This document shows, piece after piece, positions 1 through 64,000 of a DNA stretch of 64,000 nucleotides. The DNA lies in contig JAMLHB010000003.1 of the NCBI GenBank assembly GCA_023957375.1, forward strand, positions 5,830-69,829. The letters run 5' to 3'. A program made the position numbers and the translations under genes. This DNA comes from Flavobacteriales bacterium (GTDB lineage Bacteria > Bacteroidota > Bacteroidia > Flavobacteriales_F > PHOS-HE28). Each line of letters begins with the position of its first letter. The first letter of the stretch is position 1. The notes beneath the pieces are model-generated. The model made no database searches. It was not told the DNA's origin and saw nothing but the letters and a program-made list of their open reading frames with translations.

Positions 1-216
1 CTCCCGCTTCACGTTCTCGTACAGTTCCACCCAACGCTTCAACTCGCGGATCTTATGCATCACCCCTTGGGCCTTCTTCTGGTCGTTCCAGAAGTCGGGG
101 TCCAGTGTGTACTTCTCCTCTTCCTTGATGCGGCCGCGTTTCTCCTCAATGTCCAGGTAGCCTTTCAGGGCTTCTAAGCGCTCCTGGAGGTCGTTGACCT
201 TTTCGATGGTGATCAT
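1..216 (-). CDS. prfB: Peptide chain release factor 2 (RF2), N-terminal part; gene continues beyond the window start
   Basis: Reverse-strand translation from the ATG at 216-214 gives MITIEKVNDLQERLEALKGYLD...DPDFWNDQKKAQG, a typical RF2 N-terminus. No in-frame stop occurs in the 72 visible codons. Confidence 0.8.
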   Translation of the reverse strand, partial: MITIEKVNDLQERLEALKGYLDIEEKRGRIKEEEKYTLDPDFWNDQKKAQGVMHKIRELKRWVELYENVKRE

Positions 217-488
217 GGGTGCGGGGCCGGCCGTTTTCGGGCCGCGAAGGTACGGACCGGAGCCAGTGTGCACATCGTGACGGACATCAGGCTCCACCGC
301 CTGAAAAGTGCCACACAAATCTCAGATCAGGCTTCCGGGCCTTGATCTTCACCGATTCTTCCCGAAGGAGCAGAAAGTTGATAAATGCGGGCAGGAATCC
401 CAGGCAACCTAATGGCCCGCAACACGTCATTCTTTCGTATCGGTGATATTTCGCCTTTCCGGACCTGAATTGTTCAAGTCTTCACGCC

Positions 489-3362
489 ATGCTTCGGAAA
501 ATACGCCTGTTCCTGTTGGCATTGCCATTGGCAACTGTTCCGCGGATTTCCTTGGCCCAGAACTTCAATTTCACCAGCGGCCCCATTCCGCTGTGCGACA
601 CCACCTACTTCACGGCCACGGTAAGCGGCATTGGCGCGCTGGTGTATCCGGGCAGCTTCTCCGACGGCTACTACCTGAGTGATGTGTGGCTGAACATCAC
701 CACCAACCACCCGCAAACCCTGCAGATCTTTTTAACCTCACCCAACGGCTTCGTGCTGCTGCTTTCGCAGTTCAATGGGGCGGGCGGGCAGAACTACACG
801 GACACCCACTTCAACGGCTGGCAGAACATCACCACTGGAACAGCACCCTTTACGGGCAGTTTCCTGCCCCAAGGCGGCTCTGACCTAGGCAACTACTTCG
901 CTGGTTGGAGCGGGGACGGTATCTGGACCCTGACGGTGATTGACACGGCTTGCGCCAATGGGGGTACCGGCCCAGACGGAGATTGGGTACCTGGCTCTTT
1001 CGGTGGTGGTGGCGGTGGCGGTGGTGGGCCCACTGGAGGAGCTGGCATGGGGTTTGGCTACAACATTGGCAACCCATGGGTTCATTTGCCGGATGTTACA
1101 GTCTACCTCTGTCCGGGCGGAAGTGTGGATATTCTGGGGTATTATTGGGAGAGTGTATATATTGGTGGTGTATTAGGGACCCCTGATCCACCAAACCCGA
1201 ATGCCGTGACCACCCCTGGGACGTATGGCGTCGTCGGCTCTCACTGGGATCAGAACTTCATCATCAATTCATACCCTGCAGATCCGCTTGGCCCGGACCA
1301 ATCCGTGGTGCAATGCGACCTTTCCGTTCCGGTGAATCTTGCCGCCCTCTTCCAGGTGACGGACTTAACCTTGACTTGGAGCTTTAACGGATCCCCAATC
1401 CCAGCTTCCACAGCCGTCTCCGCTACCAATGCCGGCGTGTACCAAGTGATCGGGCAGAACGCGAACGGTTGCAACGACACGGCCTTGGTCACCCTTGCTA
1501 ATGGAAGTGATTTTTTGGGCGCCGATCAATCGCTAAACATTTGCAACGGATCAAGCACGGACCTCACCACCTTGTTCCCCACTTCCGGGGCCACGGAAAC
1601 GTGGTTCTTCGGGGGCACCTCCATTCCTGCGCCTACTGCAGCAAGCAACCCAGGCACCTACACCTTGGTCGCAACGGCGGCATCGGGCTGCGCCGATACG
1701 GCTGAGGTGGTGCTGAACGCGCTGCCCGCCGTGGCCTTGGGCGCCGATCAAGCAGCCACGCTGTGCAGCAATGCAACCGTTGACCTTGCAGCGCTGTTCA
1801 CAACAACCGGCCTTTCCTCCGCATGGACCTTGAACAATGCAACTGTTCCAGACCCCACAGCCGTGGATACGGCTGGCCTTTACACCTTGGTAGCCACGAA
1901 CGGTTCCGGATGTTCAGACACTGCACAGGTGACCCTTGTTTCTGCCGCAGCCCCGGTGCTCGGGCCGGATGCAGCGCAAGCAACCTGCGAAGGCAACACT
2001 GTGGACCTGACAGCGAGCTTCAACCCGGCAGGTCTTACCACGGCATGGACACTGTCCGGTGCGGCAGTACCTGACCCCACTGCCGTTGGCGCCACCGGGC
2101 TTTACACATTGGTGGCCACCAATGCCGCTGGCTGCAGCGACACGGCCCAAGTAGCTGTGACGATCAACCCGGACCCGGTGTTGGGCGCCGACCAATCCAT
2201 CACCGCGTGCACCGGCCATCCCGTGAACTTGGGCAGCCTCTACGATACCGCCCCGCATGTTGCCGTATGGACGGTCAACGGCACGCCCGTTCCGGATCCG
2301 GCAGCGGTAACCAATGCGGGAAGCTATTTGCTCACCGTCACTTCATCGGAAGGATGCTCCGCAACGGCCACCGTGGACCTGGCCTTTGTGCCTGCGCCGG
2401 ACCTCGGCGCGGACATGGCCTTGACCATCTGCGCGGACAGCATGATCGACCTGGCCACCTTGTACCCCACCACAGGGCTTTCCGCCACGTGGACCCAGGG
2501 GAGCGCGCTGGTGACATACGCATCTGGCGTGGCGCTGCCGGGCATGTACCAGCTGGTAGTTTCCAATGGGGCATGCACCGATACGGCCAAAGTGGTGCTC
2601 ACGGTCAATCCGAACCCTTCCCTTGGCGAGGACCAACCCTTCACGCTGTGCCCCTGGCAAACGGTGAATTTGGGCACCTTGTTCCCAACGGACGGGCTCA
2701 GCACGGCCTTCACATTGAACGGCGTGCCCGTGGCCAACCCTGATTCCGTGCATGCGGCGGGGGTGTATGCCGTAACGGCCACGAACGCTGCGGGATGCAG
2801 TGACGTGGCAAACGCCATCATCACCAACATGGATTGCCTCTGCGAAGCGGACTTCCAAACGGATGCGCTTTGCTTGCAGGAACCTGCGCAGTTCACGCTG
2901 ATCGCGGATTCCACCGTGCAAGCCGTACACTGGGATTTTGGCGGTGCTGCAACTGCTTCCACGGAGCTGAACCCCGAAGTGCATTTTGAGGCGGGCCAGG
3001 ACGTGCCCGTCACCCTGCAAGCCACGCTCAGTTGCGGCGTGGTCACCGTGGAGCACATCGTACACGTCGAGGACTGCTCACAGAGCTGCCACCTGTGGTT
3101 TCCCAACTCCTTCACACCGGACAAGGACGACAAGAACGACATGTGGAACTGGGCCGGTGATTGCACCCCTGATCCGTACAAGCTGATGATCTTCAACCGC
3201 TGGGGCGAACTCATCTTCTCCACCACCGATCCGCATGATGCGTGGGACGGCACCTACGGCGGTGTGCCCTCGCCCATCGGCGTGTACGTGTACAAGGCCG
3301 AATACCAGTTTCCCTACCAGGATGCGCAGACGGCCATTGGCCATATCACGCTGGTGAGGTAA
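489..3362 (+). CDS. Large secreted T9SS cargo protein: signal peptide, proprotein-convertase P-domain-like region, poly-Gly linker, ~10 tandem Cys-containing Ig-like repeats, T9SS type-B C-terminal domain
   Basis: N-terminal signal peptide. Residues ~50-165 fit the P-domain pattern (IFLTSPNGF...WSGDGIWTLTVID). A G9 linker follows. The C-terminus HLWFPNSFTPDKDDKNDMW...YKLMIFNRWGELIF...GVYVYKAEYQF matches the gliding-motility-associated C-terminal (type B) sorting domain. Confidence 0.8.
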   Translation: MLRKIRLFLLALPLATVPRISLAQNFNFTSGPIPLCDTTYFTATVSGIGALVYPGSFSDGYYLSDVWLNITTNHPQTLQIFLTSPNGFVLLLSQFNGAGGQNYTDTHFNGWQNITTGTAPFTGSFLPQGGSDLGNYFAGWSGDGIWTLTVIDTACANGGTGPDGDWVPGSFGGGGGGGGGPTGGAGMGFGYNIGNPWVHLPDVTVYLCPGGSVDILGYYWESVYIGGVLGTPDPPNPNAVTTPGTYGVVGSHWDQNFIINSYPADPLGPDQSVVQCDLSVPVNLAALFQVTDLTLTWSFNGSPIPASTAVSATNAGVYQVIGQNANGCNDTALVTLANGSDFLGADQSLNICNGSSTDLTTLFPTSGATETWFFGGTSIPAPTAASNPGTYTLVATAASGCADTAEVVLNALPAVALGADQAATLCSNATVDLAALFTTTGLSSAWTLNNATVPDPTAVDTAGLYTLVATNGSGCSDTAQVTLVSAAAPVLGPDAAQATCEGNTVDLTASFNPAGLTTAWTLSGAAVPDPTAVGATGLYTLVATNAAGCSDTAQVAVTINPDPVLGADQSITACTGHPVNLGSLYDTAPHVAVWTVNGTPVPDPAAVTNAGSYLLTVTSSEGCSATATVDLAFVPAPDLGADMALTICADSMIDLATLYPTTGLSATWTQGSALVTYASGVALPGMYQLVVSNGACTDTAKVVLTVNPNPSLGEDQPFTLCPWQTVNLGTLFPTDGLSTAFTLNGVPVANPDSVHAAGVYAVTATNAAGCSDVANAIITNMDCLCEADFQTDALCLQEPAQFTLIADSTVQAVHWDFGGAATASTELNPEVHFEAGQDVPVTLQATLSCGVVTVEHIVHVEDCSQSCHLWFPNSFTPDKDDKNDMWNWAGDCTPDPYKLMIFNRWGELIFSTTDPHDAWDGTYGGVPSPIGVYVYKAEYQFPYQDAQTAIGHITLVR
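1269..2826 (+). repeat. Intragenic tandem repeats, ~10 copies of ~235-245 bp (~80 aa units)
   Basis: The protein shows a recurring unit LGADQ...C.G..VDL..L....GL...W.LNG..VPDP.AV...G.Y.LVATN..GCSDTA.V.L. The DNA copies are diverged but clearly related. Confidence 0.75.
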
Positions 3363-3373
3363 CGCGATCACGC

Positions 3374-3516
3374 TCGCCCGCGTTTGCAACGCGGGCGCAT
3401 CACCCCGGTCGTTTGCAACGATCAACCCTGATCCAGCCTCACGGTCCGCCAGGCCATTGTTGCGATGAGCGCGCTGCAAGCGCCTTGATCTTCGCCCGCG
3501 TTGCAAACGCGGGCGA
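3374..3516. terminator. Pair of REP-like GC-rich palindromic hairpins downstream of the T9SS gene, with a smaller related hairpin between them
   Basis: 3375-3397 is cgcccgcg-tttgcaa-cgcgggcg and 3492-3516 is tcgcccgcg-ttgcaaa-cgcgggcga (same element, loop inverted). 3409-3421 is tcgtt-tgc-aacga, sharing the GTTTGCAAC core. The first hairpin starts 13 nt after the stop codon. Confidence 0.5.
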
Positions 3517-3666
3517 GTGGGATTTCCTTGGTGCGCGCCCAGCGTTTGGCCACGGGAAGGCACCACTGCTGGGCAACCAGAAGGCATATTCCAAGTAAAG
3601 AGTTCATCGGTGAAGATAGGCTGCACTGCGGCCTATTTGCTTTGTGCCCGAAGCCAATTTCGAGAT

Positions 3667-3942
3667 ATGCGGATCCTGAAGGCCACCTACAATGAACTCC
3701 TTGGACGAGACGAGTGGATCATCAAGCGCAAAGCGATCATACAACGCGATGGAGGAGCTTGCCGCAACTGTGGATCAAGGGACCACCTTCAAGTTCATCA
3801 TCGGCAATATCACAAATGCCCAAAAACCGGATACAAAGTCGCGCCATGGTGCTATGCGGATCAATACCTGATCACGCTGTGCAACAATTGCCACAAACAA
3901 GGTCACCACGTTCATCACGTCCCCTGCTTCACAGTTAAATGA
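3667..3942 (+). CDS. Small HNH endonuclease (92 aa)
   Basis: MRILKATYNELL...CRNCGSRDHLQVHH...LCNNCHKQGHH is a Cys-box/HNH motif. Its stop TGA (3940-3942) overlaps the next ATG (3939-3941). Confidence 0.7.
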   Translation: MRILKATYNELLGRDEWIIKRKAIIQRDGGACRNCGSRDHLQVHHRQYHKCPKTGYKVAPWCYADQYLITLCNNCHKQGHHVHHVPCFTVK

Positions 3943-4532
3943 TCTTTAAACCCCCTGTTGCCATGAGCTTCATGAGCCGTATCTTCCAAAGAGCAGAAAA
4001 GGACACCGCCACTAAGGTGGCTGTAGCACCAGTTGATTTGGCGAATCCCACCACAACCCTCGTGGAACAGGAACTTTTTATTGACCGGGAACCACCCAGC
4101 CCCACCAAGGAATCCATGCGGACCCTCACCCGATTGGAGGAATTGGCCAGCACTGACCACCGAGAAGCGGGTCGCTTGGATGGGTTCACCTATCATGACA
4201 TGACGATTTGTGGCCAAGGGATAGAGCGGATCAAAGCCGAAATTCGCTGTGCTCTGGAGCAGGAGGTGAATCGGATCGGTCGATTTGTTGACCTGTTGGA
4301 CGTGGAGATCCGAAAGATCCAGGACACCGGCAGCGCCAATTTACTTCTTGACCTTCAGGCCAATCGCGACCAAATGGAACGGGATCGCTATCGGCTGAAC
4401 GAACAGCAGATGCTGGTCGTGGGCAACTCAGGTCTTGCCGACCTCCCGACAACCACGTATGAAGCCGGATTCCGACAGGGATATCGGGAATACTTGGAAT
4501 CCATGAACTTCATCCTAAAATACCAGGGATGA
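3939..4532 (+). CDS. Hypothetical protein (197 aa), translationally coupled to flanking genes
   Basis: ATGA overlaps at both ends (3939-3942 and 4529-4532). No motif recognised. Lower GC than the flanks. Confidence 0.55.
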   Translation: MIFKPPVAMSFMSRIFQRAEKDTATKVAVAPVDLANPTTTLVEQELFIDREPPSPTKESMRTLTRLEELASTDHREAGRLDGFTYHDMTICGQGIERIKAEIRCALEQEVNRIGRFVDLLDVEIRKIQDTGSANLLLDLQANRDQMERDRYRLNEQQMLVVGNSGLADLPTTTYEAGFRQGYREYLESMNFILKYQG

Positions 4533-5527
4533 CCATGCTGCACTTCTTCTCCATCCTCACAGGCGACCGTTACGCGACAGTTGCCAAGCACGGCCCGGTC
4601 TCCCGAAGGAAGGTGATTGCCATGGGAAGTGGCCTTCTGTTGGTAACGGGATTGTGGTTCTTCATTGGTTTCAACCTTGGCATGAATGCATTCGGCATGA
4701 AACCATTCCCCGCCCTCGCGCTCGGAGCTTCAATGAGCGCGGTGGTCTTCTTGGTGGATCGCATGGTACTGCTCAGCAGTGGGAAGCACTGGGGCATTGT
4801 TGTCTCCCGGATAGCACTTGCACTATTGATGTCCTTCCTCGGTGGCATTGGCCTTGACCTGTACATTCTACGAGCTGAGATCGATCAGACGGTTGTGGGC
4901 ATGCACAGGGAGGCACAAGCCGAGATGGCGAGTTCACTTGCCATGGGTTATGCTGACAAGCAAAATGATCTCGCCTTGGTAGTTGAACATGCCCGCCAAG
5001 AGCTGGCTGCAGCTGAGGCAGCCTGGCTCAAAGAGTTGGATGGCACCGGTGGTACCGGCCGCTATGGTGCAGGAGCGGTAGCCCGTTCAAAGGAGCGACT
5101 GGTGCATGATCGAAAGGGGGCACTTGCTGATGCACAGCAACGCGCGGACCTGCTGTCCCAAAAGATCGCTGCTGAACAACTGGCAAGGACATCCACATTG
5201 GCCCAAGCACAACGCGCCACAGGTCTATTTGACCGCATCCACGCCATGAAGAACTATATTGCCACGGACCCCTTGGTGCGGATCGTTTATCTACTGCTCA
5301 CCTTGCTCTTGATCCTTGTGGAACTATCCCCGCTGGTGGTGAAGTACGGCTTTCCCACAACGGCGTACGAGCAAGGCATCGAAGCGGCGAACCACATGCA
5401 TTGCGAGCAGGTGAGGCTGTTGGCGCACAAACAGGAGCAATTCAATGCCCGGAGCGCTGCGATGTCCGTGGAAGAACTCCGCTCCCGGGCACGGTTGCAG
5501 GCCATAACAGAAGCATACCAAGGTTGA
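4529..5527 (+). CDS. Membrane protein with two N-terminal TM helices, a long coiled-coil and a C-terminal TM helix (DUF4407-like architecture)
   Basis: Hydrophobic segments VIAMGSGLLLVTGLWFFIGF and ALALGASMSAVVFLVDRMVLL, a long Ala/Gln/Glu-rich helical middle, and a C-terminal TM segment IVYLLLTLLLILVELSPLVV. Confidence 0.6.
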   Translation: MTMLHFFSILTGDRYATVAKHGPVSRRKVIAMGSGLLLVTGLWFFIGFNLGMNAFGMKPFPALALGASMSAVVFLVDRMVLLSSGKHWGIVVSRIALALLMSFLGGIGLDLYILRAEIDQTVVGMHREAQAEMASSLAMGYADKQNDLALVVEHARQELAAAEAAWLKELDGTGGTGRYGAGAVARSKERLVHDRKGALADAQQRADLLSQKIAAEQLARTSTLAQAQRATGLFDRIHAMKNYIATDPLVRIVYLLLTLLLILVELSPLVVKYGFPTTAYEQGIEAANHMHCEQVRLLAHKQEQFNARSAAMSVEELRSRARLQAITEAYQG

Positions 5528-5613
5528 ACTTATGTCAACAAGGAACGCCCGGACACCCCAGCTTATCCAGTGCCAAGTGCATCCCTTCTACCTTGGCTGA
5601 ACCAGTTGTTGCC

Positions 5614-6642
5614 ATGCCTGTCAATAAGCACGCCCTGATCCGCTACCAAACCTTGGACCGCTGCTTTGCAAGTCGCGGCAGGCAATACTTCTTGGATGAT
5701 CTGTTGGAGGCATGCAACGAAGCCCTATTCGAGTATGACAGCAACGCAAAGGGCATTTCCCGCAGGCAGCTCTTCGAGGACATCAAGTATATGGAAAGCG
5801 CCCAAGGGTGGTCCATCCCGCTTGAACGGATCAAGGAGGAAAACAATCGGACCTGGTACCGTTACGCAGAACCTGGTTTTTCCATCAACAAGCAGCCGAT
5901 CAACGTGGATGAAGCCGCCCTGCTCAAGGAAGCGTTGCTCACCATGGGCCGCTTCAAGGGCATGCCCCAGTTCCAATGGGTGAATGAGCTCATGGTCCGA
6001 TTGGAGGCCGGATTCGGATTGCGGCAAGGTGCGGCGCATGTCATCGAGTTCGAGGAGAACCCCTATTTGAAGGGAAGTGAGCAGATCACCCCACTCTTTC
6101 ACTTCATTCTGGGAAAGCAGGTCTTGGCTGTGGAATACCAGAGCTTTAAGCATCCTGCCCCAACTTCTCTCCGTTTCCATCCATATTACCTGAAGCAGTA
6201 CAACAACCGGTGGTTTATTCTTGGCTGGAATGAACTCCTGGGGCGGCTCACCAATTTGGCGCTGGACCGGATCCAATCGCTTCGCCCGGTGCAAGGGGAA
6301 TTCCTACCCAACAGCGCCATCGATTTCTCCGAATACTTTGAAGACGTGGTGGGAGTTACAGTGCCGGAAGGGTCCGTGGAAAACGTGGAACTTCTGGTCG
6401 GTGGATCGTTATGGCCCTACATCGAGACGAAACCTCTGCATGGGTCGCAAAAAGTGATCTCACGGGATGAGGCGGGTGTTCGGGTGAAGTTGCAGGTGAA
6501 ATTGAACCATGAACTAGTGGCGTTGATCCTTTCCTTCGGAAGTGATGTGGAAGTGCTAAAGCCACCCACGCTCAGGGCATCCATGGCAGACCATGCGAAG
6601 GCAGCTCAATGCCGTTACCAAAAGAGCAAAGACCATGAGTGA
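5614..6642 (+). CDS. WYL-domain transcriptional regulator (HTH-WYL-WCX, BrxR/CapW-like)
   Basis: The N-terminal HTH region runs from MPVNKHALIRYQTLDRCF. The WYL signature is FHPYYLKQYNNRWFILGWNELLGRLTNLALDRI. Its stop TGA 6640-6642 overlaps the ATG of the next gene at 6635. Confidence 0.75.
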   Translation: MPVNKHALIRYQTLDRCFASRGRQYFLDDLLEACNEALFEYDSNAKGISRRQLFEDIKYMESAQGWSIPLERIKEENNRTWYRYAEPGFSINKQPINVDEAALLKEALLTMGRFKGMPQFQWVNELMVRLEAGFGLRQGAAHVIEFEENPYLKGSEQITPLFHFILGKQVLAVEYQSFKHPAPTSLRFHPYYLKQYNNRWFILGWNELLGRLTNLALDRIQSLRPVQGEFLPNSAIDFSEYFEDVVGVTVPEGSVENVELLVGGSLWPYIETKPLHGSQKVISRDEAGVRVKLQVKLNHELVALILSFGSDVEVLKPPTLRASMADHAKAAQCRYQKSKDHE

Positions 6643-9256
6643 AGATGCACATACGGACGGGGTCTATCCGGCAAGGAATATCGGCACGGCAGCAACCTTG
6701 GTCCTGTTAGGGGCCAATCGCGCAATGACTGCGGAGGCCATTGCCGATCGCCTGCGCATTGAAGGGAGCACGGACGATCCATGTTCCGCTTCAGACGTGC
6801 TGGCATGGGCCAATCAGAAAGGCTACTTGAATGAGCAGGGGAAGATCTGGTTTAGCGGATTGAACGAAGCCTTGGTTCTGCGTAATGACTTTCGAGGTGC
6901 CCTATTCTGGAGCAATTGGAGTCGATCGTTCGGATATCAGCGCCTCGCCGCCGCTGCCGTGCTCAGCATCAGCCGGTTCTTGCAGACACACCCGGACCAC
7001 CCATCAACCGATTCCATGCGCCAGCTCCTTATGGCTGGCCTTCACCATGAGTCGCTCGCGCAGCTCTTACGCACGATCGGTGAAATTGCCGGTGCGCCCA
7101 ACCTTCCCGAACGGCTGGGGATTGCAGCCTGGTCCGAATTACGGATCCGGGACCTTGGCCGGCTCATTAGCGCACTGAGCCCAGGCGTAGGCTTCACGGG
7201 GGAACATTCTTTTTCCATTGGGGATGAGTGGTGGCAGTTTGCCCACGCCAAAAAGGTCGAAGGGCGGCGCGCAATTACGTTGAAAAAGGAAATCAGTTCG
7301 CTTCGACTTACCACCGACGAGTTCCCGTATGACCACTGGATACAACTGCGTGCACCTGGTCGGGAGTTCTTTTTTCCGGATGCGCAATTTGCCGCACCTG
7401 CCTTTTTGCACCATCGGTCTCTTGTGCTGCGGGACATCCGGGTCACCGGTTATTGTGCCGATGCGGATGAACGGGATGGACTACGGCTTATGCTGTCGGC
7501 ACAGGGTATCGAGCATGACCTCCATGTCAGAAACGGGCAGGGCGCCATCCCTCTCCCATCCACCCCGGGCACTTCAGTAGTGACCTGCCCGGTGGACGCT
7601 AAGAAAGCCCTGCTCTATGCCAAGGAGTTCTTACGCACTGCTACCCAACCCGGACACCGGCGACTTTTCCTGATCGCTCCAATAGCTTGTTTCCATGAAA
7701 TAAACGCTGAGTGGGATAAGGTGCGCAGGGAAATGGTGGAGCGGGATCTCTTGGATTGCATGTTGACACTCCCGCAGGTAGGAAAGCAGATGTCCGACCT
7801 CGGCATGTTCGTATTGGACAACAACAAGTGGGAGGATGCAAAGGGCCTGGTATTGTTCGGAGGTGGAACCAACAACATGAACATAACCAATCCCGACGAT
7901 CCAATAGTCCGTAAGTTGGATGGTCTGAAAACGTTCGCCTTCAGGATGTCCCTCCAAATGGCAGCACGGGATCGCAAAGGCGCCTGTACGTTGATCACGA
8001 ATGACATCATTCTAACCGATCCCAACTGCCGACTCGCTATAGCATATTGTTATCATCCATTTTCAGTGATAAGCAGTTCTTTCCCATGGGAGGAATTGAA
8101 GCAATTCAAGGAAGTTGGAAGTATCATGGACTTTTCGATCGGAGTCACAGTTGATGCCAATGGAGACATTACACGCGAAGGTGTGATCAAGGCGCTGCGG
8201 AAGGACATGGCCTTGCCGGAATACGTTCGACACGAATTGGCTGAACGATACATGGAACAACAGATGGAGAAGATCAGGACCTATAAGCCCCAATGGGGCT
8301 ACCCCGATGCATACATCCGGATCCCATCGATTGAAGCCCAACTTCGGAAAGTGGAGGGCCTCAAACGTTCATGGGGGCTTCTCCCCATGTCCGAGACGGA
8401 AGGTGTATCGGACGATTGGGTCGCCAACGTGGTGGACAACATCCTGTTGCGCAACGAGGACCCTGAGCAGTGCAAGCTGAACCTGGGTTACATCATTCGT
8501 GAGCTGCAGCGCGTGGAGCGTACCCGTGCCTTGGCCGATGCCGAGGAAGCCTACAAAGCCTACCGCCATGATCTGGGCAACATGACCGGCCGCGTCAGGG
8601 ACAGCATTTCACTCCTGAAAGGGCAAATGAAGAAGCCTGATGCATGGACGGCATTAGCCACGGATACGCATGGCCGCTTGGAGGGCACCCTTTCCACCCT
8701 CGATCATTACTTTGAAAAGATGAAAGGCCTACTCACCGATCAGGAAAAATGCTTCACCAATGAGCACTATTCCCTAACAGCAGTGGAGCTGTCGGATGTC
8801 CTGAACAATGTGATCGGCGGTTTTAAAGATCCCGATGTCCGGTTGGAATACCGGGGTGGCCCTGCCCAGGTATGGGCCGATCGGCAAAAGCTGGAGCAAC
8901 TGATCACCAACCTGGTGTTAAATGCGATCGGCCATGGCAAGGTAGCGGGCAGGGAATTGTGCATCGTTCTGGACCGCATGGATGAATGGGACCAAGACTG
9001 GGGCGAGCCAGGCAGCATACCGCTTTTCATTGGCAATAACGGCAAAGCCTTTGAGCAGAGCTTTGACGAATTGACCAAGCAAGGAAGGCGCTCCAAACAA
9101 AGCAAAGGTGAAGGCCTTGGCCTGTACTTGGCACGCAAATGGGCAAAGGGCATGGGCGGTGAACTGGAAATGGCAAATGGAACGTTTCCTGCTATTGATG
9201 ACATAAGTCCACCGCTTTCCGTCGGCTTCTTCCTCCACCTGCGACAGGTTGAATAA
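6635..9256 (+). CDS. Cytoplasmic histidine-kinase-like protein (873 aa): ~600 aa uncharacterised N-terminal region, putative H-box, C-terminal HATPase_c
   Basis: C-terminal N-box LITNLVLNAIGHG, G1 FIGNNGKAF and G2 GEGLGLYLARKWAKGMGGEL. Candidate H-box YRHDLGNMTG. No TM segments are evident. Lower GC than the flanks. Confidence 0.7.
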   Translation: MSEDAHTDGVYPARNIGTAATLVLLGANRAMTAEAIADRLRIEGSTDDPCSASDVLAWANQKGYLNEQGKIWFSGLNEALVLRNDFRGALFWSNWSRSFGYQRLAAAAVLSISRFLQTHPDHPSTDSMRQLLMAGLHHESLAQLLRTIGEIAGAPNLPERLGIAAWSELRIRDLGRLISALSPGVGFTGEHSFSIGDEWWQFAHAKKVEGRRAITLKKEISSLRLTTDEFPYDHWIQLRAPGREFFFPDAQFAAPAFLHHRSLVLRDIRVTGYCADADERDGLRLMLSAQGIEHDLHVRNGQGAIPLPSTPGTSVVTCPVDAKKALLYAKEFLRTATQPGHRRLFLIAPIACFHEINAEWDKVRREMVERDLLDCMLTLPQVGKQMSDLGMFVLDNNKWEDAKGLVLFGGGTNNMNITNPDDPIVRKLDGLKTFAFRMSLQMAARDRKGACTLITNDIILTDPNCRLAIAYCYHPFSVISSSFPWEELKQFKEVGSIMDFSIGVTVDANGDITREGVIKALRKDMALPEYVRHELAERYMEQQMEKIRTYKPQWGYPDAYIRIPSIEAQLRKVEGLKRSWGLLPMSETEGVSDDWVANVVDNILLRNEDPEQCKLNLGYIIRELQRVERTRALADAEEAYKAYRHDLGNMTGRVRDSISLLKGQMKKPDAWTALATDTHGRLEGTLSTLDHYFEKMKGLLTDQEKCFTNEHYSLTAVELSDVLNNVIGGFKDPDVRLEYRGGPAQVWADRQKLEQLITNLVLNAIGHGKVAGRELCIVLDRMDEWDQDWGEPGSIPLFIGNNGKAFEQSFDELTKQGRRSKQSKGEGLGLYLARKWAKGMGGELEMANGTFPAIDDISPPLSVGFFLHLRQVE

Positions 9257-9261
9257 AATCA

Positions 9262-10401
9262 ATGGACATGAAGATTCTACTGATCGATGACGAACCACAA
9301 GAACAGTTCCGCGCACTCGCGCAGGCGCAGGAAATTGAGATCTTGCATGAACCCGATCGCCACGTTGACGAGTGCTTGGAGTTCCTGCGGCGAGAATATT
9401 GGGATATCGATGCGGTGATCGTGGATGGCAGACTGGATCCCAACCAACAATTTCAAGGCTTGAGCCGAACGACCGGCCGCATCCAGGAATTGAACGGGAC
9501 AAACCATTGGTGGAAACCATTTTGCGTCTGGACCGGCTATGCAGAGGATATAAGGAACGTGGTGGACCAGCATATCCAGGTCTTCGATAAGGCAGATGGC
9601 GGGCAACCGGTCCTGGACTACCTCAAAGGCATCATTGAAGATCTTCCCGCATACAGGGTGAAGATGAAATTCAAAGATGCCTTGCAAGCTTGTGACACAG
9701 CAAAATTGACCCCTGACTCAAAGAACCACATCAACGCCATACTTCGGAACCTGTTCGGAAACAGCACGCTTGATGAAGATTACCCCAAGCATTTACGCAG
9801 CTGCCTTGAATCGATGTTCCGCTCCGCCCATGGTCTTGGGCTCGTGCATGAGAAGTGCATTGAGAAGAACAGGGTGAATCTTACTGCATGTTCCTTGTTC
9901 CTTAGTGGACATCCCGTAGAAAAGCTCAATGTGAAATGTACCAAGCGCCACGCGCCGGAACTGGTCGGGCAACACATACACCATATCCTCAATGTCACCA
10001 ATGCATTCAGCCACAGCGAAGACCCGATCAAGGGCAAGCTCAATGCATATCGTGAATGGATAAAAACACCCTATCTATTGTACAGCCTTACTTTCGAACT
10101 ACTGGATGTGTTGGTGTGGTACAAAGCGTATGCTGAGGCTCATCCAAACATAGAAGACAACAAGAAATTATGGGTGGTTGATTCCCAAGAGGCCGAAAAC
10201 ATCCAAATGATTCCGGGCGTGATTACATTCATCCACCCGCAAGGGTATGGATTTTTCAGTGCGAGCACGGATGGCTCCGAAGCTTATATCCCACACGATG
10301 TGGTATCCGCGAATGAGCTCATCCAGGGGATGAAGATCGAGGTGGCTACAGTAACAAAAGCTAAAGGTCCGGTGGTGAAGAAGCTCAGAATCCTGGATTG
10401 A
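9262..10401 (+). CDS. Response-regulator receiver protein with an unknown middle region and a C-terminal cold-shock (OB-fold nucleic-acid-binding) domain
   Basis: REC: MKILLIDDE...DAVIVDGRLDP...CVWTGY...FDKADG. C-terminus: GVITFIHPQGYGFFSASTDGSEAYIPHDVV...GMKIEVATVTKAKGPVVKKLRI, which resembles the CspA pattern G.V.WFN..KGFGFI...G.DVFVH.S.......G..V.F....G.KGP.A..V. Confidence 0.65.
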   Translation: MDMKILLIDDEPQEQFRALAQAQEIEILHEPDRHVDECLEFLRREYWDIDAVIVDGRLDPNQQFQGLSRTTGRIQELNGTNHWWKPFCVWTGYAEDIRNVVDQHIQVFDKADGGQPVLDYLKGIIEDLPAYRVKMKFKDALQACDTAKLTPDSKNHINAILRNLFGNSTLDEDYPKHLRSCLESMFRSAHGLGLVHEKCIEKNRVNLTACSLFLSGHPVEKLNVKCTKRHAPELVGQHIHHILNVTNAFSHSEDPIKGKLNAYREWIKTPYLLYSLTFELLDVLVWYKAYAEAHPNIEDNKKLWVVDSQEAENIQMIPGVITFIHPQGYGFFSASTDGSEAYIPHDVVSANELIQGMKIEVATVTKAKGPVVKKLRILD

Positions 10402-10879
10402 AGCGAATATTCGTTCCGTCCGCCTCAATCACCCTCTCCACCTGCTCGCGTGGGAACCCCTTCCCCACAAAATACCGCACCACCTTCTCACGGCGGATCC
10501 ATGGGTCGGTTTCCTGGGTGCGCTCCCAGCACTTGGCCACGGCCAATTTCAGTTGTTCGCTTTCCTCCTCCCCATCGATGGCCTTTAAGCCTGAGGTGAT
10601 GCAGCTTGCCGAAACTCCTTTGGCCTTCAGCGCCAGCTCTATCTTCCTGCGCCCCCATCCCTTCTGGCGGCTCTTGCTCACGGCGTAGTGCTCCGCGAAG
10701 CGCGCCTCGTTGAGGAAGCCCTCACTAATGAGCTGCGCAATGACCTGTTCCACATCTTCCTTGTGGCTGCCCCAGGCATAGAGCTTGTCGCGCACTTCCT
10801 GTTGGGCGCGTTCTTGGCGGGCGCAGTAGGCGCGGGCTTTGGAGAGCAACGCGGTCAACATGGTTGGAGGCATGGCCAC
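10385..10879 (-). CDS. recX: Recombination regulator RecX
   Basis: 164 aa with the RecX-like helical repeat pattern (ARAYCARQERAQQEVRDKL...VIAQLISEGFLNEARFAEHY). Its 3' end overlaps the island gene convergently by ~17 nt. Confidence 0.65.
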   Translation of the reverse strand: MAMPPTMLTALLSKARAYCARQERAQQEVRDKLYAWGSHKEDVEQVIAQLISEGFLNEARFAEHYAVSKSRQKGWGRRKIELALKAKGVSASCITSGLKAIDGEEESEQLKLAVAKCWERTQETDPWIRREKVVRYFVGKGFPREQVERVIEADGTNIRFNPGF

Positions 10880-10912
10880 GGTAGATCACAAATAACGGAG
10901 GCAAAGGTTTGA

Positions 10913-10977
10913 TTTGTCCGATGTCTTATGTCCTATGCGGTACGCAATCGCGCATAGGACATAAGACATCGGACAAA
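10913..10977. repeat. Perfect 27 bp inverted repeat (hairpin, 11 nt loop) between rng and recX
   Basis: 10913-10939 tttgtccgatgtcttatgtcctatgcg, loop gtacgcaatcg, and 10951-10977 cgcataggacataagacatcggacaaa, which is the exact reverse complement. Confidence 0.9.
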
Positions 10978-10998
10978 GGCAGTATCTCCGACCTCCCC

Positions 10999-12546
10999 CT
11001 ACACCGCCACCTCCTTGCCCTCGCCATCAAAGACATGGAACTCGAGGTAGCGGCTGGAACCTTGTGGCACCACCTTCACCCATTTCTTCCAGCGCCACCA
11101 CCACTTGTGCTGGATGCTGGGCAGCCCCTTTGTGAAGTAGGAGGCAACGAAGGGATGCACGTGCAGACTGAGGCCGCCCATGTCCTTCTCTGATAACAGG
11201 TAGTTGAGGGCGTTCTCGATCTCGTCCACGATGAGCACGGGGGCGCTCACCTCTCCGGTGCCGCCGCAGGTGGGGCAAGCTTCGCTGGTATCGATCTCGG
11301 TTTCGGGACGCACGCGCTGGCGCGTCATTTCGATCACTCCGAACTTGCTTGGCGGAAGCACGTTGTGCTTGGCCTTGTCGTCCTCCATGGCGTCCTTGAG
11401 CGCCTTGTGGAGGGTGCGGCGGTTCTCCGGCTCATACAGGTCGATGAAATCCACGCAGATGATGCCGCCCATGTCGCGCAGGCGCAGCAGGCGTGCGATC
11501 TCCTTGGCAGCCTCCACGTTGATGGCTAAGGCGTTGGTCTCCTGGTCGTTGCGCCCGCCCTTGCGGCTGCCGCTGTTCACGTCGATGACGTGCATGGCCT
11601 CCGTCTTCTCGATGATGAGATAGGCTCCGCTGGGCAGCATGACCTGCCTGCCGAAAGCTTGTTTGATCTGCTTGTTGATCCCGAAGTTGTCGAAGATGTC
11701 CAGCTTGCCCTTGTACAGTTTCACAATGCCCACGCGGTCCGGTGCGGTGCGTTCCAAGGTCTGGCGCACTTCCTCCAACACCTGTTCGTCGTCCACGATG
11801 ATGCTGGTGAACTCCTTGTTGAGCACATCGCGCAGCACCGCGCTGGTGCGGTCCACTTCGCCGAGCACCTGCTTGGGGGGCATGGCGTTGCGCAGGTTGC
11901 GGAACATCTGGTCCCAGCGCTGCAGCAAGTGCTTCAGGTCGGCCTCCAGGTCCTCGGTGCGGCGGCCCTCGGCATTGGTGCGGATGATGATGCCGAAGTT
12001 CTTCGGGCGGATCTCCTGCAGGAGGGCTTTGAGGCGCTTGCGCTCGGCCTCGTCGGTGAGGCGGCTGCTGATGTGCACCCGGTTGGTAAAGGGTACCAGC
12101 ACCATGTAGCGGCCCGGCAGGGTCACTTCGGCAGTGAGGCGCGGGCCTTTGGTGCTGATGGGCTCCTTGGCGATCTGCACCAGGATGCTCTGGCTGGCGC
12201 TGAGCACATCGGGCAGCTTACCCTCCTTGGGGATGTCGGGATCGATCTTCCAGTCGTCCAGCAGGGAAGTTTTCACCGTGCCGCTCACCGCTCCCTTGGC
12301 AAACTTGTAGCTGTTGCGGTACTGCGGCCCCAGGTCGTAGTAATGCAGGAAGGCATCCTTTTCATGGCCCACGTCCACGAAGGCGGCATTGAGCCCTGGC
12401 GCCACCTTTCGGACCTTGGCCAAGTAAATGTCGCCCACGGCAAAGCCACGCTCGGTCCGCTCGCGGTGCAACTCCATGAGGAGCTTGTCGCGCAATACGG
12501 CGATGGCCACTTCGCTCCCTTGGGAACGGATGATCAGGTCTACGCT
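10999..12546 (-). CDS. rng: Ribonuclease G (Rne/Rng family). Likely GTG start at 12546; the upstream in-frame extension to 12636 is not used.
   Basis: The N-terminus VDLIIRSQGSEVAIAVLRDKLLMELHRER and the S1 region GDIYLAKVRKVAPGLNAAFVDVGHEKDAFLH are diagnostic of RNase G/E. Confidence 0.85.
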   Translation of the reverse strand, partial: SVDLIIRSQGSEVAIAVLRDKLLMELHRERTERGFAVGDIYLAKVRKVAPGLNAAFVDVGHEKDAFLHYYDLGPQYRNSYKFAKGAVSGTVKTSLLDDWKIDPDIPKEGKLPDVLSASQSILVQIAKEPISTKGPRLTAEVTLPGRYMVLVPFTNRVHISSRLTDEAERKRLKALLQEIRPKNFGIIIRTNAEGRRTEDLEADLKHLLQRWDQMFRNLRNAMPPKQVLGEVDRTSAVLRDVLNKEFTSIIVDDEQVLEEVRQTLERTAPDRVGIVKLYKGKLDIFDNFGINKQIKQAFGRQVMLPSGAYLIIEKTEAMHVIDVNSGSRKGGRNDQETNALAINVEAAKEIARLLRLRDMGGIICVDFIDLYEPENRRTLHKALKDAMEDDKAKHNVLPPSKFGVIEMTRQRVRPETEIDTSEACPTCGGTGEVSAPVLIVDEIENALNYLLSEKDMGGLSLHVHPFVASYFTKGLPSIQHKWWWRWKKWVKVVPQGSSRYLEFHVFDGEGKEVAV

Positions 12547-12658
12547 CACGTTGAAAAAGAAGGTAAGGTGACGCGCCCTGCCGGGCGCAGGATCACTGCA
12601 CGCACACACCCCGGGCCCGTTGCATATTGCGGGCACGGGAGGGCCGGGCCTTCAAGGC

Positions 12659-12754
12659 CTACCGGTTCTTCTTCTTGTGGCGGTTCTTGCGCAGGCGCTT
12701 TTTGCGCTTGTGCGTGGCCATTTTGTGCCGCTTTCTTTTCTTACCGCTGGGCAT
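12659..12754 (-). CDS. Tiny basic ribosomal protein bS22-like (31 aa; DUF1713/AURKAIP1-like)
   Basis: Reverse translation gives MPSGKKRKRHKMATHKRKKRLRKNRHKKKNR. It resembles mycobacterial/Bacteroidota bS22 (KKRRKRM.KKKHRK). It is not in the supplied ORF track, which omits very short ORFs. Confidence 0.6.
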   Translation of the reverse strand: MPSGKKRKRHKMATHKRKKRLRKNRHKKKNR

Positions 12755-12760
12755 GTGTGC

Positions 12761-13297
12761 TCAATGTTGTTGCTTGTTCCTTAGGTCTTGAATGTACCGC
12801 TCCGCCCCGTTCACCAAGGCGGTATCGGCCACGAGGGTCTTGTACGTCTCCAGTACCGCGATGGCCTTGTCCGTGCTGTCCAAGGTGGCGTAGGCCTGCC
12901 CGAGGTAGGCGTAAGCATCCGGGTGGCCCTTAGGGTCCAGTTCGATCACTTTCCGGAAGCGCTCCATGGCCTTGTCGTACTGGTTGGTCTGCCAGCTGAA
13001 AAGGCCCATGTGGTACTGGGCTTCCACGTTTTCCGGTTCCGCATCGGCCAGGTCGCGCAGCTTTACGATCACCTGCATGGGCGGCCCGCCTGAGGCCAGT
13101 TCACCCAGGATGGCGGACACCTTGGGGTCCGAGCTCACGGGGCCCTCGCGCTGGGGTTCCGCCTGTTCGCTCTGCTGTGCCTGTGCCGCGTTCTTCTCCG
13201 CTTGGCCGCCGGGCGTGCGCGGCGCCAGCGCCAACAGCACCAACACCACCACGGCGGCGGCGATCATCATCCAATGCCGGCGTTGAAGGCTCATCAA
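12761..13297 (-). CDS. TPR-repeat protein with N-terminal membrane anchor/signal
   Basis: Hydrophobic N-terminus followed by TPR-like helices (AQYHMGLFSWQTNQYDKAMERFRKVIELDP...AYAYLGQAY). Confidence 0.6.
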   Translation of the reverse strand: MMSLQRRHWMMIAAAVVVLVLLALAPRTPGGQAEKNAAQAQQSEQAEPQREGPVSSDPKVSAILGELASGGPPMQVIVKLRDLADAEPENVEAQYHMGLFSWQTNQYDKAMERFRKVIELDPKGHPDAYAYLGQAYATLDSTDKAIAVLETYKTLVADTALVNGAERYIQDLRNKQQH

Positions 13298-13587
13298 ACG
13301 GTCCGCTTGCCGCGGTTCTTCACCTTGTCCACGAACACGTCCGCCGGCTTGAACGAGGGGATGTCGTGCGCCGGGATGATGATCGACGTGTTGTTCTTCA
13401 GGATGCGGCCGGTCTTTTGCGCCCGGTGCTTCACCAAAAAGCTGCCGAAGCCCCGGAGGTGCACGTTCTCGCCAGCTTCCAGGTTGTTCTTCACCTCATC
13501 CATGAACGCTTCCACGGTGGCCAGCACCACGCTGCGCTCAATGCCTGTACGCTTGCTGATGTTCGCGACCAGTTCCGCCTTCGTCAT
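13294..13587 (-). CDS. hup: HU family DNA-binding protein
   Basis: MTKAELVANISKRTG...LRGFGSF.VK.RA.KTGR...IPA...P.FKP. The start was chosen at the internal Met of the longer ORF. Confidence 0.85.
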   Translation of the reverse strand: MTKAELVANISKRTGIERSVVLATVEAFMDEVKNNLEAGENVHLRGFGSFLVKHRAQKTGRILKNNTSIIIPAHDIPSFKPADVFVDKVKNRGKRTV

Positions 13588-13669
13588 TGCACGTCTCCTG
13601 TTTTTGGGGCTGCGAAGATAGTGCTTCCTTCGATCCGGCCACGCAGCGGGTTGCATCTTTGTCCCTGTA

Positions 13670-14718
13670 TGTCAACCCCTTCTTGGTTCAGCCGCCAATT
13701 GGTGCCGTGGTACCGGGCCGGGCACCGGCCTCTGCCTTGGCGGGAAACCAAGGATCCCTACCGCATCTGGCTCAGCGAGGTGATCCTGCAGCAAACCCGT
13801 GTGGACCAGGGGCTGGCCTACTACCAGCGCTTCCTGCAACGCTGGCCAAGCGTGGTGGACCTGGCCGGGGCCAGCGAGGAGCAGGTGCTGAAACAATGGC
13901 AGGGCTTGGGCTACTACAGCCGGGCGCGGAACCTGCTGGCGGCCGCACGGCAGGTGGTGCATGGGCATGGCGGCCGGTTCCCCACGACTCATGCAGAGCT
14001 GGTCGAGCTCAAAGGAGTCGGTGACTACACCGCCTCCGCTATCGCATCCATCTGCTTCGGCAAGCCCGATGCCGTGGTGGACGGCAATGTGTACCGCGTG
14101 CTCGCGCGCTTCGCCGGCATCGGAACGCCCATCGATTCCACTGAGGGCCGCAGGCAGTTCAAGGCGCTGGCCACCGAACTGCTGGACCCGGCGCACCCCG
14201 GCGACCACAACCAGGCGGTGATGGAATTAGGCGCCACCGTGTGTGTGCCGCGCAATCCGCTGTGCGATCGATGCCCGCTGCAGTCCAAGTGCGTGGCCTT
14301 TTCCACGGGCACCACAAGCGAACTGCCCGTGAAGGCGGGCCGGACCAAGACGCGCAACCGCTACTTCAACTACCTGCACATCAGCACCCCGAACGGGCTG
14401 TATATGCAACAACGGGGGCCGGGCGACATCTGGCAGGGCTTGTTTGAATTGCCGCTGATCGAAAGTGAACGGCCTTTGAAGCGACACGCCATGCTGACCA
14501 CCTTGAACAAAACATTCGGCCCGGGATGGAAGATCATCGCCGGCAGTGAACGGCCGGCCCATGTGCTCAGCCATCAGGTTATTCATGCCACCTTTTGGCG
14601 CGCAATTCCTTCAAAGACATTCACCATCCCTGCTCCTTGGCGCCTGCTGCCACTGGAAAGCGTACGCGACCTCGCCCTTCCAAAGCTGATGGAAAAGTGG
14701 ATGGATGAGCAATCGTGA
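13670..14718 (+). CDS. mutY: A/G-specific adenine DNA glycosylase MutY
   Basis: WYRAGHRPLPWRETKDPYRIWLSEVILQQTRV, HhH-GPD, and the Fe-S cluster cysteines CVPRNPLCDRCPLQSKC. Start at the internal ATG 13670. Confidence 0.85.
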
Positions 14719-15066
14719 TGCACGATCTGATGCTCCGGCTGCCATCGCAGGGCTATCGCCTCTTAATTCTGCGCCTGGCGGCGCTTATCCAATACTAGGG
14801 CGAACCACGCCCCGGTGAATACCGGGGCCACACGCCCCGGTGCCTGCCGGGGGGACACGGATCGCGAACGTCTCCGGTTATCGGACGCAAAAGCGTGGCT
14901 CACGTTCCACATCGCGTATTTATCAGTGTGCATCAGCGTTCATCCGTGGTTAAGAATTCGGGAGAGCCGCGACCGCAGGGCGCGCAAGAGGCGATAGCCC
15001 TGGCTGCCATCGCCTCGAACCGGATCAAAGCGCGTACATTTGGGAGTGCCTCGATCCCGCAAGAAC

Positions 15067-15483
15067 ATGAGGTCCTCCTTTCCATCCGGCATCGCGCCTG
15101 TATTGGCGCTTGTATGCAGCTTGGCGCTCGTGCAACACACAACGGCCCAAACCATCTCTTTTTATACAGATTGCCTGTGCCCTGTAAAGATCGTGTCCTC
15201 CTATGCCTCGGGCTGCCTTCTTGGACCATCCTCGCTTGGTGCTACCGTATCCGTGGACCACGCCAACTCCCCAGGGTCGATCACACCACCTCCGGGAAAG
15301 ATCATTGTCCAACTCGACTTCTATTTCCCGGCAACGGCCAGCACGCCGATCTATTCCTGGCATTGCAGTCCATCGGGCATGTTCAACCAAACGAGCGCGC
15401 CGGTTTACTGCGCTGGGAACGGATTTTCCGTGCGGGTCAATACGCAAGGCACACCTCCAACTTTCAGGCTGACATGTTTCTAA
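15067..15483 (+). CDS. Small secreted hypothetical protein (signal peptide, Cys-rich)
   Basis: MRSSFPSGIAPVLALVCSLALVQHTTAQ signal peptide. Its stop overlaps the downstream gene start by 10 nt. Confidence 0.4.
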   Translation: MRSSFPSGIAPVLALVCSLALVQHTTAQTISFYTDCLCPVKIVSSYASGCLLGPSSLGATVSVDHANSPGSITPPPGKIIVQLDFYFPATASTPIYSWHCSPSGMFNQTSAPVYCAGNGFSVRVNTQGTPPTFRLTCF

Positions 15484-17006
15484 GGAAGACCGGCATTCGG
15501 CCCGGCTACGGGCTGCTGCTCGCCTGCCTCTTCGTGCAGACCTCAAGCCAATTGGCTGCACAGGCCCGCAATTCCAACTGGATCTTTGCACCGGGCATTT
15601 GGCTGCATTTCGAGCCGGACACCATCCTTGCCTTTCCCATGGCCGACACGGTTTCCCTGCGGAATGCATCCATCAGCGATACCACGGGGCAATTCGCTCT
15701 GCTGGCCGATGATTTCGGCATCCGCAATGCGCTCTTTGAAACAGTCGCCGGGGGTAGTGCGGCCGAACTTGGCTGGAACGTGCCCGCCGCCAGTTATTTG
15801 ATCCTGCCCCTACCTGGACAAGCCGACCAATACGGGGTCTTCATCAATGAACGGCCACCCGGTTCCCGTGCCGGATTTGTGCAAGTGGACCTGGGCGCAA
15901 ACAATGGGGCCGGCACTGTGCTGGGGGGCACGACCTGGTACTTGGAGCATGCCACCGCCAAGCTTACGGCCACCACCGATTCCACCGAAACAGGCTATTG
16001 GATCCTGCAACATGACGAGTCAGGCGATGCATTCCGTGCATTCCACCTCACCGCTGCGGGCCTTGACCCGGCCCCGGTCATTTCCCACGTTGGCACGAGC
16101 TACCTGCCAGACACCTCACCGAAGGAAAACATTGACCGGTACGGGCAGATGAATTTCAATTTTCAGGGCGACCTGGTGGCGGCCATCAAAAACGGCCCAT
16201 CCATCGACACCAGCAAGGTGGAACTCTTCCGGTTCAACCGGGCCACCGGCGAGCTGCAAATGGAGGCGGAGGTCGGAGCGCTCTATTACGATGGCAATGC
16301 GGGGCCTGCGGGATTGCTGCAAGCCCTCCTGCAAGGCGTGGATTTCAGCCTGGGCGGGTCGTACATGGTTGTTGGGCATATTGACACGTTGTCCACCATG
16401 AACAACTCAAGGATCGTTCGGTATCCCCTTGGTGCACCATGGGACAGCCTGATCACTTCTTCAAGCTCATTGATCAATGGCGTTTCGGGCGATACCCTGC
16501 GGTATGACACCCGGTACGGAATTCAATTTGCCACTACACCCTATGGGAAAATATTGATCCGTCGGCCCTACCGCCCCGCAGACCTGATACTCAATTTCCA
16601 ACACATGTTCGAGATCGCGATCCCCGATCCGGGTCCATTCTCGGGCTGGACCTACTATGCCTTCGCGGGTATGCCTGTACCGGGAGGGTTCCCATCCCCG
16701 TGCAAGCGCTATGTGGATAGCACACCCCTGATCACCGGAATTGGCCAGTTGACCACCTTTCATACCGAGGTCGGCATTCGGCCCAATCCAATGGCCGACC
16801 AAGCTACCTTGTTCTATCGCGGTAATGACAGTCCAAAAAGCGTGGTGTGGCGGGATGCCTTGGGCCGCGAGGTACGCCGGACGACCTGGCGCATGGCCGG
16901 TTCCACCCATACGCTTGAGCGCAACGGGCTGCCCGCCGGGGTGTACTTTGTTGAAGTACTTGGCGAGCGGGGTGTGCTCGGCGCGGTAAAACTGTTCTGT
17001 GAATGA
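15474..17006 (+). CDS. Secreted hypothetical protein with T9SS type-A C-terminal sorting domain
   Basis: Signal peptide MFLRKTGIRPGYGLLLACLFVQTSSQLAAQA. The C-terminus IRPNPMADQATLFY...LPAGVYFVEVLGERGVLGAVKLF fits the Por_Secre_tail pattern. Confidence 0.65.
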   Translation: MFLRKTGIRPGYGLLLACLFVQTSSQLAAQARNSNWIFAPGIWLHFEPDTILAFPMADTVSLRNASISDTTGQFALLADDFGIRNALFETVAGGSAAELGWNVPAASYLILPLPGQADQYGVFINERPPGSRAGFVQVDLGANNGAGTVLGGTTWYLEHATAKLTATTDSTETGYWILQHDESGDAFRAFHLTAAGLDPAPVISHVGTSYLPDTSPKENIDRYGQMNFNFQGDLVAAIKNGPSIDTSKVELFRFNRATGELQMEAEVGALYYDGNAGPAGLLQALLQGVDFSLGGSYMVVGHIDTLSTMNNSRIVRYPLGAPWDSLITSSSSLINGVSGDTLRYDTRYGIQFATTPYGKILIRRPYRPADLILNFQHMFEIAIPDPGPFSGWTYYAFAGMPVPGGFPSPCKRYVDSTPLITGIGQLTTFHTEVGIRPNPMADQATLFYRGNDSPKSVVWRDALGREVRRTTWRMAGSTHTLERNGLPAGVYFVEVLGERGVLGAVKLFCE

Positions 17007-17085
17007 GCCGCTGCCGGAAACCGCAACAGCCACAGGACCGTATGTCGCCGCCCCACGGCAACTACCCCAAGCATACCTTGGCCGA

Positions 17086-19077
17086 ATGCGAAATCTTTGG
17101 TTATGCCTCCTGCTTGCACCCTTGCCTGCCATCGCCCAGGAATTTGCGCTAATGCCATGGCCCGCGCAAGTGGAACACCGGACCGGCCAGCTCACGTTCA
17201 GCGCCCCGTTGCAACCGCGGGTGGACGGGCCGGCAAGTGAACGCACCACCCGGGGATTGGAACGCTGGTCCATGCGACTGGCGGAAAAGGCCGGGCCCGC
17301 CGCCATGGGCGACAGCCGGAACGGAATGCCGGTGCTCATCCGTTACGAACGCGTGGCCGACTTGCGCACCCCGGACGTGGACGGCAGCTACGCACTGGCG
17401 ATAGACAGCACGGGAATCACTGTACAAGCCCCTACGGACATCGGTGTGCTGCACGCACTGGCCACCCTGTACCAATGTTTCCGCAGGGATGACGCGGGCT
17501 GGGGATTCCCCTCGTTGCGCATCACCGATGACCCGCGCTTCACCTGGCGCGGCCTGCTGATCGATCCCTGCCGCCACTTCATGCCCTTGGATGTGATCCT
17601 GCGCCAACTGGACGGCATGGAGCTGGTGAAGATGAACGTGCTGCATCTGCACCTCACCGAGGACCAAGGCTTCCGCATCGAAAGCAAACTGCTGCCGGAA
17701 CTCCACGAAAAAGGCAGCAACGGCCAGTACCTCAGCCAGGAAGACATCCGCAAGATCATCCGCGAAGCGGACCTGCGCGGCATCCGCGTGGTGCCCGAGT
17801 TCGACCTGCCCGGCCACGCCACCAGCTGGTTTGCCAGCCACCCCGAACTGGCCAGCGCGCCCGGCACCTACCAGCCCGACACGCGCTACGGTGTGCTGGA
17901 TGCCGTGTTCGACCCAACCAATGAAGCTACGTACGCCCTGCTGGACCGCTTCCTGGGTGAGATGGCCGCGCTCTTCCCCGACCCGTACTTGCACATCGGC
18001 GGCGATGAGAACAACGGCAAGCAGTGGGATGCCAACCCCGCCATCCAGGCCTTCATGAAAGCCCACAACCTGCCGGACAACCACGCCCTGCAGGCCTATT
18101 TCAACCAGCGGCTTTACGCGATCCTGAAAAAACACGGCAAGCGCATGATGGGCTGGGACGAGATCGGCGATGTGCCGGCGGGAAGCGCCCCTGCCTTGCC
18201 CCAGGATGTCACCATCCAAAGCTGGCGCGGCAAGGAAGGGCTGGTGAGCGCGGCGCATGCCGGGCGGGATGCCATCCTGAGCAACGGCTGGTACATCGAC
18301 CTGTGCCAAAGCGCGGAATTCCACTACCTCAACGACCCGCTCCCCCCGGACAGCCCGCTGAACGCGGAGGAACGCAAGCACGTGCTGGGCGGCGAGGCCA
18401 CCATGTGGGCCGAACTGGTGGACGCCCGCAACGTGGATACGCGGATCTGGCCGCGCGCCGCCGCAGTGGCGGAACGCCTGTGGAGCCCGGCCTCCGTAAA
18501 GGATGTGCCCGACATGTACCGGCGCATGGAGGCTGTCTCCAAACAGCTCGACGCCATCGGCCTGCGGCACAAAAGCGCCCAACTGGAACTGCTGCGCCTG
18601 ATGGCCGGCAGCGATGACGTGGCCGGCTTGAAAGGCTTGGTGGACGTGATGGCGCCCGTGCAGGGCTACAAGCGCCACCAGCTGGCCAAGCACACCACGC
18701 ACACGCCCCTCACCGGCTTGGCCGATGCCGCCGTGCCAGACCCCGAAGGCGCCCGCCGGTCCACGGCATTGATCGATGCGTTCATCACCCGGCGGGACGC
18801 CGCAACCGCAGCCGCGCTCAGACCCGTGCTGGAGGCCACCACCAACGCACCTGCCCTGCCCTGCTGCGGCACCGCCGCCGATGCCCGGAAAGTGTTGGTA
18901 AATGCTGCATTGGCGATCATGGACCACCTGCTGAAGAGCACTGCACCGGATGCCGGAGCTTGTAAAACGTTCCAGCTTGCCTTGGACCGGGCACAAAGCC
19001 CCATCCTGGAAGCGGAATTCGCAGACCTGCCCGCCTTCCAGCGGCTCTTCGCGGCGGCCTGCACCCCGGCAAAATGA
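17086..19077 (+). CDS. Beta-N-acetylhexosaminidase (GH20), secreted
   Basis: Signal peptide. GH20 motifs LLIDPCRHF, LHLHLTEDQGFRIE, HIGGDE and W..E. Confidence 0.85.
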   Translation: MRNLWLCLLLAPLPAIAQEFALMPWPAQVEHRTGQLTFSAPLQPRVDGPASERTTRGLERWSMRLAEKAGPAAMGDSRNGMPVLIRYERVADLRTPDVDGSYALAIDSTGITVQAPTDIGVLHALATLYQCFRRDDAGWGFPSLRITDDPRFTWRGLLIDPCRHFMPLDVILRQLDGMELVKMNVLHLHLTEDQGFRIESKLLPELHEKGSNGQYLSQEDIRKIIREADLRGIRVVPEFDLPGHATSWFASHPELASAPGTYQPDTRYGVLDAVFDPTNEATYALLDRFLGEMAALFPDPYLHIGGDENNGKQWDANPAIQAFMKAHNLPDNHALQAYFNQRLYAILKKHGKRMMGWDEIGDVPAGSAPALPQDVTIQSWRGKEGLVSAAHAGRDAILSNGWYIDLCQSAEFHYLNDPLPPDSPLNAEERKHVLGGEATMWAELVDARNVDTRIWPRAAAVAERLWSPASVKDVPDMYRRMEAVSKQLDAIGLRHKSAQLELLRLMAGSDDVAGLKGLVDVMAPVQGYKRHQLAKHTTHTPLTGLADAAVPDPEGARRSTALIDAFITRRDAATAAALRPVLEATTNAPALPCCGTAADARKVLVNAALAIMDHLLKSTAPDAGACKTFQLALDRAQSPILEAEFADLPAFQRLFAAACTPAK

Positions 19078-19137
19078 CCCCGGCACCCGGTAGCCACCGG
19101 GCGGTGCGCTATCTTCGCTGTCCCAACCACCCATACC

Positions 19138-19587
19138 ATGAGCGGCGTGAACAAAGTGATCTTGATCGGCAACCTTGGCGCCGACCCCGAAGTGCGCCAC
19201 CTGCAGAACGATGTTACCGTGGCCAACTTCAACTTGGCCACCAGCGAAACCTTCAGGGACCGCCAAACGGGTGAAAAACGCGAGCAGACCGAGTGGCACC
19301 GCGTGGTGGTCTGGCGTGGTTTGGCCGAAGTGGTGGAGAAGTATGTGCGGAAGGGCAGCAAAGTGTATGTGGAAGGAAAGCTGCGCACCCGGAAATGGGA
19401 AAAGGACGGGATCGAGCGCTATACCACCGAAGTGCAAGCGGACAACCTGACCATGCTGGACAAGCCTGTAGGCAGCGCCGATGCTACCCAGCAAGCCTCC
19501 GCGCGCCCGCAGGCCCAACCTGCGGCACCCGTGCCCGAGCCGGCCATGGAGCCGCCCAGTGGAGAAGTAGACGACCTGCCCTTCTGA
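19138..19587 (+). CDS. ssb: Single-stranded DNA-binding protein
   Basis: OB-fold N-terminus [22 protein letters not shown]...EWHRVVVW, a Pro/Gln-rich linker, and the acidic tail DDLPF. Confidence 0.9.
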
Positions 19588-19682
19588 GCTTTGGACCGAA
19601 GTAGCCGACATCTTGGGCCGTGGGTGCCTGCCTTACAGGTTGGCCTTCCCCCCACGGCCGATCCCCACCAGCCAGCTGCCTG

Positions 19683-20966
19683 ATGGGAAGTTTCGACCCA
19701 ACGGTGTGGGCCGCATGCGGCGGGATCATGGTCCTGCTGCTGCTGTCCGCCATGACCTCCGCCAGCGAAGTGGCGCTATTCTCCCTGAACGCCACCCACC
19801 TGCGCGACCTCAAGGAACGCGGCGGGCCCAGCGGAGGGCGGGTATTGGAACTGCTGGCCCAGCCACGCCGCCTGTTGGCCACCATCTTGGTGACGAACAA
19901 CTTCGCCAACGTGGGCATCACCGTGCTCTCCACCGTCCTGGTGGCCCGCATGATCAACCTGCTCTCCTTAAGTGCCCAGTGGGTCTTCCTGCTGCAAGTG
20001 GTGGCCGTTACCGCCCTGATCCTCCTGCTCGGCGAGGTGCTGCCCAAGGTGTACGCCACCAGCCACCCCATGCGGGTGGCCCAGTTCTTCAGTGCACCGG
20101 TGCTGCTCATGCGGTCCTTCTGGACCCCGGTCACCAAACCGCTGATGGGTTCCACCGCCTTCATTGAGAAACGCTACAGAAAACGGTCCACGGAGGTGGA
20201 TGCGGACACGCTGGGCCACGCCTTGGAGCTCACCAACGACGCCAGCACCACCGAAGAAGAGCAGCGCATCCTCAAAGGCATCGTCAAGTTCGGCAACATC
20301 GAGGCACGCCAAGTGATGCGGCCCCGCACCGAGGTGACCGCCTTCAGCAAGGACATCTCCTTCAAGGAACTGCTGGAGGCCATCGTTGGCAGCGGATTCT
20401 CGCGCGTGCCGGTGTATGAAGACACCATGGACCGCGTGGTGGGCGTGCTGTACATCAAGGATGTGCTGCCCCACATCGACGCAGCGGACTACGAATGGAA
20501 CACCCTGCTCCGCCCCGCCTTGTTCGTGCCCGAAAACAAGAAGTTGGACGAGCTGCTCCAGGAATTCCAGCGCAAGCATGTGCACTTGGCCGTGGTGGTG
20601 GACGAGTACGGAGGCACCTGCGGCATCATTACCTTGGAAGACGTGATCGAGGAGATCGTGGGAGACATCACGGACGAGTATGACGACGTGGACCTGATCT
20701 ACAGCAAACTGGACGACCACACATACGTGTTCGAGGGGCGCGCGCCGCTCACCGACATGTACCGCATCTTAGGCATCGATGGCAAGCTTTTCGAGGAACA
20801 CAAGGGCGAAAGCGAAACCCTGGGAGGGTTCGTACTGGAGCTCACCGGACGCATTCCGCAGAAAGGCGAGCGCGTGACCCTGCACAATTTCGACTTCACC
20901 GTGGAAAGCGCCGACAACAAGCGCGTGCGCCGCGTGAAGGTCCATTTCAGGAATGAAGGAGCCTAA
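19683..20966 (+). CDS. gldE: Gliding motility protein GldE (CNNM/CorC-HlyC family: DUF21 TM domain + CBS pair + CorC_HlyC)
   Basis: Four-TM DUF21 region, CBS pair, and C-terminal CorC_HlyC. It sits immediately upstream of gldD, as in Flavobacteria. Confidence 0.75.
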   Translation: MGSFDPTVWAACGGIMVLLLLSAMTSASEVALFSLNATHLRDLKERGGPSGGRVLELLAQPRRLLATILVTNNFANVGITVLSTVLVARMINLLSLSAQWVFLLQVVAVTALILLLGEVLPKVYATSHPMRVAQFFSAPVLLMRSFWTPVTKPLMGSTAFIEKRYRKRSTEVDADTLGHALELTNDASTTEEEQRILKGIVKFGNIEARQVMRPRTEVTAFSKDISFKELLEAIVGSGFSRVPVYEDTMDRVVGVLYIKDVLPHIDAADYEWNTLLRPALFVPENKKLDELLQEFQRKHVHLAVVVDEYGGTCGIITLEDVIEEIVGDITDEYDDVDLIYSKLDDHTYVFEGRAPLTDMYRILGIDGKLFEEHKGESETLGGFVLELTGRIPQKGERVTLHNFDFTVESADNKRVRRVKVHFRNEGA

Positions 20967-21006
20967 GGAATTGGCAGGTGGCAGGCGGCAGGCGGCAGCC
21001 CGGAGC

Positions 21007-21660
21007 ATGCGCGCACTACTGCCCGCTGCCACCCGCCTACTACCCGCTGCTCTCTGCCTACTGCTCCTGCAAATGCTCCTGGCCAACTGCACCAGCGACC
21101 CCATTCCCAAGCCGCACGGCTACTTCCGCATCGACCTGCCACCCGACAGCGCCCACCATGCCGCTGCGCCATGCCCGTTTGCCGCCACCATTCCCAGCTA
21201 TGCCCGCTTGACCACCGGCACGGGGCCAGGCCAAGTAGCAGGCATGGGCACAACTTGTTGGGCGGACCTCGTTTTCCCGGGGCAACGCGCCGTGGTGCAC
21301 ATGACCTGGCGCCGCATTCAGAACGACCTGCCCGAGCTGGTCCATGATGCGCATGAGTTCAAGGAGAAGCACCAGGCCATGGCCAGCCGGATCCGTACCG
21401 AGGAGGTCCTGCGCGACAGTGCCCGCGTCTTCGGCACCCTGTTCGACGTGGAAGGCAACGTGGCCAGCCCGCTGGTGTTCTACCTCACGGACAGCACCAG
21501 TAACTTCCTTTACGGTGCGCTCTATTTCGACGTGCGGCCAAACGCCGATTCACTGGCCCCGGTGACCGGCCGCATCCGCAGCGACATCCGGCGCATGGCC
21601 GCCACCCTGCAGTGGAACGGGCCTGCCGGTGCGGTGGAGCACATTGATCAGCGCCGTTAG
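21007..21660 (+). CDS. gldD: Gliding motility lipoprotein GldD
   Basis: Lipoprotein signal ...LLANC followed by TSDPIPKPHGYFRIDLP, characteristic of GldD. Located downstream of gldE. Confidence 0.65.
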   Translation: MRALLPAATRLLPAALCLLLLQMLLANCTSDPIPKPHGYFRIDLPPDSAHHAAAPCPFAATIPSYARLTTGTGPGQVAGMGTTCWADLVFPGQRAVVHMTWRRIQNDLPELVHDAHEFKEKHQAMASRIRTEEVLRDSARVFGTLFDVEGNVASPLVFYLTDSTSNFLYGALYFDVRPNADSLAPVTGRIRSDIRRMAATLQWNGPAGAVEHIDQRR

Positions 21661-22638
21661 CAGCAGTACGGCCCCGAACTGGTGCAGGACGCCCGCCGAG
21701 ACCCAGACCCGCGTCAGCACCGCGAACACGCCCAAGGTCATTTGCAGGAACACCGCGCCGAACAACCAGCGGTCGCCGCCGTGAAGCGACGCGTTCTTCC
21801 GGTTGGCGTAGCCGAACCAAGTGATCGCCGCGGCCACCACCCAGGCGAAATTGCGGTGGATGAAATGGACCGCCACCTGGTTATGGGTCAGGTTCTTCCA
21901 CAGGCTGTCGTATGCGAACACGGCCTTGGGCATGAACTCGTCGTTCATCATGGGCCACGTGTTGGAGACGGGCCCGGCATGCAGCCCGGCCACGAAGGCC
22001 CCGTACACGATCTGCACCAGCACCAGTACCAGCAACCAACGCGACCATTTGCCCGCAGGGGTGCCATCGCTCCGGAAACCATGCCGTTCCTGCTTGACGT
22101 CGAACACCGTCCACAGCACCACGCAGTAGATGGTGAACGCCGCCACCAAGTGGATCGCTAAGCGGTAGTGGCTTACGCTGCTCAGTTCCTCCAGCCCACT
22201 GGCCACCATGAACCAGCCCAGGGCGCCCACCAGCCCGCCCCCGACAAGGATCCAAATGCCGCGCACCATCAACCAGCCCTTCAGCATGCCCTTGCGCATG
22301 AACCACAGGAACGGCACGATGAACACGATGCCCATCAACCGGCCCCAATTGCGGTGGATGTATTCCCAGAAAAAGATCTGCTTGAACTCCCCCAGCTCCA
22401 TCCCGCTGTTCACTTCCCTGTACTGGGGGATCTGCTGGTACTTTTCAAAAGCCTCGTGCCATTGGGCCTCGTTCATCGGCGGCAGGGCGCCCATGATCGG
22501 CTTCCATTCGGTGATGCTGAGGCCGCTGCCGGTGAGCCGCGTGATCCCGCCTATCGTCACCATCATGGCGATCATCACGCAGCCGGTGATCAGCCAGGCC
22601 ACCACGGGTTTCAGGGATCGATCATTCACAGTGGACAT
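21550..22638 (-). CDS. ctaA: Heme A synthase (CtaA/COX15 family). The 3' end overlaps gldD convergently by ~110 nt, so the C-terminal extent is uncertain.
   Basis: Multi-TM protein with conserved His residues in the COX15-like pattern (WHEAFEKYQQIPQY, HRNWG, HLVAAFTIYC). Confidence 0.7.
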   Translation of the reverse strand: MSTVNDRSLKPVVAWLITGCVMIAMMVTIGGITRLTGSGLSITEWKPIMGALPPMNEAQWHEAFEKYQQIPQYREVNSGMELGEFKQIFFWEYIHRNWGRLMGIVFIVPFLWFMRKGMLKGWLMVRGIWILVGGGLVGALGWFMVASGLEELSSVSHYRLAIHLVAAFTIYCVVLWTVFDVKQERHGFRSDGTPAGKWSRWLLVLVLVQIVYGAFVAGLHAGPVSNTWPMMNDEFMPKAVFAYDSLWKNLTHNQVAVHFIHRNFAWVVAAAITWFGYANRKNASLHGGDRWLFGAVFLQMTLGVFAVLTRVWVSAGVLHQFGAVLLLTALINVLHRTGRPVPLQGGGHAPDVAADAAGHRGQ

Positions 22639-22660
22639 GGGGCGCGAAAGTACGGGCGGC

Positions 22661-22735
22661 GGTTGTCAGTTGCCCGTTGTCAGTGGATGTCATCTACAAG
22701 TGACAACAGGAAACTCGGACCTGACAACTATGAAC
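22661..22735. repeat. Heptamer repeat array with inverted partner (GTTGTCA ... TGACAAC)
   Basis: ggttgtcagttgcccgttgtcag ... tgacaacagg...ctgacaac, between ctaA and pyrC. Confidence 0.6.
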
Positions 22736-22748
22736 TGATACCTGCCAC

Positions 22749-24026
22749 CTACGAACCATGTCCCCACCGCATCTGCCCGTTCGCCACAATACCCATGGCC
22801 TTGCCCGTGAAGCGGTGGCCAAGGAAAGGCGTGTTGTGTGAGCGGCTGACGATGTCCGAATTAGAGAACTGCCATTGATGCGCCGGTGCAAAAAGCGTTA
22901 ACTCGGCCATTTCACCTTCGGCGATGTGCGGCACGGGCAGGCCCAACACGGCCCGCGGACCATGGCAAAAGCGTTCCACGATGCGGCGGCCAGTCATGCG
23001 CCCCTGCAAGGCGGTGTTGGCCACGGCATAGGCGGTTTCCAGTCCGATGATGCCGAAGGCAGCGTGGCCGAACTCCAGCTTTTTGTGCTCCACATCCTCC
23101 GGCCGGTGGTCGCTGACGATGCTGTCGATGGTGCCGTCCTTCACGCCTTCGCGCAGGGCTTCGATGTGCTCCGGGCTGCGGAAGGGCGGCATCACCTTGT
23201 AATGGCTGTCGAAGCCGCGCAGCACGCCGTCGTCCAACAGCAGGTGGTGGGCACAAACGCTGGCCGTAACGCGCAGTTTGCGCGCCTTGGCCTCCCTGAT
23301 CAACGCCACGCCTTCGGCAGTGCTCACCGCTTCCACGTGCAGACGCGAACCCGTGTACTCCAGCAACTGCAGGTCGCGGGCCAGGCGGACGGGCTCGGCC
23401 ATGGCAGGCATGCCCCGCAGGCCCAAGCGCGTGCTCATCACGCCTTCATGCATCTGCCCATCCCGCATGAGGTCGGGGTCTTGCGGCATGGCCATGACCA
23501 GGCCATTGAAGTTGTGCGCGTACTGCAGGGCCAACAGCATCAGGCGGGCATTGCGCACCGGGTGCAGATCGTCGGTGAAGCCCACCGCGCCAGCCTGCTG
23601 CATGTCGTACAGTTCGGCCAGCTGTTCCCCCTTCCCGCCTTTGGTGAGGGTGCCCAACGGAAGCAGGCGCACCGCGTGGCCCTGGCTCTTGCGCAGCAGA
23701 TATTCCACCGTGGCGCGCTGGTCCACCGGAGGCGAGGTGCCTGGCAGCACGGCCACGGCCGTATAGCCTCCGGCGGCCGCGGCATCCAAGCCGCTCCGCA
23801 CATCCTCCTTGTATTCTTCGCCGGGATCGCAGAAGTGGGCGCGCAGGTCCACCCATCCGGGCGAGGCGTGCAGGCCTTCCACCGCGATCACTTCGGCATC
23901 GCCCTTGGGCAACTTGGCCCCGGCCCTCAATAGGCGGCCTTCGGAAAAGTGCAGGTCGGCCACCGTATCGTGCAGCGGCCCACCGGGATCGGTGATCGCC
24001 ACTTGGCGGAAGAGCAGGTCGTTCAT
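22749..24026 (-). CDS. pyrC: Dihydroorotase
   Basis: MNDLLFRQVAI...GWVDLRAHFCDPGEEYKEDV amidohydrolase signature. ATGA overlap with the upstream gene at 24023-24026. Confidence 0.8.
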   Translation of the reverse strand: MNDLLFRQVAITDPGGPLHDTVADLHFSEGRLLRAGAKLPKGDAEVIAVEGLHASPGWVDLRAHFCDPGEEYKEDVRSGLDAAAAGGYTAVAVLPGTSPPVDQRATVEYLLRKSQGHAVRLLPLGTLTKGGKGEQLAELYDMQQAGAVGFTDDLHPVRNARLMLLALQYAHNFNGLVMAMPQDPDLMRDGQMHEGVMSTRLGLRGMPAMAEPVRLARDLQLLEYTGSRLHVEAVSTAEGVALIREAKARKLRVTASVCAHHLLLDDGVLRGFDSHYKVMPPFRSPEHIEALREGVKDGTIDSIVSDHRPEDVEHKKLEFGHAAFGIIGLETAYAVANTALQGRMTGRRIVERFCHGPRAVLGLPVPHIAEGEMAELTLFAPAHQWQFSNSDIVSRSHNTPFLGHRFTGKAMGIVANGQMRWGHGS

Positions 24027-26059
24027 CGGCTGGTGCGGATCAAAAGGACCTCCAACATAAGGAACAGGAGCGCCGCCGCAATGAACCACTTCCAAAGCTT
24101 GGTGCCCTGGTCAAGCGATTTCAGATCGGCTGCAAGCTCGTTGCCGGTCTTGTCCAACAGGGTAATGGAGGTGATGCCGTGCTTGGCCAGCTCCTCCTTC
24201 AGTTGCTCCGGCGAATAGGCGCCGAGGTCACCCTCCTTTCGGGGCAAATTGAGCGCGAGGAGGGCGGCCGTATCGCTGCCTGCGGTGAGGGCATAGGTGC
24301 CGGGGGCGATATCCTCATCGTGCAGCACTATGGAGATGCCGCCGAGGGTGCGGCGCACTTCGGGGATCAGGGCCATGCCACCAGCACCCTTCAACTGGGG
24401 TGGTGCCTCCCCCGGAAGGTCCACGCCCTCCAATGTTACCACCGCTTCCCCGCCGATGATGTGGTACAGGGCACCTGCGGGCCTGGCCAGTTCGGCCATG
24501 CGCAACAGGGAAGTGACAAACAAGGCATGGCCACTGAAATTGCCTCCGGCGGCTCCAAGGGGCGCGGCACACAAATAGGCCCTTCCCTTGCCGATGGGCA
24601 CCGCGCTTAGAAAGGCGCTACCGGACTGTAGCCGCAACAGCACCTCCGCCGCCGGGCCCGGCGTGATCGCATAGCGCGTGCGCACCAAGGGCAGGTCCAC
24701 GTTGGCAGGCATGCTGTTGAACACATCGCGGTAGAACGGCGCGCGCAGGTCGATACGCTCCACCCGCATGGCGGCGGTGTCGCGCACGCCCATCCCGGCG
24801 CTAAACTGCGACAACGCTCCCCGATAGGACGGTTCATCCACGCGGTCAGCCGGGAAAATGGCCACACTGCCCCCGCCCTCCGCGAATTCCCGAACCGCGC
24901 CGGCCAGCCCGCTGGACAGGTCCGGCAGGCCATTGAGCACCACCAAGTCCTGCGAGGCCAAGGAGGCCAGGTCCACCTGCCGGTATGGTTGGGTGGAAAA
25001 AGCATAGGCACTATCGCCCCGGAACACCGCCTCGATGTCTTTGTCGCTCGCCGGATCCCCGCCACCCAAGAGCAGGACGTGCAGCTTCCCGGTGGTGCGG
25101 TAAGCGATGTGCATCACGTTGTCGAAGGTGATGGGCCGGTCGTCGATCTCCACCGTGCCGGTATGGAACCCGGGACTGTCGTTGGTGAAATTGAGCACGG
25201 TGTCCACCTGGGCTCCAGGCCCGATACCGAAGGTGGCCATCGCCCGCTGCCGCCCGTCGATGCCAAGTTTGAGCGGCACGTTGTGCAGTGCCAAGCTGCC
25301 GTAGTTCCGTACGCGTACATTCAGTTGTTCCACTTGGCCCATGCGCCGCACTGGATTGCCAAACCATACGGAATCAATGGCCAGGTTGTCCGCACTGGCC
25401 GCTTCCAACGGCACGATCACCGTTTGCACCGCACTGTCGTTGCTCCATTGCTCCACGTCGGTCACCGCCCGCTGCAGGTCCGTGAACAAGAACGCCTTCT
25501 TCACCGGTGCCTCGCTGCGCGCAAGGGCTTCACGCTGCCGCTCCATCACTTGGGAAAGCGGGCGGGAGTACGGCCCCACCTCCACCTGGCCGGCGGCCGC
25601 CAGCGCTTCATCGCGGCCCAGCAGCATCTGCTGTCGGCCTTCGAAGCGGTTGGTGAGCACCTGGAAGCGGTCCGTGGGCTTGTAGGCCATCACCACATCT
25701 TGCGCGTCGGTGCGGGCCTGGTCCAGCAGGCGGCCCGCGCCGTTCTGGCCGTCCATGCTCCAGCTATCGTCCAGATAAAGGCTTACCGCGCGCTGACCGG
25801 CCACCACCGCACCGTTCTTGCTGCGGAAGTACGGCTGCGCAAAGGCCAGTACGATGCTCGCCAAGGCCAACAGCCGCGCGAGTAACACCAACCAGTGGCG
25901 CACTTTCTTGCGTGAGCGCGTCTGCTGCGTCACCTCCTGCAGGAACTGCACGTTGGGGAATTCGATGCGCTTGAAGCGCCGGAGCTGGAAGAGGTGGATG
26001 ATGACCGGGATGGCCAGCGCGGTGAGCGCCCAGAGGAAATTCGGATAGAGGAAGGCCAT
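24023..26059 (-). CDS. BatA-like protein with N-terminal double-TM domain and vWA-like region
   Basis: MAFLYPNFLWALTALAIPVIIHLFQLRRFKRIEFPNVQFL is the typical N-terminal double-transmembrane domain. MIDAS-like DDSWSMDG motif. Confidence 0.6.
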   Translation of the reverse strand: MAFLYPNFLWALTALAIPVIIHLFQLRRFKRIEFPNVQFLQEVTQQTRSRKKVRHWLVLLARLLALASIVLAFAQPYFRSKNGAVVAGQRAVSLYLDDSWSMDGQNGAGRLLDQARTDAQDVVMAYKPTDRFQVLTNRFEGRQQMLLGRDEALAAAGQVEVGPYSRPLSQVMERQREALARSEAPVKKAFLFTDLQRAVTDVEQWSNDSAVQTVIVPLEAASADNLAIDSVWFGNPVRRMGQVEQLNVRVRNYGSLALHNVPLKLGIDGRQRAMATFGIGPGAQVDTVLNFTNDSPGFHTGTVEIDDRPITFDNVMHIAYRTTGKLHVLLLGGGDPASDKDIEAVFRGDSAYAFSTQPYRQVDLASLASQDLVVLNGLPDLSSGLAGAVREFAEGGGSVAIFPADRVDEPSYRGALSQFSAGMGVRDTAAMRVERIDLRAPFYRDVFNSMPANVDLPLVRTRYAITPGPAAEVLLRLQSGSAFLSAVPIGKGRAYLCAAPLGAAGGNFSGHALFVTSLLRMAELARPAGALYHIIGGEAVVTLEGVDLPGEAPPQLKGAGGMALIPEVRRTLGGISIVLHDEDIAPGTYALTAGSDTAALLALNLPRKEGDLGAYSPEQLKEELAKHGITSITLLDKTGNELAADLKSLDQGTKLWKWFIAAALLFLMLEVLLIRTSR

Positions 26060-26108
26060 GCGGGGCGCAAAGGTGGGGATAGTTCCGGGTTCGCAGGGCG
26101 TGGTTCGT

Positions 26109-26232
26109 GGTTGTCAAGGCGTGGTTCGCAGTTGTCAGTTGTCTGTTGTCAGGCTTTCTGCGACCAGCCTCCGACCACTGACAACCGACAACTGACAACT
26201 GACAACCGAAAACTGATCACTGAGAACTGCCC
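26109..26232. repeat. Heptamer repeat array with inverted partner
   Basis: gttgtcaaggcgtggttcgcagttgtcagttgtctgttgtcagg ... ctgacaaccgacaactgacaactgacaaccgaaaactga. Confidence 0.7.
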
Positions 26233-26240
26233 CACCCCTT

Positions 26241-27908
26241 TCACTCCCCCGCCAACCGGCTATTCCTCCTCCCATAAGCAAAATACACGGCCAGCCCCAG
26301 CGCCATCCACCCGAAGAAGACGGCCCAGCTCTTGGCGGGGATCTCGATCATCAGGTAGGCGCAGCTGAGCATGCCGATGCAGGGGATCAGCGAGTAGTTA
26401 CGCCGGAAGGCTTGCACGGCGGTGCCTATGGCGAAGAGGGTGAACGCGGCAAGGAGTATGGCTTGGCGATCTAAGTGCAGGCTGGTGAAGGCGTTGGTGA
26501 TCCGCACGCGGTCCAGCAGCAGGTAGGCCAGCACGATGGCGGGTATGAAGTACTTGCCGGGGATGAACGGGATGCGGAAACGCTTGCGCCCGCTGGCATC
26601 ACGGGCATCCAAGCGCGGCAGCAGCAGCACGCCGGCGCACACCAGGGTGAACGCGAACAGCGTGCCGATGGAAGTGAGGTCCGTGATGATGCCGCTGGGC
26701 GCCAGCAGCGCGGGGATGCCCACCAGCACACCGGTGACCACTGTGGCGAACGCGGGCGTTCCGTACTTGCGGTGCAGGTGGCCGAAGCGCGGCGGCAGCA
26801 GCCCGTCGCGGCTCATGCTCATCCAGATGCGCGGCTGGCCCAGTTGGAAAACGAGCAGCACGCTGGTGGCCGCCAGCACGGCGCCGATGCTCACCACAAA
26901 GCCGAAGCCGCCCAGGCCCACCTTGTTGAACACGTAGGCCAGCGGGTCCATCACGCCCTTGAAATCGGTGTAGGGCACCATGCCGGTGAGCACCAAGGCG
27001 GTAACGCAGTAGATCACCGTGCAGATCACTAAGGACCAGATCATGCTGCGGGGCAGGTCGCGCTGCGGGTCCTTGCACTCCTCCGCCGTGGTGCTGATGG
27101 CGTCAAATCCGATGTAGGCGAAGAACACCGCACTGACACCTTTCAACACACCGCCCATGCCGTTGGGCAGGAAGGGCACGTAGTTGGCGCCGTTGATGTA
27201 CCACAGCCCCACCAGCGCCACTGCCGCCAGCAGCACCAGCTTCAGGATCACCATGCCGTTGGCCACGCGCTTGCTTTCCTTGATGCCCACGTACACCACG
27301 GCGGTGATCAGCACGGTGATCAGCAATGCCGGGATGTTCATGATCACGCGCCAGCCGCCCACCACCGGCGCGGAGGCCCAGGCCAGGGCTTCCGTGGGCT
27401 GCCCCAACTGCTTGGCATGCTCGAAAGCTTCCTTCGCGCCCAACGGATCGGTGGCTAACCACGGCGGCAGGTGCAGCCCAAAGGCCGCGAGGATGTTGGT
27501 GAAATAGCTGCTCCACGAAATGGCCACCACCACGTTGCCGATGGCGTATTCCAGGATCAGCGCCCAGCCGATCACCCAGGCCACCACCTCGCCAAAACTG
27601 ACGTAGCTGTAAGTGTACGCGCTGCCGCTCACCGGCACGCGCCCGGCGAATTCCGCGTAGCACAGCGCCGTGAAGCCGCACACAGCCGCGGTGATGATGA
27701 ACAGGAACACCACGCCCGGACCGCCCTCGTAAGCCGCCGCGCCCACGGTGCTGAAGATGCCTGCACCGATCACCGCCGCCACGCCCATCAGCGTGAGGTC
27801 GCGTACGGTGAGCGTGCGCTTCATGGCCGGATGCCCGTCCGCCTCCCGCGCTTCGTGCTCCCGCAGGATGCGTTCCACGGATTTCTTTCGGAAGAGGTCG
27901 TTGGCCAT
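26241..27908 (-). CDS. Amino acid permease (APC superfamily)
   Basis: 12-TM protein with GAGIF motif (LMGVAAVIGAGIFSTVG) and a typical APC N-terminus. Confidence 0.8.
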   Translation of the reverse strand: MANDLFRKKSVERILREHEAREADGHPAMKRTLTVRDLTLMGVAAVIGAGIFSTVGAAAYEGGPGVVFLFIITAAVCGFTALCYAEFAGRVPVSGSAYTYSYVSFGEVVAWVIGWALILEYAIGNVVVAISWSSYFTNILAAFGLHLPPWLATDPLGAKEAFEHAKQLGQPTEALAWASAPVVGGWRVIMNIPALLITVLITAVVYVGIKESKRVANGMVILKLVLLAAVALVGLWYINGANYVPFLPNGMGGVLKGVSAVFFAYIGFDAISTTAEECKDPQRDLPRSMIWSLVICTVIYCVTALVLTGMVPYTDFKGVMDPLAYVFNKVGLGGFGFVVSIGAVLAATSVLLVFQLGQPRIWMSMSRDGLLPPRFGHLHRKYGTPAFATVVTGVLVGIPALLAPSGIITDLTSIGTLFAFTLVCAGVLLLPRLDARDASGRKRFRIPFIPGKYFIPAIVLAYLLLDRVRITNAFTSLHLDRQAILLAAFTLFAIGTAVQAFRRNYSLIPCIGMLSCAYLMIEIPAKSWAVFFGWMALGLAVYFAYGRRNSRLAGE

Positions 27909-27941
27909 GTGAGGATTGATGCGGGGAAAGTAGGAAAAGAG

Positions 27942-28077
27942 CAGTTGTCCGTTGCAAGTTGCCGGTGGAAAGGGCGCAGGGTCTGGTTCGTAGGGCGTAG
28001 GGCGTAGGGCGTAGTTCGCAGGGCATGGTTGATGGTCCTTCTGGACGTATTCCTCCCCACGAACTACGAACTGCGCA
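27942..28077. repeat. Heptamer repeat arrays (GTTGTCC and GTAGGGC/GTAGTTC) with inverted partner
   Basis: gttcgtagggcgtagggcgtagggcgtagttcgcagggc ... cacgaactacgaactgcgcac. Confidence 0.7.
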
Positions 28078-28123
28078 CGTTGCCCTGTTGGCAGGGCGCA
28101 GGGTGCAGTGCGTGGTGCCGGGT

Positions 28124-29291
28124 TTAGATCCGCGCCAGCGCCTGCTCCAGATCGGCGATCAGCAGTTGCGGGTCTTCCAAGCCCACGTAGATCCGCACCA
28201 AGTCCCAGGGCAGTTCACCTTGTGGGGCCTGGGGATCCATGGTGGCTGCCGTGGGGAACTGCAGCGATTCGTAGCCGCCCCAGCTCACCGCCATCAGGAA
28301 GCGTTTCAAGGCGTTGCAGAAGCGCTCCACCCCGGCGATGTCAGGGGCCTCTACACGAATGCTCATCAGACCTGCGCAGCGCTTCATCTGCCGCTTGGCC
28401 AAAGCCTGTTGCGGAAAGCCGTCCAGAAACGGCCAGTTCACTTGCGCCACCTTGGGGTGCGCCTCCAGGAACTTGGCCACCTGTTCCGCACTGTCGGCAC
28501 TGCGGTGCATGCGGAGCTCCAGCGTCCGCAGGCCGCGCATCAACAGCCATGCATCGTGCGGCGAAGGGATCGCCCCCAAGGTCATGAATTCCTTGGCCAT
28601 CACTTGGCGGATGTGTTCACGGCTTCCGGCCAGCACCCCGCACACCACGTCGCTGTGGCCGTTCAGGTACTTCGTTCCACTGTGCGCCACCAGGTCGATG
28701 CCCAGGTCGATCGGGTTCTGGAACAGCGGACTGCTATAGCTGTTGTCGCATACCGTGAGGATGCCGTGCTCCTTGGCGATGGCCGCCACGGCGCGCAGGT
28801 CCTGCAGCTCGAAGGTGATGGAGTTCGGGCTTTCCAGGATGAAGAGCCGCGTGCTTGGCGTAACGGCGCGGCGGAAGTGCTCCGCATCGGTGCCGTCCAC
28901 GTAGGTGTGTGTCACGCCGAAGCGTTCCAGCAGTTCGTTGAGCAACTTGGTGGTCCAGCTGTAGGGCTTTCGCACGCACACGATGTGGTCGCCTGCCTTC
29001 ACGAAGCTGAGCACCCCCGCCGCGATGGCCGCGCTGCCGCTGCCGAAGAGCAAGGCATCTTCCGCGTGTTCCAACGCGGCCAGCTTCCTGCGCACCACGG
29101 CCACCGTGGGGTTCGCACCGCGGGTGTACAGCGGCACGTCGAACTCGTTGCGCATGGCGTTGCGCAGTGCTTCCACCGTGGGGTAGGTGAAGTTGCCGCT
29201 CTGCACCACCGGCGGCACCACCGCGTGGAAGCCAGCCACGCGGTCTTCGCCAAGGTGGTTCAGGATGAAGGAGAGGTCGTCTGTGTCCACG
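28124..29291 (-). CDS. Cys/Met-metabolism PLP-dependent enzyme (cystathionine gamma-synthase/beta-lyase family). Likely GTG start.
   Basis: Sequence DVPLYTRGANPTVAVVRRKLAALEHAEDALLFGSGSAAI...HSGTKYLNGHSDVV contains the PLP-lysine motif. No ATG lies in a plausible position, so the GTG at 29291 is assumed. Confidence 0.7.
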
Positions 29292-29777
29292 TGCTTCGGG
29301 TTTGGGGGAAAGGTAGCGGATGAAGCGGGCGCATCCCTTGGTCGTGTCCATGCGCCCACGTCTATGCGGTCATGCCAGCGAATGCCGAATGATCCTTTCC
29401 GGATCGAATGCCGCGCTGGATACGGGTTCAATGTTGTGTGACCCACTTCGAGGCCACGATCACCATCACCCCAAGTGACCCCGGAGGGGTCGCACAACGT
29501 TGCAAAAAGAAATAATGCCGTACGACCCTGAAAGGGTCGCACACCAACGGATCCCAAACCGGTCGGCAGTACACCCTTCCAATGCAGTGATCAACGCGCC
29601 ACCAGCACCTCTGCTTCCTTCAATGGCCAACAGCATTTCTGCCCCTTCTAAAAGGACAAATCCGCGCTTCCATGTCCTTTCAAATAGGATGATCAATAAC
29701 CGCAGGCGCCGACCCGATCAGCCAAAAACACAACGGCAGCCGAAACTACCGGACCTGCACGGCCCCTTCAACCTGCT

Positions 29778-31514
29778 TCACGGAGCGTTCCTCCCGAAAA
29801 ACACAAACCCGTTCTTGCGGTATAGCTCCTGCAATCCGGGGATGGCCGCCACTTCTTCCGCGCTGGTCACCTTGCACATGACGTACACTGGCCTGCCCAC
29901 GTTGCCGGTGAGCAGCCAATTTTCGCTCTGCACGCGGGAGTCGGTGATGGGCGGCATGCGCGTGTAGAACCACTGCGCGTAGCTCTTGTAGCCCTTGGTC
30001 ATCACGTAGCAGGTTTCGCCCTGCCGCTGCTGGAAGAATTCCACGGCCGCACGCTGCGAATACCCTTCGATGCGGTTGATGAAATAGTACAGCGTGATGG
30101 TGACGAACAGCGCCGTGCCGCCGAACACCGCCACGATGCCGCTGCGGTATTCGCGTTTGGCGAAGAAGCGGTGGCCCAGATAGAGCACCACGCACATCCA
30201 CACGCCCGCCAACGCTTCCCAGCCGCTCCAATGCACTTCCGCCATCAAGTTGCCTTGCGCGAAGGGGTCGCTCTTCAACAACGGAATGATCCATTCCGGG
30301 TGCATGCCGATGAACGGCAACACCAACGTGACCAGCGCGAAGAGCGTGCCGATACCGCCCATCAGCAGCCGCGACCACAGCGTGGCCCTCCCGCCGTTCC
30401 ATAGCCGCTCCAATTGCAGCGCCGCGAGGAAGGTGAGCGGGAAGTAGCACAGGCTGCTGTAGTGGACGATCTTGGTCTTGACGATGCTGAAGAGGATGAA
30501 CACGACCCAGAAAAGGATGAGGAGCCACTTGCGGTAGTTGTCCGTTGTCCGTTGTTGATTAGCTCCCTCAGCGGTCTCCCGAAGGGGACCCTGAGGCAAA
30601 GGGTGCATACAAGGTCCGCTGCGCGAGACCTTGATGGAGCTAGTTCCCCTGACTATCTCCTGCAGGGCAAAGACCGATGCGGGGAAGCAGCCGATGAGCA
30701 GCACCACGAAATGGTAGCCGAAGAAGCCGCCGTGGCCGGCATCCTCGGTGCTGAGCATGGCCACCTGCCGCCAGAAGAAGGCGGTGAAGAACACGGGGCC
30801 GTTGCGCAGCAGGTCCGCGCCGAACCACAGGCCGGGCACTAACAGCAGCACGCCCAGCATCAACAGCACGCGCGGGATGGAAACGTAGAGGCGGAACCGG
30901 TTCCACACCCAGTACACCAGCGCGCACAGCGCGGGGATCAGCACGCCCACCGGCCCTTTGGTGAGCACGGCCAGCCCCATCCAAAGCCCGGCCATGGCTG
31001 CGGAAAGGTTCTTCCTCCGGGCTGAAAGACCCGCGCTGGCCGGTGTGTCGGTGCTGCGGATGAACCCCAGGAAGCCGAGGAAGATGAAGAAGTTGAACCA
31101 GGGATCGATGATGCCGCTGCGGAAGTAGAGGTTTGGCAGGATGGAGCCGATATAGGCCAGCACCCAGAGCAGCCCGAAGCTGCGGTTGCGCAGCCGCGTG
31201 CCGATGCGGAACAGCACCAACAGCGTGGCCACGCCGCACAACGCGTTGGGCAGGCGCGCCGCAAACTCGCCCACGCCAAACACCGACATGCTGAGCGCCT
31301 GCATCCACATAAAGAGCGGCGGCTTCTCATAGAACGGCACATAGCCGATCTGCGGCTGCAGCCAGTTGTGCGTGGCCAGCATCTCCCGCGCGATCTCCGC
31401 GAAGTTGATCTCGTCCCAATCGAACAGGTGTACCGCACCCAAGCCGGGCACAAAGAGCAGCAACGCCAACAAGGCGATCAGCCACGAGATGCTGCGGTTG
31501 GACAGGCCCTTCAT
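29778..31514 (-). CDS. GT39/GT83-family glycosyltransferase (ArnT/PMT-like), carrying an in-frame repeat insertion
   Basis: MKGLSNRSISWLIALLALLL...DEINFAEIAREML...YFEKPPLFMW is ArnT/PMT_2-like. A ~42 aa insertion (RGTSSIKVSRSGPCMHPLPQGPLRETAEGANQQRTTDN) is encoded by the palindromic element. Confidence 0.75.
   Translation of the reverse strand: MKGLSNRSISWLIALLALLLFVPGLGAVHLFDWDEINFAEIAREMLATHNWLQPQIGYVPFYEKPPLFMWMQALSMSVFGVGEFAARLPNALCGVATLLVLFRIGTRLRNRSFGLLWVLAYIGSILPNLYFRSGIIDPWFNFFIFLGFLGFIRSTDTPASAGLSARRKNLSAAMAGLWMGLAVLTKGPVGVLIPALCALVYWVWNRFRLYVSIPRVLLMLGVLLLVPGLWFGADLLRNGPVFFTAFFWRQVAMLSTEDAGHGGFFGYHFVVLLIGCFPASVFALQEIVRGTSSIKVSRSGPCMHPLPQGPLRETAEGANQQRTTDNYRKWLLILFWVVFILFSIVKTKIVHYSSLCYFPLTFLAALQLERLWNGGRATLWSRLLMGGIGTLFALVTLVLPFIGMHPEWIIPLLKSDPFAQGNLMAEVHWSGWEALAGVWMCVVLYLGHRFFAKREYRSGIVAVFGGTALFVTITLYYFINRIEGYSQRAAVEFFQQRQGETCYVMTKGYKSYAQWFYTRMPPITDSRVQSENWLLTGNVGRPVYVMCKVTSAEEVAAIPGLQELYRKNGFVFFGRNAP
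30533..30660. repeat. MITE-like palindromic element inserted in-frame in the GT39 gene
   Basis: Heptamers gttgtccgttgtccgttgtt, terminal inverted repeats gattagctcc...ggagctagttc, and internal hairpins cctcagcggtctcc-cgaag-gggaccctgagg and caaggtcc-gctgcgcg-agaccttg. Confidence 0.6.
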
Positions 31515-31626
31515 GCGGTGCCGAAGGTAGCGGCGTAAAACGCGTTGCCTTTCCGCAGCGGGCCGGCATTAGGACACGAGCGTGGACGCTCGCGTCAGAG
31601 ATGGGATGGATTCAGCGTGGTCAGCG

Positions 31627-31818
31627 CTACCACTCCGGTTCTTTGTCCTTCTTCTTGAGAGCGAAAAACAACAGCGCACAAAACGTGATCAAGTACAAGG
31701 TATCGATGTAAGGCTTCTCGAACGTGAAGTTCTTGAAGTCCGTGTGTTTATAGAGCGTAAACCCGATCGGGGCCGCCAGGATCAGCAGCAACACGTCCAG
31801 ACGCTTCTTTCGCTTCAT
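31627..31818 (-). CDS. Small membrane protein (63 aa)
   Basis: Two hydrophobic helices. Lower GC. Sits 5 nt downstream of the DUF3667 gene. Confidence 0.4.
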   Translation of the reverse strand: MKRKKRLDVLLLILAAPIGFTLYKHTDFKNFTFEKPYIDTLYLITFCALLFFALKKKDKEPEW

Positions 31819-31822
31819 GGTC

Positions 31823-32539
31823 TTACTGCTTGGAGATCAAGTCAACGCCAATACCCACCAATGTAATCGCTATGGCAAAGGAGATCATGCCCAGGATGTA
31901 CGCAAGGAATGCCTTCAGGTAGTTCAACAGCTTGCCTTGCCCATAAAACTGCCCGACCGCCCACGTGATATAGGCAAGCACCACCACCGAACCGAACATC
32001 ACCAAGTTGATGCTGAGCAATTCCTGGGCGATGGCAAGGAATGACAAAACAAGCATGCCCATGCCCATGACAAAGCACAGGAGCACCAAGATCTCGTAGA
32101 GGTTGAAGGGGTGCTTGCGAAAGAACAGCTTCGTCCAGAGTGCGATGAATATCCCCATGATGATATTGGCATACCCGTAATGGCCCTGTATCCACGCCCA
32201 AACCGTAAACACCGCCGATTTCACGGGTGGTTGGAAATTCCCGTATTCTGCTTCGATGTGAAAATAGTGGTTCACCACGGAGTAGAACAGTGAGGTCACG
32301 ATGATGAAGAGGATGGGCTTCACCAATCGGTTCCTGTTCACCAACAGGTAATCCCGGATGCTTTTGCCCGGCCTGGCCAGCATCTCCCTTACGGTGTACA
32401 AGATCCCCCGTTCCAAATGCAGCACATGCTGGACCTCATGGAGCAGGTAGTGCCCATCGATCCGCTTTACTTCCGCTGCTTGCCCGCAATTGGGGCAAAA
32501 CTTGGCGTTCACCTCCTTGGCGCAGTTCGCACAGTTCAT
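31823..32539 (-). CDS. DUF3667-like protein (N-terminal zinc ribbon + multi-TM)
   Basis: MNCANCAKEVNAKFCPNCGQ zinc ribbon followed by ~5 TM helices. Lower GC. Confidence 0.55.
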   Translation of the reverse strand: MNCANCAKEVNAKFCPNCGQAAEVKRIDGHYLLHEVQHVLHLERGILYTVREMLARPGKSIRDYLLVNRNRLVKPILFIIVTSLFYSVVNHYFHIEAEYGNFQPPVKSAVFTVWAWIQGHYGYANIIMGIFIALWTKLFFRKHPFNLYEILVLLCFVMGMGMLVLSFLAIAQELLSINLVMFGSVVVLAYITWAVGQFYGQGKLLNYLKAFLAYILGMISFAIAITLVGIGVDLISKQ

Positions 32540-32734
32540 TCTTTTGGCGGGCTACTTTCTTCTGTCCGTTTGATCCTCGTGCAGGTACTTCGCTTCGAGA
32601 CCCTAATCCTCCCGCAAGGTCTTCGCATCGAGACCCCGCAGTTTGCGCGATGCCGCGGTGAAGCTACGCCAATATCAACCCGTAATGTTTTGGTGCGCAG
32701 GGTCCAGAAACGGAGACACTGAGCGAAGGTAAAG

Positions 32735-32955
32735 AGCCTTCATGCGGTGCCGAAGGTACCGGCGTAGACCGCCTTGCCTTTCCGTAGCGGGCCGACATTA
32801 GGACACGAGCGTGGACGCTCGCGTCAGAGATGGGGACACTGAGCGAAGGTAAAGGGCCTTCATGCAGTGCCGAAGGTAGCGGCGTAAAACGCGTTGCCTT
32901 TCCGCTGCGGGCTGGCATTAGGACACGAGCGTGGACGCTCGCGTCAGAGATGGGG
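32735..32955. repeat. Two tandem extra copies of the ~105 bp GT39 5' leader (hairpin + start codon region)
   Basis: Both copies match 31503-31620 (cttcatgcggtgccgaaggtagcggcgtaaaacgcgttgcctttccgcagcgggccggcattaggacacgagcgtggacgctcgcgtcagagatggg) with few mismatches. Confidence 0.85.
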
Positions 32956-33753
32956 TCAAAGAGCAAGCTCGTCAATAATGATATATTTCCGAAAATCAAT
33001 TCCAGGTTTGAAGCGTTTAACTTTACCATCATAAATTATCTTCCCATCAATTCTCCAACGCAGTCGCCAATCATAGTGGGCCGGATGAATAATTGGCCTT
33101 AATAATCTTCTCGTTCGCTCAATAAGCTTTACATTCCATATGTAAGTCGGTGGAGTATTGTCATCTTTTTTGTATCGCTGGTAATTCCATAGTTCAATTG
33201 TTTCATCTGCAAGTTGAGTTAAACTTGTCTGCAAATGTTCTGTCAAGATTAAATAGAGCTCCTTGTTGTCGTCGGAGTTGAGGTTATAATTCTCGGGCGG
33301 GTCAGGAAACTCTACAAAACCCAATCGCTTCCAAAAAGGCTCTGAATCGCTTGGAGAGCATTGCAAATCAACAACACAAACTCCGCTGTCTTTCAGAAAA
33401 TCGAGTACAAAACCAGTCAATTTTTTACCAATTCCTTTCTCGCGATGAGTATGCTTCACCTTCGCTATCTCAATTCTTGCTGTCTTGCCTGTAGTTCGTC
33501 GCCAAGTTGCAAACCCAATAGTTCTATTGTTGAGTGAGATTGTCACCAACTCGTTGTTATCAAACGAAGATTTAATAATGTTCCAATTACAATAAAATCC
33601 GCCTCCAGTTTTTTCCTTCTCCGAACGCAACCACTGTTCTATTTCTTTTACCTGCTTGTTTGTCGGCGAAAGCGATACCCGAAAATTGTCGGTTCCCCTT
33701 TGTATTTCGGCCGCCATAATGTTGCAAAAGTGCAAGGTACCCTCTTTCCGCAT
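32956..33753 (-). CDS. GNAT family N-acetyltransferase, in a markedly low-GC islet
   Basis: Acetyl-CoA binding motif HREKGIGKKLTGFVLDFL. AT-rich codon usage unlike the flanks. Start uncertain (ATG at 33753 or 33717). Confidence 0.6.
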   Translation of the reverse strand: MRKEGTLHFCNIMAAEIQRGTDNFRVSLSPTNKQVKEIEQWLRSEKEKTGGGFYCNWNIIKSSFDNNELVTISLNNRTIGFATWRRTTGKTARIEIAKVKHTHREKGIGKKLTGFVLDFLKDSGVCVVDLQCSPSDSEPFWKRLGFVEFPDPPENYNLNSDDNKELYLILTEHLQTSLTQLADETIELWNYQRYKKDDNTPPTYIWNVKLIERTRRLLRPIIHPAHYDWRLRWRIDGKIIYDGKVKRFKPGIDFRKYIIIDELAL

Positions 33754-33805
33754 ACGCGGAATACGGAGTTTTCAACAACGACCACACTTGGCCATGTACA
33801 TCCCT

Positions 33806-34555
33806 TCACCGCTTCCCCAACAGCCCCCACCCCATCAATCCTGTCCGTGCCAAAAAGTACCGCCAGCTCACGTTCAGCACGCCGAAGCCATACTTCATGC
33901 TGCGGCTGAAGTTGATGCTGCTGGCCTCATCGAAGTACTTGGTGGGGCAAGTCACTTCCGCAATGGCGAAGCGGTTCCAGAAGATCTGGCCGATCATCTG
34001 GTTGTCGAACACGAAATCGTCGGAGCAGCGGTGGTATTCGCACTTGCGCAGCACATCGGCGCTGTAAGCGCGGTAGCCGGTGTGGTACTCGCTGAGCTTC
34101 TCGCCCATCAGCATGTTCTGGGTGAGGGTGAGCAGGCGGTTGGCGATGTATTTGTACAATGGCATGCCGCCCTTGAGCGCACCGCCGCCTAAGATGCGCG
34201 AGCCGAAGACCACGGGATAGACCCCATCGCCGATCACCGCCACCATGGCCGTAATGAGCTTGGGGGTGTACTGGTAGTCGGGGTGCAGCATCACCACGAT
34301 GTCGGCGTCCAGTTCCAGGGCCTTGTTGTAGCAGCTCTTCTGGTTGCCGCCGTAACCCTTGTTCACCTCATGCACCACGATGTGGCGAATGCCGATGCGC
34401 TTGGCCTCCTCCACGGTGTTGTCAGGGCTGTTGTCGTCCACGAGCACCACCTCATCCACGATGTCGAACGGGATTTCGTCGTAGGTCTGCTTCAGGGTGT
34501 GCTGGGCCTTGTAGGCGGGGAGCACCACAACTACTTTCTGGTTTCGGTACATGGT
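33806..34555 (-). CDS. GT2 glycosyltransferase (polyprenol-phosphate sugar transferase, ArnC/DPM1-like)
   Basis: MYRNQKVVVVLPAYKA...VVLVDDNSPDNT...DAD GT-A fold motifs. Start chosen at the internal Met. Confidence 0.75.
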   Translation of the reverse strand, partial: TMYRNQKVVVVLPAYKAQHTLKQTYDEIPFDIVDEVVLVDDNSPDNTVEEAKRIGIRHIVVHEVNKGYGGNQKSCYNKALELDADIVVMLHPDYQYTPKLITAMVAVIGDGVYPVVFGSRILGGGALKGGMPLYKYIANRLLTLTQNMLMGEKLSEYHTGYRAYSADVLRKCEYHRCSDDFVFDNQMIGQIFWNRFAIAEVTCPTKYFDEASSINFSRSMKYGFGVLNVSWRYFLARTGLMGWGLLGKR

Positions 34556-34635
34556 TTGGCAAAGATGGGGGAGTTGCCACCAACGGGATGAACAGATCAC
34601 GCAAAGTATGGATAACTTACGCGAAGCCGCGAAGG

Positions 34636-34785
34636 GGGTACTCCAAGAACGCTTGTGGCAGGCACTTGGCAAATACGATGCCTCACGCGAAGCCGCGAAG
34701 GCGCGAAGGGGGTACTCCAAGAACGCTTGTGGCAGGCACTTGGCAAATACGATGCCTCACGCGAAGCCGCGAAGGCGCGAAGGAG
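34636..34785. repeat. Tandem direct repeat, ~75 bp x2, with downstream inverted partial copy
   Basis: gggggtactccaagaacgcttgtggcaggcacttggcaaatacgatgcctcacgcgaagccgcgaaggcgcgaag occurs twice. ccttcgcggcttcgcgtg lies downstream at 34830. Confidence 0.8.
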
Positions 34786-34893
34786 TACTCCTTGATTCGT
34801 GTGAAATACTCCACCTTCCCTGGATGGAACCTTCGCGGCTTCGCGTGCCTCTTCCCCGCCAGCCTGTATGCTTCGCGTGCCTCTTCCCCACCT

Positions 34894-35802
34894 TCAGCCT
34901 GCTGCCGAGGTGCCTTTGTTCACCAAGTACACGCCCAGCAGGATCAGGCCCACCATGGCCAATTGCATCGGGGCCACGCTTTCGCCATCGAACAGGCCCC
35001 AGCCGATGGCCACCACGGGCATGAGGTAGGTGACGGAGGCCGCCCACACGGCGGAGGTGAGCTTGATCAACTGGTTCCAGAGGATGAGCGACATACCTGT
35101 ACCCAGCGCCGCCAAGATGGCCACAAAGCCCAAGGCCCTCCAAGCATGCGGCACCGTGGCCAAGGTGTGCGGCAGGTCCGATGCGAAAATGCCGACGAGG
35201 CCTAGCGGCCCCACCATGCTGATGGCCAGCACGGAGATGGCCGTGGCGGGCACCATGTACAGGCCGTGCTTCACGATGTTTCCGCTGAACCCGTAGCACA
35301 CCGCGCCCACGATGGGCAGGATGGCGTACATGCTCCAGGCCGCAGCCCCGCCGCCCTGCCGGAAGGCGATGGTGCCCAAGGCCCCCGCCAGGCCCAGCAA
35401 CACGCCAAGGAAGTTGGCCGCGCGGAAGCGTACGCCGAACAGCAGCACGCCCACCAAGAGCGTAAAGAGCGGTGAGAGGCTGTTGAGCATGCCCGCCAGG
35501 GAGCTGTCAATGCGGCTTTGCGCCAAGGCGAACAGGAACGCGGGAATGCCGTTGCCCAGCAGGGCCGTGCCCAGCAGCGGTTTCCAATGGCCGATAAACC
35601 AGTGTGCGTGGCGGAAGAGCAGCGGCAGTAGCACCAACCAGGCGATGAACAGGCGCGCGCTGGCCAGCTGCATGGGTGAAAGTGCAGGCGCCCCGCCCTG
35701 GAACAGCCCGCGCTTCATCAGGATAAAGGAACTGCCCCAGACCAGGGACAAAATGGCGAGCAACAACCACTTGGTCCTATGGATGGCGGTGCTGCGTTCC
35801 AT
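34894..35802 (-). CDS. DMT (EamA-like) family transporter
   Basis: 10 TM helices with duplicated EamA pattern (LAILSLVWGSSFILMK ... ). Start at the internal Met MERSTAIHRTKWLL. Confidence 0.7.
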   Translation of the reverse strand: MERSTAIHRTKWLLLAILSLVWGSSFILMKRGLFQGGAPALSPMQLASARLFIAWLVLLPLLFRHAHWFIGHWKPLLGTALLGNGIPAFLFALAQSRIDSSLAGMLNSLSPLFTLLVGVLLFGVRFRAANFLGVLLGLAGALGTIAFRQGGGAAAWSMYAILPIVGAVCYGFSGNIVKHGLYMVPATAISVLAISMVGPLGLVGIFASDLPHTLATVPHAWRALGFVAILAALGTGMSLILWNQLIKLTSAVWAASVTYLMPVVAIGWGLFDGESVAPMQLAMVGLILLGVYLVNKGTSAAG

Positions 35803-35874
35803 GCATGGCGATGCGGGCCGAAGGTAGAGGCGCAATTGCCCCGGCAAGCTACCTTTGTACCATACCTCCATCCG

Positions 35875-36375
35875 ATGAAAACCCCGATATCCGTTCTGTC
35901 CATCCTCCTGTTTGCCGCTTGCAGCCAAGGGCCCACACCTGATGCGGGTTCCTATGCAGCGGAGCGCACCGTGCAGGAAGTGGTGATCACCGATGGGCAA
36001 CCCATGGCCACGGCCGACCTGACCATCGGGGGCATGAGCTGCTCCATGATGTGCGGGAACATGATCAAGGGGGCCTTGGCCAAGGTGCCGGGCGTTACCC
36101 AGGCCGAGGTGGAATACACCGACGGCTCGGAAACGGGCCATGCCAAGGTGACCTACGATCCGGCCAAGGTGGATGACGGCCAGTTGGTGAGCGCGGTGCA
36201 GAGCTTGGCCGACGGCCAGTACACCGTGGCCTCCATTGCCATCACCAAGCAGGTGAAGCATGCCTCCACGGAGCGCCATGAAAAGGGCGCTTCGGAAGAG
36301 CGGTCGGCATCCGTGCTGCCAGCAGTGCCCATGCCCAACCTGGTGGGCATGTTGCGGGCGCTGGTGCGTATCTGA
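35875..36375 (+). CDS. Heavy-metal-associated (HMA) domain lipoprotein
   Basis: Lipoprotein signal MKTPISVLSILLFAACS. The GMSCSMMCGNMIKGAL motif matches GMxCxxC. Confidence 0.7.
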   Translation: MKTPISVLSILLFAACSQGPTPDAGSYAAERTVQEVVITDGQPMATADLTIGGMSCSMMCGNMIKGALAKVPGVTQAEVEYTDGSETGHAKVTYDPAKVDDGQLVSAVQSLADGQYTVASIAITKQVKHASTERHEKGASEERSASVLPAVPMPNLVGMLRALVRI

Positions 36376-36456
36376 GGCACGTGGAGGGATAGCCGCGCAG
36401 CAGCCGGCCGGCGAGTGGTGCGGAACCCGTGGTACCGCGCGATCGGCCCGGTACGG

Positions 36457-37086
36457 TCAGGTCAACGCACGCAGCAGCACGAGCAATTCACGCTGAACAC
36501 TATACCCCTTGTCGGCGGCGTACCAGGCGTGCACCTGGGCATACAGTTCTTCCTTGGGCAATTGCCGTTCCGCCGGCAAGGCCTTGTTGGCCAGCACGAT
36601 CTGGTGGGCAGCGGCCGGGCGTGGGCCCCAGGTGAAGAGCTCACTCCCCTTCCTGTCGAAGGCGATCAACTTGGGAATGCTGCGGCTGCCGCCGGTCAGG
36701 TAGCGGTCCATCAAGGCCAAGTGATCGTCCCGGAGCAGCAGGCCGAAATGCACGTTCGGGGCGGCGGCAGCCATCAAGTGCAACACGGGCGCCACCTGCG
36801 AGCTATCCCCGCACCACGGCTCGGTGATCACTAACCAGTTCATTTCGGGCAGCCGGCCCAGCACCTCTTGTACCTCGGGAAGCAGCCTCACCGTCTTTTC
36901 GTTGCGCACCGTTCGCGCCAAGTTCAACTTGGTGTAGGCCAGCATCTCATCGCTTTGGTCGGGGCCGGTGGTACGGTGCTCCGCCACCAACCGATCGAAC
37001 AGGACGCGATAGGCACCTGCATCCATGGCCGCCCTCATCCCGGACAACAACTCCGCGGCGGGCGCCACCTGCACTTGGCTTTCCAT
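36457..37086 (-). CDS. Thioredoxin-fold family protein (WCGDS motif)
   Basis: NWLVITEPWCGDSSQVAPVL is a thioredoxin-like CxxS/C motif. Start ambiguous (37086 or 37116). Confidence 0.5.
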   Translation of the reverse strand: MESQVQVAPAAELLSGMRAAMDAGAYRVLFDRLVAEHRTTGPDQSDEMLAYTKLNLARTVRNEKTVRLLPEVQEVLGRLPEMNWLVITEPWCGDSSQVAPVLHLMAAAAPNVHFGLLLRDDHLALMDRYLTGGSRSIPKLIAFDRKGSELFTWGPRPAAAHQIVLANKALPAERQLPKEELYAQVHAWYAADKGYSVQRELLVLLRALT

Positions 37087-37090
37087 CCTG

Positions 37091-37651
37091 TTACGGCAGG
37101 TCATGGGCTTGTGCACTGTCCGCGTTCATCGCTTCAAACCGCTGGATCAGTTCCTCGTCCGTGTACTGGAGGTTCTGGATCATCTGTTCAGCATCCTTCG
37201 CAAAGCGGTGCTCCGGGAACCTGCGGATCACTTCCTTGTAGGCCTTTTCGGCCTCGCCTTTTTGCTGCAGGCCATTGTCGATGGTGAAGGCCTTGAGGTA
37301 GTAGGTGTCGGCGATCTTGCTCCACCCGGGTGAATCGCGGATGATGCGGTCGTACAGTGCGATCGACCCGTTCGGGTCGCCCAAGGTGCTGCGTATGCTG
37401 GCCCCCCGGAAAATATACTCAGGCGTCAGCGAATCCAGGGGATAACGTTGTGCGTAGAGCAGGTACACGTCCAGCAGCGCCTGGGCTCCCTTGCGGTCCA
37501 CCCCGGGCTTGGCATACAGCGAATCCTCCATGGCACGGATCCTCACGGTGGCCTCCTGACGGGTTTCATCCGCCTTGGGCTTGTCTCCTCCACTGCAAGC
37601 CACCATCAAGGCGGCCCACAACATGAACAGGGTCCATTTCAACGTGTGCAT
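37091..37651 (-). CDS. TPR-like lipoprotein
   Basis: MHTLKWTLFMLWAALMVACSG lipobox followed by TPR-like helices. Confidence 0.55.
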   Translation of the reverse strand: MHTLKWTLFMLWAALMVACSGGDKPKADETRQEATVRIRAMEDSLYAKPGVDRKGAQALLDVYLLYAQRYPLDSLTPEYIFRGASIRSTLGDPNGSIALYDRIIRDSPGWSKIADTYYLKAFTIDNGLQQKGEAEKAYKEVIRRFPEHRFAKDAEQMIQNLQYTDEELIQRFEAMNADSAQAHDLP

Positions 37652-37718
37652 CGTGGTCGATTGTGATTTTGCTTGAACTTTTTCCAAAACGACAGGTGGT
37701 GAAGGGCCAACGCCCTGT

Positions 37719-38300
37719 TCATTTCACGGGGGCAAACCTCATTTTGTACTTCGCGTCGGTTTTGCCGTGGCTGATGTCGCGCAGCTTGCCTTTCAGCATG
37801 CGCTTGCGCAGCGGCGGCAGCAGCTCGGTGAAAAGGATGCCGTCCAGGTGGTCGTGCTCGTGTTGCAGCACGCGGGCGGCATAGCCCTCGAAGGTCTCTT
37901 CGTGCTCCTTGAAGTCCTCGTCCATATACTGCATCACGATCTTCGGCTGGCGCTCCACGTCCTCGCGGATGCCAGGAATGCTGAGGCAGCCTTCCTCGAA
38001 GGCCCACTCCTCCCCTTCCTCCTCCACGATGTAGGGGTTGATGAAGACCTTCTTGAAGTCCTTCAGGTGTGCATCTTCCGTGGGGTTGCCGTCCTCATCT
38101 TCGGCAAAAGGCGAGCAGTCCACCACAAAGAGGCGGATGCTTTCGCCCACCTGCGGTGCGGCCAAACCTACGCCACTGGCGGCGTACATGGTTTCGTACA
38201 TGTCGGCGATCAGTTGCTTGAGGTCCGGATGTCCGGGTTCAATGTCGGCAGCGACCTTCTTCAGTATGGGGTCGCCATAGGCGCGGATGGGGAGGATCAT
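37719..38300 (-). CDS. def: Peptide deformylase
   Basis: GVGLAAPQVG, EGCLSIPG and QHEHDHLDG motifs. Start at the internal MILPIRAYGDP. Confidence 0.9.
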   Translation of the reverse strand: MILPIRAYGDPILKKVAADIEPGHPDLKQLIADMYETMYAASGVGLAAPQVGESIRLFVVDCSPFAEDEDGNPTEDAHLKDFKKVFINPYIVEEEGEEWAFEEGCLSIPGIREDVERQPKIVMQYMDEDFKEHEETFEGYAARVLQHEHDHLDGILFTELLPPLRKRMLKGKLRDISHGKTDAKYKMRFAPVK

Positions 38301-38329
38301 GGTTGGGGGCGCAAAGGTATTGGGGGAGG

Positions 38330-38410
38330 GCATAGCGCGCAGGGCGTAGTTCGCAGGGTGCAGGCGGGGCCATGCGTGCAGGCACTCTTCCCTACGGACC
38401 ACGAACTATG
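38330..38410. repeat. GTAGTTCG/GCAGGGC repeat with inverted partner between def and ruvX
   Basis: gcgcagggcgtagttcgcagggtgcagg ... ggaccacgaactatg. Confidence 0.55.
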
Positions 38411-38819
38411 TCCTCCTCTTTTCCATCCACCCCTGCAGGATCAACACCGCGCTGATGCGATCCAGCGTGCCTTTGTCGCGCCGGGCCTTCTTACCAACAC
38501 CGCTGGCGATCATGGCCTGCTGCGCGATGCTGCTGGTGAAGCGCTCATCGGCGGTTTCCACCCATTGCCCTGGGAATTGCTTCTTCAGCTCAGCCACGAA
38601 CAACTGCACATTGGCCGTCACGTCCGTGGGGGTGCCGTACAGGTTCACCGGCAGGCCCACCACGAAGCCTTCCACCGGTTCCTTGGCCACGTAGCGCTTC
38701 AGGTGATCCATCAGTTCAACGGTCGGCACGGTGTCCAGCGCAGAGGCGATGATGCCTGCGGGATCCGTCACCGCCAAGCCGGTACGCTTGAGGCCGAAGT
38801 CGATGGCGAGGATGCGCAT
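38406..38819 (-). CDS. ruvX: Holliday junction resolvase-like RuvX/YqgF
   Basis: MRILAIDFGLKRTGLAVTD ... a typical YqgF N-terminus. Confidence 0.85.
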   Translation of the reverse strand: MRILAIDFGLKRTGLAVTDPAGIIASALDTVPTVELMDHLKRYVAKEPVEGFVVGLPVNLYGTPTDVTANVQLFVAELKKQFPGQWVETADERFTSSIAQQAMIASGVGKKARRDKGTLDRISAVLILQGWMEKRRT

Positions 38820-38920
38820 GGGGCAAAGGTGGCATGGAACGGTTTGGTACACGGGCGCAGCCTATGTTTGTTCGTTGGCTTGCGTTCACAGCCACGCCCG
38901 TTGCACCCGGCCCGCGCCCG

Positions 38921-40891
38921 ATGAAGCCCCTATTTGCCCTTGTCCCGGCGATTTTCCTCACCTGCGCGGCATCGGGGCAGGACCAACGGGACATCGATTC
39001 GTTGAATGCACTGCTCGACCGGCATTGGGCCATGAAAAAGGAGTTGGGGATATTGCATCCTTCGCTGTATGACACCTCGGCCGCGCTGATCCTTCACAGT
39101 TTGTTCGAGGCCACCTGGGCCAATGACCCCGATCAGGCCATGGCGTATGCCGAACGGTACCTGGAATTGTCAAAACAAATCGGGTTCAAGCGGGGTGAAG
39201 GGAATGCCTACAACGCAATTGGCGCGGCGCTTGGCTTAAAAGGGGATTATTCCCGGGCCATGGAGTACCTGGGCAAGGCGCTGCAGGTCCGGGAGGGGCT
39301 TGGGCTTCCGGAGCATGTGGCCGAAACCCACAACAACATCGGGTTCGTGTACCAAGCGCTGGGGAAATTCCCGGAGGCCACCCAAGAGCATCTCGCGGCC
39401 TTGCGCATTTTCGAGTCGACCGGGAATAAGAGCCATCAAGCGAGGATCCACATGAAGCTGGGCTCCATGCTGGCCGAGGTCGGCGATTACCGGGCATCCC
39501 AAGGGCATTTCACCCAAGCCCTGGCGTTGGCCGAGGAGGCCGGCAATCGATCCATCATTCCGGACATCCACAGTTCGGCAGGGCAGGGGTATGCCCTGGA
39601 GGGGGATTACACCAAGGCCTTGGAGCACCATTTCGCCGCCCTCGATGCCGTGCAGGAAAGCGGGAGCACCTCTTCCCTTGCGTTCTCCTACAGCGCAATC
39701 GGATTCACTTATTGGCACCTGGAATTATATGAGGATGCCATGGAATACACCAAAAAGGCATTGGGCCTCTACGATCAATTGGAAAGCAATGAAGGCAAAT
39801 GCCAAGCTTACCAAATGATCGGGGCCATCCATCAGGTACGGAAGGAATACGCCCAGGCCCGGGACAACTACCAAAAGGTCCTGGCCCTATCCAAGGAAAT
39901 CGGCAGTTACCGCTATGCGGCCGGCGCCTTGCTGGACCTTGCCGAAATGGACAGCACGCAGGGCAACTTCCGTGAAGCCCTTGGGCACTATAAGCTGCAC
40001 ATCGCCGCGCGCGACAGCTTGCAGAAAGCCGAAAACCGCTCCAAAACCACCGAGCTGCGCATGCAGTACGACTTCGAAAAGAAGGAAGCCGAGGCCAAGG
40101 CCCTTGCAGAGGCTGAACTGAAAAAGCAGAAGCTGGTGCGCAACAGTTTCGTCGGGGGCTTCGGCGCCATGCTGCTCTTTGCCGCGGTGGTGTACCGCCA
40201 GCGCAACAGGACCAAGAAGGAGAAACGCCGCGCAGAAGAGGAAAAGGAGCGCAGTGACCGGCTCCTGCTCAACATCTTCCCGAAATCCGTCGTGCAGGAG
40301 ATCAAGGCATCGGGCACCGCGAAGGCCAAGGCCTACACCATGGCCACCGTCATGCTCACCGACTTCAAGGACTTCACCACCGTGAGCGACCAGGTGAGCG
40401 CGGAACTGCTGGTGGACGAGATCCATACCTGCTTCAGCGCCTTCGACCGCATCATGCTGCGGCACGGCATCGAAAAAATCAAGACCATCGGGGATGCCTA
40501 CCTCTGCGCCGGCGGGCTGCCCGTGAGCAACTACACCCACGCCACCGACATGGTGAGCGCCGCCCTGGAGATCCGCGACTACATGCTCCAGCGCAAGCAG
40601 GAGAAGCAGGCACGCGGCGAAACGCCCTTCGAAATGCGCATCGGCATACACACCGGGCCCGTGGTGGCAGGCATCGTGGGCACCCACAAGTACGCCTACG
40701 ACATCTGGGGCGACACGGTGAACATCGCCGCGCGCATGGAGCAGAACTCCGAGCCCGGCAAGATCAACATCAGCGAAAGGACGTACGCCCTGGTGAAGGA
40801 CCGGTTCCAGTGCACCCACCGCGGAAAGATCCAAGCCAAGAACAAGGGCGAGCTCGACATGTACTTCGTGGAGGCGCCGGGCGCCGCGTGA
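38921..40891 (+). CDS. Class III adenylate/guanylate cyclase with N-terminal signal, TPR repeats and a TM segment
   Basis: TPR-rich N-terminal half, a TM helix (FVGGFGAMLLFAAVVY), and the cyclase domain (TIGDAYLCAGG, IWGDTVNIAARME). Confidence 0.8.
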   Translation: MKPLFALVPAIFLTCAASGQDQRDIDSLNALLDRHWAMKKELGILHPSLYDTSAALILHSLFEATWANDPDQAMAYAERYLELSKQIGFKRGEGNAYNAIGAALGLKGDYSRAMEYLGKALQVREGLGLPEHVAETHNNIGFVYQALGKFPEATQEHLAALRIFESTGNKSHQARIHMKLGSMLAEVGDYRASQGHFTQALALAEEAGNRSIIPDIHSSAGQGYALEGDYTKALEHHFAALDAVQESGSTSSLAFSYSAIGFTYWHLELYEDAMEYTKKALGLYDQLESNEGKCQAYQMIGAIHQVRKEYAQARDNYQKVLALSKEIGSYRYAAGALLDLAEMDSTQGNFREALGHYKLHIAARDSLQKAENRSKTTELRMQYDFEKKEAEAKALAEAELKKQKLVRNSFVGGFGAMLLFAAVVYRQRNRTKKEKRRAEEEKERSDRLLLNIFPKSVVQEIKASGTAKAKAYTMATVMLTDFKDFTTVSDQVSAELLVDEIHTCFSAFDRIMLRHGIEKIKTIGDAYLCAGGLPVSNYTHATDMVSAALEIRDYMLQRKQEKQARGETPFEMRIGIHTGPVVAGIVGTHKYAYDIWGDTVNIAARMEQNSEPGKINISERTYALVKDRFQCTHRGKIQAKNKGELDMYFVEAPGAA

Positions 40892-40979
40892 ACGGTGTGC
40901 CCGCCGCCCTGCATTGGCAGCAGCCGGAACGGCATTTACCTTGGCTTCGCCGGAACAGGCAACTCCTAGTTACCGCCCC

Positions 40980-41522
40980 ATGCACAAGGCACGGATCATC
41001 CTGAGTGACACGGAAAGCCTCGCCACGCTCGGCTTCTTCATCCTGGCCACCTTCACATTGGCATCCGCCGTGCGCTGGCTCATGCGCAGGCGCATTGAGC
41101 GGAAGCTGGCCGCAGCGGAGGCCGACCTTACCGTGTACAAATTCATCCGCGACCTGGTCACGCTCACCATCTACCTGGTGGGCATCGGCTGGGCCTTGCT
41201 CACCCTGCCCATTTCCGCCACCTATGCCCACACCTTGCTCGTCAGTGCGGGGGCATCCACCCTGATCATCGGGTTCGCCTCCCAGCAGGTGCTGGGCAAC
41301 ATCATCTCGGGCATCTACCTGGTCATGCGCCGGTCCTACCGGCTGAACGACATCATCGAGATCAATGGCTCCAAGGGGAAAGTGGTGGAGATCAACATCC
41401 ATGAAACCGTGCTCACGTCCATGGACGGCAAGCAACGGATCACCATCCCGAATACGCTGGTGTCCACCGCGATCATCATCCACCACCAACAGGCCGCAAC
41501 TCGTGGCACCGGGCCTTCATAA
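40980..41522 (+). CDS. Small MscS-family mechanosensitive channel homologue (short C-terminus, possibly truncated)
   Basis: MscS core LVTLTIYLVGIGWALLTL...RLNDIIEINGSKGKVVEINIHETVLTSMDGKQRITIPNTLV, but it ends soon after this. Confidence 0.55.
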   Translation: MHKARIILSDTESLATLGFFILATFTLASAVRWLMRRRIERKLAAAEADLTVYKFIRDLVTLTIYLVGIGWALLTLPISATYAHTLLVSAGASTLIIGFASQQVLGNIISGIYLVMRRSYRLNDIIEINGSKGKVVEINIHETVLTSMDGKQRITIPNTLVSTAIIIHHQQAATRGTGPS

Positions 41523-41586
41523 CACTCCCGACGGCAATCCACGGGGTTATTTTCGCCCGCGCAAACCTCATGCAGCGTTCGGCCGA

Positions 41587-42579
41587 ATGAGCATCCTTCC
41601 CTCCCGCTCCTTGCCCATCCGGTGCAAGCGCAGCCCTCGTGCAGCGGCCGGCCTGGCCCTCGTCATCCTGGCCTCCTGCTCCAGCCCAAAGAGCCTGCAA
41701 CCCGGTGCGGACCGCAAGATCAATTGCAACCTGCAAGCGGATCATCAATATGCGGCCGGCGACCTGCCCGTCGCCCTTCATGAAGTGGCCGTGGAGCCGC
41801 TGCTCACCGGGCACTTCAGCAAGGCAAGCCTCAACGTGGCGAACAGCATCGGCGTCCTGGACCTGCTGGGTGAATACACCCGCTTGAAGCAAAAACAACG
41901 GGCCATCCCCAGCCTGGAGCAGAAGGTGGAGCTGCTCGAACTTTCCCACACCATCACGCAACGCATCGATCTGGCATCCTTGGAGATCTCGTCCGTGACA
42001 GCCGAACTCGACTGCGAGGAGGAGCGCATCTCACAGATCGCCGATTACCTTACGGCTCGGTCCCGAACGGCGGAAACGCGACTGACCGTGGCCGCGATCG
42101 CCGTGGGCGCGTTCGGCTCCATGACACCCATCATCCTGGACGGCAAGCAAGCCGACCGGGCCGGCTTGGCGGCGGGCATCGCCGAAGCGGCACTGGGTGC
42201 CATGATCCTGCTCAACGACCGCAAAGTGAACGTGCAGCATCCGCGCAACGCACTCAGTGACATCTGGGAAGGGCCACAGACATCCCGCGTCTTCCCGCCC
42301 TTTGTTTGGTACTATCTGAATTACCGGGATCCGGGCGACCAGGCCAGCGTCTCCTTGCGCACCAAGATCATCGACCAATGGAAGGGGTTCGGACAGGTCG
42401 AACGGTTGAAGCCCAAGGAACAGGCAAGCCATCAGGAGCTGTATTTCGGGAATGGCGGCCGCTACGACACCGACCAGTTGTACAACCGCGCCAATATGTA
42501 CGACCAGCTGGAATCCTCGATCAAATTGATCAAGCAGGACCTCACGCAGCTGGCGCTGGAATTGGGGGGGCTGCAGTAG
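41587..42579 (+). CDS. Hypothetical lipoprotein
   Basis: Lipobox LALVILASCSS. No recognisable domain. Confidence 0.5.
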   Translation: MSILPSRSLPIRCKRSPRAAAGLALVILASCSSPKSLQPGADRKINCNLQADHQYAAGDLPVALHEVAVEPLLTGHFSKASLNVANSIGVLDLLGEYTRLKQKQRAIPSLEQKVELLELSHTITQRIDLASLEISSVTAELDCEEERISQIADYLTARSRTAETRLTVAAIAVGAFGSMTPIILDGKQADRAGLAAGIAEAALGAMILLNDRKVNVQHPRNALSDIWEGPQTSRVFPPFVWYYLNYRDPGDQASVSLRTKIIDQWKGFGQVERLKPKEQASHQELYFGNGGRYDTDQLYNRANMYDQLESSIKLIKQDLTQLALELGGLQ

Positions 42580-42635
42580 GAGGTACCCGGCAACAAGCAG
42601 ACCGCCTCCCTCTTTCCTCCCCACCTTTGCCCCAT

Positions 42636-42707
42636 GCAGGAACTGATCGAACAAGCGTGGGCAGACCGCTCCCTGTTGAAGGACCCCGAGGTGATCCGCG
42701 CCATTTA
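42636..42707 (+). pseudogene. Duplicated 5' fragment of dapD (first ~23 codons, then a stop) left of the vapBC insertion
   Basis: atgcaggaactgatcgaacaagcgtgggcagaccgctccctgttgaaggaccccgaggtgatccgcgccatttag nearly matches dapD 43557-43628. The upstream ttgccccatgcag motif is also duplicated. Confidence 0.8.
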
Positions 42708-42834
42708 GGGCGTGTTGGAGCACCTGGACAAAGGCTCGGATACAGGGAGTAGCGGCGAGATCCTGATGATGGGCAACCTCCGCAAACCATTCAAGCTGAA
42801 TTACGTATGTTTTTATTACATTCGCACGTAATCC

Positions 42835-43086
42835 TTGAAGATGAATACCAAGCTGACCTTGAACATCGATAAGGGTGTGATTGAAAACGCCAAGGTTCTC
42901 GCGAAGGAGACGGGGACCAGTCTATCGAAATTGATCGAGAACTACCTCCGGTCCCTTGTCCAGCCAAACAAGAACAAATCGGCGATCACCCCCTTGGTGA
43001 AGAGCCTGACCGGTGTCATGCCTGCACAAGATGAGGAGCGTGAAAAGGACGCTCGGTTCGATCACTTGGCGAACAAGTATTCCTGA
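42835..43086 (+). CDS. Type II antitoxin (VapB-like), in a lower-GC insert
   Basis: 83 aa, partner of the downstream PIN toxin. Its stop overlaps the toxin ATG by 1 nt. Confidence 0.6.
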   Translation: MKMNTKLTLNIDKGVIENAKVLAKETGTSLSKLIENYLRSLVQPNKNKSAITPLVKSLTGVMPAQDEEREKDARFDHLANKYS

Positions 43087-43490
43087 TGGAGAAAGTCTTC
43101 GTGGACACCAACGTTGTCTTGGACCTCCTACAGGAACGCAAGCCATTCTTCAAGGAAGCACAACAACTATTCTCCATGGGTGATCGCGGGGAGTTGAAAT
43201 TGTTCATCTCATCGCTAACGGTCGCAAACACCCATTTCATGCTCGCACGGCATCTGCAGATGGAGGCACGCCAGGTATTGTCCAAGCTTATGATCGTATT
43301 GGATGTTCTTCCCTTGGATGCGAAGGTCCTGAAACTTTCATTGGCATCAGACTGGAAGGACCTTGAGGATGCCATCCAGTACTTCACGGCCGCGGAGCAT
43401 GGGATGCATGTGATCATCACACGTAACAAACGTGACTTCAAAGGCTCTCTGCTTCCCATTCTTAGCACAGGGGAATATCTGCGTCGCTAA
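43086..43490 (+). CDS. vapC: PIN-domain toxin (VapC-like)
   Basis: MEKVFVDTNVVLDLL... with PIN acidic residues. Confidence 0.75.
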   Translation: MEKVFVDTNVVLDLLQERKPFFKEAQQLFSMGDRGELKLFISSLTVANTHFMLARHLQMEARQVLSKLMIVLDVLPLDAKVLKLSLASDWKDLEDAIQYFTAAEHGMHVIITRNKRDFKGSLLPILSTGEYLRR

Positions 43491-43556
43491 CCCGGGGCCG
43501 CTAGCCGCCATGTTGTACTTCAATGCCCGGTCCCGTATCATGGCCAACTTTGCCCC

Positions 43557-44390
43557 ATGCAGGAACTGATCGAAAAGGCGTGGGCAGACCGCTCCCTGTT
43601 GAAGGACCCCGAGGTGATCCGCGCCATTGAAACCGTGGTGGGCCAGCTGGACCGCGGGGAGCTGCGCGTGGCGGAACCAACCGACGGGATTCCGGGTCAA
43701 GCCCGGAATGACGGTGCGTGGAAAGTGAACGAATGGGTGAAAAAGGCCGTGCTGCTCTATTTCCCCATCCGCAAGATGGAGGTATTGGAAGCAGGCCCGC
43801 TGGAATGGCACGACAAGATCCCCCTGAAGCATGACTATGCGAAGCTGGGCGTGCGCGTGGTGCCCCACGCCATCGCACGGCATGGAAGCTACCTGGCCCC
43901 CGGCGTGATCCTGATGCCGAGCTATGTGAACATCGGCGCCTACGTGGACGAGGGCAGCATGGTGGATACTTGGGCCACGGTGGGCAGTTGCGCCCAGATC
44001 GGCAAGGGCGTGCACCTGAGCGGCGGCGTGGGCATCGGTGGCGTGCTGGAACCCGTGCAGGCCGCGCCGGTGATCATCGGCGACGGCGCCTTCATCGGCA
44101 GCCGCGCCATTGTGGTGGAGGGCGTGCATGTGGGCCGCGAGGCGGTACTGGGCGCCAACGTGGTACTTACCGCCAGCACGCGCATCATCGACGTGGCCGG
44201 GCCGGAACCCAAGGAGATGAAGGGCTACGTGCCGCCGCGCAGCGTGGTGATCCCCGGCACCGTGCCCAAGCGTTTCCCCGCCGGGGAGTACGGCGTGCCC
44301 TGTGCATTGATCATCGGGCAGCGCAAGGAAAGCACGGACCGGAAAACGAGCCTGAACGAGGTGTTGCGGGAGTTCGATGTGGCCGTGTGA
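43557..44390 (+). CDS. dapD: 2,3,4,5-tetrahydropyridine-2,6-dicarboxylate N-succinyltransferase
   Basis: MQELIEKAWADRSLLKDPEV... followed by hexapeptide-repeat left-handed beta-helix (GAYVDEGSMVDTWATVGSCAQIGKGVHLSGGVGIGG). Confidence 0.8.
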   Translation: MQELIEKAWADRSLLKDPEVIRAIETVVGQLDRGELRVAEPTDGIPGQARNDGAWKVNEWVKKAVLLYFPIRKMEVLEAGPLEWHDKIPLKHDYAKLGVRVVPHAIARHGSYLAPGVILMPSYVNIGAYVDEGSMVDTWATVGSCAQIGKGVHLSGGVGIGGVLEPVQAAPVIIGDGAFIGSRAIVVEGVHVGREAVLGANVVLTASTRIIDVAGPEPKEMKGYVPPRSVVIPGTVPKRFPAGEYGVPCALIIGQRKESTDRKTSLNEVLREFDVAV

Positions 44391-44393
44391 TCG

Positions 44394-44496
44394 GTTGTCA
44401 GTTGTCAGTTGTCAGTTGTCAGTTGTCGGTTGTCGGTTGTCGGTTGTCGGTTGTCTGTTTCTGGCGCCCCACCCTTACAACGAGCAACTGACAACG
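44394..44496. repeat. Heptamer tandem array (GTTGTCR x ~9) with inverted partial partner, between dapD and the response regulator
   Basis: ggttgtcagttgtcagttgtcagttgtcggttgtcggttgtcggttgtcggttgtctg ... caacgagcaactgacaacgaacaacc. Confidence 0.85.
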
Positions 44497-44520
44497 AACA
44501 ACCACCCTAAAGGAAGAAAA

Positions 44521-45222
44521 ATGCCAGCCACAACCGATCGCACCATCCTGGTGGTGGAGGATGACCCCCGCCTATACCGCTCGCTGTGCAGGCAGTTGGA
44601 GGAGGCGGGGTATGCCACCCTTCCGGTATTCGACGGCAAAATGGCCCAGCGTGCCATCCGCAACAGCAGGTTCCATCTGGTGCTGCTGGACCTGAGCCTG
44701 CCAGAAGTGGATGGCTTCAAGTTGACCGAGGAGATCCGTTGCCGCGACCGGAACACACCGGTCATCATCCTCACGGCATTCGGCGACATGGACAGCAAGC
44801 TGAATGCTTTCCAGCTCGGCGCGGACGACTATCTGGTAAAGCCTGTCCATTTCCAGGAACTGCTCGCCAAGGTGAAGGTGTTCCTGAAACGTGCCGAGAG
44901 CCATCCGCTGGAAGTGGAGCACATTGAAGTAGCCGACCTGCGGATCGACCTGCAACGCAAGACCGTGGAACGCGCGGGCCAAGCGATCGAACTCACACCC
45001 AAGGAATTCCATCTGCTCGCCTGCCTCGCCCGCAACAAGGGCCGCGTGCTGAGCAAGGACGACCTCGCCGAGCAGGTGTGGGACAATGCCTACGGCGTTT
45101 CCAACAACACCATCGAGGTGTACATCAGCTTTCTGCGCAGCAAGGTGGACAAGGGCCATGAGCAACCGCTGATCCACACCAAGCACGGGTTCGGTTACGC
45201 CCTGGACGACCACCCGGCATGA
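44521..45222 (+). CDS. OmpR-family response regulator (heavy-metal type, CusR/CzcR-like by context)
   Basis: REC (ILVVEDDPRL...LLDLSLP) plus winged-helix trans_reg_C. Lies upstream of the sensor kinase and efflux genes. Confidence 0.8.
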   Translation: MPATTDRTILVVEDDPRLYRSLCRQLEEAGYATLPVFDGKMAQRAIRNSRFHLVLLDLSLPEVDGFKLTEEIRCRDRNTPVIILTAFGDMDSKLNAFQLGADDYLVKPVHFQELLAKVKVFLKRAESHPLEVEHIEVADLRIDLQRKTVERAGQAIELTPKEFHLLACLARNKGRVLSKDDLAEQVWDNAYGVSNNTIEVYISFLRSKVDKGHEQPLIHTKHGFGYALDDHPA

Positions 45223-46577
45223 CCACCCGCGTTCGCCTTTCGCTGCTCTTCGCCAGTTTCTCCATGGTGCTGTTGGTGGGCACCTTGGGCAGCATCTACT
45301 ACTCGCACTCCCGTTCGCGCCAGCACGAATTCTTCGAGCGCTTGCGCACCCAGTGCTTCCGCACCGCCGGACTGCTCAATGAGGTGAAGGCCGCCGACCG
45401 CGACTTGCTGCGCGTGCTTGACCGCAACAGCATCCACCGCATGTATGACGAGAAGGTATTGCTGTTCAACGACCGGGACGAACTCATTTACAGCAGCCTG
45501 GACGACGAGCCCATCCCGTACACCCGCGCCCTGCTGGACAGCATACGCCGCCGCAAGGAACTGCAATGGAGGGATGCGGACGGCGACGAGGTGGTGGGCG
45601 TTCACTACACGGAAAGCAACGCCGACTATGTGGCGCTCGCCTCGGCCTTCGACAAATACGGGCGTATTGAACTGCGAAATTTGCTCAACACCCTGTTCGT
45701 GGCACTGGCACTGGGCTCCCTCTTCATCTTCGGCGCAGGCTACTTCTTCATCGGCTTGGCCTTCCGCCCGCTGGAAAAGCTCAACCACGCCATCGACCAT
45801 ATCGATATACACCGCTTGGACCAACATCTCCCCGTGCGGGGCACCAAGGGTGAAATAGACCGCTTGGCCATGGGATACAACGCCATGCTTGCGCGTCTGA
45901 GGCGGTCATTCGAACTGCAAAAGGCCTTCGTCACCAACGCCAGCCACGAATTGCGCACCCCTTTGGCACGCATGAACGCCTTGGTGGAAGAAGCGTTGGC
46001 CGAACCCCATGCAAGCGCCAGTACCGGAACGACCCTTCAACGCCTGCAAACCGACATTGCCGAGCAAGGCCAACTGATAGACTCGTTGCTACTGCTGGAG
46101 CAATTGCAAAGCGGCATGCCCGTGGCCAAGGAACCGGTACGGCTTGATGAAGCCCTCTTCGCCGCCATTGCCGAGGTGAAGGCCGCGCACCCCGCGTTGC
46201 AAGCCACGGTGGATATCGGCAGTGCGATCAAGTCCGGGGCACAACTCACCGTGGTGATCAATCCCCTATTGTTGCGCACCGCCCTGCGCAACCTGCTCGC
46301 CAATGCCGCGCTTTACGCGTCCGACGCTTCCGTTGCCATCCATCTGCAACCCATGGCCGGCCGCTTGAAGGCGCAATTCGTCAATGCCGGCGCCCGGCCT
46401 TTGCCGGACGACCGGCTGTTCCAACCTTTCTTCCGCCATGCGGAAAACCAGCACGTGCCCGGCAACGGGTTGGGCCTCTCCATTGTGAAGCAGATCGCCG
46501 AGCAGGCCGGAGGCTCCCTCAACTATGCATACAACGATGCGCATCGCTTCACCATCGCACTTCCAGTGGCGGTTTAA
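45219..46577 (+). CDS. Two-TM sensor histidine kinase (CusS/CzcS-like by context)
   Basis: 2 TM helices, HAMP, HisKA (VTNASHELRTPL) and HATPase_c. 4 nt overlap with the response regulator gene. Confidence 0.8.
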   Translation: MTTRVRLSLLFASFSMVLLVGTLGSIYYSHSRSRQHEFFERLRTQCFRTAGLLNEVKAADRDLLRVLDRNSIHRMYDEKVLLFNDRDELIYSSLDDEPIPYTRALLDSIRRRKELQWRDADGDEVVGVHYTESNADYVALASAFDKYGRIELRNLLNTLFVALALGSLFIFGAGYFFIGLAFRPLEKLNHAIDHIDIHRLDQHLPVRGTKGEIDRLAMGYNAMLARLRRSFELQKAFVTNASHELRTPLARMNALVEEALAEPHASASTGTTLQRLQTDIAEQGQLIDSLLLLEQLQSGMPVAKEPVRLDEALFAAIAEVKAAHPALQATVDIGSAIKSGAQLTVVINPLLLRTALRNLLANAALYASDASVAIHLQPMAGRLKAQFVNAGARPLPDDRLFQPFFRHAENQHVPGNGLGLSIVKQIAEQAGGSLNYAYNDAHRFTIALPVAV

Positions 46578-46634
46578 GCAACTTTTAAGCTCACCTCCAA
46601 GGAAGCCTTAAGCCAAAAAGGCGGCCTTTGCACC

Positions 46635-47891
46635 ATGCGGGTCCTTCTGCCGGTGCTGTGCGCCATTCTATTGCCGTGGTTGTCCTTGCAAGCTGAGGAT
46701 ACGTTGCGCGTCACCCTCCGGCAGGCCGACAGCCTATTGGCCGCGCGCTCCTTGGCATTGGTGGCCCAACAGGCGGAGATCGACAAGGCCGAGGCGGAAC
46801 GCATCCAGGCACGCCTCTTCCACAACCCGCAGTTCAGCAGTGAATGGGTGGTGGGCCGCACGGGTGAACCCTTCATTCACGCCGGTGCCGGCGGGCAGAA
46901 GATACTGGCCGTGGAGCAACTCTTCCGCATTGCCGGGCAGCGCTCCTTGGCCGTGCGCGCAGCCGAAAACGGAAAGCGCATCACCGAAGCCCAATATGCC
47001 GAACTGGCCGCGGCACTGCGGCTGAAGCTGCACAGCACCTTGTACCGGCAGTACTATACGCAGCGCAGCGTGGACGCCATTGCCTCGCAACTGCAACTGC
47101 TGAAGCAACTGCAGGAGGCCTACGGCGGACAGTACGACAAGGGCAACGTTTCCCTCAAGCAGGTCACCCGCCTGCGTACCGCCTTCTTCGCGCTGAACGC
47201 CCAACGCATCCAGCTGCTGCGCCAGCTCAACCGGGATCAGCAGGACCTGCGCGCGATGCTTGCCGAGACCGGCACCGTGATCGCCTCCCCCACCGCCGCC
47301 GAGCTGCAGCTGCCCACGGCCATTCCATTGCCACCGGACACATTGGTGTCGATGGCCGTGCAACAGCGCCACGCAGCGGTGGCCGCACAAGCCGCACAGG
47401 AAGCCGCTGCGCTTGACCTCAAACTCCAACGTCGCATGGCCGTGCCCGACCTGGCGCTCGGTGCGCAATACAACCAAGTGGGCGACCTCCATCCGCGGCA
47501 GACCGCCGTTACCATCGGCTTCTCCGTGCCCCTGTTCGACCGAAACCAAGGGCGCATCCGCTGGGCCGAGGCAGCAGGAAAACACGCGGAGGCCACATTG
47601 CGGCAAACACAACTCGATGTGCGCAACGAAGTGCTGTACGCCTTGGAGCACATCCGCGTGCTGCAAGAGCAACTGGATGCCACAAATCCCGGATTGGACG
47701 CGCAATTAGACCAGCTCAGCGAGAGCTTGGTGGACAACTACGTGCGCAACAACATCAAGCTCATCGAATTCACCGACCTCTTCGAATCCTACAACAGCAC
47801 CATCATCGACCTCAACCAGCTGATGGCAGACCTGCAAAACGCCTATGAAGAACTTGAATATGCCACTGGCCGCAACCTGTTCGGGCGCTGA
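46635..47891 (+). CDS. TolC-family outer membrane efflux protein
   Basis: Signal peptide and duplicated OEP helical repeat pattern. Confidence 0.75.
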   Translation: MRVLLPVLCAILLPWLSLQAEDTLRVTLRQADSLLAARSLALVAQQAEIDKAEAERIQARLFHNPQFSSEWVVGRTGEPFIHAGAGGQKILAVEQLFRIAGQRSLAVRAAENGKRITEAQYAELAAALRLKLHSTLYRQYYTQRSVDAIASQLQLLKQLQEAYGGQYDKGNVSLKQVTRLRTAFFALNAQRIQLLRQLNRDQQDLRAMLAETGTVIASPTAAELQLPTAIPLPPDTLVSMAVQQRHAAVAAQAAQEAAALDLKLQRRMAVPDLALGAQYNQVGDLHPRQTAVTIGFSVPLFDRNQGRIRWAEAAGKHAEATLRQTQLDVRNEVLYALEHIRVLQEQLDATNPGLDAQLDQLSESLVDNYVRNNIKLIEFTDLFESYNSTIIDLNQLMADLQNAYEELEYATGRNLFGR

Positions 47892-47946
47892 ACAGGCAGT
47901 GGCGATGGCCCGTGAACAACGCAACACCGCAGCCAACGGCCACGCC

Positions 47947-49026
47947 ATGATCCTCCTTGCCTTTCTTGCGGCGGCCATGCTGTTGGGCGGCTGTGCCCCC
48001 GAGGCCCTCCCCGATGCCGATGCCAACGCCTTCACCCTGAGCGACACCATGTTCGCCCGCATCGGGTTGGACACCGTGCGCATGCTCCCCGTGGAGAACA
48101 GCGTGGAGCTCAATGCCCGCATCGCACCGGACGAGGGGCGTTTGGCACGCGTGTATCCGATCGTGGGCGGCCAAGTGGCCGATGTGCGCGTGGAATTGGG
48201 CGACCATGTGGCCAAGGGCCAAACACTGGCCGTGATCCGCAGCAGCGAAGTGGCCAAGCTGGAACGCAAACTGATCGAGGCGCAAAGCGACATGGAGGTG
48301 GCCGACAAGAACCTCGCCACCAAGCAGGAACTCTTCAACTCGCAGCTACTCAGCGAGCGAAAGCTCGTAGAGGCCCGGTACGACGTGGAAAAAGCGCGCG
48401 CGCGGCTCAAGGACATGCAGGAGGTGTTCTCCATCTACCAGTTCCAGGCAGGCTCGCAGTACATCGTTACCGCGCCCATCAGCGGCTATGTGATCGAGAA
48501 GGACGTGGTGCGCGACGAAACCCTGCCCAGCGACCACCATGAAGCCATTTTCACCATTGCCGAGCTGGGCAGCATCTGGGTACTGGCCGATGTGTATGAA
48601 AGCGACATCGCACGGGTGAAGGAGGGCATGCCCGCCGAGGTATCCACCCTGAGCTACCCCGGCAAGGTGTTCAGCGGCCAAGTGGACAAGATCATGAACA
48701 TGCTGGACCCGCGCACCCGCACCATGCGCATCCGCATTACGCTACCGAATCCCGAAGTGCTGCTGAAACCGGAAATGATCGCCCATGTGCGCCTCACCTA
48801 CCAGGACAACGACACCCTCCCCGCCATTCCCGCCAGCGCCGTGATCAGCGACAACAACCGCGAGCAAGTAATGGTGTTCAAGGACCGCAAGAACATCGAC
48901 ACGCGCCGCATCTCCATTGCCCACAGCTTGGGCGGCACCAGCTGGGTGGCCGGGGGCCTGAAGCCGGGCGAGGTGGTGATCTCCAAGGAACAGCTCTTCA
49001 TCTATGATGCCCTGAACGACCGATGA
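47947..49026 (+). CDS. Efflux RND periplasmic adaptor (MFP/HlyD family) lipoprotein. The start may be 47905.
   Basis: LLGGCAP lipobox, biotinyl/lipoyl-like and beta-barrel motifs. Confidence 0.75.
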   Translation: MILLAFLAAAMLLGGCAPEALPDADANAFTLSDTMFARIGLDTVRMLPVENSVELNARIAPDEGRLARVYPIVGGQVADVRVELGDHVAKGQTLAVIRSSEVAKLERKLIEAQSDMEVADKNLATKQELFNSQLLSERKLVEARYDVEKARARLKDMQEVFSIYQFQAGSQYIVTAPISGYVIEKDVVRDETLPSDHHEAIFTIAELGSIWVLADVYESDIARVKEGMPAEVSTLSYPGKVFSGQVDKIMNMLDPRTRTMRIRITLPNPEVLLKPEMIAHVRLTYQDNDTLPAIPASAVISDNNREQVMVFKDRKNIDTRRISIAHSLGGTSWVAGGLKPGEVVISKEQLFIYDALNDR

Positions 49027-52000
49027 GCTTCATCCGCTCCATCATCTCCTTCTCGCTGAAGAACCGCTTTTTCACCTACTTCTGGGTGGGCGTGCTCATC
49101 ATAGCGGGCGTCATCAGCTTCAGGAACACGCCCATTGATGCGTTCCCGGACGTCACCAACACGCAGATCGTGGTGGTAACCCAGTGGCCCGGCCGCAGCG
49201 CCCAGGAGGTGGAGCTCTTTGTGAGCGTGCCCTTGGAAGTGGCCATGAACAGCGTGCAGCGCAAGACCCACGTGCGCTCCATGAGCATGTTCGGCCTGAG
49301 CGTGATCACGGTGATCTTCGACGACGGCGTGGAGGACTTCTTCGCCCGCCAGCAAGTGAACAACCTGCTCGGAAGCGTGGAACTGCCCGATGGCGTGGAA
49401 CCCGATGTGCAACCGCCCTACGGACCCACCGGCGAGATCTTCCGATACACCCTGCAAAGCAGCAAGCGTGATTCACGCGACCTGCTCACCCTCCAGAACT
49501 GGGTGATCGACCGGCACCTCCGCCAAGTGCCCGGCGTGGCTGATGTGGTGGACTTCGGCGGCCGCGAGAAGATCTACGAGATCGAGGCCGACCCCGGCAG
49601 GCTGATGCAATACGACCTTACCCCCCTGGAAGTGTACGAGGCCGTTACCCACAGCAACGTGAACGTGGGCGGCGACGTGATCGAAAAGAACGGCCAGGCC
49701 TTCGTGGTGCGCGGCATCGGCCTGCTCACCAGCATCGAGGACATCGGGAACATCATCATTGAGGCCCGAGACGGCGTGCCCGTGCTGGTGAAGAACGTGG
49801 CACAGGTGCGCGTGGCCGACTTGCCGCGAGTGGGGCAGGTGGGCCTGAACGGAGACGATGACGTGGTGGAAGGCATCGTGGTGATGCGAAAGGGCGAAAA
49901 CCCCAGCACCGTACTGGCCGCCGTGAAGGAAAAGATCGCCCTGCTGAACGAGCACATCCTGCCGGCGGACGTGAAGATGGTGACCTTCTACGACCGCGAC
50001 AAACTGATGGAATACACCACCGGCACGGTGATGCACAACCTGCTGGAAGGCATCGTGCTGGTCACCCTCATCGTGCTGCTGTTCATGGCCGATTGGCGCA
50101 CCACGGTCATCGTCTCCATCGTCATCCCGCTCTCGCTGCTCTTCGCCTTCCTAATGCTGCGGATGAAAGGCATGAGCGCCAACCTGATCTCCTTGGGCGC
50201 CATCGACTTCGGCATCATCATAGACGGGGCCGTGGTGATGGTGGAGGGCGTCTTCGTGGCGCTGGACAACCTGGCGCGCCGTGTGGGCATGGAGAAGTTC
50301 AACCGCATGGGCAAACTGGGCCTGATCAAGCGCACCAGCACCCGCATGGGCGTGGCCGTCTTCTTCAGCAAGCTCATCATCATCGCCGCGCTGCTGCCCA
50401 TTTTCGCCTTCGAGAAGGTGGAAGGCAAAATGTTCGCCCCGCTCGCCTGGACGCTCGGCTTCGCCTTGGTGGGCGCCCTGATCTTCACCCTCACCTTGGT
50501 GCCCGTGCTGATGGCCGCCCTGCTGAAGAGGAACGTGCGCGAAAAGCACAGCTTCATCGCCCGCTTCTTCGATAAGTGGGCTTTCAAGGGCTTCGAGCGA
50601 ACCTACCGCAGGCCGCGCACGGCACTCTCCGTTTCACTGATCGCACTCGCCCTTTCCCTGGCATCGCTGAACTGGATGGGTACCGAATTCCTGCCTGAAC
50701 TGAATGAAGGCGCCTTGTGGGTGGAAGCCAAGATGCCCATGAGCATGAGCCTGCCGGAAACCGTGAAAATGGTGCATACGCTGCGCGAAACGCTCAACAC
50801 CTTCCCCGAAGTGACCGGCGTGCTGAGCCAGACCGGGCGCAGCAACGACGGCACCGACCCCAGCGGCTTCTACTACGTGCAGATGCAGGTGAACCTGAAG
50901 CCGCTGAAGGAATGGCGAAGGGGGCTGAAGCGCGATGCGCTGATCAATGAAATGGATGCTGAACTGAAGAACTTCCAAGGCATCAACTTCAACTACTCGC
51001 AGCCCATCATCGACAACGTGGCCGAGGCCGTGGCCGGCATGAACGCCAACAACGCGGTGAAGATCTTCGGCCCGGAGCTGCCCGTGCTGGACCCCTTGGC
51101 CGACCTCATCTTCGACCAGATCCACCCTGTGGAGGGCATCAAGGACCCCGGCATCTTGCGCAACGTGGGCCAGCCCGAACTGCAGATCCGCCTGAGCGAT
51201 ACCAAGATGGCTCTCTACGGCGTAAGCACCGCCGACGCACAGGCCGTGATCGAAATGGCCATCGGCGGGAAAACCGCCAACGTGATGTACGAGGGCGAAC
51301 GCAAATTCGACATCCGCGTGCGCTTCCCGCTGGAATACCGCCAAGGCGTGGACGAGATCAAGGCCATCCTGGTGCCCACCTTGGGCGGCAACCACATCGC
51401 CTTGAGCGAGATCGCCACCGTGACCACCACCACAGGGCCCGCCTTCATCTACCGCGACAACAACAACCGCTTCATCGGCGTGAAGTTCACCGTGCGCGAC
51501 CGCGACCTCGGCAGCACCATTGCGGAAGCGCGCGCCAACGTAGACGAACACGTGAAACTGCCGCGCGGATACACCCTCACCTGGACCGGCGAGTTCGAGA
51601 ACCAAGTGCGCGCCACCAAACGCTTGGCCCAAGTGGTGCCCATCAGCCTCGGCATCATCTTCGTGATCCTCTTCATCACCTTCGGCGATGTGCGCAATGC
51701 GGGCCTGGTACTGGTCAACGTGCCCTTCGCCCTCATCGGCGGCATCCTGGCGCTGCACCTCACGGGCATCAACTTCGGCATCAGCGCCGGCGTGGGCTTC
51801 ATCGCGCTCTTCGGCATCTGCGTGCAGAACGGCGTGATCCTCGTGAATGAGTTCAACGAAAACCTCTCGTTGAAAATGGGGCTGGACAACAGCATCATCG
51901 ACGGCGTGAAGAAGCGCATACGCCCGGTGGTGATGACCGCCTTGATGGCCAGCTTGGGCCTCCTTCCTGCTGCCACCAGCACCGGCATCGGCAGCGAGGC

Positions 52001-52127
52001 CCAAAAGCCTTTGGCCGTGGTGATCATCGGCGGGCTGGTCACGGCCACCTTCTTCATCCTGTTGGTGTTCCCGGTCGTGTTCCGCATGTTCCGCGGGCGT
52101 ACGTTGCAGCGCAAAGCCGCGCTGTAG
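49023..52127 (+). CDS. RND efflux permease, CzcA/CusA (HME) family
   Basis: MSFIRSIISFSLKNRFFTYFWVGVLIIAGVISFRNTPIDAFPDVTNTQIVVVTQWPGRSAQEVE is a typical CusA/CzcA N-terminus. 1034 aa with 12 TM helices. Confidence 0.85.
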   Translation: MSFIRSIISFSLKNRFFTYFWVGVLIIAGVISFRNTPIDAFPDVTNTQIVVVTQWPGRSAQEVELFVSVPLEVAMNSVQRKTHVRSMSMFGLSVITVIFDDGVEDFFARQQVNNLLGSVELPDGVEPDVQPPYGPTGEIFRYTLQSSKRDSRDLLTLQNWVIDRHLRQVPGVADVVDFGGREKIYEIEADPGRLMQYDLTPLEVYEAVTHSNVNVGGDVIEKNGQAFVVRGIGLLTSIEDIGNIIIEARDGVPVLVKNVAQVRVADLPRVGQVGLNGDDDVVEGIVVMRKGENPSTVLAAVKEKIALLNEHILPADVKMVTFYDRDKLMEYTTGTVMHNLLEGIVLVTLIVLLFMADWRTTVIVSIVIPLSLLFAFLMLRMKGMSANLISLGAIDFGIIIDGAVVMVEGVFVALDNLARRVGMEKFNRMGKLGLIKRTSTRMGVAVFFSKLIIIAALLPIFAFEKVEGKMFAPLAWTLGFALVGALIFTLTLVPVLMAALLKRNVREKHSFIARFFDKWAFKGFERTYRRPRTALSVSLIALALSLASLNWMGTEFLPELNEGALWVEAKMPMSMSLPETVKMVHTLRETLNTFPEVTGVLSQTGRSNDGTDPSGFYYVQMQVNLKPLKEWRRGLKRDALINEMDAELKNFQGINFNYSQPIIDNVAEAVAGMNANNAVKIFGPELPVLDPLADLIFDQIHPVEGIKDPGILRNVGQPELQIRLSDTKMALYGVSTADAQAVIEMAIGGKTANVMYEGERKFDIRVRFPLEYRQGVDEIKAILVPTLGGNHIALSEIATVTTTTGPAFIYRDNNNRFIGVKFTVRDRDLGSTIAEARANVDEHVKLPRGYTLTWTGEFENQVRATKRLAQVVPISLGIIFVILFITFGDVRNAGLVLVNVPFALIGGILALHLTGINFGISAGVGFIALFGICVQNGVILVNEFNENLSLKMGLDNSIIDGVKKRIRPVVMTALMASLGLLPAATSTGIGSEAQKPLAVVIIGGLVTATFFILLVFPVVFRMFRGRTLQRKAAL

Positions 52128-52271
52128 CAATGCGAGGAGGCGAAACCCGCAGCCCGCAACCGAACAACCCGCAACCCGGCGAGGAGGTACAGGAGGTAAG
52201 CACCTCATCCATACTCCCCACCCCCGCAGTTACCCTCCGCCACGCATCTTTGCATCCCGCAAGTCCTCCTC

Positions 52272-53462
52272 GTGCCCAAGCAGTTCCTGATCATCCAAAC
52301 CGCCTTCCTCGGCGATGCCGTGCTGGCCACCGGCTTGGCGGAGAAGCTGCATGCGTGGTACCCGGATGCCGCCATTGACCTGGTGGTGCGCAAGGGCAAC
52401 GACGGGTTGTTCAAGGGTCATCCCTTCCTGCGCAAGCTGCACGTTTGGGACAAGAGCCAAGGCAAGAACCGCGACCTCTTCCGACTGGTGCACGCATTCC
52501 GCCGCCAGCGGTACGACCATGTGATCAACGCGCAACGCTTCTTCAGCACCGGGCTGATGGCGGTTCTTTCCGGAGGGAAGGAGACGGTTGGTTACGATAA
52601 GAATCCATTGAGCTTGTTCTTCTCGCGCCGGGTGAAGCACGAGATCCCGGATTGGCGCGTGCTGCGCGGAAAGGCCGCCGGCACCGGTGTGCATGAGATG
52701 GACCGGTTGAATGTGCTGATCGAACACCTCACCGATGGAAAAAGGCCGTTGCCAAGGTTGTACCCTTCGGAGGCGGACCGGGCACAGGTGGCAGGGCTAC
52801 TGGGGCCTCAGGGTCCCGAGGCGGAGGCCCTGAGGGAGCAACCTACCCGAACTCCCGCAGGGTCTCTCGGAGAGGACCCTGCGGACATCCCTCCTCAGGG
52901 TCCCGAAGCGGAGACCCTGAGGGAGCGATCGGGGGCGGAGACCCTGAGGGAGCAATCGGGAACGAGGACCCTGAGGGAGCAGCAATACATCACCATCGCA
53001 CCGGCATCGGTGTGGTACACCAAGCAATGGCCCGCAGGGAAATGGATCGAGCTGATCCAGCTGCTGCCACCGGAACAGCGCGTACTACTGATCGGCGCGC
53101 CGGGTGACGTAACGCTGTGTGATCACATCGCTAAGGAAGCCGGGCGCGGAGAAGTGTTGGCCGGCAAACTGAGCCTGTTGGCCACTGCGGCGTTAATGGA
53201 AGGCGCCATCATGAACTACGTGAACGACAGTGCGCCGCTGCACATCGCCAGCGCGATGAATGCGCCGGTGACAGCGATCTTCTGCAGCACGGTGCCCGCT
53301 TTCGGCTTCGGGCCGCTGCGCCCCAACGGGCGGATCGTGCAACGCGAGGAAACCCTCTACTGCCGCCCTTGCGGCCTGCACGGGCACAAGGCATGTCCCG
53401 AGGGGCATTTCAAATGTGCGTTGGAGGTCCTACCAACCCAGCTGGCCGCCCCGATGCCGTAG
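52272..53462 (+). CDS. GT9 glycosyltransferase (LPS heptosyltransferase family) with a ~60 aa in-frame repeat-encoded insertion. Apparent GTG start.
   Basis: FLIIQTAFLGDAVLATGL ... APGDVTLCD ... VNDSAPLHIASAMNAPVTAIF are heptosyltransferase motifs. The inserted segment is LLGPQGPEAEALREQ...TLREQ. Confidence 0.75.
   Translation: MPKQFLIIQTAFLGDAVLATGLAEKLHAWYPDAAIDLVVRKGNDGLFKGHPFLRKLHVWDKSQGKNRDLFRLVHAFRRQRYDHVINAQRFFSTGLMAVLSGGKETVGYDKNPLSLFFSRRVKHEIPDWRVLRGKAAGTGVHEMDRLNVLIEHLTDGKRPLPRLYPSEADRAQVAGLLGPQGPEAEALREQPTRTPAGSLGEDPADIPPQGPEAETLRERSGAETLREQSGTRTLREQQYITIAPASVWYTKQWPAGKWIELIQLLPPEQRVLLIGAPGDVTLCDHIAKEAGRGEVLAGKLSLLATAALMEGAIMNYVNDSAPLHIASAMNAPVTAIFCSTVPAFGFGPLRPNGRIVQREETLYCRPCGLHGHKACPEGHFKCALEVLPTQLAAPMP
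52797..52990. repeat. Array of CCTCAGGGTCCC-GAAG-CGGAGACCCTGAGG palindromes and half-copies, inserted in-frame in the GT9 gene
   Basis: Units at 52806-52840, 52856-52883 and 52892-52923 (perfect 10 bp stem), plus half-units ggagaccctgagggagc x2. Confidence 0.85.
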
Positions 53463-53603
53463 CAGGACACTGGCGAACGGCTGCGAAATCGACTTGGCCG
53501 GATGCAGGTGAACTTTATGCAAGTTCGTATGTTTCAATCCCGATGTACCGCAGCTTTATTGGCGGACGATGCATCCATCCTTATTCAACCAACTTCGATC
53601 ATC

Positions 53604-54215
53604 ATGGCAAAAGAAGAGATCCTCGGGCCCCAGAAATTGGGGCCGCTGACGCCGCTTGTAGGCGAATGGGAAGGGAACGTGGGCATCGACCTCTCCTACC
53701 ACAACAAGGACGATGTGACGACCAAAACCTCCTACTTCGAAAAGGCATGGTTCAAGCCCATTCCCATCCAGGAGAACGGGCAGCAGACCTTGGAAGGATT
53801 GACTTACAAGGACACCGCATGGCGCCATGGTGAAGAAGGCATGGACCCCTTCCATGACGAAATCGGCTTCCTGCTGTGGGACAAGAAGAATGAACAGGTA
53901 CTGCGCACCGTGGTCTTTGGGCGTGGCATTGCCATCCAGGCGGGCGCCACGGCAAAAGCCCGCGACAAGATGATCCACTTCAAGGCCATGCCCGGCGACC
54001 CCAGCTACGGCATCCTGCAGAACAAGTACCTCATGGAGCGCGCACAGCTGATGAGCTTCACCAGCGTGTTCAAGTTCAATGCGGACGGCACCTTCACCCA
54101 CTCATCGGACATTGTGATGAAACTGGCCGCATTGGGTGGCAAGGAGATGCACCACACGGACGTGAACACGCTGCATTTGGTGAAGCGGTACCATCCCGGT
54201 TCCGAGTTCCAATAG
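53604..54215 (+). CDS. Nitrobindin/THAP4-like heme-binding beta-barrel domain protein (DUF1794-like)
   Basis: LVGEWEGNVG motif near the N-terminus. Size and pattern fit the calycin-like fold. Confidence 0.5.
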   Translation: MAKEEILGPQKLGPLTPLVGEWEGNVGIDLSYHNKDDVTTKTSYFEKAWFKPIPIQENGQQTLEGLTYKDTAWRHGEEGMDPFHDEIGFLLWDKKNEQVLRTVVFGRGIAIQAGATAKARDKMIHFKAMPGDPSYGILQNKYLMERAQLMSFTSVFKFNADGTFTHSSDIVMKLAALGGKEMHHTDVNTLHLVKRYHPGSEFQ

Positions 54216-54287
54216 CGCATGGGTGCGCACCATGGCTACCTTGCGCACCTACTGGACGGCACGCAACCGTAAAAAAACAATCCACCA

Positions 54288-54725
54288 ATGAACAGGAAGA
54301 TCCTAGTTATGGCTTTGATCGGGGGGGGCGTGGCCTTCTGCTCCTTCGCATTCCGCCCTGCACCTACCGTACAAGGCGAACATGAAAACAACCTGAAGGT
54401 GCTGCCCAAGGACATCAGCCACGACGAGCTGATGCAGGTGATGCACAGCTTCGAGGTGGCCACGGGCATGAACTGCGGCGACTGCCATGCCAGTTCCGCA
54501 ACCGATCCCAGCAAGATGGATTGGGCCGCAGACACCGAACACAAGCAAACCACCATCGCTATGATGAAGATGGTGGCCGAGATGAACAAGCAATACTTTG
54601 CCGTGGAAGGCAACTTCAAGGACAACTACCTACAGTCGCAATTCGAGGTCACCTGCATCACCTGCCACAATGGGCATGAGGAACCGAGCAACTTGGTGAC
54701 GATCCCGATACCGGTGAAGAGGTGA
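54288..54725 (+). CDS. Small dihaem c-type cytochrome (periplasmic)
   Basis: Signal peptide. Two CxxCH motifs (CGDCH and CITCH). Confidence 0.7.
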   Translation: MNRKILVMALIGGGVAFCSFAFRPAPTVQGEHENNLKVLPKDISHDELMQVMHSFEVATGMNCGDCHASSATDPSKMDWAADTEHKQTTIAMMKMVAEMNKQYFAVEGNFKDNYLQSQFEVTCITCHNGHEEPSNLVTIPIPVKR

Positions 54726-54732
54726 GGGATGG

Positions 54733-54848
54733 ATTGTCAGTTGTCAGTTGTCGGTTGCCAGTTGTCAGTTGTCAGTTGTCCGTTGTCCGTTGTTAGGTGT
54801 TAGACGGTACGTCCGCCTGACAACGGACAACTGGCAACCGACAACTAC
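54733..54848. repeat. Heptamer tandem array with inverted partner between convergent genes
   Basis: gttgtcagttgtcggttgccagttgtcagttgtcagttgtccgttgtccgttgtt ... cctgacaacggacaactggcaaccgacaac. Confidence 0.85.
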
Positions 54849-55285
54849 TCGCCAATATCCTCATTCCACAACTCCGGTTTTGCGGCGATGAAGGCTTCCA
54901 TCATCCGCACGCATTCCGGCAGGTCCAGGTCCACCACTTCCACGCCGTGTTCCTCCATGAACCTACGGGCACCGGGAAAAGTGCGGCTTTCGCCCACAAT
55001 GACCTTGGGGATCTTGAACTGCACGATGGTGCCTGCGCACATATAGCACGGCATCAAGGTGGAATAGATCACCGTGTTGCGGTAGCTGCCGATGCGGCCC
55101 GCATTGTTCAGGCAGTCCATTTCGCCGTGCAGAATGGGGTTGCGCTCCTGCACCCGCTTGTTGCGGCCCGTGGCAATGAGCTTGCCGTCCTTGACCAGCG
55201 CGGAGCCGATGGGAATGCCGCCTTCGGCAAGGCCCTTGCGCGCCTCGTCAATGGCGGCTTGCATGAATTGGTCCATGGTGTACAA
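54845..55285 (-). CDS. Nucleoside/tRNA adenosine deaminase (CDA/TadA family)
   Basis: HGEMDC and PCYMCAG zinc-binding motifs. Confidence 0.75.
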   Translation of the reverse strand: MYTMDQFMQAAIDEARKGLAEGGIPIGSALVKDGKLIATGRNKRVQERNPILHGEMDCLNNAGRIGSYRNTVIYSTLMPCYMCAGTIVQFKIPKVIVGESRTFPGARRFMEEHGVEVVDLDLPECVRMMEAFIAAKPELWNEDIGE

Positions 55286-55373
55286 TTGTTCCGGCCTTGA
55301 ATCCTGCTGCGTTCAGTCAGCAAGTTTACCCTCTTCCAACTATTTCACCCGCCCTATTTTCGCGCCCCGTTCA

Positions 55374-56846
55374 ATGGCCCGCGACACCTCATACACCGTA
55401 GACGCTTCCCGCCTGCACGGCGTGCTGGACCAACCGCTCTTTGTGGCGGCCGCGAAGGTGGCCGAACGCATGGGCGTGAAGGCGTACACCATTGGCGGTT
55501 ATGTGCGCGACCTGCTGTTGGGCAAGCCTTGCAAGGACATCGACATCGTATGCGAAGCCGACGGCATTGCGTATGCCCAGGCCGTGGCGCAGGAATTGAA
55601 TGCGGGCCACGTGCATGTCTTCAAGAATTTCGGCACGGCCATGTTCATGCTGGGCGACGTGCAAGTTGAATTCGTGGGGGCGCGCAAGGAGAGTTACAGC
55701 CGCAACAGCCGCAAGCCGGAGGTGGTGCCCGGCACCATCCGCGACGACCAGGAGCGGCGCGACTTCACCATCAATGCCTTGGCCATCCCACTCAACGCGG
55801 AAGACCGCGGGCAGCTGGTCGACCCGTTCTACGGCGTGCACGACCTAGAGCGCGGCATCATCCGCACCCCGCTGGCACCGGACATTACCTTCAGCGACGA
55901 TCCGCTGCGCATGCTCCGTGCCATCCGCTTCGCCACGCAGTTGGGCTTCTTCATCGATGCGCCCACCTTCGAGGCCATCCAGCGGAATGCCGAACGCTTG
56001 GACATCATCAGTGCCGAGCGCATCCACACCGAGCTGAACAAGATCATCGGGGCACCGGTGCCCAGCATCGGCTTCAAGCTGCTCTTAGACAGCGGCCTGC
56101 TGGTGCGCTTCTTCCCCGAAATGGTCGACCTGCTGGGCGCGGAGGAAAAATTCGGCATCGGGCACAAAGACAACTTCTACCACACCATCCAGGTGCTGGA
56201 CAACGTGGCCAAGCACAGCGACGACCTGTGGCTGCGCTGGGCCGCCGTGCTGCACGACATCGCCAAGCCGCGCACCAAACGCTTCGAGCAGGGCCGCGGC
56301 TGGACCTTCCACGGGCATGAGGACAAGGGCGCGCGCATGGTGCCCGGCATCTTCCGCCGCATGAAGCTGCCCTTAGACGAGCAGATGCGCTTCGTGAAAA
56401 AGCTGGTGGCCCTGCACCTGCGCCCCATCGCCCTCACCAAGGAGGAAGTCACCGACAGCGCCGTGCGCCGCCTGCTCTTCGATGCCGGCGACGACATCGA
56501 CGCGCTGATGATCCTCTGCAAGGCGGACATCACCAGCAAGAACGAGGCCCGCAAGAAGCGCTACTTAGCCAACTACGAGCTGGTGCTGGAAAAGCTGAAG
56601 GAAGTGGAGGAAAAAGACCGTGTGCGCAACTTCCAGCCGCCCATCACCGGCGAGGACATCATGGGCGCCTTCAACATCCCGCCCTGCAAGGCCATCGGCG
56701 ACATCAAGACGGTGATCAAGGACGCGATCCTCGACGGCAGGATCCACAACGACCGCGCCGCCGCTTGGCCGTTGATGCTGGAGGAGGGGAAGAAGTTGGG
56801 GCTGACGGTGGTGAATGGGATGGAGGGGCCGGGGAGTAGTTCGTAG
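55374..56846 (+). CDS. cca: tRNA nucleotidyltransferase (CCA-adding enzyme/poly(A) polymerase family) with HD domain
   Basis: GGYVRDLLLGKPCKDIDIV (PolA head), RRDFTINAL, and HD motif HDIAKP. Confidence 0.8.
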   Translation: MARDTSYTVDASRLHGVLDQPLFVAAAKVAERMGVKAYTIGGYVRDLLLGKPCKDIDIVCEADGIAYAQAVAQELNAGHVHVFKNFGTAMFMLGDVQVEFVGARKESYSRNSRKPEVVPGTIRDDQERRDFTINALAIPLNAEDRGQLVDPFYGVHDLERGIIRTPLAPDITFSDDPLRMLRAIRFATQLGFFIDAPTFEAIQRNAERLDIISAERIHTELNKIIGAPVPSIGFKLLLDSGLLVRFFPEMVDLLGAEEKFGIGHKDNFYHTIQVLDNVAKHSDDLWLRWAAVLHDIAKPRTKRFEQGRGWTFHGHEDKGARMVPGIFRRMKLPLDEQMRFVKKLVALHLRPIALTKEEVTDSAVRRLLFDAGDDIDALMILCKADITSKNEARKKRYLANYELVLEKLKEVEEKDRVRNFQPPITGEDIMGAFNIPPCKAIGDIKTVIKDAILDGRIHNDRAAAWPLMLEEGKKLGLTVVNGMEGPGSSS

Positions 56847-56910
56847 TTCGGCGTTCGGAGTGCTCACACCACCAACCACGAACTACGCCCTAACAACGGA
56901 CAACTGGGAT
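56836..56910. repeat. GTAGTTCG repeat with inverted partner plus GGACAAC unit
   Basis: gtagttcgtagttcggcgttcgg ... cacgaactacgccctaacaacggacaactgg. Confidence 0.55.
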
Positions 56911-56951
56911 TCACCCCTATCTCAGGCTACTTTCGCACTTCATCCACAGCC

Positions 56952-57503
56952 ATGCTCATCTACCGTTTCCGTGTACTGATCGACGACGCCAGCGAAGCAT
57001 TTCGCGACATCGAGATCGGTTCGGGCCAATCCTTTTTGGAATTCCACCGGGCCATCAAGGAGGCTTTCGGCTTCACCAGCGATGAAATGGCCTGCTTCTA
57101 CGTGAGCGATGCGGAATGGAACAAGGGCATTGAGATCCCCTTGGCGGACATGGGCTTCGCCGAGGAAGGCAAGATGCCGTTGATGATGCATGAAGTGGAA
57201 GTGGGCGACCACATCCGCGACGCGGACCAGCGCTTCGTATATGCCTACGATTTCCTCACCATGTGGATGTTCTTAGTGGAACGCATCGGCACGGGCGACC
57301 CCGATCCCGCGCTCACCTATCCGCGCGTGGCCATGAGCGTGGGCAAGGCCCCCAGCGAACGATCGCGCAACGCCCTGCTCGGCATGGACCTGGAAGAAGA
57401 GGAGTTCAACGGTTCGCACGATGGTGACGACCCGTATGATGAGGATGACGAAGACGAGCACTACGGCGGCAGCATCGACGACTTGGGCGACGAATACCGA
57501 TGA
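56952..57503 (+). CDS. Hypothetical protein with acidic C-terminal tail (possibly pRiA4b ORF-3-like family)
   Basis: YRFRVLIDDA...FRDIEIGSGQSFLEFHRAIKEAFGF pattern. Weak assignment. Confidence 0.4.
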   Translation: MLIYRFRVLIDDASEAFRDIEIGSGQSFLEFHRAIKEAFGFTSDEMACFYVSDAEWNKGIEIPLADMGFAEEGKMPLMMHEVEVGDHIRDADQRFVYAYDFLTMWMFLVERIGTGDPDPALTYPRVAMSVGKAPSERSRNALLGMDLEEEEFNGSHDGDDPYDEDDEDEHYGGSIDDLGDEYR

Positions 57504-58408
57504 GCGGCGAGGGCCTGCTGGTGGTGATCGGCGGCCCCACGGCCAGCGGTAAAACGCACGTGGCCGCCACCTTGGCGAAGCACTTCGGCGCGGAGGTCAT
57601 CAGCGGCGATTCACGCCAGTTCTACCGCGCCATGCGCATCGGCACCGCACGGCCTGCGGAAGAAGAATTGCTGGGGGTAAAGCACCACTTCCTTGGCCAC
57701 TTGGAACTGAAGGAAACGTGGAGCGCCGGTGAATTCGCGCGGCAGGCGGAACCCGTGCTGCAAGAGATCTTGAAGCAACACGGCATCGCGGTGCTGGTGG
57801 GCGGCAGCGGCCTCTACTTGGATGCGCTCACCAACGGGCTGGATCCCATGCCACGGGTGGACCACGCCGTGCGCGAACGGCTCCAACACCGCTTTCAGCA
57901 ACAGGGCCTGCACGACCTTTTGAAAGAACTGGACCGCTTGGACCCGGCGATCTCCGGGGTCATCGATCGCCAAAATCCGCACCGCGTGATCCGCGCCTTG
58001 GAGGTGTGCATGGCCAGCGGCAGGCCGTACAGCGCCCAGCGCATCGGCCCGCGCCAGCGCGAGGACCTGCGCATCGTGCGCATCGCCCTGGACCTGCCGC
58101 GCGAGGAACTCTACGCCCGCATCGATGCCCGCGTGGACCGCATGGTCGCCGACGGCCTGGAGGAAGAAGCGCGTTCCCTCCTGCCCTACCGCGACCTCAA
58201 TGCCTTGCGCACCGTGGGCTACCGCGAATTCTTCGAGCACTTCGACGGGAAGACCGGCCGCGAAGAGGCCATTGAACGGATTAAGCAGCACACGCGCAAC
58301 TATGCCAAGCGGCAGTTGACGTGGATCCGCAGGGATCCGGCCTGGCAACGCCTTTCACCCGCTGCCGCAGATGCCCTCATCACCACCGTTCATTCCGCGC
58401 TTGGGTGA
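57500..58408 (+). CDS. miaA: tRNA dimethylallyltransferase
   Basis: P-loop GGPTASGKT, followed by SGDSRQFYR and the rest of the MiaA pattern. Confidence 0.9.
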   Translation: MSGEGLLVVIGGPTASGKTHVAATLAKHFGAEVISGDSRQFYRAMRIGTARPAEEELLGVKHHFLGHLELKETWSAGEFARQAEPVLQEILKQHGIAVLVGGSGLYLDALTNGLDPMPRVDHAVRERLQHRFQQQGLHDLLKELDRLDPAISGVIDRQNPHRVIRALEVCMASGRPYSAQRIGPRQREDLRIVRIALDLPREELYARIDARVDRMVADGLEEEARSLLPYRDLNALRTVGYREFFEHFDGKTGREEAIERIKQHTRNYAKRQLTWIRRDPAWQRLSPAAADALITTVHSALG

Positions 58409-58439
58409 TGGCAGTCCTGTAAATTGCCGTCCTTACACC

Positions 58440-58760
58440 ATGGCCAACAGCCGCCTTGCCCAGCTCCGTGCCATGCTCGTCGAAGAGCCGGGCGATCAAT
58501 TCCTACGCTATGCCATTGCCATGGAGAGCAAACGGGCCGGTAACACCGAAGGTGCCATGGCAGAGCTGGAAGCCTTGATCGCCGAGCACCCCAAATACCT
58601 GGCCTGCTATTACCAGTTGGCCCTGTTGTTGGCCTCACTGGACCGCGTACCGGAAGCCGTGGAAGCCTGCCGCGCCGGAGCCTTGCAGTCCCTAGTGGCC
58701 GGCGATGGAAGGGCGCGGGCCGAGCTGCTCGGTTTAGCCCAAGCCTTGGAGGTTGGTTGA
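58440..58760 (+). CDS. Small TPR-like protein
   Basis: Helical TPR-like repeats. Start chosen at MANSRLAQL. Confidence 0.4.
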   Translation: MANSRLAQLRAMLVEEPGDQFLRYAIAMESKRAGNTEGAMAELEALIAEHPKYLACYYQLALLLASLDRVPEAVEACRAGALQSLVAGDGRARAELLGLAQALEVG

Positions 58761-59701
58761 TGAAAAAGCGCATGCGGTTCGTATGGTGGGTTATAGCCCT
58801 GCCCATTGTTGCGCTGGCATCCATCGTGCCTTTCGCCTTCCCCTTCCTGGCCATCACGGAGCCAAGCGGCGCCCAAGTGCTGGTGGTGGAAGGCTGGATG
58901 GATCCCGGCGCCATGCAGGAAGCTGCGAAACTGGCGGTGGACAGCGGCTACGGGCAGATCTATACCACCGGCTCGGTACGGCCTTTCGCCTACCTGATGG
59001 GGTATGGCGACGGCATTGACATCGTGATGCACGACTCCGCACAGGGCCCCATTGAGCTGGAGGTAGTGGGCAACGCAGGCGCAGGGTTCGTTCTGATGGC
59101 CGGCGGCGATACCCTGCTCAACGCCGCAGTCGCCCTGGACCCGCGCAGGTTCACGGCGCAATGCAAGCGCCCCGTGGTGCAGTTCCGCTTTGCCGCATGG
59201 GAAAAGCCCGGCGCCCCCGGTCCTGCCCTGTTCATCCGTTCGTTCACCGTGGACGGCATGAACGTGAACTACCTCCAGTCTTCCTCCCGGTTCACGCATC
59301 CCGGTTCGCTGCCCACCGAAGCATGGCCCACCTATGCCCATTCGGCCCGCAGCGAACTGATCGGCATGGGGCTGCCCCCGGACCGGGTCACAGCAGTGCC
59401 CGCGTATGGCAAACCGCACAGCCGCAGCTGGGGCAACGCCCATGCCTTTGGGGAACTGGCCCGCAGGGACGGAATTACAGCCTTCGACGTGGCCACCAGC
59501 GGCGTGCATGCCCGCCGCTCGCGCAACTTGTTCCGCCAGGCCTGCGGTCCCGACGTGATGGTGGGCGTGATCGCCTTGGAAGACCCGTACTGCACCCGTC
59601 AAAATTGGTGGAAGAGCTTCCGCGGATGGTTCACCCTGCTGAAGGAGATAGTGGGCGCCCCTGAAGCCGAGGCGGTGGAGATCAAGCGCTTGGCCCGGTA
59701 A
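58757..59701 (+). CDS. Membrane-anchored DUF218 (SanA/YdcF/ElyC-like) family protein
   Basis: N-terminal TM, then VLVVEGW...IYTTGS, reminiscent of DUF218. Confidence 0.45.
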   Translation: MMKKRMRFVWWVIALPIVALASIVPFAFPFLAITEPSGAQVLVVEGWMDPGAMQEAAKLAVDSGYGQIYTTGSVRPFAYLMGYGDGIDIVMHDSAQGPIELEVVGNAGAGFVLMAGGDTLLNAAVALDPRRFTAQCKRPVVQFRFAAWEKPGAPGPALFIRSFTVDGMNVNYLQSSSRFTHPGSLPTEAWPTYAHSARSELIGMGLPPDRVTAVPAYGKPHSRSWGNAHAFGELARRDGITAFDVATSGVHARRSRNLFRQACGPDVMVGVIALEDPYCTRQNWWKSFRGWFTLLKEIVGAPEAEAVEIKRLAR

Positions 59702-59743
59702 AGCGAAACCCCGTGCCCCTGCGCATTTCGTACCTTCGCGGGC

Positions 59744-60259
59744 ATGAAAACAATAGGACGGCCCAAGGAGGGCGACTATCCGAGAGGACACCAGACCTAC
59801 GTGGACGAAGCGGTGGGCAACACACTGGCCGAGGCCTTCCGGCACGCCACCGAGGAAGAACAACGGATCATTGCCCGGGTGGGCGACAAGTGGGAATACC
59901 GCTATGCACCCGGAAAATGGACCATCAAGGAAAGCTTCCAGCACATCATCGACATCGAGCGGGCGTTCAGCTTCCGTGCCTTTGCCTTCGCGCGCGGCGA
60001 AAAAGCCGACCTGGCCGACATGAACGAAGATGCATACCAGGCCGAGGCGCGTACCGGCATTCGCAAGGTGGAGGACGTGCTCCGCGAGCTGAAGGCCGTG
60101 CGGAGCTCCACCGTGGAGCTGTTTGACGGCTTGGACGACCAAGCCTTGGCGCAAAGCGGTACCGTGCTGGGCCGGCGCTCCACCGTACCCGCCGTGGGCT
60201 GGGTGATCGCGGGGCACTCCGAACACCACCTGCGGGTGATCCGCGAGCGCTACTTGTGA
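59744..60259 (+). CDS. DinB/YfiT-like family protein
   Basis: Four-helix bundle with His triad pattern (H..D.E....H, GHSEHH). Confidence 0.55.
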   Translation: MKTIGRPKEGDYPRGHQTYVDEAVGNTLAEAFRHATEEEQRIIARVGDKWEYRYAPGKWTIKESFQHIIDIERAFSFRAFAFARGEKADLADMNEDAYQAEARTGIRKVEDVLRELKAVRSSTVELFDGLDDQALAQSGTVLGRRSTVPAVGWVIAGHSEHHLRVIRERYL

Positions 60260-60322
60260 AAACCGGACAGCCCGCATGGCATGCGGCGGACGGCTACCTT
60301 GCAGCACACAACACCACCAGCA

Positions 60323-60793
60323 ATGCCCACCCGCCGCGCCCTGCGCCTGTTTGAGGAGTACGCCCAAAGCCACCGCAACCCGTTGAACCTGCGGGTGCAC
60401 TGGATCGCGGTGCCGGTGATTTTTTTCTCCACCCTCGGCCTGCTGCATGCCGTGCCGGGCATGGATGCCAGCGTATACGGCACCGTTCAGGTGATCGACC
60501 TGGTGCTGGCGGCCGTGCTGCTGTACTATGCTAGCCTCTCCGTGGGCCTGGCCATCGGCATGGGGCTGTTCATCGTGTTGTGCGAATGGTTGATCGGCGA
60601 ACTGCGCTTCCATGCACCCTGGCCGCTTTGGGCCATCTGTAGCGTGCTGTTTGCCGGGGCTTGGACCGCACAGTTCCTCGGCCACCGGGTGGAGGGCAGG
60701 AAGCCCAGCTTCCTGAAGGACGTGCAGTTCCTGCTGGTGGGGCCGGCATGGCTACTGGCCAAGAGCTACAACCGCACGGGCATTCCCTACTGA
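60323..60793 (+). CDS. DUF962 (Mpo1-like) membrane protein
   Basis: FEEYAQSHRNPLNLRVHWIAVPVIFFS is the typical DUF962 start. Confidence 0.55.
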   Translation: MPTRRALRLFEEYAQSHRNPLNLRVHWIAVPVIFFSTLGLLHAVPGMDASVYGTVQVIDLVLAAVLLYYASLSVGLAIGMGLFIVLCEWLIGELRFHAPWPLWAICSVLFAGAWTAQFLGHRVEGRKPSFLKDVQFLLVGPAWLLAKSYNRTGIPY

Positions 60794-61920
60794 ACCGGCT
60801 TGAAGTACACTGGTTTGCGGCCGTCCCGCAGCGAGGGCCTGAAAATGCCGATCAGGTCCAACAGTACCACGTCCGGCTCCAGTCCCGCCTGGCCGAACAG
60901 GTCGCTCTCGGTGCTGTTGCCGTAAAACGCTCCGCCGTTCCGCAGGGCCGGCAGGGAAAGGATCCTGGCGTCGCCGCCCGCCACATCGGAAACGGTGGCC
61001 GGATGGTCCAATTCCAGGACACGCCCCCACCGGTCCGCCTTGCCCCCCTTGTTGATCACCGTTTCCAGGTCCACGTCCATGTTGCCTTCGGCATCACGGT
61101 CCGCGAACAGGTAACGGCCGCCGGCATCGGCGATCAAATGGGCCATGTAACTGTTGCCCGCCGGCACTGACCAGGTGCCCTGCCACGCACTTCCGAAGAA
61201 CACGTACGGCCCCCCGCCATCTTGCGGGACGGACGACCTGGCGGCGCCGTAGCGTTCGGTGATGCCGTTGAACAACTGCACGGCCTGCTCCTCTTTGCCG
61301 AGCAGCACCCCGAACGCCCGCACCCATTCCGCACGGCCCAGAGGATGGGGCTCCAAGTATTCGGCGATGGAGATCGGGAGAACAGCGCCCAGGGCAGGGC
61401 CCTTGGCCTCGGTACCGTACGGATAGGTGAACAGCGCTTCCGGGGAAAGGAGCATCAGCCGCTCACGGTCCAAACCGTCGGCGGTGGCGATCTCCGCCAC
61501 TTTCCCCGCCCGGGCACGCGCCGCCACCAGCGAGTCGCGCAAGCGCCCGGTGTAGGCACAACCCACGATGGCATCCGCGCTTCCCAAAGCGGTGATGAAC
61601 GAGGCGTGCGTGGTGCTCCAAAGCGCCACGCGTTCCAACGGTTGCCGCAACACCGCCGCCCCGTGCGGCACGGCTGCGGGTGCATTGGCCGTCGCAAGGA
61701 CGAACAGGCCCGTGGTGTCGCTGGTGCCCCCGGGCCCGAAGGTGAGCAACAGGCGTGCGTCGCCGTTCTTCCACAGTTGAAAGTATTCGGCATGCTGCAA
61801 AGGCAGTTGTTCCCATCCCGGCCAGCCTCCCGTACGGGGCGTTGCGGCACAACCGGCCCACAAAGCAACCAGGGCCGGTCCGGCAAGGGCCCAAGTAGCG
61901 GAGCGGAGAACGCTCCTCAT
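60787..61920 (-). CDS. ABC transporter periplasmic substrate-binding protein (TroA/siderophore-B12 type), lipoprotein
   Basis: Lipobox LWAGCAA. Two-lobed binding-protein pattern. Confidence 0.55.
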   Translation of the reverse strand: MRSVLRSATWALAGPALVALWAGCAATPRTGGWPGWEQLPLQHAEYFQLWKNGDARLLLTFGPGGTSDTTGLFVLATANAPAAVPHGAAVLRQPLERVALWSTTHASFITALGSADAIVGCAYTGRLRDSLVAARARAGKVAEIATADGLDRERLMLLSPEALFTYPYGTEAKGPALGAVLPISIAEYLEPHPLGRAEWVRAFGVLLGKEEQAVQLFNGITERYGAARSSVPQDGGGPYVFFGSAWQGTWSVPAGNSYMAHLIADAGGRYLFADRDAEGNMDVDLETVINKGGKADRWGRVLELDHPATVSDVAGGDARILSLPALRNGGAFYGNSTESDLFGQAGLEPDVVLLDLIGIFRPSLRDGRKPVYFKPVQ

Positions 61921-63374
61921 TGCATCTCTTCGATGAGCCTCAACAGGGCATCCCGTACCGAATCCTTGCCGTGGGCCAGGTCCACCGCCCTTTGGGGTAC
62001 GGCATAGCTGGGCATCTCGCCCCTGTTCGCCGCACCTTCGGGGCTTCCTTCCGGCACAAAGCGGGTCAGTGGCACGCGCAGCACGCAGCCCGTGTGCGGC
62101 AGCGTCACCTCAATGGTGCGCCCACCGCAGAAGCTGGAGGCATTGCTACCTGTCTCCTCACCCACGGTACGCGCCCTTCCGGTGCGCTTGGCCAGCATCA
62201 CAAAGGCGGCTGCCGCCCCGGTGGTCATCCCGTCACACAACACGTACACTTTGCCCGCGAACGCCTTTTCCAAGGGTTTGAGCGGCTTCAGGCGCGGATC
62301 TTCCGCCTTGAGCACCCTGCGCCCATTGGCCTCGGGCATGTACATGCCGTCCACTGAGGCAAAAAACTCCGGGGCTGGCACGGCATAGCGGTAGGAATCG
62401 GGCACACGCCCGCTGCGGATGGACATGGATTGCAGCACCCTGTACGTCCGTTGGGCAATGAGGCCGAACACCTGTTCGGCCATGCCGGGGTCCTGCCCAT
62501 GTGCCCCGCGCACGTCGATGACCAAGCTGGTGGCCCCCGACTTGCGCAAGGCGCCCATTACGGAGTTGAGGAAGCGCTCCGGATTGATCCGCTGCGCGGC
62601 CAGGTCCGCTTCTTCGAACGATGAAAGGGTCAGCCAGGCACAGCGGATATCGGGCAGTTCCTCCATGCGCCAAGCCTGAAGGTCGATGCCCTTGGGCTTG
62701 TACACCTGGCGCATCTCGTCCATGGTCATGGCAAAGACGTCCTGGGTGCCCCGGGTGCCGTCCGTAGTGCGGTAATCCACTTCAAACTTGTTCCCGGCCT
62801 CCACATGGCGGTGGTACATGGCGGGGAAGTTCCGTTCGATCCTCCGGTCCAGCAGGGTGGTGTCAGCCCCCTCGGGCACTTGGGCTCCGCGCAGCAGGGC
62901 CAAGATCTCCGTAGCTGGTCGGCCGTTGATCCGCACCACTTCGCAGGCCGTGGGCAGGCTGCGGAACCCCTTGAGCTCCTCATCCAAATAAACCCGTCCG
63001 CCGATCACCCGCACGGTGATCGGGATCAAGGGAACGGTGTGCGCATACAGGTCCTGCACCCCCAGGGGAGGTTCCAGGTTTGTGCCCGCATCGCCGATGG
63101 CTTTCAACACCGGCAGGCCTGCCCGGATGAATCCTTCCGCCGTCATGGGTGTGTCCATGGAGGCTGCGATGGCATCGAACAGCATGTCCAATTCGGTTTT
63201 CACCCGGTACCGGTACGGGTCCGGGTGGGCTTGCTCCAATGTTTGGCGCATGATCGCCAAGTCATCCCGCAGGTCGTCCGGATAGACCACGCGCTCCAGC
63301 GGCCCGTACTGGGCTGCAAGGCTTGCCCACAGGGGCAACGCGCACGTCAACAACCCGATCGCTCTCCTCCACAT
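61917..63374 (-). CDS. S41-family peptidase (C-terminal processing protease-like)
   Basis: Signal peptide. S41 catalytic region (SLVIDVRGAHGQDPG... K) with PDZ-like middle. Confidence 0.6.
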   Translation of the reverse strand: MWRRAIGLLTCALPLWASLAAQYGPLERVVYPDDLRDDLAIMRQTLEQAHPDPYRYRVKTELDMLFDAIAASMDTPMTAEGFIRAGLPVLKAIGDAGTNLEPPLGVQDLYAHTVPLIPITVRVIGGRVYLDEELKGFRSLPTACEVVRINGRPATEILALLRGAQVPEGADTTLLDRRIERNFPAMYHRHVEAGNKFEVDYRTTDGTRGTQDVFAMTMDEMRQVYKPKGIDLQAWRMEELPDIRCAWLTLSSFEEADLAAQRINPERFLNSVMGALRKSGATSLVIDVRGAHGQDPGMAEQVFGLIAQRTYRVLQSMSIRSGRVPDSYRYAVPAPEFFASVDGMYMPEANGRRVLKAEDPRLKPLKPLEKAFAGKVYVLCDGMTTGAAAAFVMLAKRTGRARTVGEETGSNASSFCGGRTIEVTLPHTGCVLRVPLTRFVPEGSPEGAANRGEMPSYAVPQRAVDLAHGKDSVRDALLRLIEEMQ

Positions 63375-63455
63375 GGCCAGTTTCCCTTCAACAAGACGAA
63401 AGTTAGTGATACCCGCACATCTTGGTGCAAGCATTCAAACTCCGGGCCGGAATGA

Positions 63456-64000
63456 TCAGGCTTTCACCTGGTTTCCGGGTTCGGCCGCCACGATCTCCGC
63501 GCTGGCGTTGTCCCGGTACTTGTTGAAGTTCGCCCGGAATGCGGCGGCCAGCTTGTCCGCCTGGGCGTCATAGGCCTGCTTGTCCTTCCATGTATTGCGC
63601 GGGTCGAGGATCTCCGCTGGCACATTGGGGCAACTGACGGGCATGTTCACGCCGAACACCGGGTGTTGGCGATAGGCCACCTGGTCCAATTCGCCGTGGA
63701 GGGCAGCAGTGATCATGGTGCGGGTATACTTGAGCTTCATGCGCTCACCAGTGCCGTAGGCGCCGCCGCTCCAACCCGTGTTCACCAGCCACACATGGAC
63801 GTTGTGCTTTTTCATCCGTTCGCCCAGCATGTCGGCATACTTGGTGGGGTGCAGGGGCAGGAAGGGCGCCCCGAAGCAGGCGCTGAAAACCGTCTTCGGT
63901 TCAGTGATACCGGCCTCGGTGCCGGCCACCTTGGCCGTGTAGCCGCTGAGGAACCAGTACATGGCCTGCCCGGCGTCCAGACGGCTGATGGGGGGCAGCA
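63456..64000 (-). CDS. pckA: Phosphoenolpyruvate carboxykinase (ATP), C-terminal part; the gene continues past the window end
   Basis: LSGYTAKVAGTE...FSACFGAPFLPLHP...VWLVNTGWSGGAYGTGERM is diagnostic of PckA. Confidence 0.9.
   Translation of the reverse strand, partial: LPPISRLDAGQAMYWFLSGYTAKVAGTEAGITEPKTVFSACFGAPFLPLHPTKYADMLGERMKKHNVHVWLVNTGWSGGAYGTGERMKLKYTRTMITAALHGELDQVAYRQHPVFGVNMPVSCPNVPAEILDPRNTWKDKQAYDAQADKLAAAFRANFNKYRDNASAEIVAAEPGNQVKA

Follow-up and report, generated by a model that had tools for sequence, protein, structure and literature searches.

The dapD gene in the 64-kb stretch of DNA analysed here, referred to as the window, is preceded by a second copy of its own 5' end, and the DNA that separates the two copies encodes a type II toxin-antitoxin (TA) pair of VapBC-like organization. 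This arrangement probably goes back to an ancestor of the present Flavobacteriales species, in which an intact, solitary DUF6364 + PIN_3 operon recombined into the start of a dapD that was already resident. The leader and first 34 codons of the resident gene would have been left behind as a truncated copy, now stopped by a TAG at codon 25, followed by incoming DNA (approximately 42736-43547) and then by a complete dapD 5' end. Since the insert precedes a complete 5' end, dapD, a lysine and cell wall biosynthesis gene that is presumably essential, would have stayed intact. The features of the region are listed in Table 1.

Table 1. Features of the dapD region, in window coordinates
Feature	Position	Strand	Remarks
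Predicted lipoprotein of 330 aa, upstream neighbour; signal peptide ends in LASC	41587..42579	+	no Pfam family
Resident dapD leader (c1-type flank), ends in CACCTTTG	42580..42624	+	same motif before dapD ATG in L192, L092
c1 core, upstream copy of dapD -9 to +72	42625..42705	+	79/81 vs 43548-43628
c1 tail: TAG stop, then diverged dapD codons 26-34 (GVLEHLDKG)	42706..42735	+	18/30 vs 43629-43658
GC-rich spacer, left end of insert	42736..42799	+	without plausible ORF
Inverted repeat ATTACGT-N19-ACGTAAT in AT-rich stretch, putative TA promoter/operator	42800..42832	+	read from sequence
Antitoxin, 81 aa, DUF6364	42841..43086	+	Pfam PF19891, E 2.9e-25
Toxin, 134 aa, PIN_3/PIN domain	43086..43490	+	Pfam PF13470, PF01850
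Right flank of insert (c2-type flank), ends in CAACTTTG	43491..43547	+	unlike c1 flank
c2 core, functional repeat copy (dapD -9 to +72)	43548..43628	+	
dapD, 277 aa, tetrahydrodipicolinate N-succinyltransferase	43557..44390	+	NCBIfam NF008808, Pfam THDPS_N_2 + Hexapep
Minimal c1 to c2 conversion tract, this strain	43580..43616	+	four sites: 43580, 43585, 43586, 43616

The inserted TA unit

The DNA between the repeats has a GC content of 0.47-0.53, as against 0.60-0.68 in the flanks, which agrees with the lower GC reported in the initial annotation, and the TA pair makes up all of its ORFs in the ORF list. That annotation described a VapB-like antitoxin with a PIN toxin. The pairing of a small antitoxin with a PIN toxin holds, the toxin exceeding the gathering scores of both PF13470 (E 3.3e-17) and PF01850 (E 3.3e-10). 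The VapB likeness does not, as DUF6364 is not a classical VapB family and the resemblance of the antitoxin to CopG/RHH is weak and confined to its N-terminus (residues 1-37, E 0.12). The toxin is below the cut-off of every NCBIfam VapC equivalog, the best being VapCLeptosp at 18.3 bits against 140, and its match to the solved VapC 7by2 is weak (E 0.027). No paper on DUF6364 was found in the literature searched.

In its layout the unit is otherwise like vapBC loci, being an antitoxin-first two-gene operon in which the antitoxin stop codon TGA shares 1 nt with the toxin ATG, with a PIN-domain toxin that has conserved acidic residues, a palindrome 5' of the operon, a GC content below that of the host, and a solitary chromosomal copy. 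The acidic residues D7, D13, D33, E94, D95, and D117 of the toxin are invariant in 30 homologues and would correspond to the PIN catalytic quartet. Together with the Pfam matches and the overlapping stop and start codons, these residues indicate that the TA pair is intact, and its two products are predicted to act as toxin and antitoxin. The nearest toxin outside the species is 62% identical, and plasmid-borne relatives have at most 36% identity.

The ends of the insert are not similar to other sequences that were compared. Neither 42706-42840 nor 43485-43556 resembles other TA loci, plasmids, or the regions between ruvX and dapD in relatives, and the spacer at 42736-42799 matches neither dapD nor any of the other TA loci or intergenic regions of relatives with which it was compared. 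Six-frame translation of the insert flanks was uninformative.

The repeated 5' end of dapD

The two segments had been described as near-identical and approximately 920 bp apart, and their alignment bears this out. There is a direct repeat (D4) of 42621-42729 and 43544-43652, with 90% identity over 109 nt and a spacing of 923, and within it the near-identical 81-nt core runs from 9 nt 5' of the ATG to codon 24 of dapD. No further copies of the 81-mer, at 25 mismatches or fewer, are present on either strand of the window. The upstream copy (c1) has its ATG at 42634 and an ORF of 24 codons, rather than the 23 first given, which is closed by the in-frame TAG at 42706-42708 as had been noted.

Weaker similarity to dapD continues in frame for approximately 30 nt 3' of the core. 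This tail is matched in register and without gaps, its 18/30 identities comparing with a mean of 7.9/30 for random pairs (p ~1.5e-4; 0.015% of 20,000 random pairs scored 18/30 or more), and its translation is I*GVLEHLDKG, where dapD has IETVVGQLDRG. The segment derived from dapD is therefore approximately 111 nt (-9 to +102), so that the duplication originally put at about 90 bp is present but longer. G26 and E29 in the tail are the consensus of related DapD proteins, while in R33K all three codon positions differ (AAA vs CGC).

It was also suggested that the upstream copy is a decaying duplicate. This may apply to the 30-nt tail, to which the decayed look is limited, but not to the 81-nt core, which is identical in every conspecific contig covering c1 and appears to have donated a tract to dapD; the copy as a whole does not look as though it is simply decaying. 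Identity is 93-97% in the core and approximately 60% in the tail, a contrast that may just mirror the conservation profile of dapD itself. Between the window and the related sequence L187, the c2 copies share 77/81 core positions and 20/27 tail positions. Since the contrast may track gene conservation, it does not discriminate between duplicated resident sequence and an imported homologue. A second dapD 5' segment is thus present, as proposed, but its origin from the target does not follow, as a resident and an imported homologous dapD both fit.

DapD itself is full-length against NF008808 (344 bits, cut-off 204, E 3e-103), with the N-terminal domain and hexapeptide repeats present. A palindrome, ATTCCGGG-TCAA-GCCCGGAAT, lies within dapD and has no second occurrence in the window. 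The lipoprotein gene upstream likewise encodes 330 aa in conspecific contigs, and its homologues are annotated as lipoproteins or glycine-zipper proteins.

The leader preceding c1 reads CTTTCC..CCCCACCTTTGCCCC-ATG, and CACCTTTG at its end is a possible Bacteroidota -7 box. The published Bacteroidota -7 consensus is TAnnTTTG. A strict search for this consensus gave zero matches, only CACCTTTG and CAACTTTG, right before the two ATGs, being similar in appearance. Scans of 42400-43800 returned no sigma-70 promoters, using a model ill-suited to Bacteroidota, and no intrinsic terminators, and no Rfam RNA families were found in 42300-43800. With no terminator between the pieces, dapD is probably transcribed by read-through, both from its old promoter and from the TA promoter, which would be autoregulated.

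Gene conversion between the two copies

The dapD of this strain contains a tract of 37-51 nt that carries the states of c1. At the four tract sites both the window and the Logan unitig L001 have the c1 states G, CA, and G, where all other conspecific contigs covering c2 have T, AG, and A. The contig L097 breaks off at the k-mer boundary that was predicted. The result of the change is that residue 10 of DapD is Ala instead of Glu, the ancestral codon GAG being also found in L187 and L092. The fact that four differences clustered within 37 nt have all switched to c1 states supports gene conversion and indicates that the 81-nt cores are likely still to exchange sequence in this way. The protein P0241 is identical to the window DapD, which would differ from the common allele because of the conversion-derived E10A. 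In L187, what remains of c1 matches its own c2 at 26/29 positions but differs from c1 of the window at 5 or more. It would appear that an 81-nt pseudo-copy can still rewrite a gene of this importance, as seen in one strain.

Distribution in conspecific and related genomes

The c1-TA-c2 arrangement is spanned co-linearly, at 99% identity, by 15 independent conspecific contigs from JGI, ENA, NCBI, and Logan, and the insertion is fixed in the species. Samples that contain the species include SRR31861155, SRR31850363, and JGI 3300009868. In L192, a full-length dapD without the TA pair is preceded by GCTTCCACCCCCACCTTTGCACC-ATG, with an MscS gene upstream. In L092, the same leader is found directly after the lipoprotein orthologue and is followed by dapD. 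This would be the uninterrupted lipoprotein-dapD junction that was to be looked for in relatives, but the L092 contig ends only 90 nt into dapD; L092 has therefore been downgraded as an empty site and L192 is taken as the secure TA-free comparator. The c1 leader can be regarded as the native dapD leader, securely from L192 and probably from L092, which supports the original proposal of an insertion within the 5' end of a resident dapD; it is also present as a motif in L195. By contrast, no genome other than those of the TA-bearing species and L187 was seen to have the c2 flank (43491-43547), a restriction that, together with the low GC, speaks for a foreign origin of the insert.

In L187, where dapD is 86% identical at the nucleotide level, there is a remnant of the c1 leader, then c1 codons 4-13, then 26 nt from the right end of the insert (24/26 conserved against 43522-43547), and then an intact dapD. 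The TA pair is absent. L187 would appear to be a sister species that bears a scar of the insertion, which would place the event before the species split and make the insertion ancient and common to a second species, not recent. The scar shows the duplication but does not prove that a TA pair was once present in L187. After the arrangement had become fixed in the window species, this sister lineage would have deleted the TA pair and kept the scar, while the 81-nt cores would have gone on exchanging sequence by gene conversion, through which the states of the pseudo-copy were written into the working dapD here. Such an insertion could thus outlast speciation, or be lost and leave a recognizable scar.

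The junction of an empty site would have the k-mer CCCCACCTTTGCCCCATG..GCCATTGAAACCGTGG, and that of a circle or tandem arrangement CATGGCCAACTTTGCCCCATG..GCCATTTAGGGCGTG. The exact empty-site pattern (c1 leader, 66 nt, c2 continuation) had 0 matches in JGI metagenome contigs, so that neither an excised nor an empty form came to light within the species, and no donor arrangement was found in which TA, c2 flank, and dapD would be adjacent in the absence of c1. In relatives, the DNA flanking dapD is a hotspot of variation, with GNAT, YCII, ParDE, and other genes.

Proposed mechanism of insertion

Our best guess is that the founding mechanism was homology-assisted recombination, rather than transposition or site-specific integration. 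One possibility is that a circular TA-bearing molecule with a dapD 5' segment on it was integrated by a single crossover; another is one homologous crossover in dapD combined with one illegitimate joint at codon 34. A Campbell-type single crossover of a circle would duplicate the homologous segment exactly as is seen at dapD. The second route resembles homology-facilitated illegitimate recombination (HFIR), as defined in PMC3240628. The dapD insert is, in the same manner, joined by homology on one side and at an arbitrary point, codon 34, on the other, and no dedicated recombinase is required. Experimental demonstrations of HFIR come from E. coli conjugation and from a small number of competent species, not from the Flavobacteriales, whereas at dapD it is from the product that we infer it.

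No recombinase gene is present in the 923-bp unit or in the Pfam-annotated 16-kb neighbourhoods, and a heuristic search of stop-to-stop segments of at least 150 aa found no tyrosine-recombinase motif in the 64-kb window. There is neither a transposase nor terminal inverted repeats in the insert, and the repeats, at 81-111 bp and imperfect, are not the 2-15 bp perfect duplications of transposons and IS. The description of the TA module as mobile is not upheld by these results, there being no recombinase, attC, or second copy, and a nearest toxin beyond the species that is so distant.

A true target-site duplication is unlikely. In that event, 812 bp of TA DNA (42736-43547) would have been inserted by an illegitimate or template-switching process, with duplication of 111 bp of the resident gene (-9 to +102); the tail of the upstream copy would then have decayed while its core was homogenized by conversion. 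The clade-ancestral states G26 and E29 would fit an old resident copy with few decay changes, conversion in the core is documented, and duplications of 30-70 nt of terminators or gene ends occur at other loci of this TA family. R33K, changed at three codon positions, is unusual for pure decay, however, no known bacterial insertion machinery gives 111-bp duplications, and the insert lacks a transposase and terminal inverted repeats. The new dapD copy would, moreover, have required a promoter at once.

The islands and prophages specific to dusA insert in the 5' end of a housekeeping gene and provide it with new 5' sequence (Farrugia et al. 2015, PMC4482086). They are tens of kb in length, with a tyrosine integrase at the junction, a 21-bp att consensus, and detectable excision (PMC4482086). 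The dapD unit shares their architecture, in that the gene 5' end is restored by sequence from the insert, imperfect direct repeats surround the insert, and an orphan 5' remnant lies upstream. If it were the remnant of such an element, its attP would have mimicked the dapD 5' end, c1 and c2 would be attL and attR, and the integrase and island would since have been deleted, leaving the TA pair as a stabilizer. The variable hotspot at dapD in relatives would be in keeping with this, but the unit is only 0.9 kb, has a repeat of 81-111 bp, and has no recombinase within it or, as far as the searches above extend, around it. There is no integrase or second dapD fragment among the inserts 5' of dapD in relatives, and a deletion of all but the TA pair that spared both att sites is unparsimonious. 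Such an origin is quite improbable.

It is very improbable that the polarity was the reverse, with TA-dapD resident and the lipoprotein gene, leader, and truncated dapD 5' end imported upstream of it. The junction geometry is symmetric with that of the homology-assisted model, and the cyclase-MscS-lipoprotein block is missing from L002, L188, and L191. The distribution of leaders rules against it, however, since the c1-type leader is native in relatives with differing upstream genes (MscS in L192, the lipoprotein in L092, with the motif in L195) and the c2-type flank is confined to genomes with the TA pair or the scar. In addition, the low-GC part is the TA pair and not the lipoprotein block, and one extra event would be required.

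Several metagenomic homologues of the DUF6364-PIN_3 pair do lie in arrays of 3-4 attC-like palindromic repeats (L120, L150, L151, L174), and the window pair might on that basis be a former integron gene cassette from an array, inserted at a secondary site beside dapD. This was rejected on folding and is hardly credible here. Judged by folding against shuffles, not by a formal attC model, the sequence 3' of the toxin (43480-43556) has no attC-like hairpin (z +1.2 and +0.7 on the two strands, compared with -3.3 for L120 as the positive example). The repeat has two copies only, both of them dapD coding sequence, and integron recombination does not duplicate the target; no array, attC, or integrase accompanies the window pair, unlike integron TA cassettes. 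The TA cassettes of superintegrons act as stabilizers of flanking DNA, and an analogous role might be envisaged at dapD.

An assembly artefact, meaning a collapsed or chimeric repeat in this metagenome-assembled genome, has a negligible chance of being the explanation, as it is refuted by the 15 spanning contigs, even if contigs built from de Bruijn graphs do break at repeats of this length and L001 and L097 end inside the repeat.

The flanking repeats could excise the TA pair precisely. Its persistence may be because loss would be penalized by the stable toxin. The locus suggests that a selfish TA pair can lodge between a presumably essential biosynthetic gene and the promoter of that gene and yet leave the gene active, and is a tidy rather than revolutionary example of a selfish pair beside an important gene.

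Homologous TA loci

In L107, the homologous TA pair is bracketed by the duplicated 5' end of the downstream HTH gene, and in L130 by the duplicated 3' end of the upstream gene. The window, L107, and L130 might be three independent instances of a recombinase-free mobile cassette family, DUF6364-PIN_3, that lands repeatedly in the ends of host genes and survives through gene-end duplications of 30-110 bp, whether these come from the insertion process or from selection. The repeats would later serve for excision, for single-crossover transfer, and as a reservoir of variants converted into the host gene. This wider proposal is doubtful at present; were gene-end duplications general for this uncharacterized TA family, they would suggest a recombinase-independent route for TA movement.

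The antitoxin-toxin pairing is retained in the homologous loci. In L120, L150, L151, and L174 the attC-like repeats open with ..YTAAC.. just past the toxin stop and close with ..GTTR... The inverted repeat at 42800-42832, the putative TA promoter/operator, has a counterpart in a TACGTA/ACGTA pair 5' of the antitoxin in L181 and L107.

Structure of the dapD duplication

The toxin-antitoxin pair upstream of dapD lies between direct repeats of the dapD 5' end, one in a stop-terminated upstream copy (c1) and one in the functional gene (c2). The repeats are identical at 79 of 81 positions, with a spacing of 923 nt, as found by sequence reading, alignment and a repeat scan, and both begin 9 nt 5' of an ATG (42634 and 43557) and extend through codon 24. 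There is no third copy of the 81-mer within the window. The initial annotation, which described a vapBC cassette inserted at this point, had placed the repeats essentially correctly. The duplicate of the dapD start with its in-frame TAG is present, although it is larger than stated: the truncated ORF comprises 24 codons, and about 111 nt derive from dapD.

In the 30 nt past the core, c1 has 18/30 ungapped in-frame identity to c2 (I*GVLEHLDKG versus IETVVGQLDRG), a level reached by only 0.015% of random window pairs, and residues G26 and E29 of this tail are the clade consensus. Identity between c1 and c2 is 93–97% in the core and approximately 60% in the tail; between c2 of the window and c2 of the sister species (L187) it is 77/81 and 20/27, respectively. 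The contrast in c1 would appear to mirror the conservation profile of dapD itself, and therefore does not discriminate between a foreign tail and one that is merely old.

Coordinates of features at the dapD locus (window positions unless a contig is named)
Feature	Position	Remarks
TPR-guanylate/adenylate cyclase fusion gene	38834-40891	between ruvX and lipoprotein gene
Small MscS-type channel gene	40914-41522	between ruvX and lipoprotein gene
c1 repeat	42625-42705	
c1 in-frame stop (TAG)	42706-42708	
Antitoxin ORF	42841-43086	DUF6364, 81 aa
Toxin ORF	43086-43490	PIN_3/PIN, 134 aa
c2 flank	43491-43547	57 nt, 5' of functional dapD
c2 repeat	43548-43628	
Palindrome in dapD	43689-43709	codons ~45-52
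Degraded sister-species locus	L187:4577-6000	Logan SRR26512501

The unit between the repeats codes for the two toxin-antitoxin genes alone, with overlapping antitoxin stop and toxin start codons, and the ORF downstream is DapD by profile matches. GC is 0.47–0.53 between c1 and c2, against 0.60–0.68 in the flanks. Neither gene is disrupted, their sequences hardly vary among strains, and the acidic PIN residues of the toxin are conserved; the pair looks functional. Directly 5' of it, within an AT-rich stretch, is an inverted repeat (ATTACGT-N19-ACGTAAT), with similar motifs at homologous loci. The pair is a further example of a familiar toxin-antitoxin type, and the architecture of its insertion resembles known recombination products.

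Distribution, polarity and age

Exact-protein look-ups identified 15 independent conspecific contigs, 97–99.7% identical, in assemblies of different samples from JGI, ENA, NCBI and Logan. All share the gene order ruvX (minus strand), TPR-guanylate cyclase, MscS, 330-aa lipoprotein, c1, DUF6364, PIN, dapD, response regulator and histidine kinase; none of the 15 is free of the pair, and the exact empty-site pattern has no match in JGI metagenome contigs. The arrangement is genuine and has become fixed in this species.

In the relative L192, a 16.5 kb contig, a full-length dapD (87% aa identity) has no toxin-antitoxin pair upstream and has a c1-type leader, GCTTCCACCCCCACCTTTGCACC-ATG-CAG-GAA-CTG. 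A second relative, L195, has CCCCACCTTTGC 5' of its dapD. In a third, L092, a c1-type leader follows the lipoprotein orthologue (78% identical); as this contig ends 90 nt into dapD, it is only suggestive of a native dapD leader. The c2 flank is unlike the leaders of all three relatives and is seen only in the window species and L187. These comparisons identify c1 and its leader as the long-resident start of dapD, and the toxin-antitoxin pair with the c2 flank as the newcomer. The reverse polarity, with the pair and dapD resident, is rejected on the c1-type leader of L192, which lacks the pair, and on the restricted occurrence of the c2 flank.

In L187 (dapD 86% nt and 89% aa identical, ruvX 82% nt) the whole ruvX-dapD interval has decayed. 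TPR-protein remnants are followed by the last 137 nt of MscS and a c1-leader remnant (..CTTTCC..CCACC). An 18-nt deletion has removed the c1 ATG, leaving codons 4–13 (a 29-nt fragment), directly after which come 26 nt matching 43522-43547 (24/26) and then intact dapD. Neither the lipoprotein gene nor the pair is present. The shared scar places the duplication before the two species separated. On the most parsimonious view the pair, too, is older than their separation and was later deleted in L187, although the L187 locus is no strict proof of its former presence there.

Gene conversion of dapD by its relic

The upstream copy is identical in every conspecific contig covering it. Six sites distinguish c2 from c1 in all such contigs covering c2, other than the window; the window has the c1 state at four of these (43580, 43585, 43586, 43616), while the nearest flanking differences (43575, 43577) are still c2-type. 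Both L187 and L092 show GAG (Glu10) to be ancestral for functional dapD. The clustering therefore points to a c1-to-c2 conversion tract of 37–51 nt in the window, giving DapD E10A; with background divergence among strains of 0.3–0.7%, four independent mutations in 37 nt, all towards c1, would not be plausible. The converted allele is supported at the k-mer level by a Logan unitig (L001, SRR31861155), 100% identical to 42676-43607, both ends of which fall exactly 30 nt inside the 51-nt stretch made identical by conversion. L097 (SRR31850363) stops at the corresponding c1 position. The L187 remnant of c1 matches its own c2 at 26/29 positions, with at least 5 mismatches to c1 of the window, which would fit concerted evolution.

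The outline proposed initially, a toxin-antitoxin pair inserted in the dapD 5' end with a duplicate left behind, thus stands, with correction of the family names, the age and the fate of the duplicate; mobility was not borne out. A copy with an invariant core that has donated its states to dapD is not just decaying, and the documented rewriting of a presumably essential gene from its own leftover copy is one of the two main points of interest at the locus.

Origin of the insertion

There are no terminal inverted repeats in the unit, no recombinase-like genes in Pfam-annotated 16 kb neighbourhoods, and no tyrosine-recombinase motif anywhere in the window by heuristic search. Nor is there an attC-like fold after the toxin stop (z of +1.2 and +0.7, whereas an attC-like repeat at the metagenome locus L120 scores -3.3). 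These findings make transposition, integron capture or site-specific integration unlikely.

A homology-assisted event would be expected to give the observed product. One candidate is Campbell-type integration, in which a circle bearing a dapD 5' segment would have entered by a single crossover; another is one homologous crossover in dapD with an illegitimate joint at codon 34, i.e. homology-facilitated illegitimate recombination (PMC3240628). Duplication of 111 bp of resident sequence by template switching is a less likely alternative. The closest described analogue in outcome is the dusA-island family, in which a new dusA 5' end is swapped in and a remnant left behind (PMC4482086); those islands, however, use a dedicated integrase, and there is none at the dapD locus.

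Homologous toxin-antitoxin loci

Among 80 metagenome loci coding for toxin homologues (L101–L180; 47–59% identity), approximately 70 were testable, and same-strand repeats of 30–145 nt flank the pair in at least 19, against about four weak matches in the opposite-strand control. In L107, codons 2–14 of the downstream XRE-type HTH gene are duplicated upstream of the pair (88%; L107:192-231, 1095-1134), and in L130 it is the 3'-terminal 71 nt of the upstream gene that recur downstream of the pair (89%; L130:2867-2937, 3917-3987). No flanking repeats are present at the closest homologues, L181 and L183. The other main point of interest is that duplicated gene ends may be a recurrent feature around this uncharacterised toxin-antitoxin family.

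Some pairs are surrounded by attC-like palindrome arrays (L120:83-2411, L150:553-2101, L151:401-2442, L174:940-1088, L121, L171). The direct repeats that flank many of the homologous pairs are locus-specific, and several of them are arrays of 3–4 imperfect palindromes, which start immediately behind the toxin stop (..YTAAC..), finish ..GTTR.. and have the look of attC sites or cassette arrays of integrons. Terminator hairpins are duplicated in L105 and L180.

Proposed expression and maintenance

From the lipoprotein gene to dapD there is no terminator-like site, and a CA[C/A]CTTTG box, which we take to resemble the Bacteroidota -7 element, precedes both ATGs. Transcription of dapD therefore probably starts at its own copy of the box and also reads through from c1 and the toxin-antitoxin pair. 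The 81-nt repeats would permit precise excision, recreating the lipoprotein-dapD junction, and post-segregational toxicity would then counter-select the cells. Such a penalty fits the lack of empty sites in the species and the broader decay accompanying loss in L187.

Other variation around dapD

The surroundings of dapD are a hotspot that varies across this clade. Between ruvX and dapD, L002 and L188 have no gene, L191 has a GNAT gene (L191:5298-5855), and L195 has DNA-alkylation-repair and YCII genes (L195:3717-4905); the cyclase-MscS block is missing from the first three. In L192, MscS alone is upstream of dapD and a ParDE pair is inserted just downstream (L192:5910-6477).

The perfect palindrome in dapD, ATTCCGGG-TCAA-GCCCGGAAT, codes for GIPGQARN in a variable DapD loop, has no second copy elsewhere in the window, and may be an in-frame palindromic element. 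The motif PGQAR[NSH]D is found in the related DapD proteins P0244, P0248, P0255, P0262, P0274 and P0289 and is missing from others. A 7-nt unit (GTTGTCA/GTTGTCG) forms recurrent intergenic arrays at 44389-44455, right after the dapD stop, at 54714-54807 and 26110-26150, and near 22660 and 30530. There is also a 120-nt repeat family of three copies, two in tandem (31476-31595, 32705-32944), and a perfect-looking 74-nt tandem duplication, 99% identical, at 34620-34767.
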